DNA of 63,947 nucleotides, filler included, from an uncultured bacterium (lineage in GTDB: Bacteria; Hinthialibacterota; Hinthialibacteria; Hinthialibacterales; Hinthialibacteraceae), in assembly GCA_964449065.1 (NCBI GenBank). It is 3 parts of 3 records of this genome, joined end to end, with 100 filler letters (N's around TTAATTAATTAA, not from the genome) between each part and the next. Parts side by side here need not be neighbours in the genome. Positions count along the whole stretch, not along the records: positions 26,906 to 53,173 come from CAYVAZ010000023.1; 2 more parts are not named here. One strand, given 5' to 3'. Positions 1 through 63,947 of the stretch are shown one piece after another. The first letter of the stretch is position 1; the number at the start of each line of letters is the position of its first letter. The notes beneath the pieces were generated by a model. The model searched no databases. It had not been told where the DNA came from and saw nothing but the letters and a program-made list of their open reading frames with translations. Position numbers and translations under genes: made by a program.

Positions 1-810
1 GCCATCCAGTGTTTGGATGGAGGGGATTGGGCGGGTACCGATGATGAGGGTTTCAATATCGGGGAAGCGCTTGCGTATGAGTGGTAATAAATCTTGCACA
101 TAAAAATTGATGCTATCCACATTTGGGAAATAAAATAACGTTCCGGTAATGATCAAACGCGGTTGGTGGGGGCTGGGATGATATTTCGGTTGAAACTGTT
201 CGGTATCGACCGCGTTGCGAATAACGTGGAACTGGTATCCGGGATGATCCTGTTGGAAATATCGGGCATCGATGTAAGAACAAACCAGTGGACATTGGAT
301 TTGCGAAAGTATTTTTCGTTCATACGCGGTGATTGTTTGCTTTTCCCACCAATCGATGACGCGTTCGCTGAGTTTGCGGCGGAAGCGGATGGAGCGCTGC
401 AAGTACATCATGAGCGAATCGGTGAAATCCAGCAGAATGGGTGTATTGGTTTTGGGGATGAACTGTCCCATTCTCATGCGGTCAATGTGGATGATATCAA
501 ACTTGTGTTGTTGGATTGTCTGGTTAATGAGCCGGCCCAACTCAGGATATTTGCACCATGAAACGCGAAGGGGGATGCCCAACTGCGAGCCGGGGATGCA
601 GTTCCATATTGAGCGCCAGCGCTGGTATTGCAACCACTGCACGGATACTCCCATATCGGTTAACTCTAAAATTTGATCTTGTGTTTGTACACGGTATTTT
701 AATGAAATGAGATGGATTTCGTGTTCACCGGCCAGCGCGCGAATAAAGTTGTACACGCGGCGGCCGTCTGATTTGGTGGGAATGCAGGGTGTGATGTATA
801 AGATTTTCAT
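1..810 (-). CDS. GT4-family glycosyltransferase (runs off window edge; absent from ORF track)
   Basis: Manual translation from ATG at 810: MKILYITPCIPTKSDGRRVYNFIRALAGEHEIHLISL...IRNAVDTEQF...IITGTLFYFPNVDS; open for 270 codons to position 1; GT-B/GT4 N-terminus. Confidence 0.8.
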   Translation of the reverse strand, partial: MKILYITPCIPTKSDGRRVYNFIRALAGEHEIHLISLKYRVQTQDQILELTDMGVSVQWLQYQRWRSIWNCIPGSQLGIPLRVSWCKYPELGRLINQTIQQHKFDIIHIDRMRMGQFIPKTNTPILLDFTDSLMMYLQRSIRFRRKLSERVIDWWEKQTITAYERKILSQIQCPLVCSYIDARYFQQDHPGYQFHVIRNAVDTEQFQPKYHPSPHQPRLIITGTLFYFPNVDSINFYVQDLLPLIRKRFPDIETLIIGTRPIPSIQTLDG

Positions 811-911
811 TTAAAATACTATATCCAATTTAATTATAATCGTATTGGCAATTGCAGATTTTTCGAAAACAATTTATGTGTATAATTGTGCAAGAAAAAG
901 TGTAAAGGAGC

Positions 912-1124
912 ATGAACGTGACGGCGGTTGAGCGAATTATCAATATGATTCAAGAACTTCCTCAAGATGGGAAACGGGACGTCGCGAATTATTTGGTACG
1001 AGAATTGGAAGATCAGGAACTGAAAGAAGATATCGCGCTTGCCATACAAGAGTATCAGGAATGGCAACGGACAGGTGAAGCAAGTCCCGCGGAGGACGTC
1101 TTTCGCCGGTTAGAGGAGAAATGA
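912..1124 (+). CDS. Antitoxin of a RelE/ParE-type TA pair
   Basis: 70-aa acidic protein with AGGAG RBS; stop overlaps the start of a RelE-like frame (ATGA). Confidence 0.7.
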   Translation: MNVTAVERIINMIQELPQDGKRDVANYLVRELEDQELKEDIALAIQEYQEWQRTGEASPAEDVFRRLEEK

Positions 1125-1384
1125 AGTATACCGTTCTCATCCGTCCAAACGCAGAAAAAGAATGAAATAAACTGGAAAAATCATTCATTCCGCGTATCAA
1201 ATCGGTTGTCTATGCATTGGCTGATAATCCCCATCCAAACGAATCGATAAAATTAAAAGGGCAAGATAATCTTTACCGGATTCGTGTCGGTTCTTATCGA
1301 ATCTTTTATGCGATTGAAGATAAAGAACTCATTGTGTTGATTGTACGGGTATCGCACCGCAGAGAATCGTATCGGAATTTATAA
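1121..1384 (+). pseudogene. RelE/ParE-family toxin interrupted by in-frame TGA at codon 15
   Basis: MKYTVLIRPNAEKE*NKLEKSFIPRIKSVVYALADNPHPNESIKLKGQDNLYRIRVGSYRIFYAIEDKELIVLIVRVSHRRESYRNL; RelE-type YRIRVGxYRIxY and HRRExY motifs; TGA at 1163-1165. Confidence 0.8.
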
Positions 1385-1512
1385 AATCTTGTAAAATCCA
1401 TCGATGCTATTTTGCTGTCGTTTGCAGAAACAAAAACCAGAAGATATGATGTACAAAGAAATTAAACAAGGTGAGGTGGGCACGCGAGAGCAGCCCGCCA
1501 TTTTAATGGAAT

Positions 1513-2271
1513 ATGACGGAAACTGAAAATCAGCCGAAATTATCGATCATCATTCCCATTTACAATGAAGAAGAGTTCTTACCGGAAGTGATGCGGCGGG
1601 TGCGGGCGCTGCAATGGCAGAACAAAGAAATTCTTTTGGTGAACGATTGTTCGACCGATCATACCTATAAAATTTTGGATGGCGAAAAACTCCAACATGA
1701 TACTATTGTTTTGACCCATGCGGTGAATATGGGCAAAGGCGCCGCGATCCGCACGGGGCTCTTGGAGGCGACGGGAGACATTGTTATCGTGCAGGACGCG
1801 GATTTGGAATATAACCCGGAAGAGATTTTGCCGGTGATCGAACCGATCGTGCGCGGCGACGCATTGGTGAGCTACGGGTCGCGTTTTATGGGCAGCGTGC
1901 GCGACATGCGTATGCAAAACCGGGTGGCGAATTGGATTTTGGCGAAGACGGTATCGTGGCTGTTTTTTCAGCGGATTACCGATGAGGCGACCGCCTACAA
2001 AGCGTTTCACAAAACCGTGATTGACCGCATTCCATTGGAGTGCCACGGGTTTGAGTTTTGCCCGGAAGTGACCGCAAAGATTTTGAAGTTGGGATACCGC
2101 ATTCATGAAGTGCCGGTGAACTTTACCGCAAGAACCATCGCGGAGGGCAAAAAGATCGGATGGCCCGACTTCTTTGTGGCGATGTGGACGCTCATTAAGG
2201 TGCGGTTGTTTTGGAGCACGAAACACGCGAAGCCCGCTGTGATTCATAAAATCAAACCGCAACAAAAATAA
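1513..2271 (+). CDS. GT2 glycosyltransferase (DPM1/polyprenol-phosphate type)
   Basis: IIIPIYNE, VNDCSTD, NMGKGAA, QDADLEY motifs. Confidence 0.9.
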   Translation: MTETENQPKLSIIIPIYNEEEFLPEVMRRVRALQWQNKEILLVNDCSTDHTYKILDGEKLQHDTIVLTHAVNMGKGAAIRTGLLEATGDIVIVQDADLEYNPEEILPVIEPIVRGDALVSYGSRFMGSVRDMRMQNRVANWILAKTVSWLFFQRITDEATAYKAFHKTVIDRIPLECHGFEFCPEVTAKILKLGYRIHEVPVNFTARTIAEGKKIGWPDFFVAMWTLIKVRLFWSTKHAKPAVIHKIKPQQK

Positions 2272-2289
2272 CAGCGATAGAAGATCAAT

Positions 2290-3690
2290 ATGAAGAAGCG
2301 AATTGTGATAGCCGGTGCCGGTGTCACCGGATTGGCCGCGGCTTGGAAACTTTCCGAACAAAGCAGTCAATATGATATCACCATTGTAGAACGCGATGCC
2401 ATCCCCGGCGGATTGGCACGTACCTTTGCGTGGGAAGGATACTTACTGGATTTGGGTCCTCACCGCTTTCATACCGAGATTCCCGAAATACGCGAGTTCA
2501 TCCGTGCGTTTTGTGAAGAGAGTATGGAACACGTGGACCGCTACAGCCGCATGTATCTCAACGGGCGGTTTATACCCTATCCCATTAAACCGCTCTCAAC
2601 CTTGCAGGCGCTTGGGCTCATGAAAAGCATCCAGTTTTTCTTCTCGGCGTTGTTGGTTATGATGCAGCCGAAGGCTTCGGAAGGCTGTTCGTATGAGGAG
2701 TATGTCAGCCGCTACTATGGCAACGCGCTTTATCAAACTCTCTTTAAACCGTTCGCGGAAAAAGTGTGGGGGCTTCCAACTGCCGAACTGGCTGGAGAAA
2801 CCGCGCGTCTGCGTTTGAAGGGGGATACGATATGGCACGCGTTGCTGGATGGTTTATTTTCGCGCGAAGAAACGTATGTGAAACAGTTTTTGTATCCGCC
2901 CAAAGGGATCGGACAGATCCCGGAGCAGTTTGCCGCTGAAATTGCCGGCCGGGGAGTGAAAATTTTGTATGAGCATTCGGTTGAATCGGTACGAATGGAA
3001 GCGAACCGTGTTTCCGAAATTGAGATCAGCTATAATAAAAAATGCCAAACTCTCACATGTGATGAGTTTATTTCTACCATTCCATTGCCTGCATTGACGC
3101 GGCGGATGGAACCGAATGTTCCGCGGGATGTGATTGCCGCTTCGGAGCAGCTCAAGTACCGGGCGTTGGTGCTGCTGTATTTGATTTATGACCGCGATTA
3201 CGGCATTCGCGATACGTGGCTGTATTTCCCGGAAGAGAACATCCCGTTTTCGCGCATCAGTGTGCCGGAAAACTTCAGCCGGTTGAACAAGGTAGAGAAC
3301 CAGAGTTGTCTATGTTTGGAGTACCCTTGTGATGAGGGAGACGCGGTTTGGAACAGTAATGTCAATGAATTGGCCCAAGAGGCCAACCACGTTTTGATGA
3401 AATGCGGCTTGGTGGATACGGTTTCGAAAACGCATACGGCGGTGCATGTAAAGGACGGATACCCGATTTATCATACAGGGTATCAAACCGCTCTGCATGA
3501 GTGCATGAACTATCTGCAAGGGATAAAGAACTGCCTGACGGTTGGCAGGCAGGGGTTGTTCCGCCACAACAACACCGATCAATCCATCCAAATGGGGCTC
3601 AACATCGCGGAGCATATCATGCAGAATCGTTCAATAGATGAATGGTATGGGGGAATTGAGCGGTATAACGATTACCGTATTGTGGATTGA
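2290..3690 (+). CDS. FAD-dependent oxidoreductase (HemY/UDP-galactopyranose-mutase-like, polysaccharide-cluster type)
   Basis: GAGVTG Rossmann motif, GGLART...DLGPHRFH, C-terminal GRQGLFRHNNTDQS. Confidence 0.75.
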   Translation: MKKRIVIAGAGVTGLAAAWKLSEQSSQYDITIVERDAIPGGLARTFAWEGYLLDLGPHRFHTEIPEIREFIRAFCEESMEHVDRYSRMYLNGRFIPYPIKPLSTLQALGLMKSIQFFFSALLVMMQPKASEGCSYEEYVSRYYGNALYQTLFKPFAEKVWGLPTAELAGETARLRLKGDTIWHALLDGLFSREETYVKQFLYPPKGIGQIPEQFAAEIAGRGVKILYEHSVESVRMEANRVSEIEISYNKKCQTLTCDEFISTIPLPALTRRMEPNVPRDVIAASEQLKYRALVLLYLIYDRDYGIRDTWLYFPEENIPFSRISVPENFSRLNKVENQSCLCLEYPCDEGDAVWNSNVNELAQEANHVLMKCGLVDTVSKTHTAVHVKDGYPIYHTGYQTALHECMNYLQGIKNCLTVGRQGLFRHNNTDQSIQMGLNIAEHIMQNRSIDEWYGGIERYNDYRIVD

Positions 3691-3766
3691 GAATTTCTTG
3701 TTTGTTCTTTGTGAAAACGAATCATTGCATATAATATACAATGATTAAAAAAATGGAGGGACTCTT

Positions 3767-5248
3767 TTGCTTTCTGTGATTGAAGAATCAAGGGTAACTT
3801 TATCAAAATCTACTGATACCAGGAGAAAGTCTCAATTCGGTCAATTTTTCACTCCTGCAAAAACAGCACAATTTATGGCTAGTCTTTTTACCAATGCTTC
3901 ATTTAAGCAATGCCATTTACTGGATGCTGGTGCTGGAATTGGTTCTCTTTCTGTTGCCTTTTTAGAAAGATGGCGTTCAGGGGAGTTGGACTTTTCGAGT
4001 GTTGAACTTGACGCTTTTGAAATAGATTTAACTTTACATGCGTATTTGAAAGAGATTTTAGGAAGTTATTCAAAGAATGAAAATTTTAAGTTTTCAATTT
4101 ATGTTGATGATTTCGTTCGACTGGCAGTTGATTCACTTTCTGATAATCTTTTTTCTGAAAAACTACCTGAATATACTCACGCTATACTAAACCCACCTTA
4201 CAGAAAAATACGAAATAATTCGGACTATAACTTAGCGTTGAAACAGGTTGGATTTAAGACCGTAAATCTTTATACTGCTTTTTTATTTCTGTCACTATCT
4301 TTGTTAAAAAATCAAGGACAATTAGTTGCGATTGTACCTCGAAGTTTTTGCAATGGCACATATTACCGATCTTTTCGTAAATATATCTTGAAGCGCGCTT
4401 CTTTAAAGCATATTCATTTATTCACTGCTAGAAATAAAGCCTTTAAAGATGATGACGTGTTGCAAGAGAATGTTATCTTAATGATGGAAAAAAGCGCACA
4501 ACAACACAATGTAACTGTTACGACATCAACGGATGACGGTTTTGAGGACTTACGAGAACAGTCATATTCATTCAATCAGATCGTTTTGCCGGACCATCCA
4601 GATTTTTATATTCACATACCAACCTCAAACAAGTCAACACAATACGATCGTTCCGATTTATTTAAATATTCACTTGAAGAATTAGATATAACTGTTTCTA
4701 CAGGACCAGTGGTAGACTTTAGATTAAAGGATTATTTATGTGCAAATTATGATTTTAATACCGTTCCGTTACTCTATCCAGGACATTTTAAAGGCTATAA
4801 AATTAATTGGCCAATACACAATTTTAAAAAACCAAATGCAATAGTACGAAATTCGGAAACCAAAAAATGGCTTTTCCCAATAGGATATTATTGTGTTGTA
4901 AAGAGGTTTTCATCAAAAGAAGAAAAACGGCGAATTATTGCAAGAGTTGTGCATCCACATGATTTTCCTGGAACCGATATGATAGGATTTGAAAATCATT
5001 TAAATATATTTCACCAAAATAAAAATACTTTATCAAAATCACTTGCTTATGGTTTATTCACATATTTGAATACGACTGTAGTAGATGAGTATTTCAGACG
5101 GTATAGCGGTCATACTCAAGTTAATGCAAATGATCTGCGTTTATTGAAATATCCAAGCAAGGAAGAATTATTAAAACTGGGAAAATGGTGTATCGGATGC
5201 AAGGAAATATCACAAAAAATAATTGATCAAAAAATAGAATTGTTTTAA
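3767..5248 (+). CDS. N6-adenine DNA methyltransferase, BsuBI/PstI-like (gamma class)
   Basis: GQFFTP, LLDAGAGIG (motif I), NPPY (motif IV), SGHTQVNA; directly upstream of endonuclease; AT-rich. Confidence 0.9.
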   Translation: MLSVIEESRVTLSKSTDTRRKSQFGQFFTPAKTAQFMASLFTNASFKQCHLLDAGAGIGSLSVAFLERWRSGELDFSSVELDAFEIDLTLHAYLKEILGSYSKNENFKFSIYVDDFVRLAVDSLSDNLFSEKLPEYTHAILNPPYRKIRNNSDYNLALKQVGFKTVNLYTAFLFLSLSLLKNQGQLVAIVPRSFCNGTYYRSFRKYILKRASLKHIHLFTARNKAFKDDDVLQENVILMMEKSAQQHNVTVTTSTDDGFEDLREQSYSFNQIVLPDHPDFYIHIPTSNKSTQYDRSDLFKYSLEELDITVSTGPVVDFRLKDYLCANYDFNTVPLLYPGHFKGYKINWPIHNFKKPNAIVRNSETKKWLFPIGYYCVVKRFSSKEEKRRIIARVVHPHDFPGTDMIGFENHLNIFHQNKNTLSKSLAYGLFTYLNTTVVDEYFRRYSGHTQVNANDLRLLKYPSKEELLKLGKWCIGCKEISQKIIDQKIELF

Positions 5249-5250
5249 AC

Positions 5251-6207
5251 ATGTCTAAAAGCATTCAAAAGCGTATTAAAGAAGCAAACCAGATATTGGT
5301 AGACCTTGGACTTCCTCGTGCTCAACAAAATGAACGATCAGCATTGTGCTTGCTTGCCCTTTTAAATTTAACACCACGTAAGAAATGGTCTATGGCAGAA
5401 AATCCACTTGTTGGGATAACACCAATAATGGATTGGGTAAAGACCCATTACAAGAAAACCTACGCGCCTAATTCGAGAGAAACATTTCGCAGGTATACGA
5501 TGCATCAATTTGTTGAAGCGGGTATTGCTTTGTACAATCCTGATAAACCCGAACGAGCTGTTAATAGCCCACAAGCAGTTTATCAAATTGAACCAAAAAC
5601 TTTAGAACTGATTCGGTGTTTTGGTAGACCAGAATGGAAGAAAAAATTAGAAATACATCTAAATTCATACGATACGCTAAAGCAAAAATATGCCAAAGAA
5701 CGCCATCTAAACAAAGTACCAGTTAAAATCTCAGATGACAAAGAAATCACACTCAGTTCTGGAGAACATAGTATTTTAATTCGTGCAATAATTGAAGAAT
5801 TCGGGCCACGTTTTGCACCTGATAGTTCTTTGGTTTATGCTGGAGATACGGGTGAAAAATGGGGGTATTTTGATGATAAACTACTCCGGGAATTGGGAAT
5901 TGAAGTAGATTCACATGGTAAGATGCCGGATGTAGTTCTTTATTTCGGACTAAAGAATTGGTTAATTTTAGTGGAAGCGGTTACAAGTCATGGTCCCGTA
6001 GATGGGAAAAGGCATTATGAATTAGCAAAATTATTTGAAAGTTCTAAAGCAGGTTTAATATACTTAACAGCATTTCCCAATCGAACTTTGATGTCCCGCT
6101 ATCTTGGAGAAATTGCATGGGAAACTGAGGTGTGGGTAGCTGATTCTCCTTCCCACCTTATTCATTTTGATGGGGAAAGATTCCTAGGACCTTATGAGAA
6201 AATTTGA
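5251..6207 (+). CDS. BsuBI/PstI-family type II restriction endonuclease
   Basis: YAPNSRETFRR, HGKMPDVV...EAVTSHGP, AWETEVW...HLIHFDGERFLGPY family motifs. Confidence 0.9.
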   Translation: MSKSIQKRIKEANQILVDLGLPRAQQNERSALCLLALLNLTPRKKWSMAENPLVGITPIMDWVKTHYKKTYAPNSRETFRRYTMHQFVEAGIALYNPDKPERAVNSPQAVYQIEPKTLELIRCFGRPEWKKKLEIHLNSYDTLKQKYAKERHLNKVPVKISDDKEITLSSGEHSILIRAIIEEFGPRFAPDSSLVYAGDTGEKWGYFDDKLLRELGIEVDSHGKMPDVVLYFGLKNWLILVEAVTSHGPVDGKRHYELAKLFESSKAGLIYLTAFPNRTLMSRYLGEIAWETEVWVADSPSHLIHFDGERFLGPYEKI

Positions 6208-6222
6208 TATGTTTTATAATGT

Positions 6223-7731
6223 TTACGATTTATACGTTGGTATTTCATGCTTCAACACCGTCACCCGCAGTGTCAAAATCAAGATCTTTAAATCCAGCAG
6301 GAACGAGATGTTGTTGATGTAGGCAAGGTCGTAGCGGAGTTTGTGTTCGATGGGGGAATGGTAGAAGCCGTGGATTTGTCCCAATCCCGTGAGTCCGGGG
6401 CGGATTCGGTGCCGCAGGCGGTAGGCGGGAATTTCTTTTTCATACTGCTCGACAAAATGGGGGCGTTCGGGGCGGGGGCCGACCAGACTCATATCACCTT
6501 TCACAACATTGATCAATTGCGGTAGTTCATCCAAATGCCAGCGGCGCAGAAACTTTCCAATCTTTGTAACGCGCGGGTCATCTTCTGTGGCCAGCATGGG
6601 GCCATTGTTTGCCTCGGCATCTTGGCGCATCGTGCGGAATTTGTATACCCAAAAAATCTTTCCGTGTTTACCGACCCGTTCCTGCCGGTAAATCGCCGGG
6701 CCGGGGCTGTCCCACCGGATGCAGACGCAGATGATCAGCATAATGGGTGAAGCGAAGAGCAGCATCAGTGAAGAAACGCCGATATCGAATATGCGTTTGA
6801 CAAAGAACCCCCATTCGGTTAGCGGTTCGGAATTGAGGGTAATCAAAGGCACGCCCGCGACTTGCCCGATCTCAACCTTGCCGATGGTGACTTCATACAT
6901 TTCGGGCAGCAGGCGAACGCGTTTTCCAGTGGCCTGGCAGGCGGATATGATTTGCAACAGTTCGTTGCGGTTGGCTTGTTGGCTGGTCACAATGATTTCA
7001 TCGATTTGATAGGTTTCGATAACGCGTTCTAAATCAAGCAATTTACCTAAAACGGGGGCGTCGCCCACCGGTTCATCCACATCGTCGTCAATCAGGCCGA
7101 TGACTTTGTGCCCCAGGCGCGAATATTGCACCAAGTCCCGGTGTACACTTTCCGCTAATTTGCCGGTACCGACGATTAACATGCGTGACTCATCATACGC
7201 CCATTTTTTGCGGCGCTGCAAATACAGGACACGCCATCCGGCCGCACCGGTCCAACTCAGAAGGAAATTCAACAGCAGGATATAGCGTGAGACTTGAAAG
7301 CCATTTTGTACTGTGGCTGCCGGTCCTGATTCTGCTATTATAGGGAAAACGTCACGAAACAGGCGCTGATATTGATTTATGGTTTCTGATGACAGTTCGG
7401 AAAGGTTCTTGCTTTGTTCATGAAAGGTTTCGGTATAGAGGATCGCCATTATTTCAATGACATGCGCGGCTATGACCGCGCAACCAGTGAAGTAGATGAC
7501 ATCAAAGGCGGTGAGCCCCCGGCTGAAGTCATACATGCGGAACATATACAGCGCGGCAATACGGATGATGATAATGGGGATGATCAGTTGAAAATAGATG
7601 GCGATGTTTTCATAGCGTAGTTCCTGAAAACGGATGAAGAACGCCAGCGCCAACGCCGTGAAGATCACGGCGATATCGACGGCAACAAATTTGATGAATG
7701 GTCCTTTGGGAAAGCTGCGGTTATTCTGCAT
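6223..7731 (-). CDS. Undecaprenyl-phosphate sugar phosphotransferase (WcaJ/CpsE-like priming transferase)
   Basis: N-terminal TM helices, CoA-binding-like middle domain, KRIFD, KFRTM, LDELPQL, MSLVGPRPE, RPGLTG. Confidence 0.9.
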   Translation of the reverse strand: MQNNRSFPKGPFIKFVAVDIAVIFTALALAFFIRFQELRYENIAIYFQLIIPIIIIRIAALYMFRMYDFSRGLTAFDVIYFTGCAVIAAHVIEIMAILYTETFHEQSKNLSELSSETINQYQRLFRDVFPIIAESGPAATVQNGFQVSRYILLLNFLLSWTGAAGWRVLYLQRRKKWAYDESRMLIVGTGKLAESVHRDLVQYSRLGHKVIGLIDDDVDEPVGDAPVLGKLLDLERVIETYQIDEIIVTSQQANRNELLQIISACQATGKRVRLLPEMYEVTIGKVEIGQVAGVPLITLNSEPLTEWGFFVKRIFDIGVSSLMLLFASPIMLIICVCIRWDSPGPAIYRQERVGKHGKIFWVYKFRTMRQDAEANNGPMLATEDDPRVTKIGKFLRRWHLDELPQLINVVKGDMSLVGPRPERPHFVEQYEKEIPAYRLRHRIRPGLTGLGQIHGFYHSPIEHKLRYDLAYINNISFLLDLKILILTLRVTVLKHEIPTYKS

Positions 7732-7867
7732 AAATCATTCTGATCTGTGTTTTGAATTCAAATGATATTCTAATTGATCTTGTGGTAAATGCAGATAGCA
7801 GCAATTGGTACTTTACTCAATGTTGAAATGATTTACGATCAATAAAAACGAAAACGGAATCGAATCA

Positions 7868-8677
7868 ATGCGAATTATTTTTTTTGGCGCTCATCCCGAT
7901 GATTGCGATGTTTTCGCCGGTGGAATTGCGGCGAAATACTCGGCATTAGGGCATCACGTGAAGTTTGTTTCTCTCACCAACGGCGATGCCGGGCATCATG
8001 AACAGGGCGGTGGGATGCTGGCCAAGCGGCGCCATAAAGAATCGCTGGCATCCGCTAACGTGATTGGTGTCGAATACGAAATATTAGAGTATCACGACGG
8101 CGAACTGTATCCTACCTTGGATGTCCGCCGCGATATCATTCGGCTTATTCGCGAATGGCAGGCGGATGTTGTGTTTCTCAACCGTCCGAATGATTATCAT
8201 CCCGATCACCGTTATGCTTCGATAGCCGTTCAGGATGCGGCGTATATGGTTGCGGTTCCGAATGTTTGTCCGGAAGTTCCTGCATTGCGGCATAATCCGG
8301 TATTCATCTACTTCTGGGACCCATTTCAAAAACCGGTTCCATTCCAGCCGGATGTTGTGCTGGTGGTAGATGATGTAATGGACAAGAAGTGGCAGATGAT
8401 GCGCCGTCATGAATCGCAGTTTTTGGAATGGCTGCCCTATATTGAAAAGATGCATGAACCGGTTCCGCATGATGAGAAGGGTAAGATGGATTGGCTGCAC
8501 CGCCACTGGGGCCCCTTCCTGCAGCGCATCACAGAAAGCTGCCGCGATCAGTTGATGGAAAAATATGGGGAAGAGCAGGGAAAGAAGATAGCCTTTGCGG
8601 AATGCTTTGAATTGTGCGAATATGGTGGAACGCCTAGCGGTGAAGAGATGAAGCGATTATTTCCATTTGAATCATAA
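7868..8677 (+). CDS. PIG-L/LmbE-family deacetylase
   Basis: AHPDD and YHPDH metal-binding motifs. Confidence 0.85.
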   Translation: MRIIFFGAHPDDCDVFAGGIAAKYSALGHHVKFVSLTNGDAGHHEQGGGMLAKRRHKESLASANVIGVEYEILEYHDGELYPTLDVRRDIIRLIREWQADVVFLNRPNDYHPDHRYASIAVQDAAYMVAVPNVCPEVPALRHNPVFIYFWDPFQKPVPFQPDVVLVVDDVMDKKWQMMRRHESQFLEWLPYIEKMHEPVPHDEKGKMDWLHRHWGPFLQRITESCRDQLMEKYGEEQGKKIAFAECFELCEYGGTPSGEEMKRLFPFES

Positions 8678-8696
8678 AATTGCTGAATAATTAATA

Positions 8697-8749
8697 CCTC
8701 TCATCGTCCTCACCTCTTATCCTCTCCCAGAGGGTGAGAACGATTGAGG
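8697..8749. repeat. Intergenic inverted repeat (hairpin)
   Basis: CCTC-ATCGT-CTCACC pairs with GGTGAG-ACGAT-GAGG. Confidence 0.5.
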
Positions 8750-8808
8750 AAGTGGATGAAAGAGTTATAGAGATTATTTAGAGTAGTTGCTAAAATTATG
8801 TTCGCTTT

Positions 8809-8835
8809 GGGAGGGCGAGGCTCCCGCCGAGCCGG
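8809..8835. repeat. REP-like palindromic element
   Basis: GGGAGGGCGAGGCTCCCGCCGAGCCGG; GC-rich self-complementary unit in an AT-rich spacer. Confidence 0.45.
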
Positions 8836-8906
8836 AAGTACTGTTTGACTGAATCAGAACATATTTTTAACAATTACTATAACTCGTTGCGGATAAGGGA
8901 AAGATT

Positions 8907-10187
8907 ATGAGATCGATCACGGTTTTGTTGGTTGTATTTATTTTGAAGATTGGATACGCGCAAGAATTTGTTCCCCTGTTTAACGAAAAAAACTTAGACG
9001 GCTGGGTGAATGTCAATTGCGCCCCGGAAACCTGGACGGTGCGGGATGAAATGATTATCTGCACCGGCTTTCCGACGGGTGTGCTGCGGACGGAGAAGCA
9101 GTATCAGAATTATGTGCTGGAGCTGGAATGGAAGCATCTTCATCCCAAAGGCAACGCGGGTTTGTTTTTGCATTCATACCCCATCACGGCACTGGGGCAG
9201 CCGTTTACCCGCTCGATTGAAGTGCAGGTCATGGAGGGAAATCACGGGGATATCTTTTCGATTCATGGTGCAACCCTCACACCCATTACGCCTCATCCCG
9301 GCGGTTGGGAACGCGCGTTGCCAACTGAAAAACGCAGCAAACCCGCGGACGAATGGAACCATTACCGGGTGGAAAGCCGTGACGGCATTGTTACGCTTGC
9401 GGTGAATGGAAAAGTGGTTTCGCAGGCAGTGAACTGCAATCCCTATAAAGGGTATATCTGCTTGGAATCGGAAGGCAGCGAGGTGCATTTCCGTAATATT
9501 CGGATTAAAGAGTTGCCGGGAGTTGAACCGCCCCAAATCAATACCGCCCCGTTGGATGAAGGGTTTGTATCGCTCTACAACGGTTTGGATTTTCGCGGCT
9601 GGAAATATCCCGAAGGCCATGAAGGGCATTGGAGGGCGAAGGATTGGATCATTGATTATGACGGCAAAAGCACGGCGGACGTGAAAGATTTGTGGACGGA
9701 GAAGTCATATAAGAACTTTAAACTGATTGTGGATTGGCGGCAGACGATGAAGCCGTTTGTGGATACGGTTCCCGTGATTTTACCGGACGGCAGTTATGCC
9801 AAAGATGACGAGGGCAATCCGTTGGAAAATAAGGTAATGGATGCGGGGGATAGCGGCATCTATTTGCGCGGGACATCGAAATGCCAGATCAATATATGGA
9901 ACTGGTCATGCGGCTCGGGTGAGATTTGGGGATACCGCACCGATGGCAGTGTGCCGCCGGAAGCGCGCAGAGCGGCTGTTCCATTGGTGAAAGCCGATAA
10001 CCCGATTGGACGCTGGAACCGGTTTGTGATAACTATGATCAATGAGACATTGAACGTTGAATTAAACGGGATTCGCGTGATTCAAGACGCGCAATTGCCG
10101 GGTGTGCCGGAAGAAGGGCCGATTGGATTGCAGCATCATGGTGACCCGGTACAGTTCGCAAACGTATATATTAAAGAATTACCGTAA
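8907..10187 (+). CDS. Tandem DUF1080 (3-keto-disaccharide hydrolase-like) secreted protein
   Basis: Signal peptide; two repeats with LF/YNGxxxxGW, EWNHY/RWNRF, GYICLESEG/GPIGLQHHG, FRNIRIKEL/FANVYIKEL. Confidence 0.85.
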   Translation: MRSITVLLVVFILKIGYAQEFVPLFNEKNLDGWVNVNCAPETWTVRDEMIICTGFPTGVLRTEKQYQNYVLELEWKHLHPKGNAGLFLHSYPITALGQPFTRSIEVQVMEGNHGDIFSIHGATLTPITPHPGGWERALPTEKRSKPADEWNHYRVESRDGIVTLAVNGKVVSQAVNCNPYKGYICLESEGSEVHFRNIRIKELPGVEPPQINTAPLDEGFVSLYNGLDFRGWKYPEGHEGHWRAKDWIIDYDGKSTADVKDLWTEKSYKNFKLIVDWRQTMKPFVDTVPVILPDGSYAKDDEGNPLENKVMDAGDSGIYLRGTSKCQINIWNWSCGSGEIWGYRTDGSVPPEARRAAVPLVKADNPIGRWNRFVITMINETLNVELNGIRVIQDAQLPGVPEEGPIGLQHHGDPVQFANVYIKELP

Positions 10188-10208
10188 CGAGTTTTGTGAG
10201 GAGAACGA

Positions 10209-11159
10209 ATGAAGTCTATTGCCGTTTGTATTGTTTTTATGATTGCAGTATTACAAATTACGCCGGCTCAAACAAATCCATTCAATATAACAGAAGTTGA
10301 AACGGAATCGTTGGAAAATGTGTATCAATATACAGAGCGGGTATACAGCGGTTCGGTTCCGGCGGAAGAGGAAGACTTTAAGCAGCTCAGTGAATTCGGT
10401 ATTCAAACCATCCTGAGTGTGGATGGAGCGAGACCGAATCTGGAATTGGCCAACCAATACGGCATGCGCTATGTGCATGTGCCGGTGCGGTATAGCGGCA
10501 TCGAGGATCAAGAATCGCAGATTATCGCCAAGGCCATCCGGGATCTTTCCGCCCCGATTTATGTGCATTGCCATCACGGCAAACACCGCGGCCCCACCGC
10601 CGCCGCGCTTGGATTGGTGCTGCTGGGTGAGTGGGACAACCAAACCGCGATCAAAGCGATGGTTGAAACCGGCACCGGGAGACAGTATGTGGGATTATAC
10701 CGGAATGTAGACGGCGCTGCCAAATTGGACGATGCATTCTTTGATCAACTGGATGCCGCGTTTCCAGAAGAAGTGCCTGTGCCGCCGATGGTGGAAGAAA
10801 TGGTGGAAATACAGAAAGTGTATGATCAATTAAAACACATTCAAACAAACAACTGGCGGGTCCGTCCCGGACAAAATGAAACCCGTCCGGATTATCTAGC
10901 ATTGCAGTTGCGCGAGTTGGCGTATGAGTTTCGCCGCAGCGGGGCAGGGAAAGACAAAAACACGCAGTTTCGATCGATGGTGACGGCGATTGAAACCGCG
11001 GCGGAATCGTTGGAAAAAGAGTTGCGTGAATGGCAGCCGAATACCTTGGATGAGGAAGCGCCCAAGAAGTTCGACGGATACATGAACCGCATTACCCGGT
11101 CATGCACGTCATGTCATATTCTCTACCGCAATTCACCCAACGCGGCTTCGATGGATTAA
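10209..11159 (+). CDS. Secreted CX5R phosphatase-like domain fused to a C-terminal c-type heme domain
   Basis: Signal peptide; VHCHHGKHRG (HCX5R); helical C-terminal region ending in CTSCH. Confidence 0.7.
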   Translation: MKSIAVCIVFMIAVLQITPAQTNPFNITEVETESLENVYQYTERVYSGSVPAEEEDFKQLSEFGIQTILSVDGARPNLELANQYGMRYVHVPVRYSGIEDQESQIIAKAIRDLSAPIYVHCHHGKHRGPTAAALGLVLLGEWDNQTAIKAMVETGTGRQYVGLYRNVDGAAKLDDAFFDQLDAAFPEEVPVPPMVEEMVEIQKVYDQLKHIQTNNWRVRPGQNETRPDYLALQLRELAYEFRRSGAGKDKNTQFRSMVTAIETAAESLEKELREWQPNTLDEEAPKKFDGYMNRITRSCTSCHILYRNSPNAASMD

Positions 11160-11224
11160 ACACAAGAAATGAATCCATATTTCATATTGTTGCGCATTCG
11201 AATCATGTGTATACTCTAATTATT

Positions 11225-11491
11225 ATGCCAAATATGCAATCCAAACCATATAAACGAATCAATGTTATTTTGCCGGAACAAACTATCGATATGCTTGACC
11301 GCATTGCCGGCAAAGAAAACCGTAGTCAGTTCATTGAAACGGCAGTTCATTTTTATGCCGATCAAAACGGGAAGGGCAATCTGCTGAAATTGCTAAAAGA
11401 AGGAGCCATTGCTCACGCCCAAAGGGACCTTGCTTTAAGTGAAGAATGGTTTGATTTGGAAGAAGAGGCATGCCAAGCCAAAGACATGTAA
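11225..11491 (+). CDS. RHH/CopG antitoxin (MazE/EndoAI-like)
   Basis: KRINVILP...NRSQFI RHH pattern; overlaps the MazF-like gene; start trimmed to ATG 11225. Confidence 0.8.
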   Translation: MPNMQSKPYKRINVILPEQTIDMLDRIAGKENRSQFIETAVHFYADQNGKGNLLKLLKEGAIAHAQRDLALSEEWFDLEEEACQAKDM

Positions 11492-11841
11492 AACATCCCA
11501 AACGCGGTGAAATATACCTCGTCAACTTTGATCCAACGATTGGTTCTGAAATCAAAAAGACTCGTCCGGCTGTCATTCTCCAAAACGATGTGGCAAATCA
11601 ATATAGTCCGATTACCAAAGTGGCGGCAATTTCATCACAATTCGGCGAAACGATGTATCCAACTGAAGTTATGTTGGTACCGGAAGAATCCGGACTGGAT
11701 AGGCAAGCCGTCGTGCTGCTTAACCAAATCCGATCCGTTGACAAGAAGCGATTGATCAAGAAACTTGGAAGATTGAAACCGGACACGGTGAAGCAAATCG
11801 AACAAGCGTTACTAATCAGTTGTGGGGTTTTAGATTTTTAG
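11470..11841 (+). CDS. mazF: PemK/MazF-family endoribonuclease toxin
   Basis: RGEIYLVNFDPTIGSEIKKTRPAVILQND...QIRSVDKKRL. Confidence 0.9.
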   Translation: MPSQRHVKHPKRGEIYLVNFDPTIGSEIKKTRPAVILQNDVANQYSPITKVAAISSQFGETMYPTEVMLVPEESGLDRQAVVLLNQIRSVDKKRLIKKLGRLKPDTVKQIEQALLISCGVLDF

Positions 11842-12491
11842 CGTATTGGCTTGAGTTTATAAACTTTTTCAAAATCTTTATTTTCATGAAACCGCAAAAT
11901 CAAATCACCGCCATACAATGAAACGGTGCTTTCAATACCTCGAAGATGGTAGTTATTAAAAACATATTCTTCTGCAATTTTTAAGAAAGAAATATCCACG
12001 CGATTCAGCTCATTTTCTAAGAAAGTTTGAAGCGCCATTCCGGTTCCGTCTTTTTGAAAATGAATGTATCCAATTTGCATACCCGCTTTTACAATCTTGC
12101 TTTCACCCCATTCATCAGAATTCAGGTCAATCGATTCTAGAATTACATATATTTCATGATGACTCTTTTCTTGAATTGTAACGGTTAGATTCCTTAATGG
12201 TTGCGATCTGTCGGGCTTATAAACATCTACAATAGTACCATCAATGGGAGAGTAAACTTCGACTTCTTTTTCTATTTGATATTCCTCAAAAGGAAGGTAA
12301 ACGAGTCTTTGTATTCTCTTTTCTAAACGGTCATCGTAAACACACTGCGCTTTGATAGTTTTAATTTTGTTCAGCTCAATGCAGTCATGTTTCACAACGG
12401 TAGTAACCAATGGTTGGTTATCTCCTTCACTACAACCCCATAGAATAAAAACTGATATACCTAATGATAGAATTAAACTATTTCGTTTCAT
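11838..12491 (-). CDS. Hypothetical lipoprotein with degenerate M23-like/hybrid-motif region
   Basis: Start reassigned to MKRNS (12491); lipobox-like LWGC; VYSPIDGTIV and VKAGMQIG segments. Confidence 0.55.
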   Translation of the reverse strand: MKRNSLILSLGISVFILWGCSEGDNQPLVTTVVKHDCIELNKIKTIKAQCVYDDRLEKRIQRLVYLPFEEYQIEKEVEVYSPIDGTIVDVYKPDRSQPLRNLTVTIQEKSHHEIYVILESIDLNSDEWGESKIVKAGMQIGYIHFQKDGTGMALQTFLENELNRVDISFLKIAEEYVFNNYHLRGIESTVSLYGGDLILRFHENKDFEKVYKLKPIR

Positions 12492-12813
12492 TTTTCTCTT
12501 CCAAACTTTCTTCAAATTCAATATAGTCTTCAAACGAATATTTTTCTTCGGGGCGGACGAACAGCCATACGATGTGGGTGATGATAGGTAAAAAGCAGCA
12601 GAACATCGAGACCAAAAAGACAGAAACACCCCGCACTTCGGCATCATAACTCACACAGAAGACAGATACGATATAAGCGATGGCGGTCACCAGGATCAAA
12701 AAGTCATAGAGCAAATCAAAATTGCCCGCTTCTTTTCCAGCAGCGTACAGCGCGACGATCATCAGGATAAGCATGATGAGGGATAGGATTATTTGCTGCA
12801 TCCATTTCGGCAT
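12478..12813 (-). CDS. Small hypothetical membrane protein (about 3 TM)
   Basis: Three hydrophobic stretches and an acidic tail; overlaps the next gene's start. Confidence 0.55.
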   Translation of the reverse strand: MPKWMQQIILSLIMLILMIVALYAAGKEAGNFDLLYDFLILVTAIAYIVSVFCVSYDAEVRGVSVFLVSMFCCFLPIITHIVWLFVRPEEKYSFEDYIEFEESLEEKNETK

Positions 12814-12847
12814 GGTTCATTTCAATTCTTTTTTTCGTTCGTCGTGG

Positions 12848-12875
12848 GTAGGGGCACGTTGCAAAGTGCCCCTAC
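12848..12875. repeat. GTAG-type REP palindrome
   Basis: GTAGGGGCAC-N8-GTGCCCCTAC perfect 10-bp inverted repeat. Confidence 0.7.
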
Positions 12876-13139
12876 TACGTTCGTGTTCCATTTTAATTCC
12901 AAATCAGGATAGTTTCATTCTTGTAAAATTGAATGTATGGCATCCGCTAATTCTTTCGCGTATTGCGCGCCGGTCAAGAGTATGCGGTGTTCCCGTTGGT
13001 CACTTTGTTCTTACTATCAATGAAGTAGCGATCTTTAACGTATTCGTTTCTGCAACACGTGGTCACAAGTTCTTCTGTTCTTTGGGCATCCGTCTCCAAT
13101 TTGAGGGAGAAACGGTTTTACTTTTTCAGGCGGATTCCC

Positions 13140-15971
13140 TTAATTCACGGAACTGAATGCTTTATGGCCCTGTTGCCCTAATTCGGCAGAAAAATGGGTT
13201 GTCGTTCCATCCGTGAAATGTATTGTGCATTTCACCGATGTGCCTGTTGGAATGTAATGGCCGTTTATGGTACCGAAAATATTGTCATAAGGATTGCCAA
13301 TAAACACTCGCAAGAATTGTGGTGAGTTGATTGCTAAATATGTATCAGGATTGCTTTCATCCAGATAGGCCGTTTTCCCGGATGAGGTTTCAAGGGTGTA
13401 TTTCCAATGATTGGGTTGGCTGGACCATACATTATTGGATTCTTTCAGCGCTTCAGGATATTGCTCTTTTAGCAGAATATTCTTAATTGTTTTGCCTATA
13501 TGCTCCGAACCGAGAAATATTCCGAATTCTAAATCCAGTTCATTATCCGGTTGATAATCGTAAGTTCCAACCCTATTGTTCATAAAACCCGCATACCAGA
13601 TGTAAGAATTTGTGTTGTTAGAGAAATAGTAAACAAAGAAAAGACCAAGCCATACACTTATTACAATTCCAAGCGCAATGTATTTTGTTGAATTGGATGC
13701 AAATTGATCGATTGATTTGCAAAAGTTGAATAGAAAGAAATTCGAAAAGAATAAGCATAAAAACAAGAAGGCGCATGAAAGATAGCTTACCAAATACGAT
13801 ATAGAATCAACCCATTCAGTTTCATATACGAATTCTAACGTTCCATTATCCGCAAGAACGCTGATATATCGTCCGGCATCAAACGACTCGTTTTTGTCGA
13901 TATGTTCATGGATGGGAATTTCCGTTCCATTCAAATAAGCATGCCATTTGCGGAAACGCGAAATGCCGATTCTCAGCCACTCTTTATGATTGAGATTTGT
14001 TACTTTTAACCGCAAATACCCGTACTTTTGCGATTCGACTTGAAAACGGCCGGATGTTTCCTGTACCCAGTTTACCGGTTTTGTCTGTGAGTAGCGGCTA
14101 TGTTCAAGAAGAGTCATATTTCCAAGTTGTTGGAGGATATTTACCTGAGTAACGTTTTGAAGAACCGTATAAAATTCGCCGAACGTCAGCGAATATTTCA
14201 TGGATGAATAGGTCGAATTCAGTGGCTCATAATGCATCGCGCGTGTGGTTAGCAGCATGGTAGGCGTGTAATTGGATGGCACGATGGCATATCCATATCG
14301 AATAGGGATGATACATTCATATTGTGTGGATTGAATGCCGATTCTCTCATGGCAAAAGGGAAGAAAGAAGCTGGAAGTGTTGTGGGCGCGAGAGGGGAGT
14401 GAAGATAACAGTTTTTCGGTATCGGCTGCATTAGGTAGATTTTGGATGGACGCGTTGATTTCGCGTTGTTCCAGGTTGGTAAATTCAAACCGGTAGTTTT
14501 CAATGAGCATTCTCAATACATACAGACAGGGCAATAGAATAAGGGAAAGGATCAATACAACGGCGGATATATTTATTGAACGCCATTTCGAAAGCGGTCC
14601 ATGCAAATAGTTTTTTTGAACCGCTCTTAAAAATTGAAAGAACGTTTGTAGTGGAATTTGCAGTAAAGCGCCTGCCAACATGAATCCACATAGTTTTGCG
14701 TAGACGGAAAATCGAAATAAAGGTATATGTTGAATGAAATTGGAATAGATTTCGGAATAGAACCAAAATTGAAAAATGTTTTGGTTGGTAAATAGAAAAA
14801 ACCAATACAGCAGGGATAGTGAAAGGATTGCGCGGTTTTTGCTGAATAAACCCCATATCGAACCGGCAATGCCTACCGCGATAAAAATAGGAGGAGTGTT
14901 TGGAAAAAGGGTGCTGTTAAGTATATGGTGTCCCAGCATTTCAGTTGCTTGTGAATTCGTGCCGAATGGCAGGATCCATTCTTTATTGAACGCGAAAGGA
15001 ATCCACCACCAAGCCGACAATCCATATCCAATGAAGACCAATAGCCAGCCCCAAGAAACCGGACTGATTTTCTCTTTATCCGCCATGAAATTGTGTACAA
15101 CACTTATCAGCAAAAACGAAATGCCGAGACTGACCAGAGCAATAGAGTGTGAAATGACCGCAGCCGCGATGGTTAAAGGTAACAACAAAGATATGATTTT
15201 AGCGTGTTGTTCGGTTTGGAGGATTTTGATAAAAAAGAACACCGAAAGAACCCAAAATCCATTGCTCAGCGCCATCGGTCCCATACCGATTGAAAACACT
15301 TCTTTCCAGCCGGACAGGCCGATGCTCCCTGGATCAAAATAGGTAAAACACAATGCGATAAATCCTGCTGGAATCCCAAAAAGCATACGTGAGGTTACAT
15401 ACAGTCCCCCCAACAGAATAAACCAAGTGGTGAAAACAGATGCTGTATACGCGGTATAAATATCCAGCGCAAAGAGTGATACAAGGCGTATCAAAAAACA
15501 CAACAGCGCGTAACCGGGAGGGTATAAATCATTCAGCGGAATTCCAGCGCCGACGGCTGATGTCCAGGGGAGGAGGGTTCCCAATTTCCGTATAGCGTTT
15601 TCGGTTAAAAACGCTCTCAAATTGTGCGTGGAGTGGTCATACGTTAATAAGAAATCCCCGTTTAATAGAAAGCCATAATGATAAAAGCTAAGGGAAATGA
15701 AGGTGAACGGTACGAACGACTCTTTGATAACTGACTGTACGAAAGAGGGAAGCATTGTCCAAATAGGCAAACCATACCGCAAAACCAACAATCCTAGAGA
15801 AATTGTCAATAGTGAATAAAACCAACAGCGGTAAAAGAATGTGTGTGGAACCTGAAGTTGTAAATCACGTTCCGCAAATGAAGCCAAAAAAAACAAAGGG
15901 ATCAATACCAGAATAAAGAGTAAAAAATCGGTTTTATATCGTTTACAATAATCTATATATAAAGGCATCAT
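13140..15971 (-). CDS. Large multi-TM GT-C/YfhO-like membrane protein (PTPS-related membrane domain)
   Basis: More than 10 TM helices; DHSTH...W...GAGIPLNDLYPPG loop motif; soluble C-terminal domains; AT-rich. Confidence 0.65.
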   Translation of the reverse strand: MMPLYIDYCKRYKTDFLLFILVLIPLFFLASFAERDLQLQVPHTFFYRCWFYSLLTISLGLLVLRYGLPIWTMLPSFVQSVIKESFVPFTFISLSFYHYGFLLNGDFLLTYDHSTHNLRAFLTENAIRKLGTLLPWTSAVGAGIPLNDLYPPGYALLCFLIRLVSLFALDIYTAYTASVFTTWFILLGGLYVTSRMLFGIPAGFIALCFTYFDPGSIGLSGWKEVFSIGMGPMALSNGFWVLSVFFFIKILQTEQHAKIISLLLPLTIAAAVISHSIALVSLGISFLLISVVHNFMADKEKISPVSWGWLLVFIGYGLSAWWWIPFAFNKEWILPFGTNSQATEMLGHHILNSTLFPNTPPIFIAVGIAGSIWGLFSKNRAILSLSLLYWFFLFTNQNIFQFWFYSEIYSNFIQHIPLFRFSVYAKLCGFMLAGALLQIPLQTFFQFLRAVQKNYLHGPLSKWRSINISAVVLILSLILLPCLYVLRMLIENYRFEFTNLEQREINASIQNLPNAADTEKLLSSLPSRAHNTSSFFLPFCHERIGIQSTQYECIIPIRYGYAIVPSNYTPTMLLTTRAMHYEPLNSTYSSMKYSLTFGEFYTVLQNVTQVNILQQLGNMTLLEHSRYSQTKPVNWVQETSGRFQVESQKYGYLRLKVTNLNHKEWLRIGISRFRKWHAYLNGTEIPIHEHIDKNESFDAGRYISVLADNGTLEFVYETEWVDSISYLVSYLSCAFLFLCLFFSNFFLFNFCKSIDQFASNSTKYIALGIVISVWLGLFFVYYFSNNTNSYIWYAGFMNNRVGTYDYQPDNELDLEFGIFLGSEHIGKTIKNILLKEQYPEALKESNNVWSSQPNHWKYTLETSSGKTAYLDESNPDTYLAINSPQFLRVFIGNPYDNIFGTINGHYIPTGTSVKCTIHFTDGTTTHFSAELGQQGHKAFSSVN

Positions 15972-16051
15972 TCTATTTATTTTCTATAGAGTTTGCTTAA
16001 ACTATATCCACTTTCATTCGAAATGTCAGCATGATATAGGGTTTTAAAAAA

Positions 16052-16945
16052 TTACTGGAGCAGCCCGTTTTCCAGGAGGAAGTTCTTGGCGGCTTCGAAG
16101 GGGGAGACTTTGCCGGAATCGACCGAGAGGTTTAATTGCTGCATGGTTTGGCGGCCGATTTTGTTGTGGAGGAGTTCCAATGTTTCTTTAAGGGCGGGGA
16201 AGCGCTTCAACGCGTCATTTCTCACTACTGGTGCCGCATCATACGGTGGAAAAAAACTCTTGTCGTCTTCCAGAACTTGCAAGTTATACTCAAGAATTCG
16301 CCCATCCGTCGCAAACGCGCTGATCAGATCCACTTCATTCTCGTAAATGGCTGAGTACATCAATCCAGGGTCCAAATCGGTGACTTGGCCAAATGCAAAG
16401 CCATAATGCTCTCTAAACAGAGGGTATCCATCCTGCCGTTCGGAAAACTCCGCCGTGAAGCCGGCGTGCAATTCATCCGCCCTTGGCTGCAAATCGCTAA
16501 TTGTGTTCCAGTTGCTGGCATTGGCGTCATCTTGCCGGACGGTGATGGCATAGGTATTATCGAAACCAAACGGCGGCAGCCATGTGCATTGAAACTCGCT
16601 TTGATACGCTTCCCGAACATGACGTAAGGTTTGTTCGGAAGACAGGATTTCATCTTTGCCTAAAACACTGATGTAGCCGGTTCCGGTGTATTCGGGGTAA
16701 AGGTCAATGCGGTTGTTCACCAATGCTTGGTGGCAGATCATGGTGCCGCCCAGGTTCATAATTTTTTCGACGGGGATATCGGTTTTGGCTTCAATCAACA
16801 ATGCCATCATTTCACCAAGAATCATCTGTTCGGTGTAGTTTTTGCTGCCGATGCGCAAGACATTCTCAGAAGAACAGCCGCTTATAATGAGTGAAGAAAT
16901 AACAAGAAAAATCAATCCAATTGAATGTATCAAATGCTTAAACAT
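16052..16945 (-). CDS. Glycine betaine/choline ABC transporter substrate-binding lipoprotein (OpuCC/OsmF-like)
   Basis: Lipobox ISGC, GSKNYTEQ, YPEYTGT, GFDNTY, FFPPYDA; TAATG overlap with permease stop. Confidence 0.9.
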   Translation of the reverse strand: MFKHLIHSIGLIFLVISSLIISGCSSENVLRIGSKNYTEQMILGEMMALLIEAKTDIPVEKIMNLGGTMICHQALVNNRIDLYPEYTGTGYISVLGKDEILSSEQTLRHVREAYQSEFQCTWLPPFGFDNTYAITVRQDDANASNWNTISDLQPRADELHAGFTAEFSERQDGYPLFREHYGFAFGQVTDLDPGLMYSAIYENEVDLISAFATDGRILEYNLQVLEDDKSFFPPYDAAPVVRNDALKRFPALKETLELLHNKIGRQTMQQLNLSVDSGKVSPFEAAKNFLLENGLLQ

Positions 16946-17583
16946 TAACTTTCCTTCCATGAAATGCGTTTTTCGATCCAGCCGATGGTCCAGTCGATGA
17001 TGAGTGCCATGATGGCTGCCGGTACCGCGCCAAGAATGATGAGTCTGGTGTTATTCAGACTTAGCCCACTCACAATGAAATCGCCTAATCCTCCGGCGCC
17101 GATTAGCGCTGAAAGTGTGGCGATGCCCACGCAGATAACCGCTGAGGTACGGATTCCCGCAATCATCACGGGGGCGGCCAGCGGCAGTTCTATGATCCAT
17201 AATTTTTGCGCGGATGAAAAGCCCAAGCCTTCGGCGGTTTGCAAAACCGGTTTGGGAATTTCCGCGATTCCTGTGTAGGTGTTTCGGATGATTGGCAGTA
17301 AAGCATATAAGGTCAGCGAAGTGATCGCCGGCGTGGCTCCGATTCCTAACAGAGGTAGCAACAAAGCCAATATCGCCAGACTGGGAATGGTTTGAATGGT
17401 ATTGGCAAGGGGGATAATCATATTGCGCAGCCAGACGGAACGGTACGCAAGGATGCCCAATGGAATGCCAATCGCAACGGCGATCAGCACGGAAACACCG
17501 GTAAGAAACAAATGTTCGATGGTGTTGTCGAGCAGGTCGTGTCTGCGTTCGTAGACAAATTGTAGAAAAGACAGGTCGTTCAT
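16945..17583 (-). CDS. Osmoprotectant ABC transporter permease (OpuCB/CD-like)
   Basis: QTIPSLA, LLPIIRNTY, IELPLA, IGAGGLG. Confidence 0.9.
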   Translation of the reverse strand: MNDLSFLQFVYERRHDLLDNTIEHLFLTGVSVLIAVAIGIPLGILAYRSVWLRNMIIPLANTIQTIPSLAILALLLPLLGIGATPAITSLTLYALLPIIRNTYTGIAEIPKPVLQTAEGLGFSSAQKLWIIELPLAAPVMIAGIRTSAVICVGIATLSALIGAGGLGDFIVSGLSLNNTRLIILGAVPAAIMALIIDWTIGWIEKRISWKES

Positions 17584-17622
17584 GATTTTTCCATTCCCCA
17601 TTACAAAAGGGGATATTGACCA

Positions 17623-18372
17623 TCAATTGCTGAACAGTTCAACTTGGTTTTGGAATGTACGCAATAGGTTTTTGATATATTCCGATTGCGGATTATGGCT
17701 GAGTTCCTGCCGGGTGCCGATTTGTTCAATACGCCCTTGATTCATCACGGCGATGCGGGTTCCAAGTTTGAAGGCTTCAAAGAGGTCGTGGGTTACGAAA
17801 ACGATGGCTTTGGAGACTTTCTCTTGGATTGATACGAACTCATCTTGCAGGGCAACACGGGTGATGGTGTCTAACGCGCCGAAGGGTTCATCCATAAGCA
17901 AATAATCCGGGTCCGTGGCCAAGGCACGGGCCACGCCGATCCGTTGCTGCTGTCCGCCGGAAAGTTGGTGGGGCATACGGTCTTCGTATTCATCCGACGG
18001 CAGGTGGATTAACTCCATCAACTCGCGGGCGCGTTTACGCTGTTCTTGTTTTGAAGCACCGATGAGGCGTAAGGGGATGCTGATGTTTTCGCTGACGGTC
18101 ATGTGGGGAAGCAGGCCGGTTTCTTGAAACACGTACCCGATATGGCGCCGGAGTTGGATGGGATCTTGATCGAGGATGTTGGTCCCGTCGATTTCAATGG
18201 TTCCCTCAGTCATATCAATTAAGCGGTTGATCATCTTCATGGTCGTCGTTTTTCCGCAACCCGATGTCCCCACCAGAACGAGGAGTTCACCGGGCTGCAC
18301 TTCAAACGAGACCTGATCGACCGCTCGTGTGCCGTCAGGAAATACTTTGCTGACATTATTCAGCGAAATCAT
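17623..18372 (-). CDS. Osmoprotectant ABC transporter ATP-binding protein (OpuCA-like, no CBS tail)
   Basis: GTSGCGKTT, LSGGQQQR, LLMDEPFGALD, FVTHD. Confidence 0.92.
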   Translation of the reverse strand: MISLNNVSKVFPDGTRAVDQVSFEVQPGELLVLVGTSGCGKTTTMKMINRLIDMTEGTIEIDGTNILDQDPIQLRRHIGYVFQETGLLPHMTVSENISIPLRLIGASKQEQRKRARELMELIHLPSDEYEDRMPHQLSGGQQQRIGVARALATDPDYLLMDEPFGALDTITRVALQDEFVSIQEKVSKAIVFVTHDLFEAFKLGTRIAVMNQGRIEQIGTRQELSHNPQSEYIKNLLRTFQNQVELFSN

Positions 18373-18378
18373 AGATGA

Positions 18379-19194
18379 TTACGAGGCTTCTTGAATCATG
18401 GATTCAGGAATGTCTTTCAGTTTGCGTCCCACATACGCGAAATACGGCAATGGAGTTTGATTCGTGCTCAAGCGGTGGCGGTATTCTTTTTTGGCACAGA
18501 CTTCAAAGATGCCGTCTTCTTCCATGCGGTGTATCATGCGTTGAAAGCCGGTGGAATCGCTTTTATTGACAAAATCGTTCTTGATGTTAAACGCGATCCA
18601 CCCATTGTTTTTTACGAAATTAAAGCCTTTTGCATACGCTCTCGGCGGAATGTCATCGAATCCCAATGCCGCGACTGTGACCATTGCATTGATTTTGTAT
18701 TCCCGTATTTTCTCTTCTACTTCTTCCGGAACATTGGTGAGATCCACCGTGAAATAATCCGTGTAGACATCCGGCCGGTCACGGTAAGCCGCGATTTTTG
18801 CTTCCATGATAATATCGGAACCAATGATGTTTTCGATGCCCATTGTTTTCATTTCTTCCGCAACCATCCCGTTGCCGGCCCCGATCTCAAATACCGTCAA
18901 ATCGGAAGGCAGAATACCTTTGTCTTCCAATTGATCTAAAAGCAATTGACAGACAACTTTTGGTGAACAGCACTCCAACTCTTGATAGAAAATCCGTTCA
19001 TACAGTCCAGGGATGGCATAAATTTCGTTGTAATCATGAAAGCGAAATTTACGGGTGATCCCATCCATGGTAACAAAGCAAAATTCTTTGTCTTGCGAAA
19101 TCGTGTCTTCCAAATCAGGAAATTCCACCTCAATCGTACCGGATAAAATGTCCTCTAATGGTTCTACTGTATTCATTTTGTTTGAAGTTACCAT
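18379..19194 (-). CDS. Class I SAM-dependent methyltransferase
   Basis: FEIGAGNG motif I; 6 nt from the ABC ATPase start. Confidence 0.8.
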   Translation of the reverse strand: MVTSNKMNTVEPLEDILSGTIEVEFPDLEDTISQDKEFCFVTMDGITRKFRFHDYNEIYAIPGLYERIFYQELECCSPKVVCQLLLDQLEDKGILPSDLTVFEIGAGNGMVAEEMKTMGIENIIGSDIIMEAKIAAYRDRPDVYTDYFTVDLTNVPEEVEEKIREYKINAMVTVAALGFDDIPPRAYAKGFNFVKNNGWIAFNIKNDFVNKSDSTGFQRMIHRMEEDGIFEVCAKKEYRHRLSTNQTPLPYFAYVGRKLKDIPESMIQEAS

Positions 19195-19283
19195 AGCAAC
19201 CCTCTCTTTCTAAGTTTTAGTTTGGTGTAGTATTTAGTTGCTTTTTTTTGTATAGTTTATGTATAATTTTAATATAGTTATTG

Positions 19284-19784
19284 TTAAATCTCAGAATCAT
19301 CTTCTTGCAGTGGGCCAGCGTATAAAATTGGAGCCGCTTCAATATCTTTCGCCTCCATCATGGATGCAATCCGTTGCAGCGAAGCGAGCAGACTGGTTTG
19401 TTCCCAATCCTGCAATTTATCCATCTCATTTAAAAAGCGTTCTTGCAGTAGAGACGGGGCTTTATCCAACACCTCTTTTCCGGATGCGGTTAAGGTGATG
19501 AAGACCCTTCGTTTATCCAGTTGGCTTTTTGCCCGTTCGACGTACTCTTTTTTTTGCAGGCGGTTCAGCATTTCGGTGATGGTAGCCTGCGAGAGCGAAA
19601 GCCGTTTCGCTAAATCACCGGCCCAGGCATATTCATTTTCACCATTTGCCAGCTCGTGCAGTAACATGAGCTGCGGGCTGGTGATTCCATAATTGCGAAT
19701 CAATTGTTTTGAGTGCAGCTCTATAGCTCTGTTGATGCGCCGAAGTGTAGCCAATACTTCATCGCAAATTGAATTTTGTTTCAT
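19284..19784 (-). CDS. MarR-family regulator, EctR1/CosR-like
   Basis: LRRINRAIELHSK...GITSPQL, SLSQATIT, DKRRV, C-terminal LQDWEQ...LQRIASMM..A.PIL typical of osmolyte regulators. Confidence 0.8.
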   Translation of the reverse strand: MKQNSICDEVLATLRRINRAIELHSKQLIRNYGITSPQLMLLHELANGENEYAWAGDLAKRLSLSQATITEMLNRLQKKEYVERAKSQLDKRRVFITLTASGKEVLDKAPSLLQERFLNEMDKLQDWEQTSLLASLQRIASMMEAKDIEAAPILYAGPLQEDDSEI

Positions 19785-19816
19785 GACGTTTTCTTGTGTT
19801 ATCTTAAACCAACAAT

Positions 19817-19845
19817 ATTATTTAGGGTACGAAGGGTTTTGTCAA
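19817..19845 (-). promoter_or_regulatory. Sigma70-like promoter of the MarR gene with overlapping candidate operator
   Basis: Minus strand TTGACA-N17-AATAAT; overlapped by TATTTAGGGTACGAAG (plus strand 19819-19834). Confidence 0.5.
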
Positions 19846-19878
19846 TAGCAAAATCAAAAAAAGTTCATTTGGCTATTA

Positions 19879-22347
19879 TCAGTTTGTATTCGGGATGTGC
19901 TGGAAAATTCGGTTCGTACGTGTTGTCAATACTTTATAACGTTGCGGGAATATGGTAAGCCGTACTGTACCATCTCTATCGTTGCGGAGTACATTTGCTT
20001 TAATTTTTTCTAATCTTTTGATGGATTCCGCGTGAGGATGGCCATAGGTGTTGCTGCCGGTTTGGATGATGGCGAATTCAGGCAAGGTCTCTTGCAAAAA
20101 GAGTTGGCTGCTGGAATAACGGCTGCCGTGATGCGGTACTTTCATGATGTCTATATCCCAATTATTCAATTGGCTACGAAGCATTTTTTCGGTTGAAAAG
20201 CCGATATCGCCGGTTAAAAGTATCCTTTTTCCGAACGACTCTACAATCATAACAACCGACTGCTCATTGATATCTTTTTGAGTGGTTGCATTGGTTTGGG
20301 GATGCAAAATCCAACAAAGAGTTTTGGAATCCAGCCGAAACGAGTCTCCCCAGTTGACTTTGATGCTGTTGATCTGTTTTTCTTTCAAAACGCCCCTCAA
20401 TTCTTTGTAGGAAACTGAATCAGAGTCTTCGACACCTTCGAGGAAGAGTCCGATATCAAAATTGGCGGCGATATTGGTAAAATCTCCAATATGGTCCGCT
20501 TGGGGGTGGGAAAGTACCATGACGTCAATACGGTTTATGCCCTCCGATAAGAGATATTCCTGCAAACGGCTGAAACGGTATTTTCTCTTTTTATAATGGG
20601 GCGAACCCCCATCCACCAGCATGGTTTTCCCGGAAGGAGTGTGGACAAAAATGCAATCGCCTTGGCCCAGGGCAAGGAAGTCTATCCGTAAGGGTTGGTA
20701 GGGTTTTGCTGCAATGCTGCCAAATAGAAATACGGCCAGCAAAAGCAGCGCGGTTTGATAACGGTAAATAGGTACACTTCCGAACTGAAATAATACGCGG
20801 CGGGGATGAAGGATGAGTAAAAGGACCAAAAGGAATATCGTGGAAAAATACAGGCTCCAACTTGGAAGCACAAACCAAAATGCAGGGTGAGAGAAAAAAC
20901 CGATAACGGCAATCAAGGCATCGCTTAGGGCTATGACTACGTACTCTAAAATCTCTTGTATTGATTGAAGCGGTAAAAATAAAGATATAGACCACATATA
21001 CGTTAGCGGCAGCAACAGCGATAAAACAGGTATGGCTGCTACATTGCCGAAAACGGCTCCCCAGCTGAGAAGATGAAAATAGTGAATGGTGAATGGTGCC
21101 AAGCCAATGACCACAGCCAGTGATGAAGCAAAACCGCGAATACTCCACAATAGCGGTTGGAATGAAATTTTGGTTTGCAGCCATTGATCGTAAGGAGCAA
21201 TCAGCAGGAGTATCAACACCGCCATGAATGACAGTTGAAACGAAGCGAGAAAGAGTTCATTGGGACTGATTAGCAAAAGGATAAATGCCGCGAGTCCTAG
21301 CGAATTCATGGGGTCGGATTTGCGCTGTACGATATGCTGTCCCAATAACACCCACGCCATTAATACCGCGCGGATAGATGGAATTCGGAATCCTACCAAG
21401 CATAAATAAAAGATAGAAAGGAATAAGGTAAGAAAAGCCGCGTGGTTTCTTTTCAAGCGAAGAGTTCTACATCCCCAAAACAGCAGATAGAGAATGAACG
21501 TTACGTGCAACCCGCTGATGGAGGTGATATGCGCCAACCCGGATTCTTGCAGCCGGTTTTTTAGTTCAATTGGCATTTCCCCGCGAATACCGAAGCATAT
21601 AGACGCAAGGAGGGAGATAATTTTTTGCTGCTCGTCTGATGCATCTACAAAATTCTGGATGCGTTTGATACTTTCCCATGCGAGACCCCTCCCCCAAATG
21701 GATGGAGCCGTATTGGTTTCCACTAAATGAACCGGCGAACGTTTATTCAGATACACACTGGCGTGGATGTTTTTGGATTGCAGGTATTCTTGTTCATTAA
21801 ATGCCGATGGGATGGATGGACCCCGGACGGGTGAGAGGTGTCCTGTAAATCGGATGCCGTCTCCTAATGTGATATTTTCAACAACTGGAGAAGGGGCAAA
21901 GCATTCCAACTTGCCGGGGAGAGAATACGTTCGTTGACTTGTCTTGGCGGTGACTTGGTTGAGAACCAGATAGCCGTTTTTATGATCATACCGTTTTTTC
22001 CCGATAACGGTTCCTGTTAGGATTGATTCTCCTTGCGCCGCGATGGTTTCTACTGTTTCGGATGCGGACTTCCATGCTAGAATCTGCAATTCCATTCTTC
22101 CTGCGCCTAAAATGCCGATGAGTAGAAACAGAATTGCAGAGTGAGTATTGGATTTTGTGATGTTGGCGCCTTTTACCCATGCGAACCAAGCCATAATTAA
22201 AAGCAGAATGATTACTAAGACGGATGGCAGCGATACCGGGAAAAATTTTGCGTAGATGATTCCGGCCATGAACGCCAGGGCAATGTTAACCATTGGGCGG
22301 GGAAGAGCAGGAGGATTGGACACTGGTTGAGTATGCAATTGATTCAT
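19879..22347 (-). CDS. comEC: DNA internalization competence protein ComEC/Rec2
   Basis: GLAHITSISGLHV, SFQLSF, LGQGD, SHPQADHIG, LLTGDI, KVPHHGS, YGHPH. Confidence 0.93.
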   Translation of the reverse strand: MNQLHTQPVSNPPALPRPMVNIALAFMAGIIYAKFFPVSLPSVLVIILLLIMAWFAWVKGANITKSNTHSAILFLLIGILGAGRMELQILAWKSASETVETIAAQGESILTGTVIGKKRYDHKNGYLVLNQVTAKTSQRTYSLPGKLECFAPSPVVENITLGDGIRFTGHLSPVRGPSIPSAFNEQEYLQSKNIHASVYLNKRSPVHLVETNTAPSIWGRGLAWESIKRIQNFVDASDEQQKIISLLASICFGIRGEMPIELKNRLQESGLAHITSISGLHVTFILYLLFWGCRTLRLKRNHAAFLTLFLSIFYLCLVGFRIPSIRAVLMAWVLLGQHIVQRKSDPMNSLGLAAFILLLISPNELFLASFQLSFMAVLILLLIAPYDQWLQTKISFQPLLWSIRGFASSLAVVIGLAPFTIHYFHLLSWGAVFGNVAAIPVLSLLLPLTYMWSISLFLPLQSIQEILEYVVIALSDALIAVIGFFSHPAFWFVLPSWSLYFSTIFLLVLLLILHPRRVLFQFGSVPIYRYQTALLLLAVFLFGSIAAKPYQPLRIDFLALGQGDCIFVHTPSGKTMLVDGGSPHYKKRKYRFSRLQEYLLSEGINRIDVMVLSHPQADHIGDFTNIAANFDIGLFLEGVEDSDSVSYKELRGVLKEKQINSIKVNWGDSFRLDSKTLCWILHPQTNATTQKDINEQSVVMIVESFGKRILLTGDIGFSTEKMLRSQLNNWDIDIMKVPHHGSRYSSSQLFLQETLPEFAIIQTGSNTYGHPHAESIKRLEKIKANVLRNDRDGTVRLTIFPQRYKVLTTRTNRIFQHIPNTN

Positions 22348-22442
22348 GGGTTCAATCTGCTATATTACACTCAGTTTATATCCGTTTAGGATGTATTGAA
22401 ATTGCCATACATCCAAACAAATGGCAAGCCAAAGGATTCCGT

Positions 22443-23537
22443 ATGTTTAACCGCATCAAGCAATGGTGGGATTCCAGCGCGAACGACCCCCGCGGTGTGT
22501 ATCCCGCAGCGCATTTGAAAGACATTATTCTATTTGTCACCGACCGCTGCAACATGAAATGCGATCACTGTATGTTTTGGGAGCGCATTGACGCCCCCGG
22601 CGATGAGCATTCCCTGCGTGAATTGGAAGTCATGGCGGCTTCCATTCCCCCATTGCGGACGGTATCGGTTACCGGCGGCGAGCCGTTTTTGCGCAACGAT
22701 CTGCATCAAATTGTAGAAACATTCTATCGGGATAATCAATCCCATCATGTGCAAATCAACACGAACGGTTTGTTGATGAAACGTATGGAAGAATTGGTGA
22801 CCAGCCACCTTGCGTTGAAGTATGAGAAGTATTTGACCTTTCAGGTCAGCATCGACGGGCCGGAAGAACAGCATGATAAGGTAAGACGGATGCCCGGCAG
22901 TTATAAAAAGATATTGGAAAACCTGAAGCGGTTGGTTGATTTAAAAGAAAAACATCCGTTCTTCCGCCCGATAGTTTTGACCAACATCAACCGTTCAAAC
23001 TATGAGTATATTGAAGAGATTGCCGACACGTTATGGTACGAAGTTGGGGTGGAACACGCTTATGATTTGGTGCGCGGCGAAAGTTTTTCGGCATGGGATA
23101 TCCCGGAAGCGATACGGCAAAAAGAAGACCCGCGCGACTCTGACTTGCCGCCGATGGAGAAATTGGATGAGATTCTTGACGCCATCAAACGGATTAACCA
23201 GCGTGAGGGTGGGGTGCATCAGCAGTGTGTGCAGCAGTTGGAAACCCAAATCAATATGTACAAGGGAATCCCCACTCCCTTTAAATGTTTAACTGCCGGC
23301 CGGACTATCGGCGTAATCTACAGTGACGGTTCCGTTGCCGCGTGTGAGTTCACCACACCGTTTGCGAATTTGGCGGATTATGAATACGACCTGGGAAAAT
23401 TATGGGCATCCGAAATGGCGGACCGGCGCCGGAATCAAATTACTGGTTGTGCCTGCACGCATAGTTGTTTTGTACTGACCAGTTTGGTGGAATGGGAAGA
23501 ACAGCGGCAGCAAAACAAAATAGCCGTTGTGGCATAA
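22443..23537 (+). CDS. Radical SAM protein with C-terminal SPASM/twitch domain
   Basis: CNMKCDHC, TGGEPFLR, QVSIDG, C-terminal CLTAG...GSVAACE...CACTHSC; start trimmed to ATG 22443. Confidence 0.88.
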   Translation: MFNRIKQWWDSSANDPRGVYPAAHLKDIILFVTDRCNMKCDHCMFWERIDAPGDEHSLRELEVMAASIPPLRTVSVTGGEPFLRNDLHQIVETFYRDNQSHHVQINTNGLLMKRMEELVTSHLALKYEKYLTFQVSIDGPEEQHDKVRRMPGSYKKILENLKRLVDLKEKHPFFRPIVLTNINRSNYEYIEEIADTLWYEVGVEHAYDLVRGESFSAWDIPEAIRQKEDPRDSDLPPMEKLDEILDAIKRINQREGGVHQQCVQQLETQINMYKGIPTPFKCLTAGRTIGVIYSDGSVAACEFTTPFANLADYEYDLGKLWASEMADRRRNQITGCACTHSCFVLTSLVEWEEQRQQNKIAVVA

Positions 23538-23559
23538 CGTTTCATAATACGCTTCTCTT

Positions 23560-24474
23560 ATGAATTTATCTCAATCTACGGAATCTAACCCTCAAATATC
23601 TGTGGTATTTATCTCATGGAACCGCAAAGAACTATTACAGGCGGCGGTTCAGTCTCTAAAGGATCAATACTATCCAAACATTGAGTATATTGTCGTGGAT
23701 AACGGCTCGACCGATGGTTCATTGGAGTGGCTTCGTTCATCTGGAGAAATCAAACTAATTGAAAATGGGGAAAACGTTGGTGCCAGTGCTGCCCGCAATC
23801 AGGGAACCCGGGTTGCGAACGGTAAATACATTATTTATATGGATTCGGACGCGGAATTGCGAACACCGGGCGCTTTACAAACGTTTGTTAAACAGATGGA
23901 AGCTGACCCATCCATTGGCGGGATGGCTGGAATCTTCTTTACCGATGAAGAGTTAATCCAACTCTGGTGTTGGACACCCTGCATGGATTGGGAGGCAAAT
24001 CATGACGCTCCTAATTCTCTCGTTCCTATTGACATACCACAAGTCATTTCGACTTGTTTCTCAATTTATCCATTGCATGTGATTCAGGAAATCGGCGGAT
24101 TTGATGAATACTTTTTTTATTTATATGAAGACGGAGATTTGTGTGAGCGTATCCGAAAAAAGGGGTACCGTCTTGTTGTTGATCCTAATGTAAAGATTTT
24201 GCACCGTTATGCGGAAAAAGGACGGTTGACACACGAACAGATTGACTATCATTATTACCATGAGCGTCTACGGTTGTATTTTTTGCTAAAAAACTGGGGC
24301 GTGAGACGATTTTTACGTTCGTTCATATCGAAATGGCGGGCATGTAATTCTTATCGAAAGCAGTTTGATTACCTTACATTGATCGACTTTTTTCGGATTT
24401 ATGGTATTCGTCCGGTGAGTTTATTGTTAAGATATTTTTGGATTTGCAGAAGACGAAAGAAGAACTGGTTGTAA
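23560..24474 (+). CDS. GT2 glycosyltransferase
   Basis: VVDNGSTDGS, ARNQG, MDSDAE, GGFDEYFFYLYEDGDL. Confidence 0.9.
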   Translation: MNLSQSTESNPQISVVFISWNRKELLQAAVQSLKDQYYPNIEYIVVDNGSTDGSLEWLRSSGEIKLIENGENVGASAARNQGTRVANGKYIIYMDSDAELRTPGALQTFVKQMEADPSIGGMAGIFFTDEELIQLWCWTPCMDWEANHDAPNSLVPIDIPQVISTCFSIYPLHVIQEIGGFDEYFFYLYEDGDLCERIRKKGYRLVVDPNVKILHRYAEKGRLTHEQIDYHYYHERLRLYFLLKNWGVRRFLRSFISKWRACNSYRKQFDYLTLIDFFRIYGIRPVSLLLRYFWICRRRKKNWL

Positions 24475-24555
24475 GCTGAGTGAATTTAGACAATTACATT
24501 TGATTTGTGTTTATAGCGTTTTTCGGGACAAATCGAAACTTTTTTGAAATCCCGC

Positions 24556-24584
24556 TTGACATAAACTTCAAGTTATCTTATAGT
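24556..24584 (+). promoter_or_regulatory. Near-consensus sigma70 promoter
   Basis: TTGACA-N17-TATAGT about 200 nt upstream of ATG 24784. Confidence 0.65.
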
Positions 24585-24783
24585 TAAGACGAAAATAGCA
24601 GAGTACGTATTGATCTGTCAGTTTGGTTGTATTGGGAATGAAAAAATGAAAAGACAAAATTACATAACGCCATTCGATATGACAGAGAAGGAGGCGGATA
24701 TCATTTAAAAGCTATTTGCTCCTCTAGGATTGGTAAATTTACCAAACCTAAATCTTTAAACCCTAGAAAGGGGGACGTATCGA

Positions 24784-26403
24784 ATGAGAAAGCTGTCAGT
24801 ACTAACAAGTTTTGCAGCCTTAGCGCTGCTCGCAGCTCCAGTAGCAAACGCAGATACGCTTCTTGCGGTAGATCCGCCGGATGTGAATCTTGCTCCTGGA
24901 ACAACTGCATCCGACACGTTTGACTTGGACGACTTCTTTAACTCCACAGCCGGTGATATTTCCTACACCGTAAGTGGTGGAAGCGCCAATGCAGACAATG
25001 TCGCGACTGTAGACGGGTTGGCCGATGTCGGCTCAACCACATTTTCCGTTGAAGGCACAAATGGCACAGATACATTGACTGTTTCCAGCAGTGTATTTGT
25101 CAGTACCTTTAACATCACCAACGGCCCGGACATCAACAACAACAACCGTTGGGTTGGTGTAGACGGCGGAAACAAATTCGCTCAGTTCTTGGCACCTGGT
25201 GGTTCGTTTAGCTCTTCCGTACCTTTGGGCAACTTGCCTCAAGGCGGCGGCGGCGGCACCGGTTCACCTGGTGGTGTAACGGGTGGCGGCGTTACCGGCG
25301 CGGCGGCGTTGATTCAAACCATCGCTTCTGTTGGTTTGACAACCGACCTTGTAACTGGTTTGCGCGAGCGTACCATTAATGGTGATGTAGCAAGTGGAAG
25401 CAATGGTCAATTGACTGTTGAATTGAACGCCGACGGTTCTTATACCGTAACAGCTGGCGACAACTTCAGCGGCAACCACATCGTTACTTTGGGTGCAACT
25501 GCAGCCGGTACCGATGCGGTACACGTCTTGGCTTCTGCCGCAACTGAATTGGGCGCTCCATTTGTTGGAACCCACACCGCTACTGCTGATGCTCCTGCAT
25601 TGGTTTTTGGTGATGGTTCGCCGATTCCTGTAAGTGGCAGTATGGCTACCGTAACCGTTTACTACCAAACTTCTGATGCAAATGCAGTTATCGCAGCTGT
25701 TGGCTTTGATGGTGCCTTGGCTGGTGAAACGGTTAGCTTCACCAACTCAAGCGGCGCTCAAATCGACGCTTCCGGTACTGTAAAAGGCTTGGCGACTTCC
25801 TTCACGGTAACCAGCGGCAGTGTTATTCCTGCTGTTCAGGTTGCTTCCAGTGGCGGTTCTGTAACAGTAGATGTTGTACGTATGACTGTTGCAAGTGCCG
25901 GCCCATTGCATGACTTTGCGTTAAACCCGAACCACACTGTACCATTGAGTGTTTCCGCAGACAGCACAGACGGCTGGATTGCTGACATTCTTGGCTCTGG
26001 TGCTTCCGGTCCTGCTGCTGATTCTGCAAGCAACTTTGCTTCTGCAGGCAGCTTGGCCCTGAACGGTTCAGGCGGTATTGCGAACGCTGCCACACAAACT
26101 TTATTGCCTGGCGGTGAAGTCGCTGCTGAGTGCTACGTACAAAGCGGCGGCGGCGAAGGCGCATTTGCTCTTGCTTTGACAGACGGTGCAGGTTTCAGCT
26201 TGCAAGCAACCAAATTGCCTTCACAATTGCCTGCTGACGGATGGCAAAAAGTTACCGTTTCCGGTACTGTTGCTTCCGGTGGTGTTGATGCAGCCTTCTT
26301 GGTTGTTCAAGCAGCTGGTTTCGACGCATTGGTTGACGACGTAGTTGTTCGTGCAATCGACGACAAACCAGAACACTTTGACGCCGACTTGCTCGGTGGT
26401 TAA
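24784..26403 (+). CDS. Secreted Gly/Ala/Thr/Ser-rich surface protein, probable S-layer/major envelope protein
   Basis: Signal peptide ending ANA; acidic, beta-rich composition; strongly biased codons (GCT/GGT/TTC/AAC); own promoter and terminator. Confidence 0.6.
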   Translation: MRKLSVLTSFAALALLAAPVANADTLLAVDPPDVNLAPGTTASDTFDLDDFFNSTAGDISYTVSGGSANADNVATVDGLADVGSTTFSVEGTNGTDTLTVSSSVFVSTFNITNGPDINNNNRWVGVDGGNKFAQFLAPGGSFSSSVPLGNLPQGGGGGTGSPGGVTGGGVTGAAALIQTIASVGLTTDLVTGLRERTINGDVASGSNGQLTVELNADGSYTVTAGDNFSGNHIVTLGATAAGTDAVHVLASAATELGAPFVGTHTATADAPALVFGDGSPIPVSGSMATVTVYYQTSDANAVIAAVGFDGALAGETVSFTNSSGAQIDASGTVKGLATSFTVTSGSVIPAVQVASSGGSVTVDVVRMTVASAGPLHDFALNPNHTVPLSVSADSTDGWIADILGSGASGPAADSASNFASAGSLALNGSGGIANAATQTLLPGGEVAAECYVQSGGGEGAFALALTDGAGFSLQATKLPSQLPADGWQKVTVSGTVASGGVDAAFLVVQAAGFDALVDDVVVRAIDDKPEHFDADLLGG

Positions 26404-26445
26404 TTTCTAGCGCTAACAAAAACAAAATCCTGAGGTCTTAAACTG

Positions 26446-26476
26446 AGGGCGGAGTCGACGGGCTCCGCCCTTTTTC
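26446..26476 (+). terminator. Rho-independent terminator
   Basis: AGGGCGGAG...CTCCGCCCT stem followed by T-run. Confidence 0.85.
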
Positions 26477-26621
26477 TATGTTTAGAGGTTTTGTGTTTAG
26501 ATGGTTTTGTTCAAATGTGATAAAATTAAATAGCGAAAAGGGGTAAACTTATACCAAACGAAAAATGAAATATCCGCTTTCGGTACGAGTGGTTGGCTGT
26601 GGTTGCTAAAGTGCACATATT

Positions 26622-26643
26622 ACCGGCTGGAAGCCGATGCTAC
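26622..26643. repeat. REP-like palindrome
   Basis: ACCGGCTGGAAGCCGATGCTAC with CGGCT-GGA-AGCCG stem-loop. Confidence 0.4.
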
Positions 26644-26805
26644 CCGGTTTCTATCATACGTGGTTACAAACCCCTCTGTGTTTCCCCCAACTTGCTGTGG
26701 TTTACCCACAATGAACATAATGAACATATCGTAAGCAAATGCCTTACTTAACTGATGTTACGCAATCCATGAATGTCTATTGCTTGAAAAATGGTTTTTG
26801 TTGTG

Positions 26806-26905
26806 NNNNNNNNNNNNNNNNNNNNNNNNNNNNNNNNNNNNNNNNNNNNTTAATTAATTAANNNNNNNNNNNNNNNNNNNNNNNNNNNNNNNNNNNNNNN
26901 NNNNN
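26806..26905. other. Assembly gap with six-frame stop linker
   Basis: N-run containing TTAATTAATTAA; 100 nt total. Confidence 0.95.
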
Positions 26906-27821
<916 letters not shown>

Positions 27822-27857
27822 TTACCTCTCTTTTATCCAGCCGTGTATCCAGCCATG

Positions 27858-28739
27858 CTACCCGGAAAGGGCATCCGCACCGCTGACGATTTCAAGAATT
27901 TCATTGGTAATCATCGTTTGCCGCGCTTTGTTCATATCAAGCGTGATAGAGGATATCAGCTCCTCGCAGTTCTCGTTGGCGGCACTCATCGCCAACATGC
28001 GGGCTTGGTGCTCTGCCGTGAAGGTATCCAAAAACGCGAACAATACTTTGTTTTCTACATATTTTGGTAACAACTGTGATAACACGGCTTCGGCATTCGG
28101 TTCAAATATATATTCACTCTTCATGCCGTCTTTTTCTTCGGATTCTTTGACAACAGCAAGTTCATCGCCTTTTAACGGCAGCAGCAGTTCACGCTTGGGC
28201 AAATACGTCATGGCCGATACCGCCGAATTGTGTAGCAACACTATTTCATCATAATCGCCGGTTTCAAATGAATGGCGAATTTCTTTGGCGATTTCCAGAA
28301 TGCGGGGCACATCGATGTTTCCCAAAAAATCCACATGCGCTTTGGTGATGTTATACGAGCGTTTTTTAAAAAAATCGTTCGCCCGTTTGCCGACGATGTA
28401 TAAATCCGTTGGGATACCGGAGGTTTCGCTTAAGTAATCCTGGCAGTAGCGGTTAATCGTGTTGTTGAACGCGCCGCACAACCCGCGGTCGGAGGAGTAT
28501 AACACCACCAAGCGCTTTTCCACCGGACGGACTTCCGCCAAGGGCTGACCTTCTAGCCCGGCGCTGGATACCACCCGCGAAACCAATGCCTTCAAATGAT
28601 CGGCATACGGCTTTGCCTTTTCACGGCGGTCTTGTGATTTCCGCATTTTAGACGCAGAAACCGAACGCATAGCCCGTGTGATGAGCTTGGTGTTTTTCAC
28701 ACTCTTTAACCGGCGTCGCAAATCTTTAATTGACGGCAT
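27858..28739 (-). CDS. atpG: ATP synthase F1 gamma subunit
   Basis: KLITRAM, SDRGLCGAFN, NKARQTMITNEILEIVSG. Confidence 0.96.
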   Translation of the reverse strand: MPSIKDLRRRLKSVKNTKLITRAMRSVSASKMRKSQDRREKAKPYADHLKALVSRVVSSAGLEGQPLAEVRPVEKRLVVLYSSDRGLCGAFNNTINRYCQDYLSETSGIPTDLYIVGKRANDFFKKRSYNITKAHVDFLGNIDVPRILEIAKEIRHSFETGDYDEIVLLHNSAVSAMTYLPKRELLLPLKGDELAVVKESEEKDGMKSEYIFEPNAEAVLSQLLPKYVENKVLFAFLDTFTAEHQARMLAMSAANENCEELISSITLDMNKARQTMITNEILEIVSGADALSG

Positions 28740-28775
28740 AATCCAACCTAATCACGTAAAATTCTGTTTGGCGTT

Positions 28776-28795
28776 CCCCCCTTATTCGGGGGCAA
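28776..28795. repeat. Short C6/G5 palindrome, similar to the copy at 49398
   Basis: CCCCCCTTATTCGGGGGCAA vs CCCCCCTTAATAAGGGGGCAA. Confidence 0.45.
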
Positions 28796-28839
28796 AGAGG
28801 GATCGAAGCCAGCAATCATCCCCAAAAATACTCTATAAA

Positions 28840-30351
28840 TTAGCTAGCCTTAAACTGCTCTTTATACTTCTTGATACCTTCGTTCAGTTTTTCTTTGGAG
28901 GCATCGGATATCACTTTTTCATCGCGGATAGCATGAATCGCATCCGGATATTCTTTTTCTAAATAGGGAAACAACCCTGCTTCAAATTTTTTAATATCTT
29001 TTGTGGGCACGTCATCCAAGAAACCATTCGCGCCGGCATAGATGATGGCGACCTGGCGTTCAAGTGAAAGCGGATCGTATTGATCCTGCTTAAGAATCTC
29101 TGTCATCTTTTCCCCGCGGGTCAATTGGGCTTGAGTGGATTTATCCAAATCCGAACCAAACTGCGCAAAGGCTTGAAGTTCGCGGTATTGCGCCAAGTCA
29201 AGACGAAGACGGCCGGCGATTGATTTCATCGCTTTGGTCTGCGCGCTTCCGCCAACGCGGGAGACGGAAAGCCCTACATTAATCGCCGGTTTAACCCCCG
29301 CATAGAACAAGTCCGGCTCCAAATAAATCTGGCCATCGGTAATTGAAATCACGTTGGTCGGAATATAAGCCGAAACGTCACCTGCCTGGGTCTCAATAAT
29401 CGGCAAAGCGGTTAAGGATCCTCCGCCTTTTTCATCATTCAATTTCGCCGCGCGCTCCAACAATCTGCTGTGCAGATAGAACACATCACCGGGGTAGGCC
29501 TCGCGTCCGGGAGGACGGCGCAGCAGCAGCGACAACTGGCGGTAAGCTGCGGCCTGTTTGGTTAAGTCATCATAAATCACAAGAGAATGCTTGCCGTTGT
29601 ACAAGAAATGCTCGCCCATCGCGCAGCCCGCGTATGGAGCGATATACTGCAATGGCGCGGGTTGCTCCGCGGTCGCGGAAACAACGGTGGTGTATTCCAT
29701 CGCGCCGTTTTTACGAAGCACTTCAACCACACCCGCCACGCTTGACGCTTTTTGGCCAATAGCAACATAAACACAGTGAACATCAGTATCTTTTTGGTTG
29801 ATGATGGTGTCGATGGCCACCGCACTCTTGCCGGTACCGCGGTCACCGATGATTAACTCACGCTGGCCGCGGCCGATCGGGATCATGGAGTCGATCGCCT
29901 TGATCCCAGTCATCAGCGGCTCTTTAACCGGCTGGCGGTCAATCACGCTCGGTGCGGGAATCTCAATCGGACGGGTTTCTTCGGTAGCGATGGCGCCTTT
30001 GCCGTCAAGCGGTTCACCGACCGGGTTCACAACACGCCCCAATAACGCGTCGCCGACCGGTACGGAAGCGATTTTCTCCGTCCGCTTTACGGTATCACCT
30101 TCTTTAATGTGGGTATCCGAACCAAAGAGCGCAGCACCCACGCTGTTTTCTTCCAGGTTTAACACCATGCCCAATGTGCCGCCGGGGAACTCAAGCAGCT
30201 CACCCGCCATCGCGTCTTGCAAGCCGTATATGGTAGCAATCCCATCGCCGATCCGCAGGATCGTGCCAACGGAATCCATTTGAAGCCCGGCTTCAAACGA
30301 GGACAGTTCTTGTTCCAATACAGATGTAATTTCTTCCGGTCGCAGTGCCAT
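28840..30351 (-). CDS. atpA: ATP synthase F1 alpha subunit
   Basis: [38 protein letters not shown]. Confidence 0.98.
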
Positions 30352-30439
30352 GATTACCTCACACTCCCTTGTGGAGTATTTCTAACGTATAATAGTTCTA
30401 ACGTAATGATGCGGCGTTGTATCCGGTGCCGCTAAACCG

Positions 30440-31006
30440 CTACGAAGCAACCCGCAAAATTCTTGCTTCTCTCAATTTTTTGCGCAAATCGTTTAAACCG
30501 GTTTCAATGCTGGAATCCAATAGCATATCGCCATACTGCACACGCACCCCGCCAATCAACGATGGATTCACCTTAAACGCAAAATGAAATTTCTTCTTGA
30601 ATGTTTCTTCCAACTTTCTTTGAAGGTACTCTTTTCTCTCATCACTCAATTCAATGGCCGTTTGCACCGTGCCGGATACAATGCCCTGCGTTTCTTCAAT
30701 CCGCAATTTTAGCTGCGCTAAAATTGCGGGAAGATATTCCGGACGGTTGCGGCGAAGAAGCAGCAGCAAAAACAGGAAGAACGTTTGCGCCAGTTTACCC
30801 TTCAGTGTTTTTTCTACAAATCGCTGTTTCTCATCTTCGCGAAACTGGGGGCCAATTAAAAACACCATGAACTTGGGATGCGTTTCGATCAATTCTTCAA
30901 TCGCATTGGCTTCATTCAAGGCCTCATCCAAGGGCAAATTTACCTTTTGGATGGCCATCAGCAGCGCGTGAGCGTAATTGTTGGCAACCGTTTGATCGAT
31001 CTGCAC
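30440..31006 (-). CDS. atpH: ATP synthase delta subunit
   Basis: VANNYAHAL, NPSLIGGVRV..GD..LDSSI; operon position. Confidence 0.92.
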   Translation of the reverse strand: MQIDQTVANNYAHALLMAIQKVNLPLDEALNEANAIEELIETHPKFMVFLIGPQFREDEKQRFVEKTLKGKLAQTFFLFLLLLLRRNRPEYLPAILAQLKLRIEETQGIVSGTVQTAIELSDERKEYLQRKLEETFKKKFHFAFKVNPSLIGGVRVQYGDMLLDSSIETGLNDLRKKLREARILRVAS

Positions 31007-31009
31007 GCC

Positions 31010-31549
31010 TTAGTTCCTTTCTACTTCCGAAAGAAAGTTGTCTACCAATTGCCGGTGTTTTTCGTCATTCAGCTTTTCGTGAATGAGTTTTTCCGTCGCT
31101 TGCAGGGTCATGCTGACGATTTCATGCTTCAACTCCACCCGCGCGCGTTCGGTTTCGGCTTGAATGTTTTTCTGTGCCTTTTCCAAAATCGCGGACGCTT
31201 CAACATGAGCCTTATCCTGAATGGACTTTGAGATTTCTTTGCCTTCGCTGATGAGTTCCTGCATTTTTGCGCGCGCTTCGGTTTCGATGTTGCGCAGGCG
31301 TTCATCCAACTCGTCGCGTTCGCGCTTGGCTTCCTGCTGAAGATCTTCGGCTTTCTTTAAATCTTCCGCAATCTTGTCGCGGCGCTCATCGATGATCGAC
31401 AAAATCGGATCAAAAGCGTATTCTTTCAATATCCAATACACCAGCAAAAACACAATGATGGTGATAATGACTTGACCAAAGTAGTTTTCCGCTCCCCCTT
31501 CGGAAGCCGTAACCACGAATTGATTAAGCATTTGGAGAGAACTATTCAC
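31010..31549 (-). CDS. atpF: ATP synthase Fo b subunit
   Basis: N-terminal TM, PILSIIDERR, long coiled coil. Confidence 0.92.
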   Translation of the reverse strand: MNSSLQMLNQFVVTASEGGAENYFGQVIITIIVFLLVYWILKEYAFDPILSIIDERRDKIAEDLKKAEDLQQEAKRERDELDERLRNIETEARAKMQELISEGKEISKSIQDKAHVEASAILEKAQKNIQAETERARVELKHEIVSMTLQATEKLIHEKLNDEKHRQLVDNFLSEVERN

Positions 31550-31589
31550 AATACATCTCCTTGCTTAGAAAGATTGTTTTCTGTTTGGA

Positions 31590-31841
<252 letters not shown>

Positions 31842-31897
31842 CTATTCGTTTATTGAATTCTCAACCGAGAATTTTGGTTTCGTTACAAATCTCTTAT

Positions 31898-32740
31898 TTA
31901 GTGATGATCGTCATGCGGCACAACGGTTGATATATACAACGTCGTAAGCATGGTAAACACCAGCGCCTGTACGGTCCCCAGCAGCATCGCCACAAACATA
32001 AACGGCAAATGCAGCGGAATGCCGATCCACGGATCGCCTTCAAAGCCGGATGCCAGCATTAAGGCACCAACAATCCCCAATCCAAGCGTCATCATCACGC
32101 CGAGGAGAATATCTTCTCCCAGAATATTTCCAAAAAGCCGGGCAGCCAAACTGAGCGGCTTGATGAATTCTTCCATAATGTGCAGCGGTAAAAATAAGGG
32201 GGTCAAACACCAGCCGATCGGGTCTTTCGGCTCACCCAACAGATGATAAAAATATTTTCCCGGCCCCAAACGGACAAGGGCGGTATATTGACAGAATAAG
32301 AAGACGCAAATCGCCAGTCCCGCGGTCACACAGATGTTGGATGTTGGAGCCCGTAAGAGCGGCACCAACCCCATCCAGTTCATTGTGAAAATAAAAATAA
32401 ACAAACTACCGATAAGAGGAAAATAACGCCGGGCTTCTTTTTCACCCAATATGCCCGCGACGATATCAAAAAGCCCCATCACAATCATTTCCAAAAAGGC
32501 CTGCAACCGGCCGGGGATCAGCGAAAAAGACTTGGCAGCGCGGGTAAAGAAGAAAAAGATGAATACCATACCAATCAGCATGTAAACCTGATAGTTCCAT
32601 ACATAAAGAAAATTAATGATGGCATTATCCTCAAATGCCTCATGCAAAAGATGGATAATATTCGGCAACTCTGGAGGGTGTGCCGCGCCTTCCGCCGCGT
32701 GCGGGGCTGCAGCTTCTGCCAATTCTTTTTCCGCCGCCAT
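31898..32740 (-). CDS. atpB: ATP synthase Fo a subunit
   Basis: KPLSLAARLFGNI, QALVFTML. Confidence 0.96.
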   Translation of the reverse strand: MAAEKELAEAAAPHAAEGAAHPPELPNIIHLLHEAFEDNAIINFLYVWNYQVYMLIGMVFIFFFFTRAAKSFSLIPGRLQAFLEMIVMGLFDIVAGILGEKEARRYFPLIGSLFIFIFTMNWMGLVPLLRAPTSNICVTAGLAICVFLFCQYTALVRLGPGKYFYHLLGEPKDPIGWCLTPLFLPLHIMEEFIKPLSLAARLFGNILGEDILLGVMMTLGLGIVGALMLASGFEGDPWIGIPLHLPFMFVAMLLGTVQALVFTMLTTLYISTVVPHDDHH

Positions 32741-32783
32741 GAATCGTTCCTCAATCTAAATAATCTATATAATAAGTTTCTGT

Positions 32784-33149
32784 CTATTCACCATCCGGCT
32801 GCTTGTAAACACCGGCCAATGCAACAAAGACAATCACCATTACTGGGATATGAAATCCCACAACCGCCCAAAGCAAATCCAGTTTCAAATAGCGAAGCGC
32901 CAAATAGCCCAATCCATATAAAACCGGTAACTTCAGTTGCGCAAACAATAAAATCGGCAACGGACGGTTTTGAAAAAACACTTCTTGAAACAGTTTATAC
33001 AAAACCCAAAGGTTAAGGGTTGACCAGATCCCGCCAACCATCAGTCCCATTGAAGATTCATTCTTACCGGTCATGTACAGCGCCAAACCGGTTATAGCCG
33101 TAATAAATATAGAAACCGGCAACAGACGAACAAAGCGTTCTGGCTGCAC
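32784..33149 (-). CDS. atpI: ATP synthase protein I
   Basis: 4-TM protein directly upstream of atpB. Confidence 0.7.
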   Translation of the reverse strand: MQPERFVRLLPVSIFITAITGLALYMTGKNESSMGLMVGGIWSTLNLWVLYKLFQEVFFQNRPLPILLFAQLKLPVLYGLGYLALRYLKLDLLWAVVGFHIPVMVIVFVALAGVYKQPDGE

Positions 33150-33166
33150 TGAAAACCTACTTCCGG

Positions 33167-33427
33167 CTAAAACGTTTTAAAATTATTGCGCAACCGTTTC
33201 ACGATAAAATACGATTGCCGGACACCGGAAAATACGCCTATGATGACAAACAATAAGCCCAGCCAATTGGTGCCAAAGTACTGATCCAGCCATTTTCCGA
33301 TCCATCCGTAAACAAAGGGAAAAACCGCCAGATAACACGGGATCAAAGAACATTGGCCCGCGGTACGCAGCAATTCGTACTTTTTTTGGCTAGGTTCATC
33401 ATTCATATAAACCCTGGGATGACTCAT
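33167..33427 (-). CDS. AtpZ/AtpI-family small membrane protein
   Basis: GWIGKWLDQYFGT...G motif; first gene of atp operon. Confidence 0.75.
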   Translation of the reverse strand: MSHPRVYMNDEPSQKKYELLRTAGQCSLIPCYLAVFPFVYGWIGKWLDQYFGTNWLGLLFVIIGVFSGVRQSYFIVKRLRNNFKTF

Positions 33428-33798
33428 CCATTCAAAGCATTCGCATTAAATATCATACAATCAGTCGGCTTAGTCAACCCGCCAATGTTAGAATTTGAGT
33501 TTATAAAATTCCTAATTCTGTGTCAACACCTGCAAAGCAGATTTAGATATTTTTTTCACCAATTCAGTCGGGATTTGAACAGTCCGAGTTTATATTGTTT
33601 ATATCCTTTTAACAAAAAGATTGGGAACGAATATCAATATTTCCCAAAAAAGTGTCAATACAATTTATGCGCGACTGTAATACACCCTACGACTTAACAA
33701 CCAACTCATTCGATACAAATGTAAAAATTTGTAATTTGTGCCTCTGATTCTTTTTTTTGTGATACTCTTCTTTCTAATCAATAATAAGGGAGAAAATC

Positions 33799-34491
33799 AT
33801 GGGGAAATTGCTAACCAAATTGCTATCCGCAGCCGGATTCGTGTTCCTCTGTTCATGTGTTTCAACGTTTGGGCAAGATGAAGTTCGTTTGGTTTACGAC
33901 AACCCATTGGATGGACTAAACAAAACCGCAGAAGATCACGGCTTAACAGTCATTCCAGGCGGCTTTCAAAACGCTGAATCGGGATCCACTACTTTTGGCC
34001 AACTACGCGGTATTTTCAGGAGACAATACCAAACTTATCCCTCGTTAAACGCAAAAGCCACCAATGGTGAATTAATGGGAATGAGGATAACAGGAAGCAG
34101 TACCAGAGGGAGCCAAGTAAATGTTGTACTCGGTAAACCGGTTGAAGTTAACCATCTTGCCCTTTTCCGTTTCTATGTATCAGCAGAAGAATACGCCACA
34201 ATCACAATCGGTTTGATTGATCCGGTATTCAATTCATTATTTGCCGCTTCCACTTGGGAATACATCCCTGATGAAGAATCACAGAGCGATTTTAGTGAAT
34301 GGAAATTGATACATGTATTATTTGAACCAAAATCCACTCAAGTGCAGCCATTGATCCAAGTGACTTCTTCATCAAGCAATTGGAGAATATCGTTTGTTTA
34401 CATAGATAATTTGCAGATATACGATGTCCCCAAAGACAGCGAAACCATCAAGGTGTTGTTGGACCATGAGAATCAAAACAGTGAAAATTGA
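33799..34491 (+). CDS. Hypothetical secreted beta-sandwich protein
   Basis: Signal peptide, GGAG RBS; W..IHV.F...QPLIQV...YIDNLQI carbohydrate-binding-module-like pattern. Confidence 0.6.
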   Translation: MGKLLTKLLSAAGFVFLCSCVSTFGQDEVRLVYDNPLDGLNKTAEDHGLTVIPGGFQNAESGSTTFGQLRGIFRRQYQTYPSLNAKATNGELMGMRITGSSTRGSQVNVVLGKPVEVNHLALFRFYVSAEEYATITIGLIDPVFNSLFAASTWEYIPDEESQSDFSEWKLIHVLFEPKSTQVQPLIQVTSSSSNWRISFVYIDNLQIYDVPKDSETIKVLLDHENQNSEN

Positions 34492-34642
34492 AGATGATGG
34501 CAAGTTTTTCTGTATTCCGATTTCTGTTCCTGGTACAATAGCCGAAATGATTTATATTGTGTGTCTGGATTGATTCGCGTATAATCTCCGCTTAAAACGG
34601 AACCACTGATAAACTGAGACAGAGACGGAATGGAGTAAACCT

Positions 34643-34858
34643 ATGCCGATCAGCGATCAACTGTTAGAAATCCTGGCTTGTCCTCAAACCCACGCTCCTG
34701 TGGTATTGGATGGCGAATGGATTGTCTCGACCGATAAAGCCACCCGCAAACGCTACCCCATCAAAGACGGCATCCCGGTTATGCTGATCGAAGAATCCCA
34801 AGAAATGCCCGAAGACCAATGGCGCGAAGTGATGCAGCGCCATAATATCAATGTGTAA
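34643..34858 (+). CDS. Trm112-family protein
   Basis: LLEILACP...YPIKDGIPVMLIEE. Confidence 0.85.
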   Translation: MPISDQLLEILACPQTHAPVVLDGEWIVSTDKATRKRYPIKDGIPVMLIEESQEMPEDQWREVMQRHNINV

Positions 34859-34870
34859 CCGCTGGAAGCC

Positions 34871-36283
34871 ATGACGTTTAACCTTACAGATCTACTCCAA
34901 CAAAACCGCGGCCGCGCCCGGCGGCTAAGCGAAGCCCACGTAAACCCGGTGTTTTGCAATGTGCTTGAGATGATCGGGTTTCAGCACGAATACACCCAGG
35001 GCGAAGGCTGTTATGTCACCGCGGCAGACGGCACCCGATATTTTGATGCCCTAAGCGGTTACGGCGTCTTCAGCATGGGACGCAATCACCCCGTCATCTG
35101 TGATGCCATCCGCCAGGCGGTGGATGCCCAATTGCCCAGCCTTGTGCAGATGGATACCTTTTTGCTCAGCGGTTTATTGGCCGAACGGTTAACGGCAACC
35201 TGCCCGGATACAATTCAACACGCCTTCTTTACCAATTCCGGCACCGAAGCGGTTGAAGGGGCGCTCAAGTTTTGCCGTGCCGCCACCGGCCGTCAGCGCA
35301 TTCTGTTTCAACCCAGCGCCTACCACGGTCTCACAATGGGTTCACTTTCTATCAATGGGGATGAGAGCTTTCGCGAAGGTTTCGGCAGCCTTTTGCCCGG
35401 CGCATCGAAGATCAATTTTGAAAACCTTGAACAACTTGAATCGGAACTCCTCACCGAAAGCGTCGCCGCCGTCGTGCTGGAACCCATACGCGGGAAGGGC
35501 GTGCTATACCCGCAAGATGATAAACTCTACACCAAGATACAAGCCCTGTGCCGCAAAACCGGAACCCTGCTTGTCTGCGATGAAGTCCAATCCGGCTTGG
35601 GGCGTACCGGCAAATGGTGGGCCTTTGAACATTGGAACTTGCAGCCCGATATCATAACCTGCGCCAAAGCCCTGAGCGGCGGATTGGTCCCGGTTGGCGC
35701 GATTCTCTACACCCACGAAATTTACCGCAAAGTCTTCAGCCGCCTGGACCGCTGCGTAGTGCATTCATCTACCTTCGGACAAAACGCGTTGGCGATGGCT
35801 GCCGGTTTGGCAGCACTGCAAGTTATTCAAGAAGAAAACCTCACCCAACTAGCGGCAGAACGCGGAGCCACTCTGATGGAAGGATTAAACCACTTGCAGC
35901 AAAAGCATCAGTTCATCCACGATATCCGCGGCAAAGGGTTGATGGTCGGTATCGAATTCGGTCCTCCAAAATCCCTGATGCTTAAACCCGCATGGAGCCT
36001 GTTGCACGCCGCCGAAAACGGGTTGTTCGCGCAAGCGGTCGTCATGCAGCTGTATAAGAATCACCACATCCTTACCCAAGTAGCCGGCCATCATCAAGAG
36101 GTCATCAAACTGATTCCACCCCTCATCATGACAGAAGATGAAGTCTATCGCATCGTCAACGCGTTGGATGCCGTTTTGCAGGAATGCACCAAGTTTCCCG
36201 GTCCGGTATGGAGTGTCGGCAAGCAACTCGCCGGGGCCGCTGCCAAGCAGCACTGGTTGAAGCATTCCAAACAACACGCGTAA
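34871..36283 (+). CDS. hpnO: Class III aminotransferase, HpnO-like (aminohopanoid synthesis)
   Basis: NSGTEAVE, YHGLT, DEVQSGLGRTG, AKALSGG; VFSRLDRCVVHSSTF and QVAGH segments; adjacent to HpnN-like gene. Confidence 0.75.
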   Translation: MTFNLTDLLQQNRGRARRLSEAHVNPVFCNVLEMIGFQHEYTQGEGCYVTAADGTRYFDALSGYGVFSMGRNHPVICDAIRQAVDAQLPSLVQMDTFLLSGLLAERLTATCPDTIQHAFFTNSGTEAVEGALKFCRAATGRQRILFQPSAYHGLTMGSLSINGDESFREGFGSLLPGASKINFENLEQLESELLTESVAAVVLEPIRGKGVLYPQDDKLYTKIQALCRKTGTLLVCDEVQSGLGRTGKWWAFEHWNLQPDIITCAKALSGGLVPVGAILYTHEIYRKVFSRLDRCVVHSSTFGQNALAMAAGLAALQVIQEENLTQLAAERGATLMEGLNHLQQKHQFIHDIRGKGLMVGIEFGPPKSLMLKPAWSLLHAAENGLFAQAVVMQLYKNHHILTQVAGHHQEVIKLIPPLIMTEDEVYRIVNALDAVLQECTKFPGPVWSVGKQLAGAAAKQHWLKHSKQHA

Positions 36284-36333
36284 CACTGTGTGTGACACTT
36301 GTGTAACACCGCCTGTGACACTGTCTGTGACAC
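36280..36333. repeat. Five GTRACAC direct repeats with 11-12 nt period
   Basis: Copies start at 36280, 36292, 36303, 36315, 36327. Confidence 0.85.
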
Positions 36334-36360
36334 TTTTCTAAATAAAATCCACTCTTATAT

Positions 36361-36390
36361 TTGTTGGTTTATCAATTGTTGGCTTATCAA
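36361..36390. repeat. 15-nt tandem duplication
   Basis: TTGTTGGTTTATCAA / TTGTTGGCTTATCAA. Confidence 0.7.
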
Positions 36391-36422
36391 CACACGCTTT
36401 GAATCTTGTTTGATGGACTGTT

Positions 36423-39110
36423 ATGCGAACTTTCTTGTTTCAGACGATACACCGGTTGGTGACCCATTCTCCATTTTTGGTGATCGCTCTATCCATCCTT
36501 TTGGCTGCCGTTTTGGGCGGGTATGGCGCGGTGTATATGAAGATGGTCACCGACCAGGACCGGCTGCTGTCGGAAGATTTGGATTATCACCGCCGCTATG
36601 AGGATTTCAAACGGCGCTTCGGTGATTTGGAATTTCTTTATGTGGTCATCGAAAACGGGACGGCTGGGGAGAAAATCCGCTTTGCGCAAATGATCGAAAC
36701 CCAATTGCATGCCAGCAAACACATCGAACGGGTGATTTACAAGTTCGACCGCAGTTGGATGAAACCATACGCCCTTTACTACGCTCCGCAAAATGAAATA
36801 GACCGGTTGCAATCAGGAATTCAAGCCAATATTGATAATTTTAAATCCTTGCGGGATACCCCGACCGTTGACCATATTTTATACAATCTCTCTCAATCTC
36901 TCGCGGCCGACCATTCTTCACCTTCTATACAGCCGCGTGAAGATTTAACGCCATTGCTGAATGCCCTCGGTGGAAAACGGGATGCGTCTCTCAAAGACTT
37001 GCTGCGCTTCCCTCGTGAAATCGAACAGGAATTTTCCGGCAACACGGATTATCAATGGCTCGCCGGCAAAGAGTATCTTTTAATGCTGATCATGCCGCAA
37101 AAGGATTACGAAACGCTCGGCGTGGTGGAAGAACCAATCGATGACATACGCACGGCGATCAATGTTGCCGCGTTTGAGATTCCCTCCGTAAAAGCGGGAT
37201 TAACCGGCCGCCCCGCTTTGCAGGCGGATGAAATGCGTACCACCAACCAAGATATGGCCAATGCCAGCCTGATCGCAATTACCGGTGTGTTCATCTTATT
37301 TTCCATCTTTTTCCGTGAGATCATCCGCCCCTTGCTGACGGTGACCGCCTTACTGATCGCCATGGGGTGGACCTACGGCTATGTGGCGCTCACCTTAGGG
37401 CATTTAAATCTGTTGTCGCTGGTGTTCGCGCTGGTGTTGATCGGATTGGGGATTGATTTCGGCATCCATTTTCTGCACCGCTATCAAGAGGAATTGGAGA
37501 AATCCAAAGTCTCCTCCATCGCGGTATTGGGCGCGCTGCATGGCGTCGGCAGCGGCATCATTACCGGCGCGCTGACTTCATCCGTTGCCTTTCTTCTCGC
37601 TCTCTTTACCGATTTCCTTGGCTTGGCTGAGCTGGGGTATGTGGCGGGCAGCGGCATCGTGTTCTGCCTTGTGGCGATGCTTGTGACTCTCTCTGCGTTT
37701 TTGTATTCGTACGACAAACACTTCCGGAAAAAAGAACACGTTCCTACCCCGGTTCATTTGGCCGGCTTGCGGCATGTTTCCAATAAACCTGTGTTGATGG
37801 TCATTGGCATTTGTGTGGTCAGCGCCTTTCTGATTCCGCAGGCAATGAAGGTTCATTTCAATGACAATCTGTTAGAATTGCAGGCGGAGGGATTGGAATC
37901 GGTTGAATATGAGCACAAACTGATTGAAGAGACCGAAGACTCTACCTGGTTTTGCGCGTACCTGCAGGATTCCATCGACGAAATCGAAAGCACCTCCGCG
38001 GAGCTGATGACCAAGCCCACGGTTGCATCCGTCAGCAGTATTGCTGATGTACTGCCTTCCCAACCCAACGAACGCCATACGCAATTAAACGCCATACATA
38101 ATACCATTTCTCCTTTGATCGAAAAACAATATCCTTACGACCCGAATCCGGCGATTTACACCGAATTACGGCAGCGGCTGAATCAACTGTTTTCAACGCT
38201 TCAATCCAAAAAAGAGATGCGGGAACAACTGCGGAACAATCCGGAAATGCCTCCGCGGCAGCGGGAACAACTGCAAGCAGGTATGACCCGAATTCCCGAT
38301 ATCGATGCGGAAGTATTGGATCAACTGAACGCGCTGAAAGAACAACTCAGCGGAACACAAGACGAAATCATGCAGCGCCTGCGAACCGCGAATGAAATCC
38401 TGCTGGAAGAACCGCGGCACGTTTTGAAGGTGATTTCTGAGTATTGTTCACAGCCTCCGCCGCGTGTTGAGGATGTTTCGGAAGACCTGCGCAGCCTGTT
38501 TATCGGCAAAGACGGTTCCTATCTGCTCATGGCGTTTCCAAAATATAACATTTGGGAAACGCACCATATGCGCGACTTTATTGCGGATGTGCGGGAGGTT
38601 TCGGACGATGTCACCGGCACTCCTGTGCAGGTATATGAGTCCAGCCTGTTGATGCGCGACGCGTTTACCACCGTTGGGTTGTATTCGATTCTTGTGGTAG
38701 CGTTATTCGTATTTATTGATTTTCAAACCTTTCGCGCATTATTTTTTATTATGGTCCCCCTGTTGATGGGCGTATTATGGTTGGTGGAAGTTATGGGGAT
38801 TTTTGGCGTGAATTTAAACTTGGCCAACTTCTTTGCCATTCCCATTTTGATTGGGATTGGGGTCGATAACGCGGTGCATTTATACCACCGTTACGAAGAA
38901 ACCGGTGATATCGAAAAAGCGCTTTATACCACCGGTACGACTCTTACTCTTACCACATTAACCACCATGACGGGCTTCGGCAGTTTGATGTTTGCTTCGC
39001 ACAAAGGCCTTGCCAGCTTGGGGGCCTTAATGGCGATGGGATCGGCCACCTGCTGGTTTGCCTGCGTCATTTTTATGCCCGCGTTGATTCAAACGGTGCG
39101 CCGCTCTTGA
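36423..39110 (+). CDS. hpnN: MMPL/RND transporter, HpnN-like (hopanoid export)
   Basis: Two MMPL halves: GLTGRPALQADE, IGLGIDFGIH, ILIGIGVDNAVH; follows hpnO-like gene. Confidence 0.75.
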   Translation: MRTFLFQTIHRLVTHSPFLVIALSILLAAVLGGYGAVYMKMVTDQDRLLSEDLDYHRRYEDFKRRFGDLEFLYVVIENGTAGEKIRFAQMIETQLHASKHIERVIYKFDRSWMKPYALYYAPQNEIDRLQSGIQANIDNFKSLRDTPTVDHILYNLSQSLAADHSSPSIQPREDLTPLLNALGGKRDASLKDLLRFPREIEQEFSGNTDYQWLAGKEYLLMLIMPQKDYETLGVVEEPIDDIRTAINVAAFEIPSVKAGLTGRPALQADEMRTTNQDMANASLIAITGVFILFSIFFREIIRPLLTVTALLIAMGWTYGYVALTLGHLNLLSLVFALVLIGLGIDFGIHFLHRYQEELEKSKVSSIAVLGALHGVGSGIITGALTSSVAFLLALFTDFLGLAELGYVAGSGIVFCLVAMLVTLSAFLYSYDKHFRKKEHVPTPVHLAGLRHVSNKPVLMVIGICVVSAFLIPQAMKVHFNDNLLELQAEGLESVEYEHKLIEETEDSTWFCAYLQDSIDEIESTSAELMTKPTVASVSSIADVLPSQPNERHTQLNAIHNTISPLIEKQYPYDPNPAIYTELRQRLNQLFSTLQSKKEMREQLRNNPEMPPRQREQLQAGMTRIPDIDAEVLDQLNALKEQLSGTQDEIMQRLRTANEILLEEPRHVLKVISEYCSQPPPRVEDVSEDLRSLFIGKDGSYLLMAFPKYNIWETHHMRDFIADVREVSDDVTGTPVQVYESSLLMRDAFTTVGLYSILVVALFVFIDFQTFRALFFIMVPLLMGVLWLVEVMGIFGVNLNLANFFAIPILIGIGVDNAVHLYHRYEETGDIEKALYTTGTTLTLTTLTTMTGFGSLMFASHKGLASLGALMAMGSATCWFACVIFMPALIQTVRRS

Positions 39111-39131
39111 TGCTTATTGGACTTCACTTAC

Positions 39132-39231
39132 NNNNNNNNNNNNNNNNNNNNNNNNNNNNNNNNNNNNNNNNNNNNNNNNNNNNNNNNNNNNNNNNNNNNN
39201 NNNNNNNNNNNNNNNNNNNNNNNNNNNNNNN
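39132..39231. other. Scaffold gap, probably an unmerged overlap
   Basis: ACTTCACTTAC occurs immediately on both sides of the 100 Ns. Confidence 0.85.
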
Positions 39232-39238
39232 ACTTCAC

Positions 39239-41110
39239 TTACTGAACTTCATACGTCACTTCGCCGACATGATCGACCCGGTCAGCACCCTGCCCTTTTA
39301 GCCCAAAGATTCGGAACTTGTAGGTATTGCCGGATTGCGGACCGTCAACATAAATACCTTTGGTATCAAACAGCGGAATATTACTCCAGCGGAAGTAGTT
39401 CACATCGTCCGCGCTGGTTTGTCCGGCAAATTCCGGTTCGCCACCGTTGACGCCGATGAATACGTGATAGTTCCAATAATCGTTGCTGCCCACGTTCCAA
39501 CGAAGAAATAGAGCCTTTTGGTCTTCGCTGTCGGTATCAGTCTTGCCGCCCAGGTCTTCGGTATCAAACACATCATCCGTTACCAAGACTGTCCCTTCCG
39601 GAACGGTGGCTTCCGGCACGGTAAAGACCGGGCTTTCGGCAGAGCTTTCCAGCAAAAACGAGACCGGCTTTGAATGTGTGACCACGTTAAAGCCGTTGTT
39701 GCCGGGTAAGAGCCCAAAGATGCGGAAGCGGTAGGTTTTTCCGAATGAGGGGCCGCCGCTTTGTGCGGAGGCGACAAACTGGCTGCCGGGCCATTCGAAG
39801 CGCTGCACATCGCCGCTGCCGGTACGGCCTAAGAAGAAGTAGCCATAAATATCAACCTGCGCGTACACGTGCCAGTCAGTGATATTGAAATTGTCGGCGT
39901 CCCATTCCACAACCAGTTGGCGGCCTTCGGCGGTATCGAAATCGGTTTGGCCGGTGATATCGGTTGTGGAGTTGGCATCGTCATACACTTTGATGCTGTC
40001 GCGGAAGGTTAACACCAAACCATCGGGACGCGGTGTCGGGGTGGGGCCTTCCGGAGTCGGTGTGGCTGTTGGTCCAGTGGGTGTCGGTGTAAATGTTGGA
40101 GTGGGCGTTAATGTAGGTGTATGTGTCGGCGTTGGTGTGGCTTCTAATTGCGTATTCAAATCCCACAGCCAAATCACACCGTCAAAGTTTCCGGTGGCGA
40201 GTTGTGTGCCGTCCGGTTTGTAGTCGTTGGCGGTATAGGCGCTGCTGTTGGATTGCAAAATCCGTTCGGTTTGGCCGTTGTCTATGTTCCAAATTCGGGT
40301 GGTTAGATCCCAACTGCTGGTGGCTATTTTGTTTTCGGAGGGTGAAAACGCGACCGCAAACACCCAATCGGTATGGCCAGTGAAGGTGCGGACTTCGTTG
40401 CCAGTAGAGGTCTCCCATAGTTTGGCGGTGAAATCCAAACTGCCGGTTAAAACTTGTGTCCCATCATTGGAAAAGGCTACCGAGTTAATATCATCGGTAT
40501 GCCCTGATAGTGAGCGTACTTGGGAACCGTCAGCCGCGTTCCAAATAATGGCGGTATCGTCTTCACCGGCTGTTACGATGAGCGAATTGTTGCTGTTGTA
40601 ACCGGCCGACCAAACACTTCCGGTATGGCCGGTTAATGTGAAGAGCGATTCACCCGTATCTGTATTCCAAATACGTGCTTCACTGTCTTCGCTGCTGCTA
40701 ACAAATTGTGAGCCGTCGGCATTGAAAGCCAAAGACGTAATCGCGCCGAAATGTCCCGTGTAGGTACGAATTTCGTTGCCGCCATTGTCATACAAATGGA
40801 TGGTAGCGTTGTTATCGCCCACCAAAAATTGGTTGCTGTTCGGGACAAAGGCAACCGCGGTGCATTGCGCGGGTTCTAAACTGAAATTGACCAGCACTTC
40901 TTCTGTCGGGATGTTATAAACCCTTACGGTGCCATCCGTGCTGCATGAGAGCAGCCTTGTGCCATCGCCGGAATAATCCAATGACGAGACTTGAGCGGTA
41001 TGCGCGCCGACCACCACATCCGGATCAAAATCCGTTTCTTGCGCGAACGCAGTTCCAATAACTAACACAACAAATAAAGCGATTCCCAAGCACTGTTTCG
41101 ATGAAAGCAT
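39239..41110 (-). CDS. Secreted WD40 beta-propeller + Pro/Thr linker + two copies of an unnamed domain
   Basis: About 7 GH...WD/WN repeats; PTPT linker; duplicated GxTDxD...HV...GPxxGxTYxFRIFGL domain. Confidence 0.85.
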   Translation of the reverse strand: MLSSKQCLGIALFVVLVIGTAFAQETDFDPDVVVGAHTAQVSSLDYSGDGTRLLSCSTDGTVRVYNIPTEEVLVNFSLEPAQCTAVAFVPNSNQFLVGDNNATIHLYDNGGNEIRTYTGHFGAITSLAFNADGSQFVSSSEDSEARIWNTDTGESLFTLTGHTGSVWSAGYNSNNSLIVTAGEDDTAIIWNAADGSQVRSLSGHTDDINSVAFSNDGTQVLTGSLDFTAKLWETSTGNEVRTFTGHTDWVFAVAFSPSENKIATSSWDLTTRIWNIDNGQTERILQSNSSAYTANDYKPDGTQLATGNFDGVIWLWDLNTQLEATPTPTHTPTLTPTPTFTPTPTGPTATPTPEGPTPTPRPDGLVLTFRDSIKVYDDANSTTDITGQTDFDTAEGRQLVVEWDADNFNITDWHVYAQVDIYGYFFLGRTGSGDVQRFEWPGSQFVASAQSGGPSFGKTYRFRIFGLLPGNNGFNVVTHSKPVSFLLESSAESPVFTVPEATVPEGTVLVTDDVFDTEDLGGKTDTDSEDQKALFLRWNVGSNDYWNYHVFIGVNGGEPEFAGQTSADDVNYFRWSNIPLFDTKGIYVDGPQSGNTYKFRIFGLKGQGADRVDHVGEVTYEVQ

Positions 41111-41543
41111 AATAATCTCTCCCTTACCCTATACGGTTCAACATCCAAATATAAATGAATACGGAAAAAACGTCCATAATTTTTCTAAAAAGACATCCTT
41201 CCATTTGCGTTGCCTTTTGCCCCCCCCCATCTGTATACAAAATTTGGCGTGAACTGTAAAGCGGTATCTGTCCCGTCATTCGCCGGGGATACCGGCTGCA
41301 AGGCCGGGGGCATTCATCAGTCAAAAAAAGGGGAGGACTAAACCGATAATGGGACCATTGAAAGAGATTTCTTGGATGCTTTTCCATTAATTTTGTTGCG
41401 CCTTGTTCGACTGCTGCTTTACAGATAAACAGCCATTTCCGTTTAAAACGCCCTGTAAATCTTTTCCGAAATGCTGCGCTAATCCTTTCTCTTCGTCCCG
41501 CTACCTCTACACTCTCAACTATCGATCTCTACCAAATTAGACC

Positions 41544-43367
41544 ATGAACATGCTCGAAAAAAACAAAGCCTTTCTACAACGCTATTTCCCCGGTTTACAG
41601 GAAATCATAGAGTCAACCGGTGCTCTTCAACTATTTGATGCGATTACAGTGGTCGAAGGCAAACGCGGCATTCCAACCGTAAAAGCCTCAATCGAAGGCC
41701 ACTTCCACTTTCTCCACAGCCAATACAATCCCATTCAAGAAGCCGAGCGCTGGGCTGCTTCGAATCCCATACCCAAGCAGGGGATCGTGTGTATGATCGG
41801 CTGGGGGCTTGGGTATCACGCATTGGAATGGATGAAACAGCACGGCGGCAACGCCGATGGGGTCATCATTATCGAGCCGGAACCTCGTTTATTGCTGGAA
41901 TCATTTGCTGTGTTGGATTTAGAGCCGCTCATGAATTCCCCACGGGTGGAATTCGCGGCCGGTTGCGACCCGCATAGGCTGCAAACATCTTTCATGAAAT
42001 TCAATGATATAATCTTAAATCGCGATGTGCATGCCGTCATCCCCCCCTTTGCAGATTTGTATCCAGATCATGTGTTTCAAACCATCCAAACCGAACTGCG
42101 GCGCTTTTACGATTCCAAACAACGAATGCTCAATCATATGCAGGAAATGGGAAACGTATGCCAATCCCACCTCATTCACAACATCCCGGCGATGGCGAAA
42201 GCGCTTTTTCCCAGAGATATCCGCGACCGGCTTTCAAACGAACCGGCTGTCATCGTCGGCGCGGGTCCCTCTTTAAATCACAACATATCCCACTTGAAAG
42301 CGGCACAAACTCATGCCTGGATTTTTGCGGTCGATACCAGCGCCAGAATCCTAATCAAACAAGGGATTGAACCGCATGTTGTTGTCACCAAAGACCCTTC
42401 CGAGCTGAACGCGCGACACTTTGCCGAGTTAATCCTGCCCATGGAAACCCTTCTTGCTTTTGATCCGCAAGTGGTCCCGAACATACCCGACTCCCATGCC
42501 GGTCCATTGCTCTGTATGCCCAATCGAAACCACGAAATTCATAACTATCTGTCCGGCTTGGAACTCACAGAAACGGATTTGCTCCCCTTGAGCAACAATG
42601 TTGCCCTGGCGGCTTTAAATCTGGCCATTGCCGCGGGATGTTCTCCCATCATTTTGACCGGTATGGATTTTTGCTTTGAACAAAACAAATCGCACGCCGA
42701 TGGAAGCGCTTTGCTGTCGGACGTTGCCCTTTCAGAAGACGGTTCTTCACTCGTGTATAAGCGCGGCCATGCGCAAGATACCGTAGCGGCCATCCACGTC
42801 GAAGGCTTAACCGGCCAAAGGCATCCCACAACAAAAAATCTGCATGACGCGTTGCGGTTTTTAGAACAACTGATTCAAACCCAAACCGTTCCCTGTATTG
42901 ATGCCTCGGAAGGCGGGGCGAAAATCGCGGGCACCCAAATCTTGACCTTGCAAGAGGCATTGAACCAGCACGCGCAACACCCCATTTCGCGCGACAATTT
43001 AAGCACGCTTTCTCCCCCGGTCCGGGATAGGAACGCACTCAATCACAGCATTTTGTTGGTTGCAAATCATTTGGATGAATGCAAAAAAACCGCATGGGAA
43101 GCTCTCGAAGTCTTACATGAAGACAGTCAAGCCAATGTATCCTCCTTACAGACCCTGCGTGAAAAAATCGAACGCGGATTCAAAATCTATCACGAACTGC
43201 AAGCCGCGCTGGAACGTCTCATTGTCGAAGTCAATCAGCCGGAATTTTGGAATGAAACCAAAAACCAACCGCAAGATTTGTATCAGCGTTATGAAATGTA
43301 TTTTCATGTGATACACGATGTATGCGAAACCTACGCTGCCGAATTTCGGCAAATAGCACAATCGTAA
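41544..43367 (+). CDS. Motility-associated factor (Maf/DUF115) glycosyltransferase family
   Basis: LHSQYNPIQEA, GWGLGYH, IVGAGPSL, AVDT, PIILTGMDF, DASEGGAKI. Confidence 0.85.
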   Translation: MNMLEKNKAFLQRYFPGLQEIIESTGALQLFDAITVVEGKRGIPTVKASIEGHFHFLHSQYNPIQEAERWAASNPIPKQGIVCMIGWGLGYHALEWMKQHGGNADGVIIIEPEPRLLLESFAVLDLEPLMNSPRVEFAAGCDPHRLQTSFMKFNDIILNRDVHAVIPPFADLYPDHVFQTIQTELRRFYDSKQRMLNHMQEMGNVCQSHLIHNIPAMAKALFPRDIRDRLSNEPAVIVGAGPSLNHNISHLKAAQTHAWIFAVDTSARILIKQGIEPHVVVTKDPSELNARHFAELILPMETLLAFDPQVVPNIPDSHAGPLLCMPNRNHEIHNYLSGLELTETDLLPLSNNVALAALNLAIAAGCSPIILTGMDFCFEQNKSHADGSALLSDVALSEDGSSLVYKRGHAQDTVAAIHVEGLTGQRHPTTKNLHDALRFLEQLIQTQTVPCIDASEGGAKIAGTQILTLQEALNQHAQHPISRDNLSTLSPPVRDRNALNHSILLVANHLDECKKTAWEALEVLHEDSQANVSSLQTLREKIERGFKIYHELQAALERLIVEVNQPEFWNETKNQPQDLYQRYEMYFHVIHDVCETYAAEFRQIAQS

Positions 43368-43371
43368 TGCC

Positions 43372-44580
43372 ATGAAAATTTTATTCTTAAACCACAACTT
43401 AATTTGGCGCGGCTCGTTTTTCCGTTGTTTGGGGTTCGCTCGGGAACTGGTCAAACTAGGACACCGGGTCGATATTTGGACCGTATCCAACCAACACAAT
43501 CCCGATGGCACAATCGAAACAATTGATGGTGTTCGCGTCTGGCAGACGCCCCGTTTAGGAAATCCTGTGAAACACGACGGCGGCTATTCACCTTGGGATA
43601 TTATAAACCGGATGCTTTCCGTTATGGGCTACCAGTGGGATGTGATTCACGCCTTTGAACACCGCCCCAACGTATTTTTACCTTGGATGTGGAAACGGTT
43701 CCTGCGATCCAACTCTTCTTCCACGTTATTTCTTGCCGATTGGAGCGACTGGTGGACGGCGGGCGGCATCATTACCGCGAAACGCCGTTATGCCTGGATG
43801 GACAGAGCTGAACGAGTGCTGGAAGAAAAAAGCAAAGTCTGGGCGGATGGGGTTACCGTAATCAGCCGGCCATTATATGAGCGTGCATTAAATATCGGGA
43901 TTTCACCGGATAATATCGCATGGATCCCTTCCGGTGTCGATGTGGAATCTTTCCCTGTATTGGATAAGCAAGAATCACGAAGAGACGTTGCATTCCCCCA
44001 AGATAAATACATCATGGGATTTGTAGGGTTTTCATTATGGGATATGCAATTGCTGGCGGACATGTTCGAAATCATCTGCCAAAAACGCAACGATATTTGT
44101 CTGGTAGTCATCGGCGGAGGCGTGGAAGAGAAGCAGAAAGATATATTCCGCTCAAAATTTTCTCTTAACAATCAGGTATATCTGCCGGGCGTGGTTCCTT
44201 TTGAAAGCATCCCAAAATGGCTGGCGTGTTGCGATGTATTGCTGCTGCCCTTAGAAGATAACCGGGCGAATCAAGCGCGCTTGCCCAATAAACTTATGGA
44301 TTACTTGGCAGCCGGACGCCCCGTGCTGACCACGAATGTGGGAGACGCGGCACAAATCGTACACCAAAACAATGCCGGCGCGGTTTGTTCCCCCAATGCA
44401 AAGGCCATGGCGCATGAATGTCATACTTTACTCTCGCATCCGGATAGAGTCGAACAATGTGGAAAAAACGCGCGGAAAACCGCCCAAAATCAATTCGCCT
44501 ACTCTCACCTGGCAAAAAAATGGCTTACATTCTACCAAATGCAATTTAAGAAAATAATAATTTCTTCGATAATGTTTTAA
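43372..44580 (+). CDS. GT4 glycosyltransferase
   Basis: PSGVD, PNKLMDYLAAGRPVLTTNVGD. Confidence 0.88.
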   Translation: MKILFLNHNLIWRGSFFRCLGFARELVKLGHRVDIWTVSNQHNPDGTIETIDGVRVWQTPRLGNPVKHDGGYSPWDIINRMLSVMGYQWDVIHAFEHRPNVFLPWMWKRFLRSNSSSTLFLADWSDWWTAGGIITAKRRYAWMDRAERVLEEKSKVWADGVTVISRPLYERALNIGISPDNIAWIPSGVDVESFPVLDKQESRRDVAFPQDKYIMGFVGFSLWDMQLLADMFEIICQKRNDICLVVIGGGVEEKQKDIFRSKFSLNNQVYLPGVVPFESIPKWLACCDVLLLPLEDNRANQARLPNKLMDYLAAGRPVLTTNVGDAAQIVHQNNAGAVCSPNAKAMAHECHTLLSHPDRVEQCGKNARKTAQNQFAYSHLAKKWLTFYQMQFKKIIISSIMF

Positions 44581-44717
44581 CAATCCTTGCAATTCAGGGC
44601 TATTTCATTTAATCTGGATGAAATGTTATGGGTTTTTTTAATTTGTTTTGTTGTATATTGAGGGCAAGCAAAAGTAGATGAAATTCACCGAATATATTTC
44701 GGTGCCCGGAGGGGATA

Positions 44718-45767
44718 ATGCCTAAGAAAAAGTCGTTATGGATGCGTGAAACACCGTGTTTGGCTTGCGAACAAACCATGATCAATTATCAGTTCATGGC
44801 AAAAAGTCAAACGGTAATCTATGACGACTGGCTGGTTTCGCATACCGAACCCATCAGCAATTACGAACCCTACCCGGATGAAATGAAAACAACCGTTTGC
44901 CCCAAATGTCTGACCGCGTCCAATGAATACAGCTTTGGTGTTGATGACTATAAATTGTTTGCCCGCAGTCCGGCAAGACACAACAAAATTGCCGAGTATT
45001 TCCACAATACGGTGGAAGAACGCTTTCAAGTGCTCGCCAATACCTACGAACTATTTCAGAAAGACAGCGCGTTTTTAGACGCGAAAAAGAACTTGCCGCC
45101 GCACACCCGCAGCCGGGCTACCTTCGAAAAAATCTGGCAGAATAAAGATCAATACGGGGTTCCCTTTATGCAAAAAATACTGGAAGAACCCCGCGACCAT
45201 GTAACCTGCTTGGTCTGTATGGCTCTTGACCGCTATTGCCAACTCATCCGCATATCGTTTGACCAGGATACCGAGCCGGATACCTGGGAATGGCCAAAGT
45301 TGAAAAAGACCATTGAGGAAGCCTTTGATTCGGCAAATTTGGAAATGAAAATGACACCCCCGCGGTTTTACAATGTAGGCACCAACTATCTTCAGAGCAT
45401 TATTTTTCTTGAAAAACTCATCAAAGAAATCGGCGATGAAGCAAAAGAACGCCATCAAGGCTTGCTTGAATCGTATTGGGAAGAAGCCTACAAATACATG
45501 AAACTCAGTTACCGGAACGATGATATTTCCTCGATCCCCTGCGAATTGTCGGAAGGCGGCATGAACTTCTTGATGTCCAAATTGCACTTCCGCTTCGGCG
45601 AAGACGAAGCGGCGAAAAAATGCTTGAAATTGGCGAAAAGTTATGCCGACAGAATGAAACGGATATCCAGTAAAACTCAGCAAAAATTTGTGAACGATGT
45701 CGATGATAAATGCAAAGAGGTCTTCGCGGCCGAACACGAAGAAGAAGAGGCAGCCGCGGAAGGCTAA
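44718..45767 (+). CDS. DUF2225-like Zn-ribbon/helical protein
   Basis: CLAC...VCPKC pair at N-terminus; TPR-like helical C-terminus. Confidence 0.55.
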   Translation: MPKKKSLWMRETPCLACEQTMINYQFMAKSQTVIYDDWLVSHTEPISNYEPYPDEMKTTVCPKCLTASNEYSFGVDDYKLFARSPARHNKIAEYFHNTVEERFQVLANTYELFQKDSAFLDAKKNLPPHTRSRATFEKIWQNKDQYGVPFMQKILEEPRDHVTCLVCMALDRYCQLIRISFDQDTEPDTWEWPKLKKTIEEAFDSANLEMKMTPPRFYNVGTNYLQSIIFLEKLIKEIGDEAKERHQGLLESYWEEAYKYMKLSYRNDDISSIPCELSEGGMNFLMSKLHFRFGEDEAAKKCLKLAKSYADRMKRISSKTQQKFVNDVDDKCKEVFAAEHEEEEAAAEG

Positions 45768-45790
45768 CGATTTCGAAACACCATACTATT

Positions 45791-46345
45791 ATGCGCCACC
45801 CAACCATCCTGCTCCCAGATCAAACGGTACTGCTCATTGTCGATTTTCAAGTTCGGATGTTGCCCGCCATGTTCGAACCGGATGTCGCCGCATCCAATGT
45901 CGTAAAACTGGTCAAAGCATTTACCATCCTGCAAATACCCATTCTCGCTTCTGAACAATACCCAAAAGGGCTTGGTCATACCCTTCCGGAACTAAAACAA
46001 GAACTTCCTAACGCAGAAGTGATTGAAAAAATCCATTTCAGCTGCTGCGGAGCGCAAGAAATTTGGGAAGCCATTGAATCCCACAAACGCAAGCAAATAC
46101 TCGTTGTGGGTGTTGAATCTCATGTTTGTGTCTTGCAAACCGTACTCGATCTGCTCCATGCCGGATATCAAGTTCATGTGCCGTTTGACGCCGTGGCCTC
46201 CCGCAATCCCGCCAACAAAGAAAATGCTCTTCAGCGCATGCGTGGCGCCGGAGCGGTCATCACCAATGTTGAGTCGGCGCTGTTTGAATTAATGGCGCGT
46301 GCCGGTACGGATGATTTTAAGCAGATTCAAAAATTGATTATATAG
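45791..46345 (+). CDS. Isochorismatase-family hydrolase
   Basis: LLIVDFQ, SEQYPKGLG, EK..FS, GVESHVCVLQT; start trimmed to ATG 45791. Confidence 0.9.
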   Translation: MRHPTILLPDQTVLLIVDFQVRMLPAMFEPDVAASNVVKLVKAFTILQIPILASEQYPKGLGHTLPELKQELPNAEVIEKIHFSCCGAQEIWEAIESHKRKQILVVGVESHVCVLQTVLDLLHAGYQVHVPFDAVASRNPANKENALQRMRGAGAVITNVESALFELMARAGTDDFKQIQKLII

Positions 46346-46417
46346 CCGATTCCATTCACAACATTCTAAATAAACTATCCTAAACTCATAACACACTCTT
46401 TTGAGGAGGACGCTTCG

Positions 46418-47479
46418 ATGTCTTTATTTTTAGATCGTTTTGCAACACGGGAAAAATATGACCCGGAAGGAATGCTCAAATGCATAGAAGAATTTGTGAA
46501 TCAATGCGCTTTAGCTGAAGAACTCGCCCGTGCTTTCGAGTTACCCGCGGTCAAACACATTCAAAACATCGTAATCTGCGGGATGGGCGGCTCGGCTATC
46601 GGCGGTGACTTGCTTAAAGCCTATACGGTGGATCAAATCAAACTCCCTGTCGAAGTAGTCCGAAACTACAATTTACCGAACTATGTCGATTCGAGAACAT
46701 TGGTGATCGCCAGTTCCTATTCCGGCAATACCGAAGAAGCGATGGAAGGCTACAAAGATGCCAAAAATCGCGGCGCCAAAATCGCGGCAATCACTACCGG
46801 TGGTAAACTGTCGGCTCACTGCAAGCGGGATGGCAATCCTTGTTTGCAAATTCCCGGCGGTCTCTCTCCCCGGGCGGCAACCGGGTATTCCTTTTTTCCA
46901 TTGTTAATCTTTTTCGAACGTTGGGGGCTCATCGAAAACCAAGAGAAAGCGATCCAATCCGTCTATAAGATTTTGGATACCTCCATTAAACAAAACGGCT
47001 ATTTGGTTCCGGAAAGTGAAAACCAAGCGAAACAGTTGGCGCAAAAACTGCACGGTAACCTGCCGGTTATTTACGCCGATCAACGCCACTTTTATCCCAT
47101 TGGTGCCCGCTGGCGCGGCCAAATGAACGAAAACGCCAAACACTTCGCGCACGATTCCATTTTGCCGGAAATGAACCACAATGAAATCCTAGGCTGGAAA
47201 AATCCTTCCCCTATTCTCAAGAAAACCCACGTGATTTATCTGCTGGATAAAGGCATCCACAAGCAAACGCACAAGCGTTTCGAAATCATGAAAAGTATTA
47301 TCAACGAATATACGGACGGTATCACCGAAGTCCATTCCCAAGGCTCTACTTTGCTTGCCAGAATGTTCTCCACCATCAACTTCGGCGATTTTGTCAGCTG
47401 CTATTTGGCGTTTTTAAACAAACAAGAGCCCACTCCAATCCCTGCAATCGATTACCTGAAAGGCGAATTGGCGGGATAA
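46418..47479 (+). CDS. Bifunctional phosphoglucose/phosphomannose isomerase (SIS)
   Basis: GMGGSAIGG, SYSGNTEE, SPRAA, QMNENAK, PEMNHNE. Confidence 0.9.
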   Translation: MSLFLDRFATREKYDPEGMLKCIEEFVNQCALAEELARAFELPAVKHIQNIVICGMGGSAIGGDLLKAYTVDQIKLPVEVVRNYNLPNYVDSRTLVIASSYSGNTEEAMEGYKDAKNRGAKIAAITTGGKLSAHCKRDGNPCLQIPGGLSPRAATGYSFFPLLIFFERWGLIENQEKAIQSVYKILDTSIKQNGYLVPESENQAKQLAQKLHGNLPVIYADQRHFYPIGARWRGQMNENAKHFAHDSILPEMNHNEILGWKNPSPILKKTHVIYLLDKGIHKQTHKRFEIMKSIINEYTDGITEVHSQGSTLLARMFSTINFGDFVSCYLAFLNKQEPTPIPAIDYLKGELAG

Positions 47480-47624
47480 TACCCATTACAATTCAAATGG
47501 CCCGGTAAGCACTGCAATAAGCCTCCATGAAAAAAAGACGTGGACGTAGCGGTTTTCTTTCTCAGCAATCCTATTTAAAATTGGGATAAATTCATCCATA
47601 TCATTCCATACAAGGTAATTCATC

Positions 47625-49217
47625 GTGACTGATTTCATCCCTTCCAAACCCATCAAACACTTACGCGAACTCTTTCAAGAAGACCCCAACCGTGCGGAAA
47701 AATACTCGCTGGAAGCGTGCGGTATCTTTTTGGATTACTCCAAAAACCACATCAACGATGAGGTGATGGATTTTCTTTTCGGACTGGCAAAAAAAGCAAA
47801 CGTACAGCAAAAAATTGAGGACATGTTTACGGGCAAACGCATCAACCCCACCGAAAACCGGGCCGTATTGCATACCGCGCTGCGAACCCGTTCGAGTGAT
47901 CCCATCATCCCCGAAGGCGAACACGAAGATGTCATCCCCAAAATAAAAGCCGCGCGAAACAAAATGGAAAGATTCTCCAACAAAATCCGCGGCGGTGAGT
48001 GGAAGGGACATACCGGCAGGCCGATCCAAACCCTCGTCAACATCGGCATCGGCGGATCGGACCTGGGCCCGGTGATGGCCTATGAAGCCCTGAGACGCTA
48101 CAGCCGCCGCGACCTCACCTTCCGCTTCGTCTCAAATGTGGACGGCACTCACCTTGCTGAGTCCTTATTAGGTCTCGACCCGGAAGAAACACTGTTCATC
48201 ATCGCCAGCAAAACCTTTACCACGCAGGAAACCATGACCAACGCGTTTTCCGCCCGCGAATGGTTTTTAAAAGCGCTGGGGGACGACTCGTCCGTATCCA
48301 AACACTTTGTCGCCCTCTCCACCAACCGTGAACAAGTCGCGGCATTCGGTATTGACGCGGACAACAACATGTTCGAGTTTTGGGATTGGGTCGGCGGGCG
48401 CTACAGCCTGCCTTCCGCCATTGGGCTGCCGCTGATGATTGCCATCGGCCCGGATAACTTCAACCGCATGTTGGACGGCTATTCTGATATGGACGAACAC
48501 TTCCGCCGGTCCGCGCCGGAACAAAACCTTCCGGTGATTCTCGCCCTGATCGGGATATGGTATAACGATTCCCTGGGCGCCGAGTCGTACGCGGTGCTGC
48601 CGTATGACCAGTATTTGCACCGCTTTCCCGCCTACTTGCAGCAGCTCGATATGGAATCCAACGGGAAATCAACCACGATAGACGGCCAGAGCGTCGAAGG
48701 GCAAACCGGCCCCATCGTGTGGGGAGAGCCGGGAACCAACGGACAACACGCGTTCTATCAGCTCCTGCATCAAGGAACCAAGCTGGTGCCCGCGGATTTC
48801 ATCGGCTTCGCCCAAAGCCTGAACCCGCTTGGTGACCACCATGATAAACTGATGGCCAACTTCTTCGCGCAAACCGAAGCGCTGGCGTTTGGAAAAACCA
48901 CGGCAGAACTGATCCGCGAAGGGGTGCCGGAGGCGTTGATTCCACACAAAACCTTTGCGGGCAACCGCCCCACCAACACCATCATGGCGGATACACTGTG
49001 TCCCGCGACATTGGGCAAATTGATCGCGCTGTATGAACACAAAGTATTTGTGCAGGGGGTAATTTGGAACATCAACAGCTTCGACCAATACGGCGTGGAA
49101 CTCGGTAAAGTCTTGGCGAAAAAAATCCTGCCGGAACTAGGCCAAGATCAATCCACCGAACTCCATCACGATACCTCGACCAACCAACTGATTGAGTGGT
49201 ATAGGAAGAAGAAGTGA
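47625..49217 (+). CDS. pgi: Glucose-6-phosphate isomerase
   Basis: [53 protein letters not shown]. Confidence 0.97.
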
Positions 49218-49397
49218 GTATCGAAATTGCATTATTTCACCCAAATGATGATTGACTACCGTTTAAAAAGGGGGTGGAGTGTAGACCAAATGTTTGAGTA
49301 CATTTTTATGTATTGAACGGCGTTTAATCCTTACTATTGTAATCTCACATACTAGAGCAATTCAGGTTTGCGTAGGTAGAAAGAGATCGTCTTTGAT

Positions 49398-49418
49398 CCC
49401 CCCTTAATAAGGGGGCAA
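49398..49418. repeat. Palindrome CCCCCCTTAATAAGGGGG
   Basis: CCCCCTT/AAGGGGG stem; related to the 28776 copy. Confidence 0.5.
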
Positions 49419-49507
49419 CAACGACAGATTCTGTCTATCCAACTCTGAAATCCGCTAAAAGGTCCGTTTCAAATGGATGAAATGCGTTCCGCCATATCAA
49501 AGGTAAA

Positions 49508-50488
49508 ATGAAAATAGAATTTCTAAATCAAATCTCCACAAATCAATTATCACAGGCCTTCAAACGTTTTCAGAAAAACCGCGCGGGCAAAGCGGTCGGC
49601 TATCTGGCGGAAAAAGGCATAGCCAAGTTCCATTGTGACCGGATGTTGAAATGGATCGAAAAAGCGCATTCGAACTCTTCCGTTCACGCGCTGATAAAAA
49701 CCGGTGAAATTCAAGCGATTTTTGGTACTAACCAATCCGTCTGGCATGAAGAAATCTATGGCTATCCCTACTATAAAATCAATCCCTTCTTTGTGTTTGA
49801 TGAAAATCCAATCCATACACAAGAAATCATTCAACATCTAATCAGTACGTTTGATGAAGCGGGTTCGGTGTATACGCTGCGGGTGGACGCCCAGCAGCAC
49901 CATGTAGCCTATGAACTAACCCGGCAAGGGTTTGTCTTTGTCGGAACTTCCATCCGCTATAATTTGGGGGAAGATAAATTTAAGAATCATCCCCTTTTAG
50001 ATGAAAAAACTAACAATTCTCTCACAATTCGTGATTATGATTCTATTGACCTGGAAGCCGTACAGCAGATCGCCAAAGCCGGACACCGCCACAGCCACTT
50101 TTTTCACGAAGCGCGGTTTCCGTTTGAAAAGACGCAAGAATTGTTCACGGGATGGATTGAGCGATGCGCGGGAGGGCAATCCGCCAAGATGTGGATTGCC
50201 GAAAACCAAGAACACATTGTGGGGTTTGCAACCTGTTTGTTTAACACGGCTCTTCATCCTTACATCGGTAAAAAAATCGGGATCATTGATTTCATCGTTG
50301 TCGATCCCTCCGCCCAAGGTCTTGGTGTCGGCAAACAACTGTTACAGCATGTATTGCAGTGGTTCACCGGCCAAGTAGATGATGTGGAACTGAGAACGAT
50401 GGCAGATAATCTGCAAGCGGTACGGTTTTATGAAAAACACAGGTTCCGAATTTTATCATCGGATCATCATTTTCATCTTTGGAAATAA
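49508..50488 (+). CDS. GNAT N-acetyltransferase (WecD-like)
   Basis: SHFFHEARF, VDPSAQGLGVGKQL, NLQAVRFYEK. Confidence 0.8.
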   Translation: MKIEFLNQISTNQLSQAFKRFQKNRAGKAVGYLAEKGIAKFHCDRMLKWIEKAHSNSSVHALIKTGEIQAIFGTNQSVWHEEIYGYPYYKINPFFVFDENPIHTQEIIQHLISTFDEAGSVYTLRVDAQQHHVAYELTRQGFVFVGTSIRYNLGEDKFKNHPLLDEKTNNSLTIRDYDSIDLEAVQQIAKAGHRHSHFFHEARFPFEKTQELFTGWIERCAGGQSAKMWIAENQEHIVGFATCLFNTALHPYIGKKIGIIDFIVVDPSAQGLGVGKQLLQHVLQWFTGQVDDVELRTMADNLQAVRFYEKHRFRILSSDHHFHLWK

Positions 50489-50583
50489 TCGGTTTTTGTG
50501 TTAAGATACGGAAATATTTTTGTGTTGCTATACTATTTTGGATAAGAGGTGTGCATATCCTGTAATAAAGGCAGGTTGCGAAG

Positions 50584-51159
50584 ATGAGTGTGTCGGTCAG
50601 TCCACTGTTGCAGCACCGGGTCTTGGTTTTAAACGCGAGTTTTGAAGCCATTAATATCTGTACGGCAAAACGGGCGCTGAAACTCTTATTGTCTGAAAAA
50701 GCATGCATGGTCGAGCACAACGGCCATGAAATCCGTGCGGAACGAATTTGCTTTCGGCTGCCAGAAGTTATCCGTTTGAAAAATTATATCCAGCTTCCAT
50801 ACCGTCCGATTCCGTATTCACGCAAAAACATCCTGTTGCGTGATGATTATACCTGCCAATATTGCGCGGAACCGTTTGATTCGGACGAATTGACTCTGGA
50901 TCATATTCTTCCGGTATCCCGCGGCGGGAAAGATTCGTGGACGAATGTGGTGGCCGCCTGTAAGGATTGCAACCACACCAAAGGCAACCGCTTGCCCGAA
51001 GAAGCCGGCATGAAACTTCTCCGTCCAGCCAAAAAACCGGGATTGCCTTCCTTCCTGCATTTGGTACGGTTGATGGGAAAACAGCGCGAGATTTGGCGTA
51101 AATATTTGTACTATGACGAAATGCCTGCCCCTGAGGATGTTGCCGCCCGCCAAAACTGA
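50584..51159 (+). CDS. Standalone HNH endonuclease
   Basis: VLVLNASFE, RDDYTCQYC, TLDHILPVSRGG, NVVAACKDCNHTKG. Confidence 0.92.
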   Translation: MSVSVSPLLQHRVLVLNASFEAINICTAKRALKLLLSEKACMVEHNGHEIRAERICFRLPEVIRLKNYIQLPYRPIPYSRKNILLRDDYTCQYCAEPFDSDELTLDHILPVSRGGKDSWTNVVAACKDCNHTKGNRLPEEAGMKLLRPAKKPGLPSFLHLVRLMGKQREIWRKYLYYDEMPAPEDVAARQN

Positions 51160-51179
51160 AATATAATGTACAATACGCT

Positions 51180-51240
51180 ATTGGTAATGGAAAATGGACA
51201 TGGAGTAATTTTCCATTACCAATTGTCCATTTTCCATTAC
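51180..51240. repeat. Overlapping inverted repeats built from AATGGA/TCCATT units
   Basis: 51180-51195 pairs with 51208-51223 (16 bp); 51184-51200 pairs with 51224-51240 (17 bp). Confidence 0.85.
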
Positions 51241-51243
51241 AAT

Positions 51244-51317
51244 GCGCCTGTAGCTCAGTTGGATAGAGCACATGGTTCCGGTCCATGGTGTCAGGGGTTC
51301 GAATCCCTTCAGGCGTA
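51244..51317 (+). tRNA. tRNA-Arg (CCG), CCA not encoded
   Basis: Acceptor GCGCCTG/CAGGCGT, D-arm GCTC/GAGC, anticodon stem CATGG/CCATG with loop TTCCGGT, T-loop GTTCGAATC. Confidence 0.96.
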
Positions 51318-51824
51318 TTATTCTTCTCTATTCAACTCGGATTGATGTTCGTGCACAACAACCCATTCGCCTCGTTTTTGTTTGAATACCCAAGTCACAC
51401 GCAGTTGAATCGTTTCAATCAAAAAGTCATCTTCTTTCTGAAACTTTTCCCGCTTTAAATGATAACAAACAACCGCCAAATCATTCGTAGTTTGCATGTG
51501 AAAGTTGGTGGGAGTATGGGTATAATAGTGGTCGCTATGGTATTTGTAGTAATGTTCTAACCGGCGGGCACCCTCTATCACAGCATCTTTCACAAGAAAC
51601 TGCTGTATCGTTCCCAAATCGTTTACGTTTTTCAAACGTTGATCAACGATGTCATCCGCTTCCACAAACTGAAGTTTGTTGTAAAGGCTGTAGTAGTTTT
51701 GAATCAGCTCAATCACTTTGGCTTGAACTTTATCCCGTTCATACGCCAAAATCAAAATGGGTGAAAGTCCAATAAAGACAGTCAATGGAAATAACAATAG
51801 CCGAAATCGTTTCTTGTTTTTCAT
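51318..51824 (-). CDS. Membrane-anchored NTF2/SnoaL-like protein
   Basis: N-terminal TM; RVTWVFKQKRGEWVVVHEHQS. Confidence 0.7.
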   Translation of the reverse strand: MKNKKRFRLLLFPLTVFIGLSPILILAYERDKVQAKVIELIQNYYSLYNKLQFVEADDIVDQRLKNVNDLGTIQQFLVKDAVIEGARRLEHYYKYHSDHYYTHTPTNFHMQTTNDLAVVCYHLKREKFQKEDDFLIETIQLRVTWVFKQKRGEWVVVHEHQSELNREE

Positions 51825-51847
51825 GGAAGCCTATAGACACGACAAAA

Positions 51848-52306
51848 TCAGTTCACTTTGCCATGATGCAGATGAACAAATGTCCACCGGTTATTTTCTT
51901 TTTTAACGATGGCTGTCACTATGGATTTACTGTTTTCTCGATTTGTTTCATTCGATTTTCTCAACACATAGGTCACTATCGCAGAACGACCGGCTAACCG
52001 TATATCAAAATCAAAGGCATAATAATGCATTTCGTTATTTTGTGGAAAGCCGGCAACTGTTCCCGCATCCTTTTCCAAATAGATGTGAAGCGGTTTCCCA
52101 TTTTCCTCGAAAACGGTCATAGCAGGGGATAAATACTTGGAAACGCTTTTCCATTCCTGCCGGTTCACGAGCCGGTAAAACTCTTGTACAGCCTGTATGG
52201 CTTCTTCTTTCAATTCATGAGTATCAGCGGATACAGCCCAATACTGTACGGTTGGAATAAATATTCCTATCCCAAAAAGAATCAAAACCACGATGCCTTT
52301 CCGCAT
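51848..52306 (-). CDS. Membrane-anchored NTF2/SnoaL-like protein
   Basis: N-terminal TM; TAIVKKENNRWTFVHLHHG; GGAG RBS before ATG 52306. Confidence 0.7.
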   Translation of the reverse strand: MRKGIVVLILFGIGIFIPTVQYWAVSADTHELKEEAIQAVQEFYRLVNRQEWKSVSKYLSPAMTVFEENGKPLHIYLEKDAGTVAGFPQNNEMHYYAFDFDIRLAGRSAIVTYVLRKSNETNRENSKSIVTAIVKKENNRWTFVHLHHGKVN

Positions 52307-52518
52307 AATCAAACACTCCAAAACAGACAGTTCATTCTATGTATGTACCATACAAAATAAAGAATTTTTTGTGTAGGAGTTCTGACAGACCGGTTTTTCT
52401 GGAAACTGTTTGAGAGGAGTGAATGTTAGCAAGTATTCCATTTTCAATCGGTTAGTGATTCAGATAACCGGGTTGTCAGACCAGGAGAAAAGAAAATAAA
52501 AAAAATAAAAAAAAGAGC

Positions 52519-52546
52519 TAAAGGTTTAAGTGAATGAAGCCGATAG
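52519..52546 (+). promoter_or_regulatory. Sigma28 (FliA/SigD)-like promoter with A-rich UP tract
   Basis: TAAA-N16-GCCGATAG (consensus TAAA-N15-GCCGATAA) preceded by poly-A. Confidence 0.55.
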
Positions 52547-52554
52547 TAAATTCG

Positions 52555-53173
52555 ACAAGGTAAGAGAGTATCTATAACAAGGAGACGTTTAGAAAAACCT
52601 AAAAATGACTCATTTCAAACATCGCATCCCGGCCAAGAGAGTTTGTGGGTAATGAAATGAGGAACCGCTGAGTCACTGTAGGATGAGAATGGCAGAGGGC
52701 CGCACCCCTCCAAATTACTTTCTAGAATTATCAAGCCAACAATCCATCCTACCATAGAATGATAACGAATTGTCTTTGTGCAATTCAATCCGTCATTCAT
52801 CAAGATGTCTCCAACAGAATAACAGGGTGCTCTTTCTGACCGCTGCAGCCACAGGTCTAGGGGTATATTCCCAGGAAAAACGTGTCTGCAGAAAGACATC
52901 CTGTTATTCTTTCGGGGCATCATAATCAAGGTTATCCGAGGCTCTTGGTTATGGTGCCGCTCCGGCAGCAAACGCGAAAGCGTATGCAGTGATAAATTAG
53001 TTGTGTTTTAACGAAAAGTATGAGGCATTGGATTAACGGATGAATCCGATCCTGCAATGGGCCGCGTCATAATTACAGACTGAAAATGACACGGTATCGC
53101 AGAGAAGGACATTCGAGCCAGCAAAAAATTAAGCCATAACATCGCATCCCGGCCAAGAGAGTGAGTTATGGCT
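52555..53173 (+). ncRNA. Candidate large structured non-coding RNA, family not recognised
   Basis: At least eight consecutive stems, G-U pairs on + strand, GAAA tetraloop, identical 25-mers at 52618-52642 and 53138-53162; no credible ORF; ends approximate. Confidence 0.55.
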
Positions 53174-53273
53174 NNNNNNNNNNNNNNNNNNNNNNNNNNN
53201 NNNNNNNNNNNNNNNNNTTAATTAATTAANNNNNNNNNNNNNNNNNNNNNNNNNNNNNNNNNNNNNNNNNNNN
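53174..53273. other. Assembly gap with six-frame stop linker
   Basis: N-run containing TTAATTAATTAA; 100 nt total. Confidence 0.95.
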
Positions 53274-53355
53274 ATCCATGGATAAACTCAGACTATGTAT
53301 TATGACACGACTTTGCAGGAAGAAAATGCGAATGTTCCGAACACGAAGGAACCCG

Positions 53356-54156
53356 CTACGGGGATTGCACCTGCATCGCGATCAAATCGTACATCGGTTG
53401 ATCTTCCGCGCTGCGTTCTTGGGTCAGTTTTAAGTAGGTGGTCACGATTTTTTTGAAGTAGCGCTTGGGTACGGTACCGCCGCTGCTTTTGCGTTTATCG
53501 TAAAGGGTGGGCCCTAAGTTGTAGGCGTAAATCGCTTCTTCTAAACTGTTGTATTTCATCATCAGCTGCGTGAGATAAAGCGTGCCCAACTTGATGTTGC
53601 TTTCAATGTCTTTAATGGAAAGAACCGGCAATGTTTCGCCATCGCGCAATCCGATCAAGCGGGGTTCTTGTTTAACCAATTCGGCAAGCGATCTACCGGT
53701 TGCCGGCATCAGCTGCATTAACCCGCGGGCGCCTTTGTTGGAATGCACCCATGGGCGCAAAGTGGATTCCGTTGACATAATCGCTAACAGCAGGTAGGGA
53801 TCAAACCCGAATTGATCACTGGTTTCATCCACCACCTTTGCGATTTTTTTTTGAGCGGGTTTTCCGACGCTGGCATGGCTTAGGTCTTGAACAGCATCAA
53901 AGATTTCAACACGCCGCTCCAATTGTTCGATTCGCTGTTTTTGCTGATGCTCGTTCTGGTTCTGTTCTTTGATTTGGTTGTTGAGGTATAACTCTATACG
54001 GCGATACTTTTCAATCTCATTATCTTTTTTAATAAATAAATAGACCGCACCAGCCGTTAAGCTAATAAATGTGAGAAACATCAACAAAAACAAATAGGTA
54101 GGAATACGAACATAACTGCCTTCGTTTCCTTCTTTGGATTGAGTTGGTGGTTTCAT
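53356..54156 (-). CDS. Membrane-anchored lytic transglycosylase (SLT domain)
   Basis: TM + coiled coil; AIMSTES, SNKGARGLMQLMPAT, AYNLGP. Confidence 0.9.
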   Translation of the reverse strand: MKPPTQSKEGNEGSYVRIPTYLFLLMFLTFISLTAGAVYLFIKKDNEIEKYRRIELYLNNQIKEQNQNEHQQKQRIEQLERRVEIFDAVQDLSHASVGKPAQKKIAKVVDETSDQFGFDPYLLLAIMSTESTLRPWVHSNKGARGLMQLMPATGRSLAELVKQEPRLIGLRDGETLPVLSIKDIESNIKLGTLYLTQLMMKYNSLEEAIYAYNLGPTLYDKRKSSGGTVPKRYFKKIVTTYLKLTQERSAEDQPMYDLIAMQVQSP

Positions 54157-54545
54157 GATTTTTCCTTTTCAACAAAATGTTGAATAACTACGACTAGCAA
54201 ACCCTGTACCTATTTATCTCTCTCTCTGGACCTACCCATTGGAAGGATAGGATATTCTCACGCTTATCTCACATCTCTCAATACAATAAAAAACATTACG
54301 ATAAATGACATACGTATTTGTAACGTTGATGTAACTGTATCATACAATACTCTATTCATCAAAAAAATATTTCTATACGGTTATGGATTGCCAATTTGAT
54401 ACACTCAATTCCCGTATTGAGGTAATTTATGATAATTAAAGAAGTGTAAATTTCAGTTTGATACGTTTCTCTAAAAAATAAAAATTTACAATATGGAAAT
54501 TATCTTTTTAGTATGTAAACAGAAAACAAGGCCTAAAATGATCGA

Positions 54546-55142
54546 TTACGTTTTTGCGTGTTCATGGCTTTTAATCGTTTCAAAATCTTCTATATGCCAA
54601 AATCCATTTTCATAAATCATGTGATAAAGACGGTGCAGGGTCAAATCTTTGCCTGGCATTTTGTGAATTTCAAAACAATATACCTGCGCTTTATTGCCAT
54701 GAATATCACAGGATGAAACTTCGGTTACCCGTTTGGATATAGGGCCGAAGGTTTTGCGCTCCTGATATTTGTTGGTGCGGTTTATCACATATTCTTCCAT
54801 CGAATCCGCTTTCCGCTTGTGATGGGGAAAGCAGGATGCCAAACATAAATATTCTGTTTCAAAATCCTGTTTATTCCACGTTTCGATAAACTCTTTGCAA
54901 AGCTGTTCGGGGGTGTATTTTTTTAAATGCTCAATGCGGGAATGCAGGCGCATATCCTTTGGCGTAGGCCCGGCAGTGGCGTTCTTCATCCGCTCAGCCT
55001 GACGCAGGTGATTTACTTTGCGCATCAATTGTTCGATGAGTTGATCGTATATTTCCCGCTCACGCCGCGTTAAGTGGCTTGCAGAGTAGTACAACATTTT
55101 CCCCATCAAGGCAATTTCTTCTTCTTCAATTAACAGGCTCAT
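54546..55142 (-). CDS. Hypothetical protein
   Basis: 198-aa ORF with GGAGGG RBS; C-terminal YENGFWHI NTF2-like ending. Confidence 0.6.
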   Translation of the reverse strand: MSLLIEEEEIALMGKMLYYSASHLTRREREIYDQLIEQLMRKVNHLRQAERMKNATAGPTPKDMRLHSRIEHLKKYTPEQLCKEFIETWNKQDFETEYLCLASCFPHHKRKADSMEEYVINRTNKYQERKTFGPISKRVTEVSSCDIHGNKAQVYCFEIHKMPGKDLTLHRLYHMIYENGFWHIEDFETIKSHEHAKT

Positions 55143-55216
55143 GGTACCCTCCCCCCATTCGGATTCCTACCGCATGGATTATCCAAATACTTCATTTGAA
55201 ACGCATTTCTTACCCA

Positions 55217-55645
55217 TTATAAATCAAACGTGTGTTTGACATCATCGGTCGTTCCTTGAATCCGGTCGCGACCCGCGCTTTGCAGCAGCACATGGCGGTT
55301 GTCGCGGATTTGTATCTGATACGGATTGCCGAACCGGTCATGCGTGATATCCCTATTTGCATTGCCGGATTGCGCCAACTCCTGCATGGAACGCGGATAG
55401 CGGCCATGCTGGGTTTGAAACATCACCAGCGTGGTCTTCAATGCCGGGACGTTGAATTGATCCTTCATTTCTTTGATGCGGGTGTATTGATCCACCGCTT
55501 CCCGCCCGATCAATCCGTCTATCACATCCGATTCCCGGTTTGGATCTTTTTCCTGTTCCTTTCGGTATTCCAACGTTTTTTGATAAAACTGGCTGCCCGC
55601 GTAGAGCAACCCAATAAGCAAAAATAACTTGAATGCCGTTTTCAT
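55217..55645 (-). CDS. Membrane-anchored protein with GspG-like pseudopilin C-terminal domain
   Basis: GRYP..., DRFGNPY...QSAGRD...GTTDD; no prepilin cleavage motif. Confidence 0.6.
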   Translation of the reverse strand: MKTAFKLFLLIGLLYAGSQFYQKTLEYRKEQEKDPNRESDVIDGLIGREAVDQYTRIKEMKDQFNVPALKTTLVMFQTQHGRYPRSMQELAQSGNANRDITHDRFGNPYQIQIRDNRHVLLQSAGRDRIQGTTDDVKHTFDL

Positions 55646-55882
55646 TATGCCGCCTTTATTTTAGCCGAAAATCTCCTGAAAGAATATCATTCTATCGAAA
55701 TTCTTTCATTTTTATTTTCCGGTCTTTTAGTAAAAAATCAAGTCATTTTTTCTCCTCTCTTCCTACAGTACAAAACCCAAGCATTTCTGTAACAATGGAT
55801 TGCGAAGGGATACGGTTTGAATTAGTATTGCTAGTGGTAAGGGGATGGAACCCGCGCAATTCAATTACGTTGGGAATGAGAT

Positions 55883-56341
55883 ATGAAATTATCGGATATT
55901 TTGGTGGAAGAGTGTATATCGTTTGATGTGCCAACCGTAGAGAAAGAAAAAGTACTGTATTACATGGCTGAATTGTCGGCGAAAAGCGAAAAAGTCGAAT
56001 CGGTGGATCAACTGGTGGAAGCGGTTCTGAACCGCGAAAAAATTCAAACCACCGGCATCGGGCACGGGATGGCAATTCCCCACGCCACCGCGGAAGGCGT
56101 GAAAGGGTTGGTCTTATCGCTGGGGATTTCAAAAGAAGGAGTCGCCTTTGATGCCTTGGACGGCAAGCCGGTTCATTTAATATTTTTGCTTGCGGGCGAA
56201 CCCCGTTTGCAAACTTCGTTTTTGAGTATCCTCAGTAAAATATCCCGCTTTTTTAAACAGGAAGACTTCCGCCAGCAAATCATCGAAGCGGGAAACGCCG
56301 CCAGCATCATGCAATTAATCCAAGCCCGCGAAGAGCAATAA
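55883..56341 (+). CDS. PTS IIA (Ntr/fructose-type) domain protein
   Basis: REKIQTTGIGHGMAIPHA, FDALDGKPVHLIFLL. Confidence 0.92.
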   Translation: MKLSDILVEECISFDVPTVEKEKVLYYMAELSAKSEKVESVDQLVEAVLNREKIQTTGIGHGMAIPHATAEGVKGLVLSLGISKEGVAFDALDGKPVHLIFLLAGEPRLQTSFLSILSKISRFFKQEDFRQQIIEAGNAASIMQLIQAREEQ

Positions 56342-56357
56342 GATACCCGAATATACT

Positions 56358-56708
56358 ATGCAACTACTTGTAATCTTTTTGAATGAAGAAGAATTTCTTG
56401 ATGAAATTTTGACGGAATTGGTGGAGTTGGAAATCACCGGCGCCTCCGTTATTGATGGCGTGGCTATGGAACGTGTCCTCGCGAAGGATGTGCCGATCTT
56501 TGCCGGACTGCTGCAAACCACCCGCGGCTCACGTGCCTACAACAAAAACATCTTTGCGTTGGTGCCCAAAAAAGAATCCGTGATCCGGCTGGTGGAAATC
56601 CTAAAGGAAATGGATATCGATTTGACCAATCCCAGCATCGGAACCTTATTTACTATCCCCGTTGATTTCACCTTTGCGGACACGACCGGTGACGAAGACG
56701 GGGATTAA
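56358..56708 (+). CDS. P-II-like small protein
   Basis: LLVIFLN.EE.LDEIL...GASVIDGVAM...GTLFTIPV. Confidence 0.7.
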   Translation: MQLLVIFLNEEEFLDEILTELVELEITGASVIDGVAMERVLAKDVPIFAGLLQTTRGSRAYNKNIFALVPKKESVIRLVEILKEMDIDLTNPSIGTLFTIPVDFTFADTTGDEDGD

Positions 56709-56739
56709 TCATCTCCACCGCCTTCCATCCATTCTCAAC

Positions 56740-57918
56740 TTATTCCTGTGCATTTCTTCGGTATCCTTGAACCAGAAATACATACAAAATCGAACCGATC
56801 ACCAACGTACAGACGATAAGTGCCACCCAAATCAGCTTGTCATACCGGTCGCTATTAGGGAAGTCTTCACGGCGGCGGCGCAGGCAGTCTTGCAGCGTCC
56901 ACAGCCAAAGGATAATCAGCAATACGATTAAAACGGTCCCCACCGGCCCTATCGCAGGACCGTTATTATTTCCATCATCATCACCATTTCCATTCTCATG
57001 ACGCTTTTGTTCATTCATCACCGCGGTGAGATGGCGTTCGCGTTCTTCCTGCTCATTCTGAATCCGTTCGCGGTTCCGCTCAAACTCATGTCTTTCGCGT
57101 TCCAATTCTTCCTGCCTTTGCCGCAACCGCCGCTCTTTTTCTTCATATTCCTTCATGATGTTTTCCAACTCGCGCATGCGCCGGTTTACTTCTTCTTCAC
57201 GTTGGCGCAGTTCATTTTCTTTTCGTGTTAATCCCTCACGTTTTTCGTTCCACTCCTGCTGCCGGTGTTTCAATTGCCTTTCTTGTTCATGAATTTGATG
57301 TTCATGCCGCCGGGTTTGCTGCCGCTGCCGCTCCTGCCGTTTTTTTCCTTCTTCCAATTCATGGCGCATCCGCGCCAGCCGGGAGCGTTCCTGCTGGATT
57401 CGCTGTTCCTGTTCGTTTACTTCTTCCTGTCGGCGTTGCAAATGCTGTTCCCGTTCTCGCAGTTCATTTATGTGATGGGGAACGGCTTCGTTATTTTGAC
57501 TGTGTTCACGATCGTCACTCAGTTCATCCAAACGGTGGGATAGTTCTTGAAAGTAATCATGCATCCGGTCTTCCATCCCCAGCAAGCGTTCATTAATTTC
57601 TTCCATTTCCTCCAAGCGGTGGTTCACCCGTTCGGCCAGTTCCCGTATGAAATTTCTCGTTGGATTGTCCCGGCCTTGCGGTCTTCGCCGTTCCGAATCT
57701 TCCTGCATCCGCTCAATTTGCCGTTCGATGTCTCTGCGCTTTTGCAACTCACGGCGTTCGCGTCCTTCGTCAAGTTCTTGATCGAATTGGATATCCAAAT
57801 CTTGGGTTAACGCCCAAGGGGTTTGCTCCGCATCCGAAACCGTCACTTGCGCATGCCCCCAAGTGGGACCAAAACCAATTCCAACCAGAAACAATAATAA
57901 TCCGTACATGGATTTCAT
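56740..57918 (-). CDS. Exported E/R/Q-rich coiled-coil protein with C-terminal PLDc_N-like membrane hairpin
   Basis: Signal peptide from MKSMY (GGAGG RBS); long coiled coil; LWLWTLQDC...KLIWVALI...IGSILY. Confidence 0.7.
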   Translation of the reverse strand: MKSMYGLLLFLVGIGFGPTWGHAQVTVSDAEQTPWALTQDLDIQFDQELDEGRERRELQKRRDIERQIERMQEDSERRRPQGRDNPTRNFIRELAERVNHRLEEMEEINERLLGMEDRMHDYFQELSHRLDELSDDREHSQNNEAVPHHINELREREQHLQRRQEEVNEQEQRIQQERSRLARMRHELEEGKKRQERQRQQTRRHEHQIHEQERQLKHRQQEWNEKREGLTRKENELRQREEEVNRRMRELENIMKEYEEKERRLRQRQEELERERHEFERNRERIQNEQEERERHLTAVMNEQKRHENGNGDDDGNNNGPAIGPVGTVLIVLLIILWLWTLQDCLRRRREDFPNSDRYDKLIWVALIVCTLVIGSILYVFLVQGYRRNAQE

Positions 57919-57979
57919 GATTCTTCCTCCAAGATATGATTCTTTACTAATACCACAGATTTTCCGGAAAGAATAGACG

Positions 57980-58576
57980 ATGTTGGATGTCATTCGCCAA
58001 TTCATGACCATTCTCATGTGGATGATTTTTCCGCCCTGCTTTTTGTTTTGGATTTCCATTCACGGCCTGTTTGCGTTTTGGCGCAGGGTGGGAGTCACGA
58101 TCACATATACCCTTCATGCCGGATTCATCATTCTCATGATGGCCGCGGTCTATCAATACCGGCATGTATTGATCGGCTATGACCTGGGCTGGAACACCTA
58201 TCTGGCATCGTTCGGGGTATTGTTGTGGATATATTCCGCCTATATGGAAACCAAGACCCGCCAGTTTCTTTCGCTGCCCATGATGATCGGCGTGCCGGAG
58301 TTAAATCCGAAACGTGAGGATTCAACGTTACTCACAGACGGTATTTTTTCCCGCACAAGAAATCCGCGGTATGTGTTGGTCTATCTTTATCTCATCGGGT
58401 GGACATTATTTGCAAATTATACCGGTATGTATATGTTGTTAATTTTGACCGGAATATTGATCTATACCGTTGTATGGTTGGAAGAGCGGGAACTGCATAA
58501 CCGCTTTGGAAAAGCGTATGAAGAATACTGTCAAAATGTGCCCCGTTTTATTCCAACATTGTTCCGTGCAAAATGA
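57980..58576 (+). CDS. Isoprenylcysteine carboxylmethyltransferase/PEMT-family membrane protein
   Basis: LLTDGIFSRTRNPRY, LEERELHNRFGKAYEEYCQNVPRF. Confidence 0.85.
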   Translation: MLDVIRQFMTILMWMIFPPCFLFWISIHGLFAFWRRVGVTITYTLHAGFIILMMAAVYQYRHVLIGYDLGWNTYLASFGVLLWIYSAYMETKTRQFLSLPMMIGVPELNPKREDSTLLTDGIFSRTRNPRYVLVYLYLIGWTLFANYTGMYMLLILTGILIYTVVWLEERELHNRFGKAYEEYCQNVPRFIPTLFRAK

Positions 58577-58654
58577 AGTTCATTTCCCATGTTCAGCGCT
58601 ACGGTTTTCAATACAATTACGCAAATTTATTTTCAAACAAAGGAGACCGTAGCT

Positions 58655-59425
58655 ATGCATGGAGTCCGTAGCGTTGTTTGTATGCTGATATTGTTGTCTG
58701 TGTGTATTTTTCCGTTTTCTCATGCCGCTTCGAAATGGGGGTATCATGGGGATATCGCTCCGGCGCAGTGGTGCCATTTGGATGATACGTTTAAAGATTG
58801 CTGTGACGGGATGAAACAATCACCGATAGATATCATCCCCCCCAAAGTGCAGGCCGCACCATTGGACGCGTTGAAGTTTGATTACAAGCCGACCGCGTTG
58901 GAAATCATCCACAACGGCCACACGGTGCAAGCCAATGTGCCGAAAGGGTCCAATACTCTGTTGATTGGGGATCAAGCGTTTCAATTGCTGCAATATCATG
59001 TCCACACGCCCAGCGAACATTTGGTGGACGGCGGGGAATACCCGGTGGAAGTGCATTTGGTTCATCAGGCGGAAGACGGTACCCTAGCCGTGGTTGGCGT
59101 GCTTTTGGAAGAAGGAAGCGCGCATCAAGAACTGGATACGTTTTGGAAAGCGCTGCCATATCATCAAGACCTTACCGTTTCGGTCAAGTCGTTTGACATC
59201 AACAAACTTATACCGGCAAACAAGGCAACCTACCGCTATTCCGGTTCGCTCACGACACCGCCTTGTGGAGAAGGGGTACTGTGGCATGTGATGGCGGAAC
59301 CCCTTACCCTATCTGCCGAACAAATCGAAGCCATACATGAGTTATTTTCAGGGGAACACTTCCCGGATGGAAACAGACGGCCGGTACAACCGCTGAATGA
59401 CCGCGCTGTAAAAACAGAGCAATAA
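58655..59425 (+). CDS. Periplasmic alpha-carbonic anhydrase
   Basis: WGY.G, QSPIDI, NGHTVQ, QYHVH..SEH, EVHLVH, YSGSLTTPPC, RPVQPLN; AGGAG RBS. Confidence 0.95.
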   Translation: MHGVRSVVCMLILLSVCIFPFSHAASKWGYHGDIAPAQWCHLDDTFKDCCDGMKQSPIDIIPPKVQAAPLDALKFDYKPTALEIIHNGHTVQANVPKGSNTLLIGDQAFQLLQYHVHTPSEHLVDGGEYPVEVHLVHQAEDGTLAVVGVLLEEGSAHQELDTFWKALPYHQDLTVSVKSFDINKLIPANKATYRYSGSLTTPPCGEGVLWHVMAEPLTLSAEQIEAIHELFSGEHFPDGNRRPVQPLNDRAVKTEQ

Positions 59426-59432
59426 TCAAACT

Positions 59433-59466
59433 AAAAACCGGGGGCTGCTTTACCCCCGGTTTTTTT
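59433..59466. terminator. Bidirectional rho-independent terminator
   Basis: AAAAACCGGGGG...CCCCCGGTTTTTTT between convergent genes. Confidence 0.85.
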
Positions 59467-59564
59467 CTGTAAAGGATTTTAATTAACGATGATTGACCCA
59501 ATATTCCTCCTCCATTGCAAAAGGGGAGGTTGGGTGGCAATTCACTGACTTTATTTCCAACCGA

Positions 59565-60593
59565 TTACTTCACGGTTTCGAAGCCCTCATCAGCCAGTTC
59601 ATTGAAACCGAGCGGCAGCGGGCGGACATCATATCCCAATTCGCTTAAGACCTTTCCTGCCCGTAAAGCGCGGCCTCCTTTGGCGCAGTGGGGATAAATA
59701 ATTTTGTCTTTATCCAATATTGCCTTGACATCTTTCATGACTTTTTCGTCATCTTGAATGGTTTGGAGTTTGCTCATGGCAAACCGTTTTGCTTGCGCGA
59801 TATACCCTTCGTCCCATTCGTTTTGTTCACGGACATCCAGCAAAATGGCTTTTCCACTTTTTAAGTTGGATTTGATTTTGCCGACCGGGTCTTTCGTATG
59901 CAATACCCCAACTTTTTTATCCTCTTTCGGTTTGGGCGGGAACAGTTCTTTTTGCGCGAAAATGGTAAGGTAGTGATAAGTATTGGGGATGAGTTGGTAG
60001 CGCAGCAAAATCCAGCCCGCCTCTTCGGCTTGCTGAATCAAAGTGCTCAGCCGGGTGCTGTGACCGGGGTTGCGGGTGGCGATTTCACTGTATTTTTCGA
60101 TGATGCAAACGCGGCCGGTTGGTTTGACGACATCCTTTAGATGCTTGAGATAATCCACATGGCTGTCGTCGGGTAGATGGTGATAGACTTGCGAAAAGAA
60201 GACCAGATCGATGGAGCTTTCATCCAATCCCGTGCCTACTTTTGGCGCGAGAAACGGCTTTACGTTTTTTTGCCCGTCAAACGTTTCTTGCAGTTTTTCG
60301 ACTTTGTCTTCTTCCACCTCCAGCGCGTAATAGGTAGCATATTCGCCGCTGTGATCCAGCATTTTATTGATCCACCACCCGTCGCCGGACCCGACATCCA
60401 GCACCTTGTCACCGGTGCGGATATCCAGTTCGTCCATAATATAGTCGCTCCACTCGCGGTATGGATAAGAATCCGGCCCCTTGCGTTCATGCTGTTTCGG
60501 ATCTTCGACGCGCGTGGTTTTGGGTATCTCTTGCTGGCTAAAGGCCAACGGCAATGCAATCAAAAGCGTAATACCGGTCCATACAATCCGCAT
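59565..60593 (-). CDS. Exported class I methyltransferase fused to rhodanese domain
   Basis: Signal peptide; VLDVGSGDG; LLDVREQNEWDEG; HCAKGGRA active loop. Confidence 0.8.
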   Translation of the reverse strand: MRIVWTGITLLIALPLAFSQQEIPKTTRVEDPKQHERKGPDSYPYREWSDYIMDELDIRTGDKVLDVGSGDGWWINKMLDHSGEYATYYALEVEEDKVEKLQETFDGQKNVKPFLAPKVGTGLDESSIDLVFFSQVYHHLPDDSHVDYLKHLKDVVKPTGRVCIIEKYSEIATRNPGHSTRLSTLIQQAEEAGWILLRYQLIPNTYHYLTIFAQKELFPPKPKEDKKVGVLHTKDPVGKIKSNLKSGKAILLDVREQNEWDEGYIAQAKRFAMSKLQTIQDDEKVMKDVKAILDKDKIIYPHCAKGGRALRAGKVLSELGYDVRPLPLGFNELADEGFETVK

Positions 60594-60748
60594 AATCTTT
60601 ACTCTCCTTATAGGGTTTATCTGTTTTTAGGATATCATCGCAAAGAAACAATCAAAAAAGAATCCCTATAAATGAGTGTTTCTCCACTTTTCTTTTCCTA
60701 CCGGGTTGAGGTATGATGGTAACACTTTATTCCAAAACGGGGGAGATT

Positions 60749-61933
60749 ATGAAAAACACGTTTCGATCAACCGCTTTATTGATCTTGCTGACCGGCAGTA
60801 TCCATTCGTTTGCATCCCATCATGAGAGCGATGTTTTGCCGGACGGCATTTGGGTGCGCCCGGGCTATGAATTGACCGTCGCCGATGACACCATCGAAAA
60901 ACCGCGCTTTATGCAAGTAAGCCCGGATGGCGTGTTGTATGTCAGCGTTCCCGCCGAAAACGCAATCAAGGCCTGCTTTGATGAAGACAAAGACGGCAAG
61001 TATGAAACGATCGTGAACTATGTGGAAGGCTACGAAACCGTGCATGGCGTGGAATGGCATGACGGCTGGCTGTGGTTTACCCAAACCGATGCGATCCACA
61101 AAGCAAAAGATACCGACGGTGACGGCAAAGCGGACCAAGTCGAAAAAGTCTTGGGAGAAGATCAAATCCCCAGCAACGGACAAGGGCATTGGTGGCGCGC
61201 CATCTTAATTCACAACGACAGGATCCATACCATGGTTGGCGATCCTTCCAACTTTAGCGAAAACACCGAAGACATGGAACGCACCAAAATCTGGTCGTTC
61301 GCGTTGGATGGTTCTGATAAAAAACTGTTCAGCACCGGCGTACGCAATACGGAAAAGTTTGCCGTGCGCCCCGGAACGGATGAAATCTGGGGCTGCGATC
61401 ATGACATCGACCGCTTGTATGACTCCATCGAACGACGCCGCGAAGAAAACGGCCAGCCGTTTACCGACTTGAACCCCCACGCGGAACTCAACCATTATGT
61501 GGAAGGCGGATTTTACGGGCATCCCTATATCGTTGCCAACCGCCATCCAAACCCCGCTTTCTTTGACAAAGAAGACCTTGTCGAACTTGGGGCGAAAACG
61601 ATTGTGCCGGAATGGCTGTTTCCGTCTCATTGCTCAGCGAATGGGATGGATTTTTACAACCACGATCAGTTCCCGGATGCGAAGGGAGACGCCTTCATTG
61701 CCATGCGGGGTTCCTGGAACAATCAATCCAACAAAGTGGGATATTGCATCCAGCGCGTTTTGTTTGAATATGGCCACCCTTACGGCTCACAAAAAATGGT
61801 CAACTTCTTAAACACCAATGAAGACGTTTTAGGCCGCCCGGCGGATGTAACGGTTGACCTGGACGGCTCATTGCTCATCAGCGACGATACCGAAAATCAT
61901 ATCTACCGTTTGAAATATGTAGGGAACGAGTGA
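60749..61933 (+). CDS. PQQ-dependent sugar/sorbosone dehydrogenase-like beta-propeller
   Basis: PRFM, GVRN, GGFYGHPY, HCSANG, RGSWN, GRPADV...LLISDD. Confidence 0.85.
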   Translation: MKNTFRSTALLILLTGSIHSFASHHESDVLPDGIWVRPGYELTVADDTIEKPRFMQVSPDGVLYVSVPAENAIKACFDEDKDGKYETIVNYVEGYETVHGVEWHDGWLWFTQTDAIHKAKDTDGDGKADQVEKVLGEDQIPSNGQGHWWRAILIHNDRIHTMVGDPSNFSENTEDMERTKIWSFALDGSDKKLFSTGVRNTEKFAVRPGTDEIWGCDHDIDRLYDSIERRREENGQPFTDLNPHAELNHYVEGGFYGHPYIVANRHPNPAFFDKEDLVELGAKTIVPEWLFPSHCSANGMDFYNHDQFPDAKGDAFIAMRGSWNNQSNKVGYCIQRVLFEYGHPYGSQKMVNFLNTNEDVLGRPADVTVDLDGSLLISDDTENHIYRLKYVGNE

Positions 61934-62529
61934 AATCAATATACAACACGGCTGCGGCTATCGGTTGTGCGGCAGCCGTTTTCTTTCTCATCACTTGTCA
62001 AACGATTCCATCCGGTGACCCGGCCGGAAATGACGCACTCGAAACGGCAGCCGTTTATGATCTTGAACATGGGCCATTGACGGTTTATGACAATCATTGC
62101 TCTCGCTGTCATGGAGCAAACGGGTCTTTATATGGAGAGTCTTTTTACAAACTCAGTGAAGAACACATGGAGTATGATGTCTATGACATGATGATAGGGC
62201 CTGCCCAACTGAAACCAACCACCGCGGAAGTTGAGGCGATGAATCAATATCATTTTGCCCTGCAACACAAAATGCCGTTTGCCGGTATTACCAACGCGGA
62301 ATCATTTCTATCCAATCAAACTCGAACGCTGCAAGGCGAAGTCACACCGAATACCGAAATACGGATCAGTAAAAATGATCAGTCTTTTCCTATAGAACCC
62401 AACGGGCAGCGCTGGCAAATTAGCAATCCACCCCAACCGCCATTCACCATTCTAATCAAACGGAATGATCAGACATTGACATATCCTTTCCCAGCTCAAC
62501 AATGGCTTTCTGCTGCAAACTACAAATAA
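61930..62529 (+). CDS. Monoheme cytochrome c lipoprotein
   Basis: Lipobox-like LITC; CSRCHGANG; GTGA overlap with dehydrogenase stop. Confidence 0.75.
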   Translation: MKSIYNTAAAIGCAAAVFFLITCQTIPSGDPAGNDALETAAVYDLEHGPLTVYDNHCSRCHGANGSLYGESFYKLSEEHMEYDVYDMMIGPAQLKPTTAEVEAMNQYHFALQHKMPFAGITNAESFLSNQTRTLQGEVTPNTEIRISKNDQSFPIEPNGQRWQISNPPQPPFTILIKRNDQTLTYPFPAQQWLSAANYK

Positions 62530-62543
62530 AGGAACGTGAAACC

Positions 62544-63218
62544 ATGCTTCAGCGGTATGTGATACTGACATTGTTATTGTTGACTGCATTCGGCCTGCAC
62601 TCGGCGGAAAATGAAGGACCGGAAAAATGGGAAGAAGACATCGCGAAATTTGAAGCAAAAGATAAAGAGTCGTTCCCGCCGGAGGGGGCGGTTTTGTTTA
62701 TAGGCAGTTCCAGCATTCGCGGGTGGGATTTGGAAAAGTGGTTCCCCAATCATAAAACCATCAACCGGGGATTCGGCGGCTCACAGATTGAAGACAGTTT
62801 GTATTATGCCGGCCGCATTGTGATTCCCTACAAGCCCGGCACGATCGTGTTTTACGCGGGCGACAATGACATCGCGAAAGGCAAAACACCCAAACAGGTG
62901 TTTTGGGATTACCAGGCGTTTGTGAAAAAAGTACATGACGCCTTGCCGGATACGGAGATTATTTTTGTCGCGATCAAACCCAGCATGAAACGGTGGGAAC
63001 TGGTGGATAAGATGCGCAAGGCGAACTACTCGATACGTGAATGGTCAAACAATTATCCCTACTTGAAGTTTTTGGATATCGACTCGCCAATGATCGGTGC
63101 GGATGGTAAACCCAAAAAAGAACTGTTTGCGGAAGACGGTTTGCATTTGAATGAGGCCGGGTATAAATTGTGGAGCGGTTTGCTGAAGCAAAAACTGCCG
63201 CCGCCGAAGTTGTATTAA
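62544..63218 (+). CDS. SGNH/GDSL hydrolase
   Basis: FIGSSS, NRGFGGS, YAGDND, DGLHLN. Confidence 0.9.
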   Translation: MLQRYVILTLLLLTAFGLHSAENEGPEKWEEDIAKFEAKDKESFPPEGAVLFIGSSSIRGWDLEKWFPNHKTINRGFGGSQIEDSLYYAGRIVIPYKPGTIVFYAGDNDIAKGKTPKQVFWDYQAFVKKVHDALPDTEIIFVAIKPSMKRWELVDKMRKANYSIREWSNNYPYLKFLDIDSPMIGADGKPKKELFAEDGLHLNEAGYKLWSGLLKQKLPPPKLY

Positions 63219-63314
63219 CGTATTGATACTATCATTTCGATTCACTGTATTGCCTAACATGAAAACCATGGATATCATACTATAAAATCTCTTGTTAAGT
63301 TTTCGATAATACAA

Positions 63315-63557
63315 ATGACACTTGACCGTATTACCATAAACCCAAACCGAATGAATGGGCAGCCCTGCATCCGGGATTTGCGATTAACCGTACGCCGGGT
63401 TATTGAGGCGGCAGCCGTGTATCCAGACAGAGATGAACTACACCAGGAATATCCAGAATTGGAAGATGAAGATATCCAACAAGCGCTTCTGTATGCGGCA
63501 CTCCATCTCGATGACCGGGTTGATGCGGTTCCACTAAGCGATGAAATTGCTTCTTGA
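63315..63557 (+). CDS. DUF433 antitoxin
   Basis: RITINP..MNGQPCIR..R, YPELEDEDI..AL.YAA. Confidence 0.9.
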   Translation: MTLDRITINPNRMNGQPCIRDLRLTVRRVIEAAAVYPDRDELHQEYPELEDEDIQQALLYAALHLDDRVDAVPLSDEIAS

Positions 63558-63906
63558 CCAAGGTATGCCAAGATCCACCGTAGAAATACTCCGTGAAGCC
63601 GGATTTGAAGCGGTTCATACCGGTGACATTGGTTTAGCAACAGCAGATGATGCTGTTATTTTGGAAATGGGAAAGAATCAAGGATGTGTTATAGTCACTT
63701 TGGATGCGGATTTTCACACTATGCTCGCTCTTTCCAGTGATAATTCACCTTCTGTGATCCGGATACGAATTGAACGGTTAAATGGCCAAAAAGCAGGTCG
63801 ATTAATCATCAATATCTTGGATCAATACAAAGAAGAATTAGAGAAAGGTGTAGTTTTAACCGTCCAACCAGATAAGATTCGATTTCGTTTTCTTCCGATC
63901 CAGTAA
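63541..63906 (+). CDS. DUF5615 PIN-like toxin
   Basis: MKLLLDQG, A.DAVI, VTLDADF, PSVIRIR. Confidence 0.9.
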   Translation: MKLLLDQGMPRSTVEILREAGFEAVHTGDIGLATADDAVILEMGKNQGCVIVTLDADFHTMLALSSDNSPSVIRIRIERLNGQKAGRLIINILDQYKEELEKGVVLTVQPDKIRFRFLPIQ

Positions 63907-63947
63907 CATCATCTTGAAATAATTAAGGAATTATCCTTCAAATTTCA

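What the first reader, a model, noticed from the sequence alone, without database searches (positions are those of the whole stretch)
52555..53173. Candidate novel ~620-nt highly structured ncRNA
Seen: an ORF-poor stretch that folds almost continuously. Stems are 52609-52617/52653-52661; GTAGGATG 52678-52685/CATCCTAC 52745-52752 enclosing a GAGGG/CCCTC hairpin; 52757-52798; a ~118-nt rod 52804-52921 (14-bp core AGAATAACAGGGTG/CATCCTGTTATTCT); CATAATCAAG/CTTGGTTATG 52921-52953; TGCCG/CGGCA; ACGC-GAAA-GCGT tetraloop; GGATT/AATCC; GTCAT/ATGAC; and the terminal stem 53132-53173. Wobble positions are G-U on the + strand (A-C on the -), matching the direction of the upstream sigma28-like promoter. 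I do not see the hallmarks of RNase P, tmRNA or SRP. Inference: an unrecognised large regulatory RNA or very long structured leader, and the best candidate for an undescribed system here.
Basis: partly seen in the sequence, partly recalled or inferred. Interest (0 to 1): 0.8.

Follow-up and report, generated by a model that had tools for sequence, protein, structure and literature searches.

The report
Flagellin leader with built-in antisense RNA
This folded stretch looks like the front part of an unusually long control region of a flagellum-protein message, which carries its own small antisense RNA gene and short matching sequences that could let it pair with the message of a second flagellum protein, a new kind of RNA wiring predicted from sequence alone.

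Summary
The folding is real (z -5.7), Rfam has no match, and the element is conserved in 24 of 26 genomes of one bacterial order. It is not a self-contained 620-nt RNA: its '3' end' is a contig break. The overlapping contig continues through a third repeat into a pair of flagellin-like genes (flaA), so the stretch is most likely the first 620 nt of an ~820-nt sigma28 leader built from 1-4 tandem ~95-nt units. The 'terminal stem' is better read as the terminator of a ~165-nt minus-strand small RNA from a second, convergent sigma28-like promoter (22 of 22 loci), complementary to the units. Two conserved unpaired motifs are exact complements of conserved motifs in the leader of another flagellin (flaD), which has the same leader-plus-antisense design, and the two loci decay together on three branches. 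Best reading: antisense RNAs set a threshold and the two leaders pair with each other to couple expression of the paralogs. It works like Vibrio FlaX and plasmid kissing antisense RNAs but is neither. No RNA data were available; transcription, pairing and the sign of control are inferred.

The parts
52519..52546 (+). Forward sigma28-like promoter (TAAAG, 15 nt, GCCGATAG) with an upstream A-tract
   Evidence: Score 22.5 with a matrix trained on other flagellin promoters; a forward site scoring 17.8-25.1 in 18 of 22 loci; one FliA gene in the genome
52553..53173 (+). First 621 nt of a predicted ~820-nt leader of flagellin-like gene flaA; continues on G000:C441:56-254 (L002), ATG at C441:255. Start site inferred from promoter spacing
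   Evidence: 55-nt exact overlap; same order of parts in relatives; 820 nt; Flagellin_N and C-terminal matches
52609..52661 (+). Repeat unit 1, hairpin H1, with loop motif CGGCCAA at 52630-52636
   Evidence: Stem verified; model R1 match 52611-52710, 32.6 bits; 25-nt identity with the last unit
52662..52670 (+). Linker site Y1 (GAACCGCTG; family form YGACCGC), complementary to the antisense RNA and to a flaD leader loop
   Evidence: mean unpaired probability 0.69
52678..52752 (+). Diverged second hairpin (P2) of unit 1
   Evidence: Stem verified; position matches P2 of relatives
52804..52921 (+). Rod of the middle domain; displays site Y2 (TGACCGCTGCAG, 52837-52848) in a bulge
   Evidence: Fold; unpaired probability 0.75; CTGACCGC in 14 of 19 leaders
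52921..52953 (+). Hairpin with loop X' (52931-52943, core TCCGAGGC at 52935-52942), complementary to GGCCTCGGAAACC sites of the flaD leader
   Evidence: TCCGAGGC in 16 of 19 leaders, in loops on variable stems in most folds; duplex -22 kcal/mol with both sites on C197
52972..52983 (+). ACGC-GAAA-GCGT hairpin; a similar small hairpin follows the X' domain in most relatives, often with a U-rich tail; possible weak stop point
   Evidence: sequences inspected by eye; no U-tail in this genome
53123..53173 (-). 3' end of a predicted ~165-nt antisense small RNA: terminator-like hairpin (loop UUGGCCG) and U6 tail at 53128-53123; body and promoter on C441:1-203 (minus strand; -10 at 176-183, -35 at 198-202)
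   Evidence: (z -4.42)
53129..53173 (+). Hairpin H1 of the last repeat unit (loop motif at 53150-53156); unit completed on C441:56-107
   Evidence: 88-96% identity in about 20 relatives; model R1 77.9 bits on C441:12-107
53174..53273 (.). Contig-joining spacer (N, TTAATTAATTAA, N); not biological
   Evidence: C23 ends at 53173, C175 begins at 53274

Best explanation
The stretch is the 5' part of a long sigma28-dependent leader of a flagellin-like operon (flaA1-flaA2), controlled by RNA-RNA pairing. Shown in sequence: forward promoter; tandem units (hairpin H1, linker Y, hairpin P2); loop X'; a convergent promoter; a minus-strand ~165-nt hairpin RNA with a terminator-like end that is the mirror of the last unit; a stem that covers the flaA ribosome-binding site. 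Shown by comparison: the leader of another flagellin, flaD, has two units carrying X (complement of X'), a loop Y' (complement of Y), and its own reverse promoter and terminator-like cassette. Inferred: each antisense RNA binds its own leader's repeats by loop kissing and lowers output (RNase III decay or early termination), setting a threshold; loop X' of this leader and loop Y' of the flaD leader pair with the partner's X and Y sites. I commit to a coupling role, in which the partner leader occupies the sites the antisense RNA needs, so flaA and flaD rise and fall together (about 0.35 for this sign, 0.2 for mutual repression, within the 0.55).
For: Conserved unit with covariation: 18 of 29 pairs change on both sides, 0 of 500 shuffles as high. 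Reverse promoter in 22 of 22 loci, score 17.1-18.7; only 21 sites reach 17 among 10.4 million positions of this genome. Minus-strand fold better in 21 of 22; clean U-tail in 16, interrupted in 4, weak in 2. On the minus strand 93.7% of cells pair, 11 of 30 pairs change on both sides; G-U in 11 pairs against A-C in 4. No other forward sigma28-like site between -450 and -60 (21 of 22 score 6.5 or less), while the anti-SD stem co-varies (cognate -14.5 against -11.3 kcal/mol, 15 of 19 better than row mean), so the flaA message should start upstream. Of 10 pairs of leader classes only A and D share complementary conserved 8-10-mers (expected 0.001 at 10 nt). X':X 9-13 nt in 13 of 17 genomes, Y:Y' 6-11 nt in 17 of 17, extended in different directions in different lineages. 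The flaD antisense cassette also stands apart from any flagellin gene, as a trans-acting RNA would. Element decay or loss goes with absence of the flaD leader in G005, G006, G007, G019, on three branches (p-AU 0.0012). RNase III and Hfq are present.
Against: No transcript evidence of either strand. In this genome the antisense span folds slightly better on + overall (-62.8 against -61.1). Upstream units keep the C-A mismatch too (10 of 12). Per genome the longest A-D complementary run (mean 9.8 nt, n=17) is little above that with other flagellin leaders (8.5, n=42), and the C197 sites rank 8th and 10th of 164 seed sites: conservation, not energy, carries the case. Four of 17 genomes lack X' (G010 and three of family f2; in f2 the leader carries X instead). 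G001 has an intact element but no X site was found (85% complete). Antisense binding raised predicted RBS access in only 6 of 18 loci and lowered it in 2. P2 hairpins before U-tails are often weak. Kinship inflates the shuffle and permutation tests; leader classes were assigned by eye; the tree is one paralog's gene tree. The C23-C441 join rests on overlap, synteny and depth, not a spanning read.
Confidence: 0.55

Rival explanations
1. The + strand makes a free ~430-nt sigma28 RNA (52553 to ~52985) that stops at the small hairpin after the X' domain and acts in trans, as a sponge for the antisense RNA and a regulator of flaD; the two RNAs lie tail to tail and flaA is reached only by read-through or from another promoter.
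For: 52553-52995 holds most of the folding signal (z -5.59; the next 133 nt z -2.51). A small hairpin with a U-rich tail follows X' in many relatives (by eye). In family f2 a forward sigma28-like site, an X site and a terminator-like hairpin form a stand-alone cassette back to back with the antisense cassette (L239, L240).
Against: No U-tail after that hairpin in this genome; no second forward sigma28-like site for flaA; the anti-SD stem needs a transcript from upstream; G007 has promoter, one unit and gene with no X' domain.
Confidence: 0.2
2. The conserved words are protein-binding sites, on RNA or on double-stranded DNA, and the complementarity between loci only reflects one site in two orientations.
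For: The X word occurs in either orientation: X' in f1 and f3 leaders, X in f2 leaders. The H1 loop and linker Y look alike (YGRCC), as repeated protein sites would.
Against: Both seeds lie in loops of hairpins whose stems vary. Outside these cassettes the 13-mer falls in coding sequence at background rate. The only common change in X' keeps a G-U pair, and this genome's pairing extends across a 1-nt bulge. None of the 70 printed conserved words of the leader holds a CsrA-type GGA, unlike the other flagellin leaders.
Confidence: 0.12
3. The units are tandem aptamers of a ligand-sensing riboswitch (for example for a cyclic dinucleotide) that controls flaA by termination.
For: Tandem, conserved, covarying two-hairpin units in a 5' leader, upstream copies often followed by U-rich tails.
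Against: No Rfam riboswitch match at E up to 5-10. The best-conserved copy is optimised for the minus strand. One locus per genome, one order only. It does not explain the reverse promoter or the flaD complements.
Confidence: 0.06
4. A DNA element: an invertible promoter segment or mobile-element end.
For: Two promoter-like sequences in inverted orientation flank the repeats.
Against: Same orientation in all 22 loci and 8 metagenome loci; the stems use G-U pairs and bulges; one locus per genome; upstream neighbours differ and no recombinase is conserved there; none of 7 viral pattern hits matches the model.
Confidence: 0.02

Closest known systems
FlaX sRNA of Vibrio cholerae (PMC11879080; passages read)
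   Same: RNA from one flagellin locus pairs at several sites in the 5' UTR of another flagellin mRNA and sets filament composition.
   Different: FlaX is cut from a 3' UTR by RNase E, needs ProQ, acts one way and blocks ribosome sites. Here the seeds sit in 5' leaders and in promoter-driven antisense RNAs, the match is reciprocal, and the sites lie 100-600 nt from the start codon.
Sigma28-dependent sRNAs UhpU, MotR, FliX, FlgO of E. coli (PMC10578931; abstract and outline) and CJnc170/FlmR of C. jejuni (PMC11187230; abstract and outline)
   Same: Small RNAs under the flagellar sigma factor that tune flagellar genes.
   Different: Those are UTR-derived or free sRNAs; none is described in the abstracts as the mirror of a repeat in its target's own leader.
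Cis-antisense kissing systems of plasmids: ColE1 RNAI/RNAII, CopA/CopT, pIP501/pT181 attenuation (PMC5415839 and PMC4872101; passages read)
   Same: Short structured antisense RNA from a convergent promoter, bulged hairpin with a 7-nt loop that fits the YUNR kissing signature named in PMC4872101, target in a leader.
   Different: Chromosomal, controls flagellin not replication, the target is repeated 1-4 times, both promoters need the same sigma factor, and a second locus mimics the seed.
C. jejuni flaA leader in the CsrA-FliW network (PMC4894983; passages read)
   Same: A flagellin mRNA leader with a second, regulatory role on other flagellar genes; csrA and fliW are in this genome.
   Different: That leader is short and titrates a protein through GGA loops; this leader has no conserved GGA word and the predicted partner is RNA.
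SreA riboswitch and excludons of Listeria (PMC8079631; passages read)
   Same: A leader element acting in trans on another mRNA's leader; antisense control of flagellar genes.
   Different: No ligand aptamer here, the antisense RNA is short and non-coding, and the pairing is two-way.

Membership tests
Any Rfam 15 family | Covariance-model score at or above gathering threshold | tested here: not met
   Window, 8 related loci, 10 flaD and flaA leader loci: no match in the element
Housekeeping RNAs (RNase P, tmRNA, SRP, 6S) | Is the genome's copy of that RNA | tested here: not met
   Copies found on C148, C10, C71, C83
Cis-encoded antisense RNA (ColE1/CopA type) | Own promoter on the opposite strand | tested here: met
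   Promoter-like site in 22 of 22 loci; sequence only
Cis-encoded antisense RNA (ColE1/CopA type) | Structured short RNA with intrinsic terminator | tested here: met
   146-197 nt; clean U-tail in 16 of 22; z -4.42; minus-strand covariation
Cis-encoded antisense RNA (ColE1/CopA type) | Overlapping sense transcript that it binds through loop kissing | not testable with these tools
   No RNA run listed; loop fits YUNR but binding untested
Cis-encoded antisense RNA (ColE1/CopA type) | Plasmid location and control of a replication gene | tested here: not met
   Downstream genes are flagellin-like
FlaX-type flagellin sRNA | Derived from the 3' UTR of a flagellin gene | tested here: not met
   Lies 5' of the gene, on both strands
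FlaX-type flagellin sRNA | Conserved complementarity to the leader of a paralogous flagellin | tested here: met
FlaX-type flagellin sRNA | ProQ dependence and translation block | not tested
   ProQ was not searched; no assay possible
CsrB/RsmZ-type protein sponge | Many conserved GGA loop motifs | tested here: not met
   None in the 70 printed conserved 8-mers; best CrcZ match 16.9 of 95 bits
Tandem riboswitch | Repeated conserved aptamer in a 5' leader | tested here: inconclusive
   Repeats are there but the best copy favours the other strand
Tandem riboswitch | Ligand binding | not testable with these tools
   Needs in-line probing
Type I toxin-antitoxin repeat | Conserved small ORF opposite the antisense RNA | tested here: not met
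   No shared ORF with an SD on either strand in 22 loci (compared by eye)
Invertible promoter switch | Both orientations found; perfect DNA inverted repeats | tested here: not met
   One orientation in 22 genome loci and 8 metagenome loci

The most novel reading that the evidence does not exclude
Two flagellin mRNAs recognise each other directly through two reciprocal loop-loop contacts in their leaders (X'-X and Y-Y'), and each locus encodes a sigma28 antisense RNA that removes or silences unpaired leader: an RNA-only handshake that matches the output, and perhaps the place of translation, of co-assembled filament subunits.
Probability: 0.3. Interest if true: 0.92.

Novelty: new variant of a known kind. 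Interest (0 to 1): 0.76.

Why it matters
How bacteria with many flagellins set their proportions is mostly open; the known answers are CsrA-FliW and one-way sRNAs such as FlaX. Here comparative sequence alone yields a complete predicted circuit of two leaders and two antisense RNAs, with named 7-13-nt contacts that compensatory mutations can test in vitro or in E. coli reporters. If the leaders pair with each other, it would be a conserved two-way mRNA-mRNA contact, which my searches did not find described. It also shows a plasmid-style kissing antisense design used on the chromosome of an uncultured phylum, and adds two RNA motifs absent from Rfam.

Tried and rejected
No RNA holder was listed among public runs; this says nothing about expression. 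Contigs of 4 DNA runs were laid: no piece spans the whole stretch; small-share runs were not used as evidence. Pattern scan of genome contigs: 112 loci, of which only 10 reach 39 bits or more with model R1, the rest 28.5 or less; the best outsider, L090, was judged chance. Viral contigs: 0 of 7 match. The standard promoter and terminator scan found nothing above chance (sigma70 only). RNAalifold on the first alignment missed P2, so structures are mine and lean towards these sequences. Antisense binding as a general opener of the RBS: not supported. H1 3' strand as alternative partner of the anti-SD: not kept in L152, L156, L157 (sequences). A pseudoknot between the H1 loop and Y: no compensation in G010. 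A partner for the H1 loop in other flagellin leaders: none conserved. A lead that the H1 core pairs with the second C14 flagellin leader: exact match in this genome only, and inside a stem. The antisense-versus-first-unit test (cognate better than row mean in 19 of 19, rank 1 in only 3) is confounded by window choice and kinship and is not relied on. The genome-wide promoter count returned nothing through a script fault and was redone. The 118-aa minus-strand ORF 52615-52971 has no counterpart in relatives. Resemblances to c-di-GMP riboswitches, hairpin and twister ribozymes and T-boxes were recalled leads that Rfam scans did not support.

Full report
Observation. The stretch folds far better than shuffles on the + strand (z -5.68) and less so on the - strand (z -3.01). 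Rfam has no match, and RNase P, 6S, SRP and tmRNA lie elsewhere in the genome.

The 3' boundary is an artefact. Position 53173 is the end of contig C23; the gap is a spacer and what follows in the window is contig C175. Contig C441 begins with the last 55 nt of C23. In a public DNA run, an 876-nt contig starts at 53119 with no differences over those 55 nt and a depth of 6.0, against 6.3 for the contigs on the element, while other contigs share the hairpin with a one-base insertion. That explains the break; the run may be the source of this DNA and its continuation was not shown. C441 carries the rest of a third repeat and two flagellin-like genes, the first of 800 aa. Relatives have the same order of parts on single contigs.

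Distribution. A model of the ~95-nt unit (28 rows from 16 genomes) finds it in 24 of 35 genomes of the phylum: 24 of 26 in this order, 0 of 9 outside, always at one locus, in 1-3 scored copies (up to 4 loop motifs by pattern). Eight of the 24 were not in the training set. Pattern scans add nothing outside: 10 of 112 genome loci and 0 of 7 viral loci match the model well; 8 of 8 metagenome loci show the reverse promoter and 7 of 8 a flagellin start. One matching named record (L027) is titled as an Omnitrophota MAG that PMC9324843 (passages read) places in Ca. Hinthialibacterota, so I infer that lineage.

The unit. Hairpin H1 with a 7-nt loop, a linker Y (YGACCGC), and hairpin P2. With my structure, 18 of 29 pairs change on both sides, above 500 shuffles and all slid controls; kinship inflates this. 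Private changes are shared among copies within a genome (this genome, G010, G020), which fits either gene conversion or selection to stay complementary.

A minus-strand small RNA. Downstream of the last unit is a reverse sigma28-like site (consensus recalled, then retrained on 39 promoter sites of other flagellin leaders). It is present in 22 of 22 loci examined, at a score reached by 21 of 10.4 million positions in this genome. L169 was dropped for lack of a flagellin start and L168 was not included. From it, a 146-197-nt RNA would end at H1 followed by a U-tail, clean in 16 of 22 loci; the minus strand folds better in 21 of 22, this genome being the exception, though its RNA still has z -4.42. 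On the minus strand 93.7% of cells pair and 11 of 30 pairs change on both sides; G-U occurs in 11 pairs and A-C in 4. Upstream units carry more + strand G-U (37 cells in 12 rows against 8 in 16, leaving out one invariant pair). So the last unit is the template of an antisense RNA and the upstream units look like its targets. Its loop fits the YUNR kissing signature named in PMC4872101 (passages).

Leader or free RNA. No second forward sigma28-like site lies between -450 and -60. A pyrimidine tract just before the reverse promoter pairs with the flaA ribosome-binding site and co-varies with it (15 of 19 better than row mean, 6 ranked first; four loci left out as duplicate, same genus or truncated). 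The flaA message therefore probably starts upstream, giving about 820 nt here. A stop after the X' domain cannot be excluded.

A partner locus. The genome has four canonical flagellins besides the pair, with csrA, fliW, one fliA, rnc and hfq. I fetched 40 regions with flagellin leaders from relatives and sorted them by eye into four classes. Among 10 class pairs, only this element and the flaD class share complementary conserved words of 8-10 nt: TTCCGAGGCC with GGCCTCGGAA (expected 0.001), and at 7 nt CGACCGC with GCGGTCG; one other pair has a single 7-mer. X' and Y' sit in loops on variable stems in most folds. The flaD leader has two X units, a reverse sigma28-like site between them and an A-tract before the first hairpin, giving its own antisense RNA of about 120-150 nt with a U-tail (15 candidates, all folding better on the minus strand; for this genome). 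That cassette also occurs away from flagellin genes. X':X runs are 9-13 nt in 13 of 17 genomes and Y:Y' runs 6-11 nt in 17 of 17. Against this, the runs are hardly longer than chance runs with other leaders (9.8 against 8.5 nt), four genomes lack X', and this genome's flaD sites rank 8th and 10th of 164 by energy.

Joint loss. G005 and G019 lack the unit and their best matches to FlaA are canonical flagellins. G006 has a decayed unit and gene remnants; G007 has one unit and a truncated gene. None of the four has the flaD leader sites (G019's single hit is coding), at 94-98% completeness. On a tree of one canonical flagellin (19 genomes) they fall on three branches, and one clade is rejected (p-AU 0.0012). 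G001 is the exception (element intact, no X site found, 85% complete) and G015 is ambiguous. Joint loss suggests the proteins work together, which is why I prefer coupling to mutual exclusion.

Mechanism. Shown: the parts, their conservation, strand bias and complementarity. Inferred: transcription of four RNAs under sigma28, antisense binding to the repeats, a negative effect, and leader-leader pairing that competes with it. A general opening of the flaA ribosome site by the antisense RNA was not supported (6 of 18 up, 2 down).

Comparison and novelty. It works like V. cholerae FlaX (PMC11879080, passages) in letting one flagellin locus address another's leader, and like plasmid kissing antisense RNAs (PMC5415839, passages) in build, but fails the defining location of both. 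Sigma28 sRNAs are known (PMC10578931 and PMC11187230, abstracts and outlines). Eight paper searches showed no listing that describes this element or a reciprocal leader pairing; a recent motif survey has no flagellar motif in its main text (PMC11109978, term search). Supplements of motif surveys were not read and most subscription papers are not held, so an earlier listing is possible. An earlier scan note on a kilobase flagellin leader in another lineage agrees in general design and was not tested.

Verdict. Real, conserved, undescribed as far as searched; a new variant of antisense control of flagellins with a possibly new two-way mRNA contact. Interest 0.76.

Noticed in passing
window 51244-51317: tRNA gene, anticodon CCG read from the alignment.
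   Followed up: no
window 50584-51159, 51318-52321: HNH endonuclease gene and two SnoaL-like genes upstream; relatives have other upstream genes, so they are not part of the system.
   Followed up: partly
window 53356-54156: Lytic transglycosylase gene after the gap lies on another contig, C175, and is not a true neighbour.
   Followed up: yes
G000:C197, about 4880-5700 (L200-L217 in relatives): flaD leader: a second undescribed structured leader with two repeat units, an internal antisense cassette, and a conserved AAGGAGGTG with no shared ORF behind it.
   Followed up: partly
L179-L218 and G000:C14, C95: The other flagellin leaders are also long and structured, with repeated words TCGCACCC and CAGCACCC, a conserved TCACTCGAC loop, and GGA hairpins next to the SD that look like CsrA sites (recalled shape).
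   Followed up: no
L239 and L240, around the X sites: In one genus of family f2, back-to-back sigma28-like promoters would give an antisense RNA and a short sense RNA with X and its own terminator: a possible sRNA-sponge pair.
   Followed up: partly
L263 and L264: Extra tandem copies of the flaD antisense cassette away from flagellin genes; in L264 next to a stretch that looks by eye like an integrase gene.
   Followed up: no
L163, L165, L255-L258, L262: In family f2 the flaA leader shows X itself in a hairpin loop instead of X', so the wiring differs between families.
   Followed up: partly
L160 and L169: Truncated or decayed flaA genes with reduced elements in G007 and G006.
   Followed up: partly
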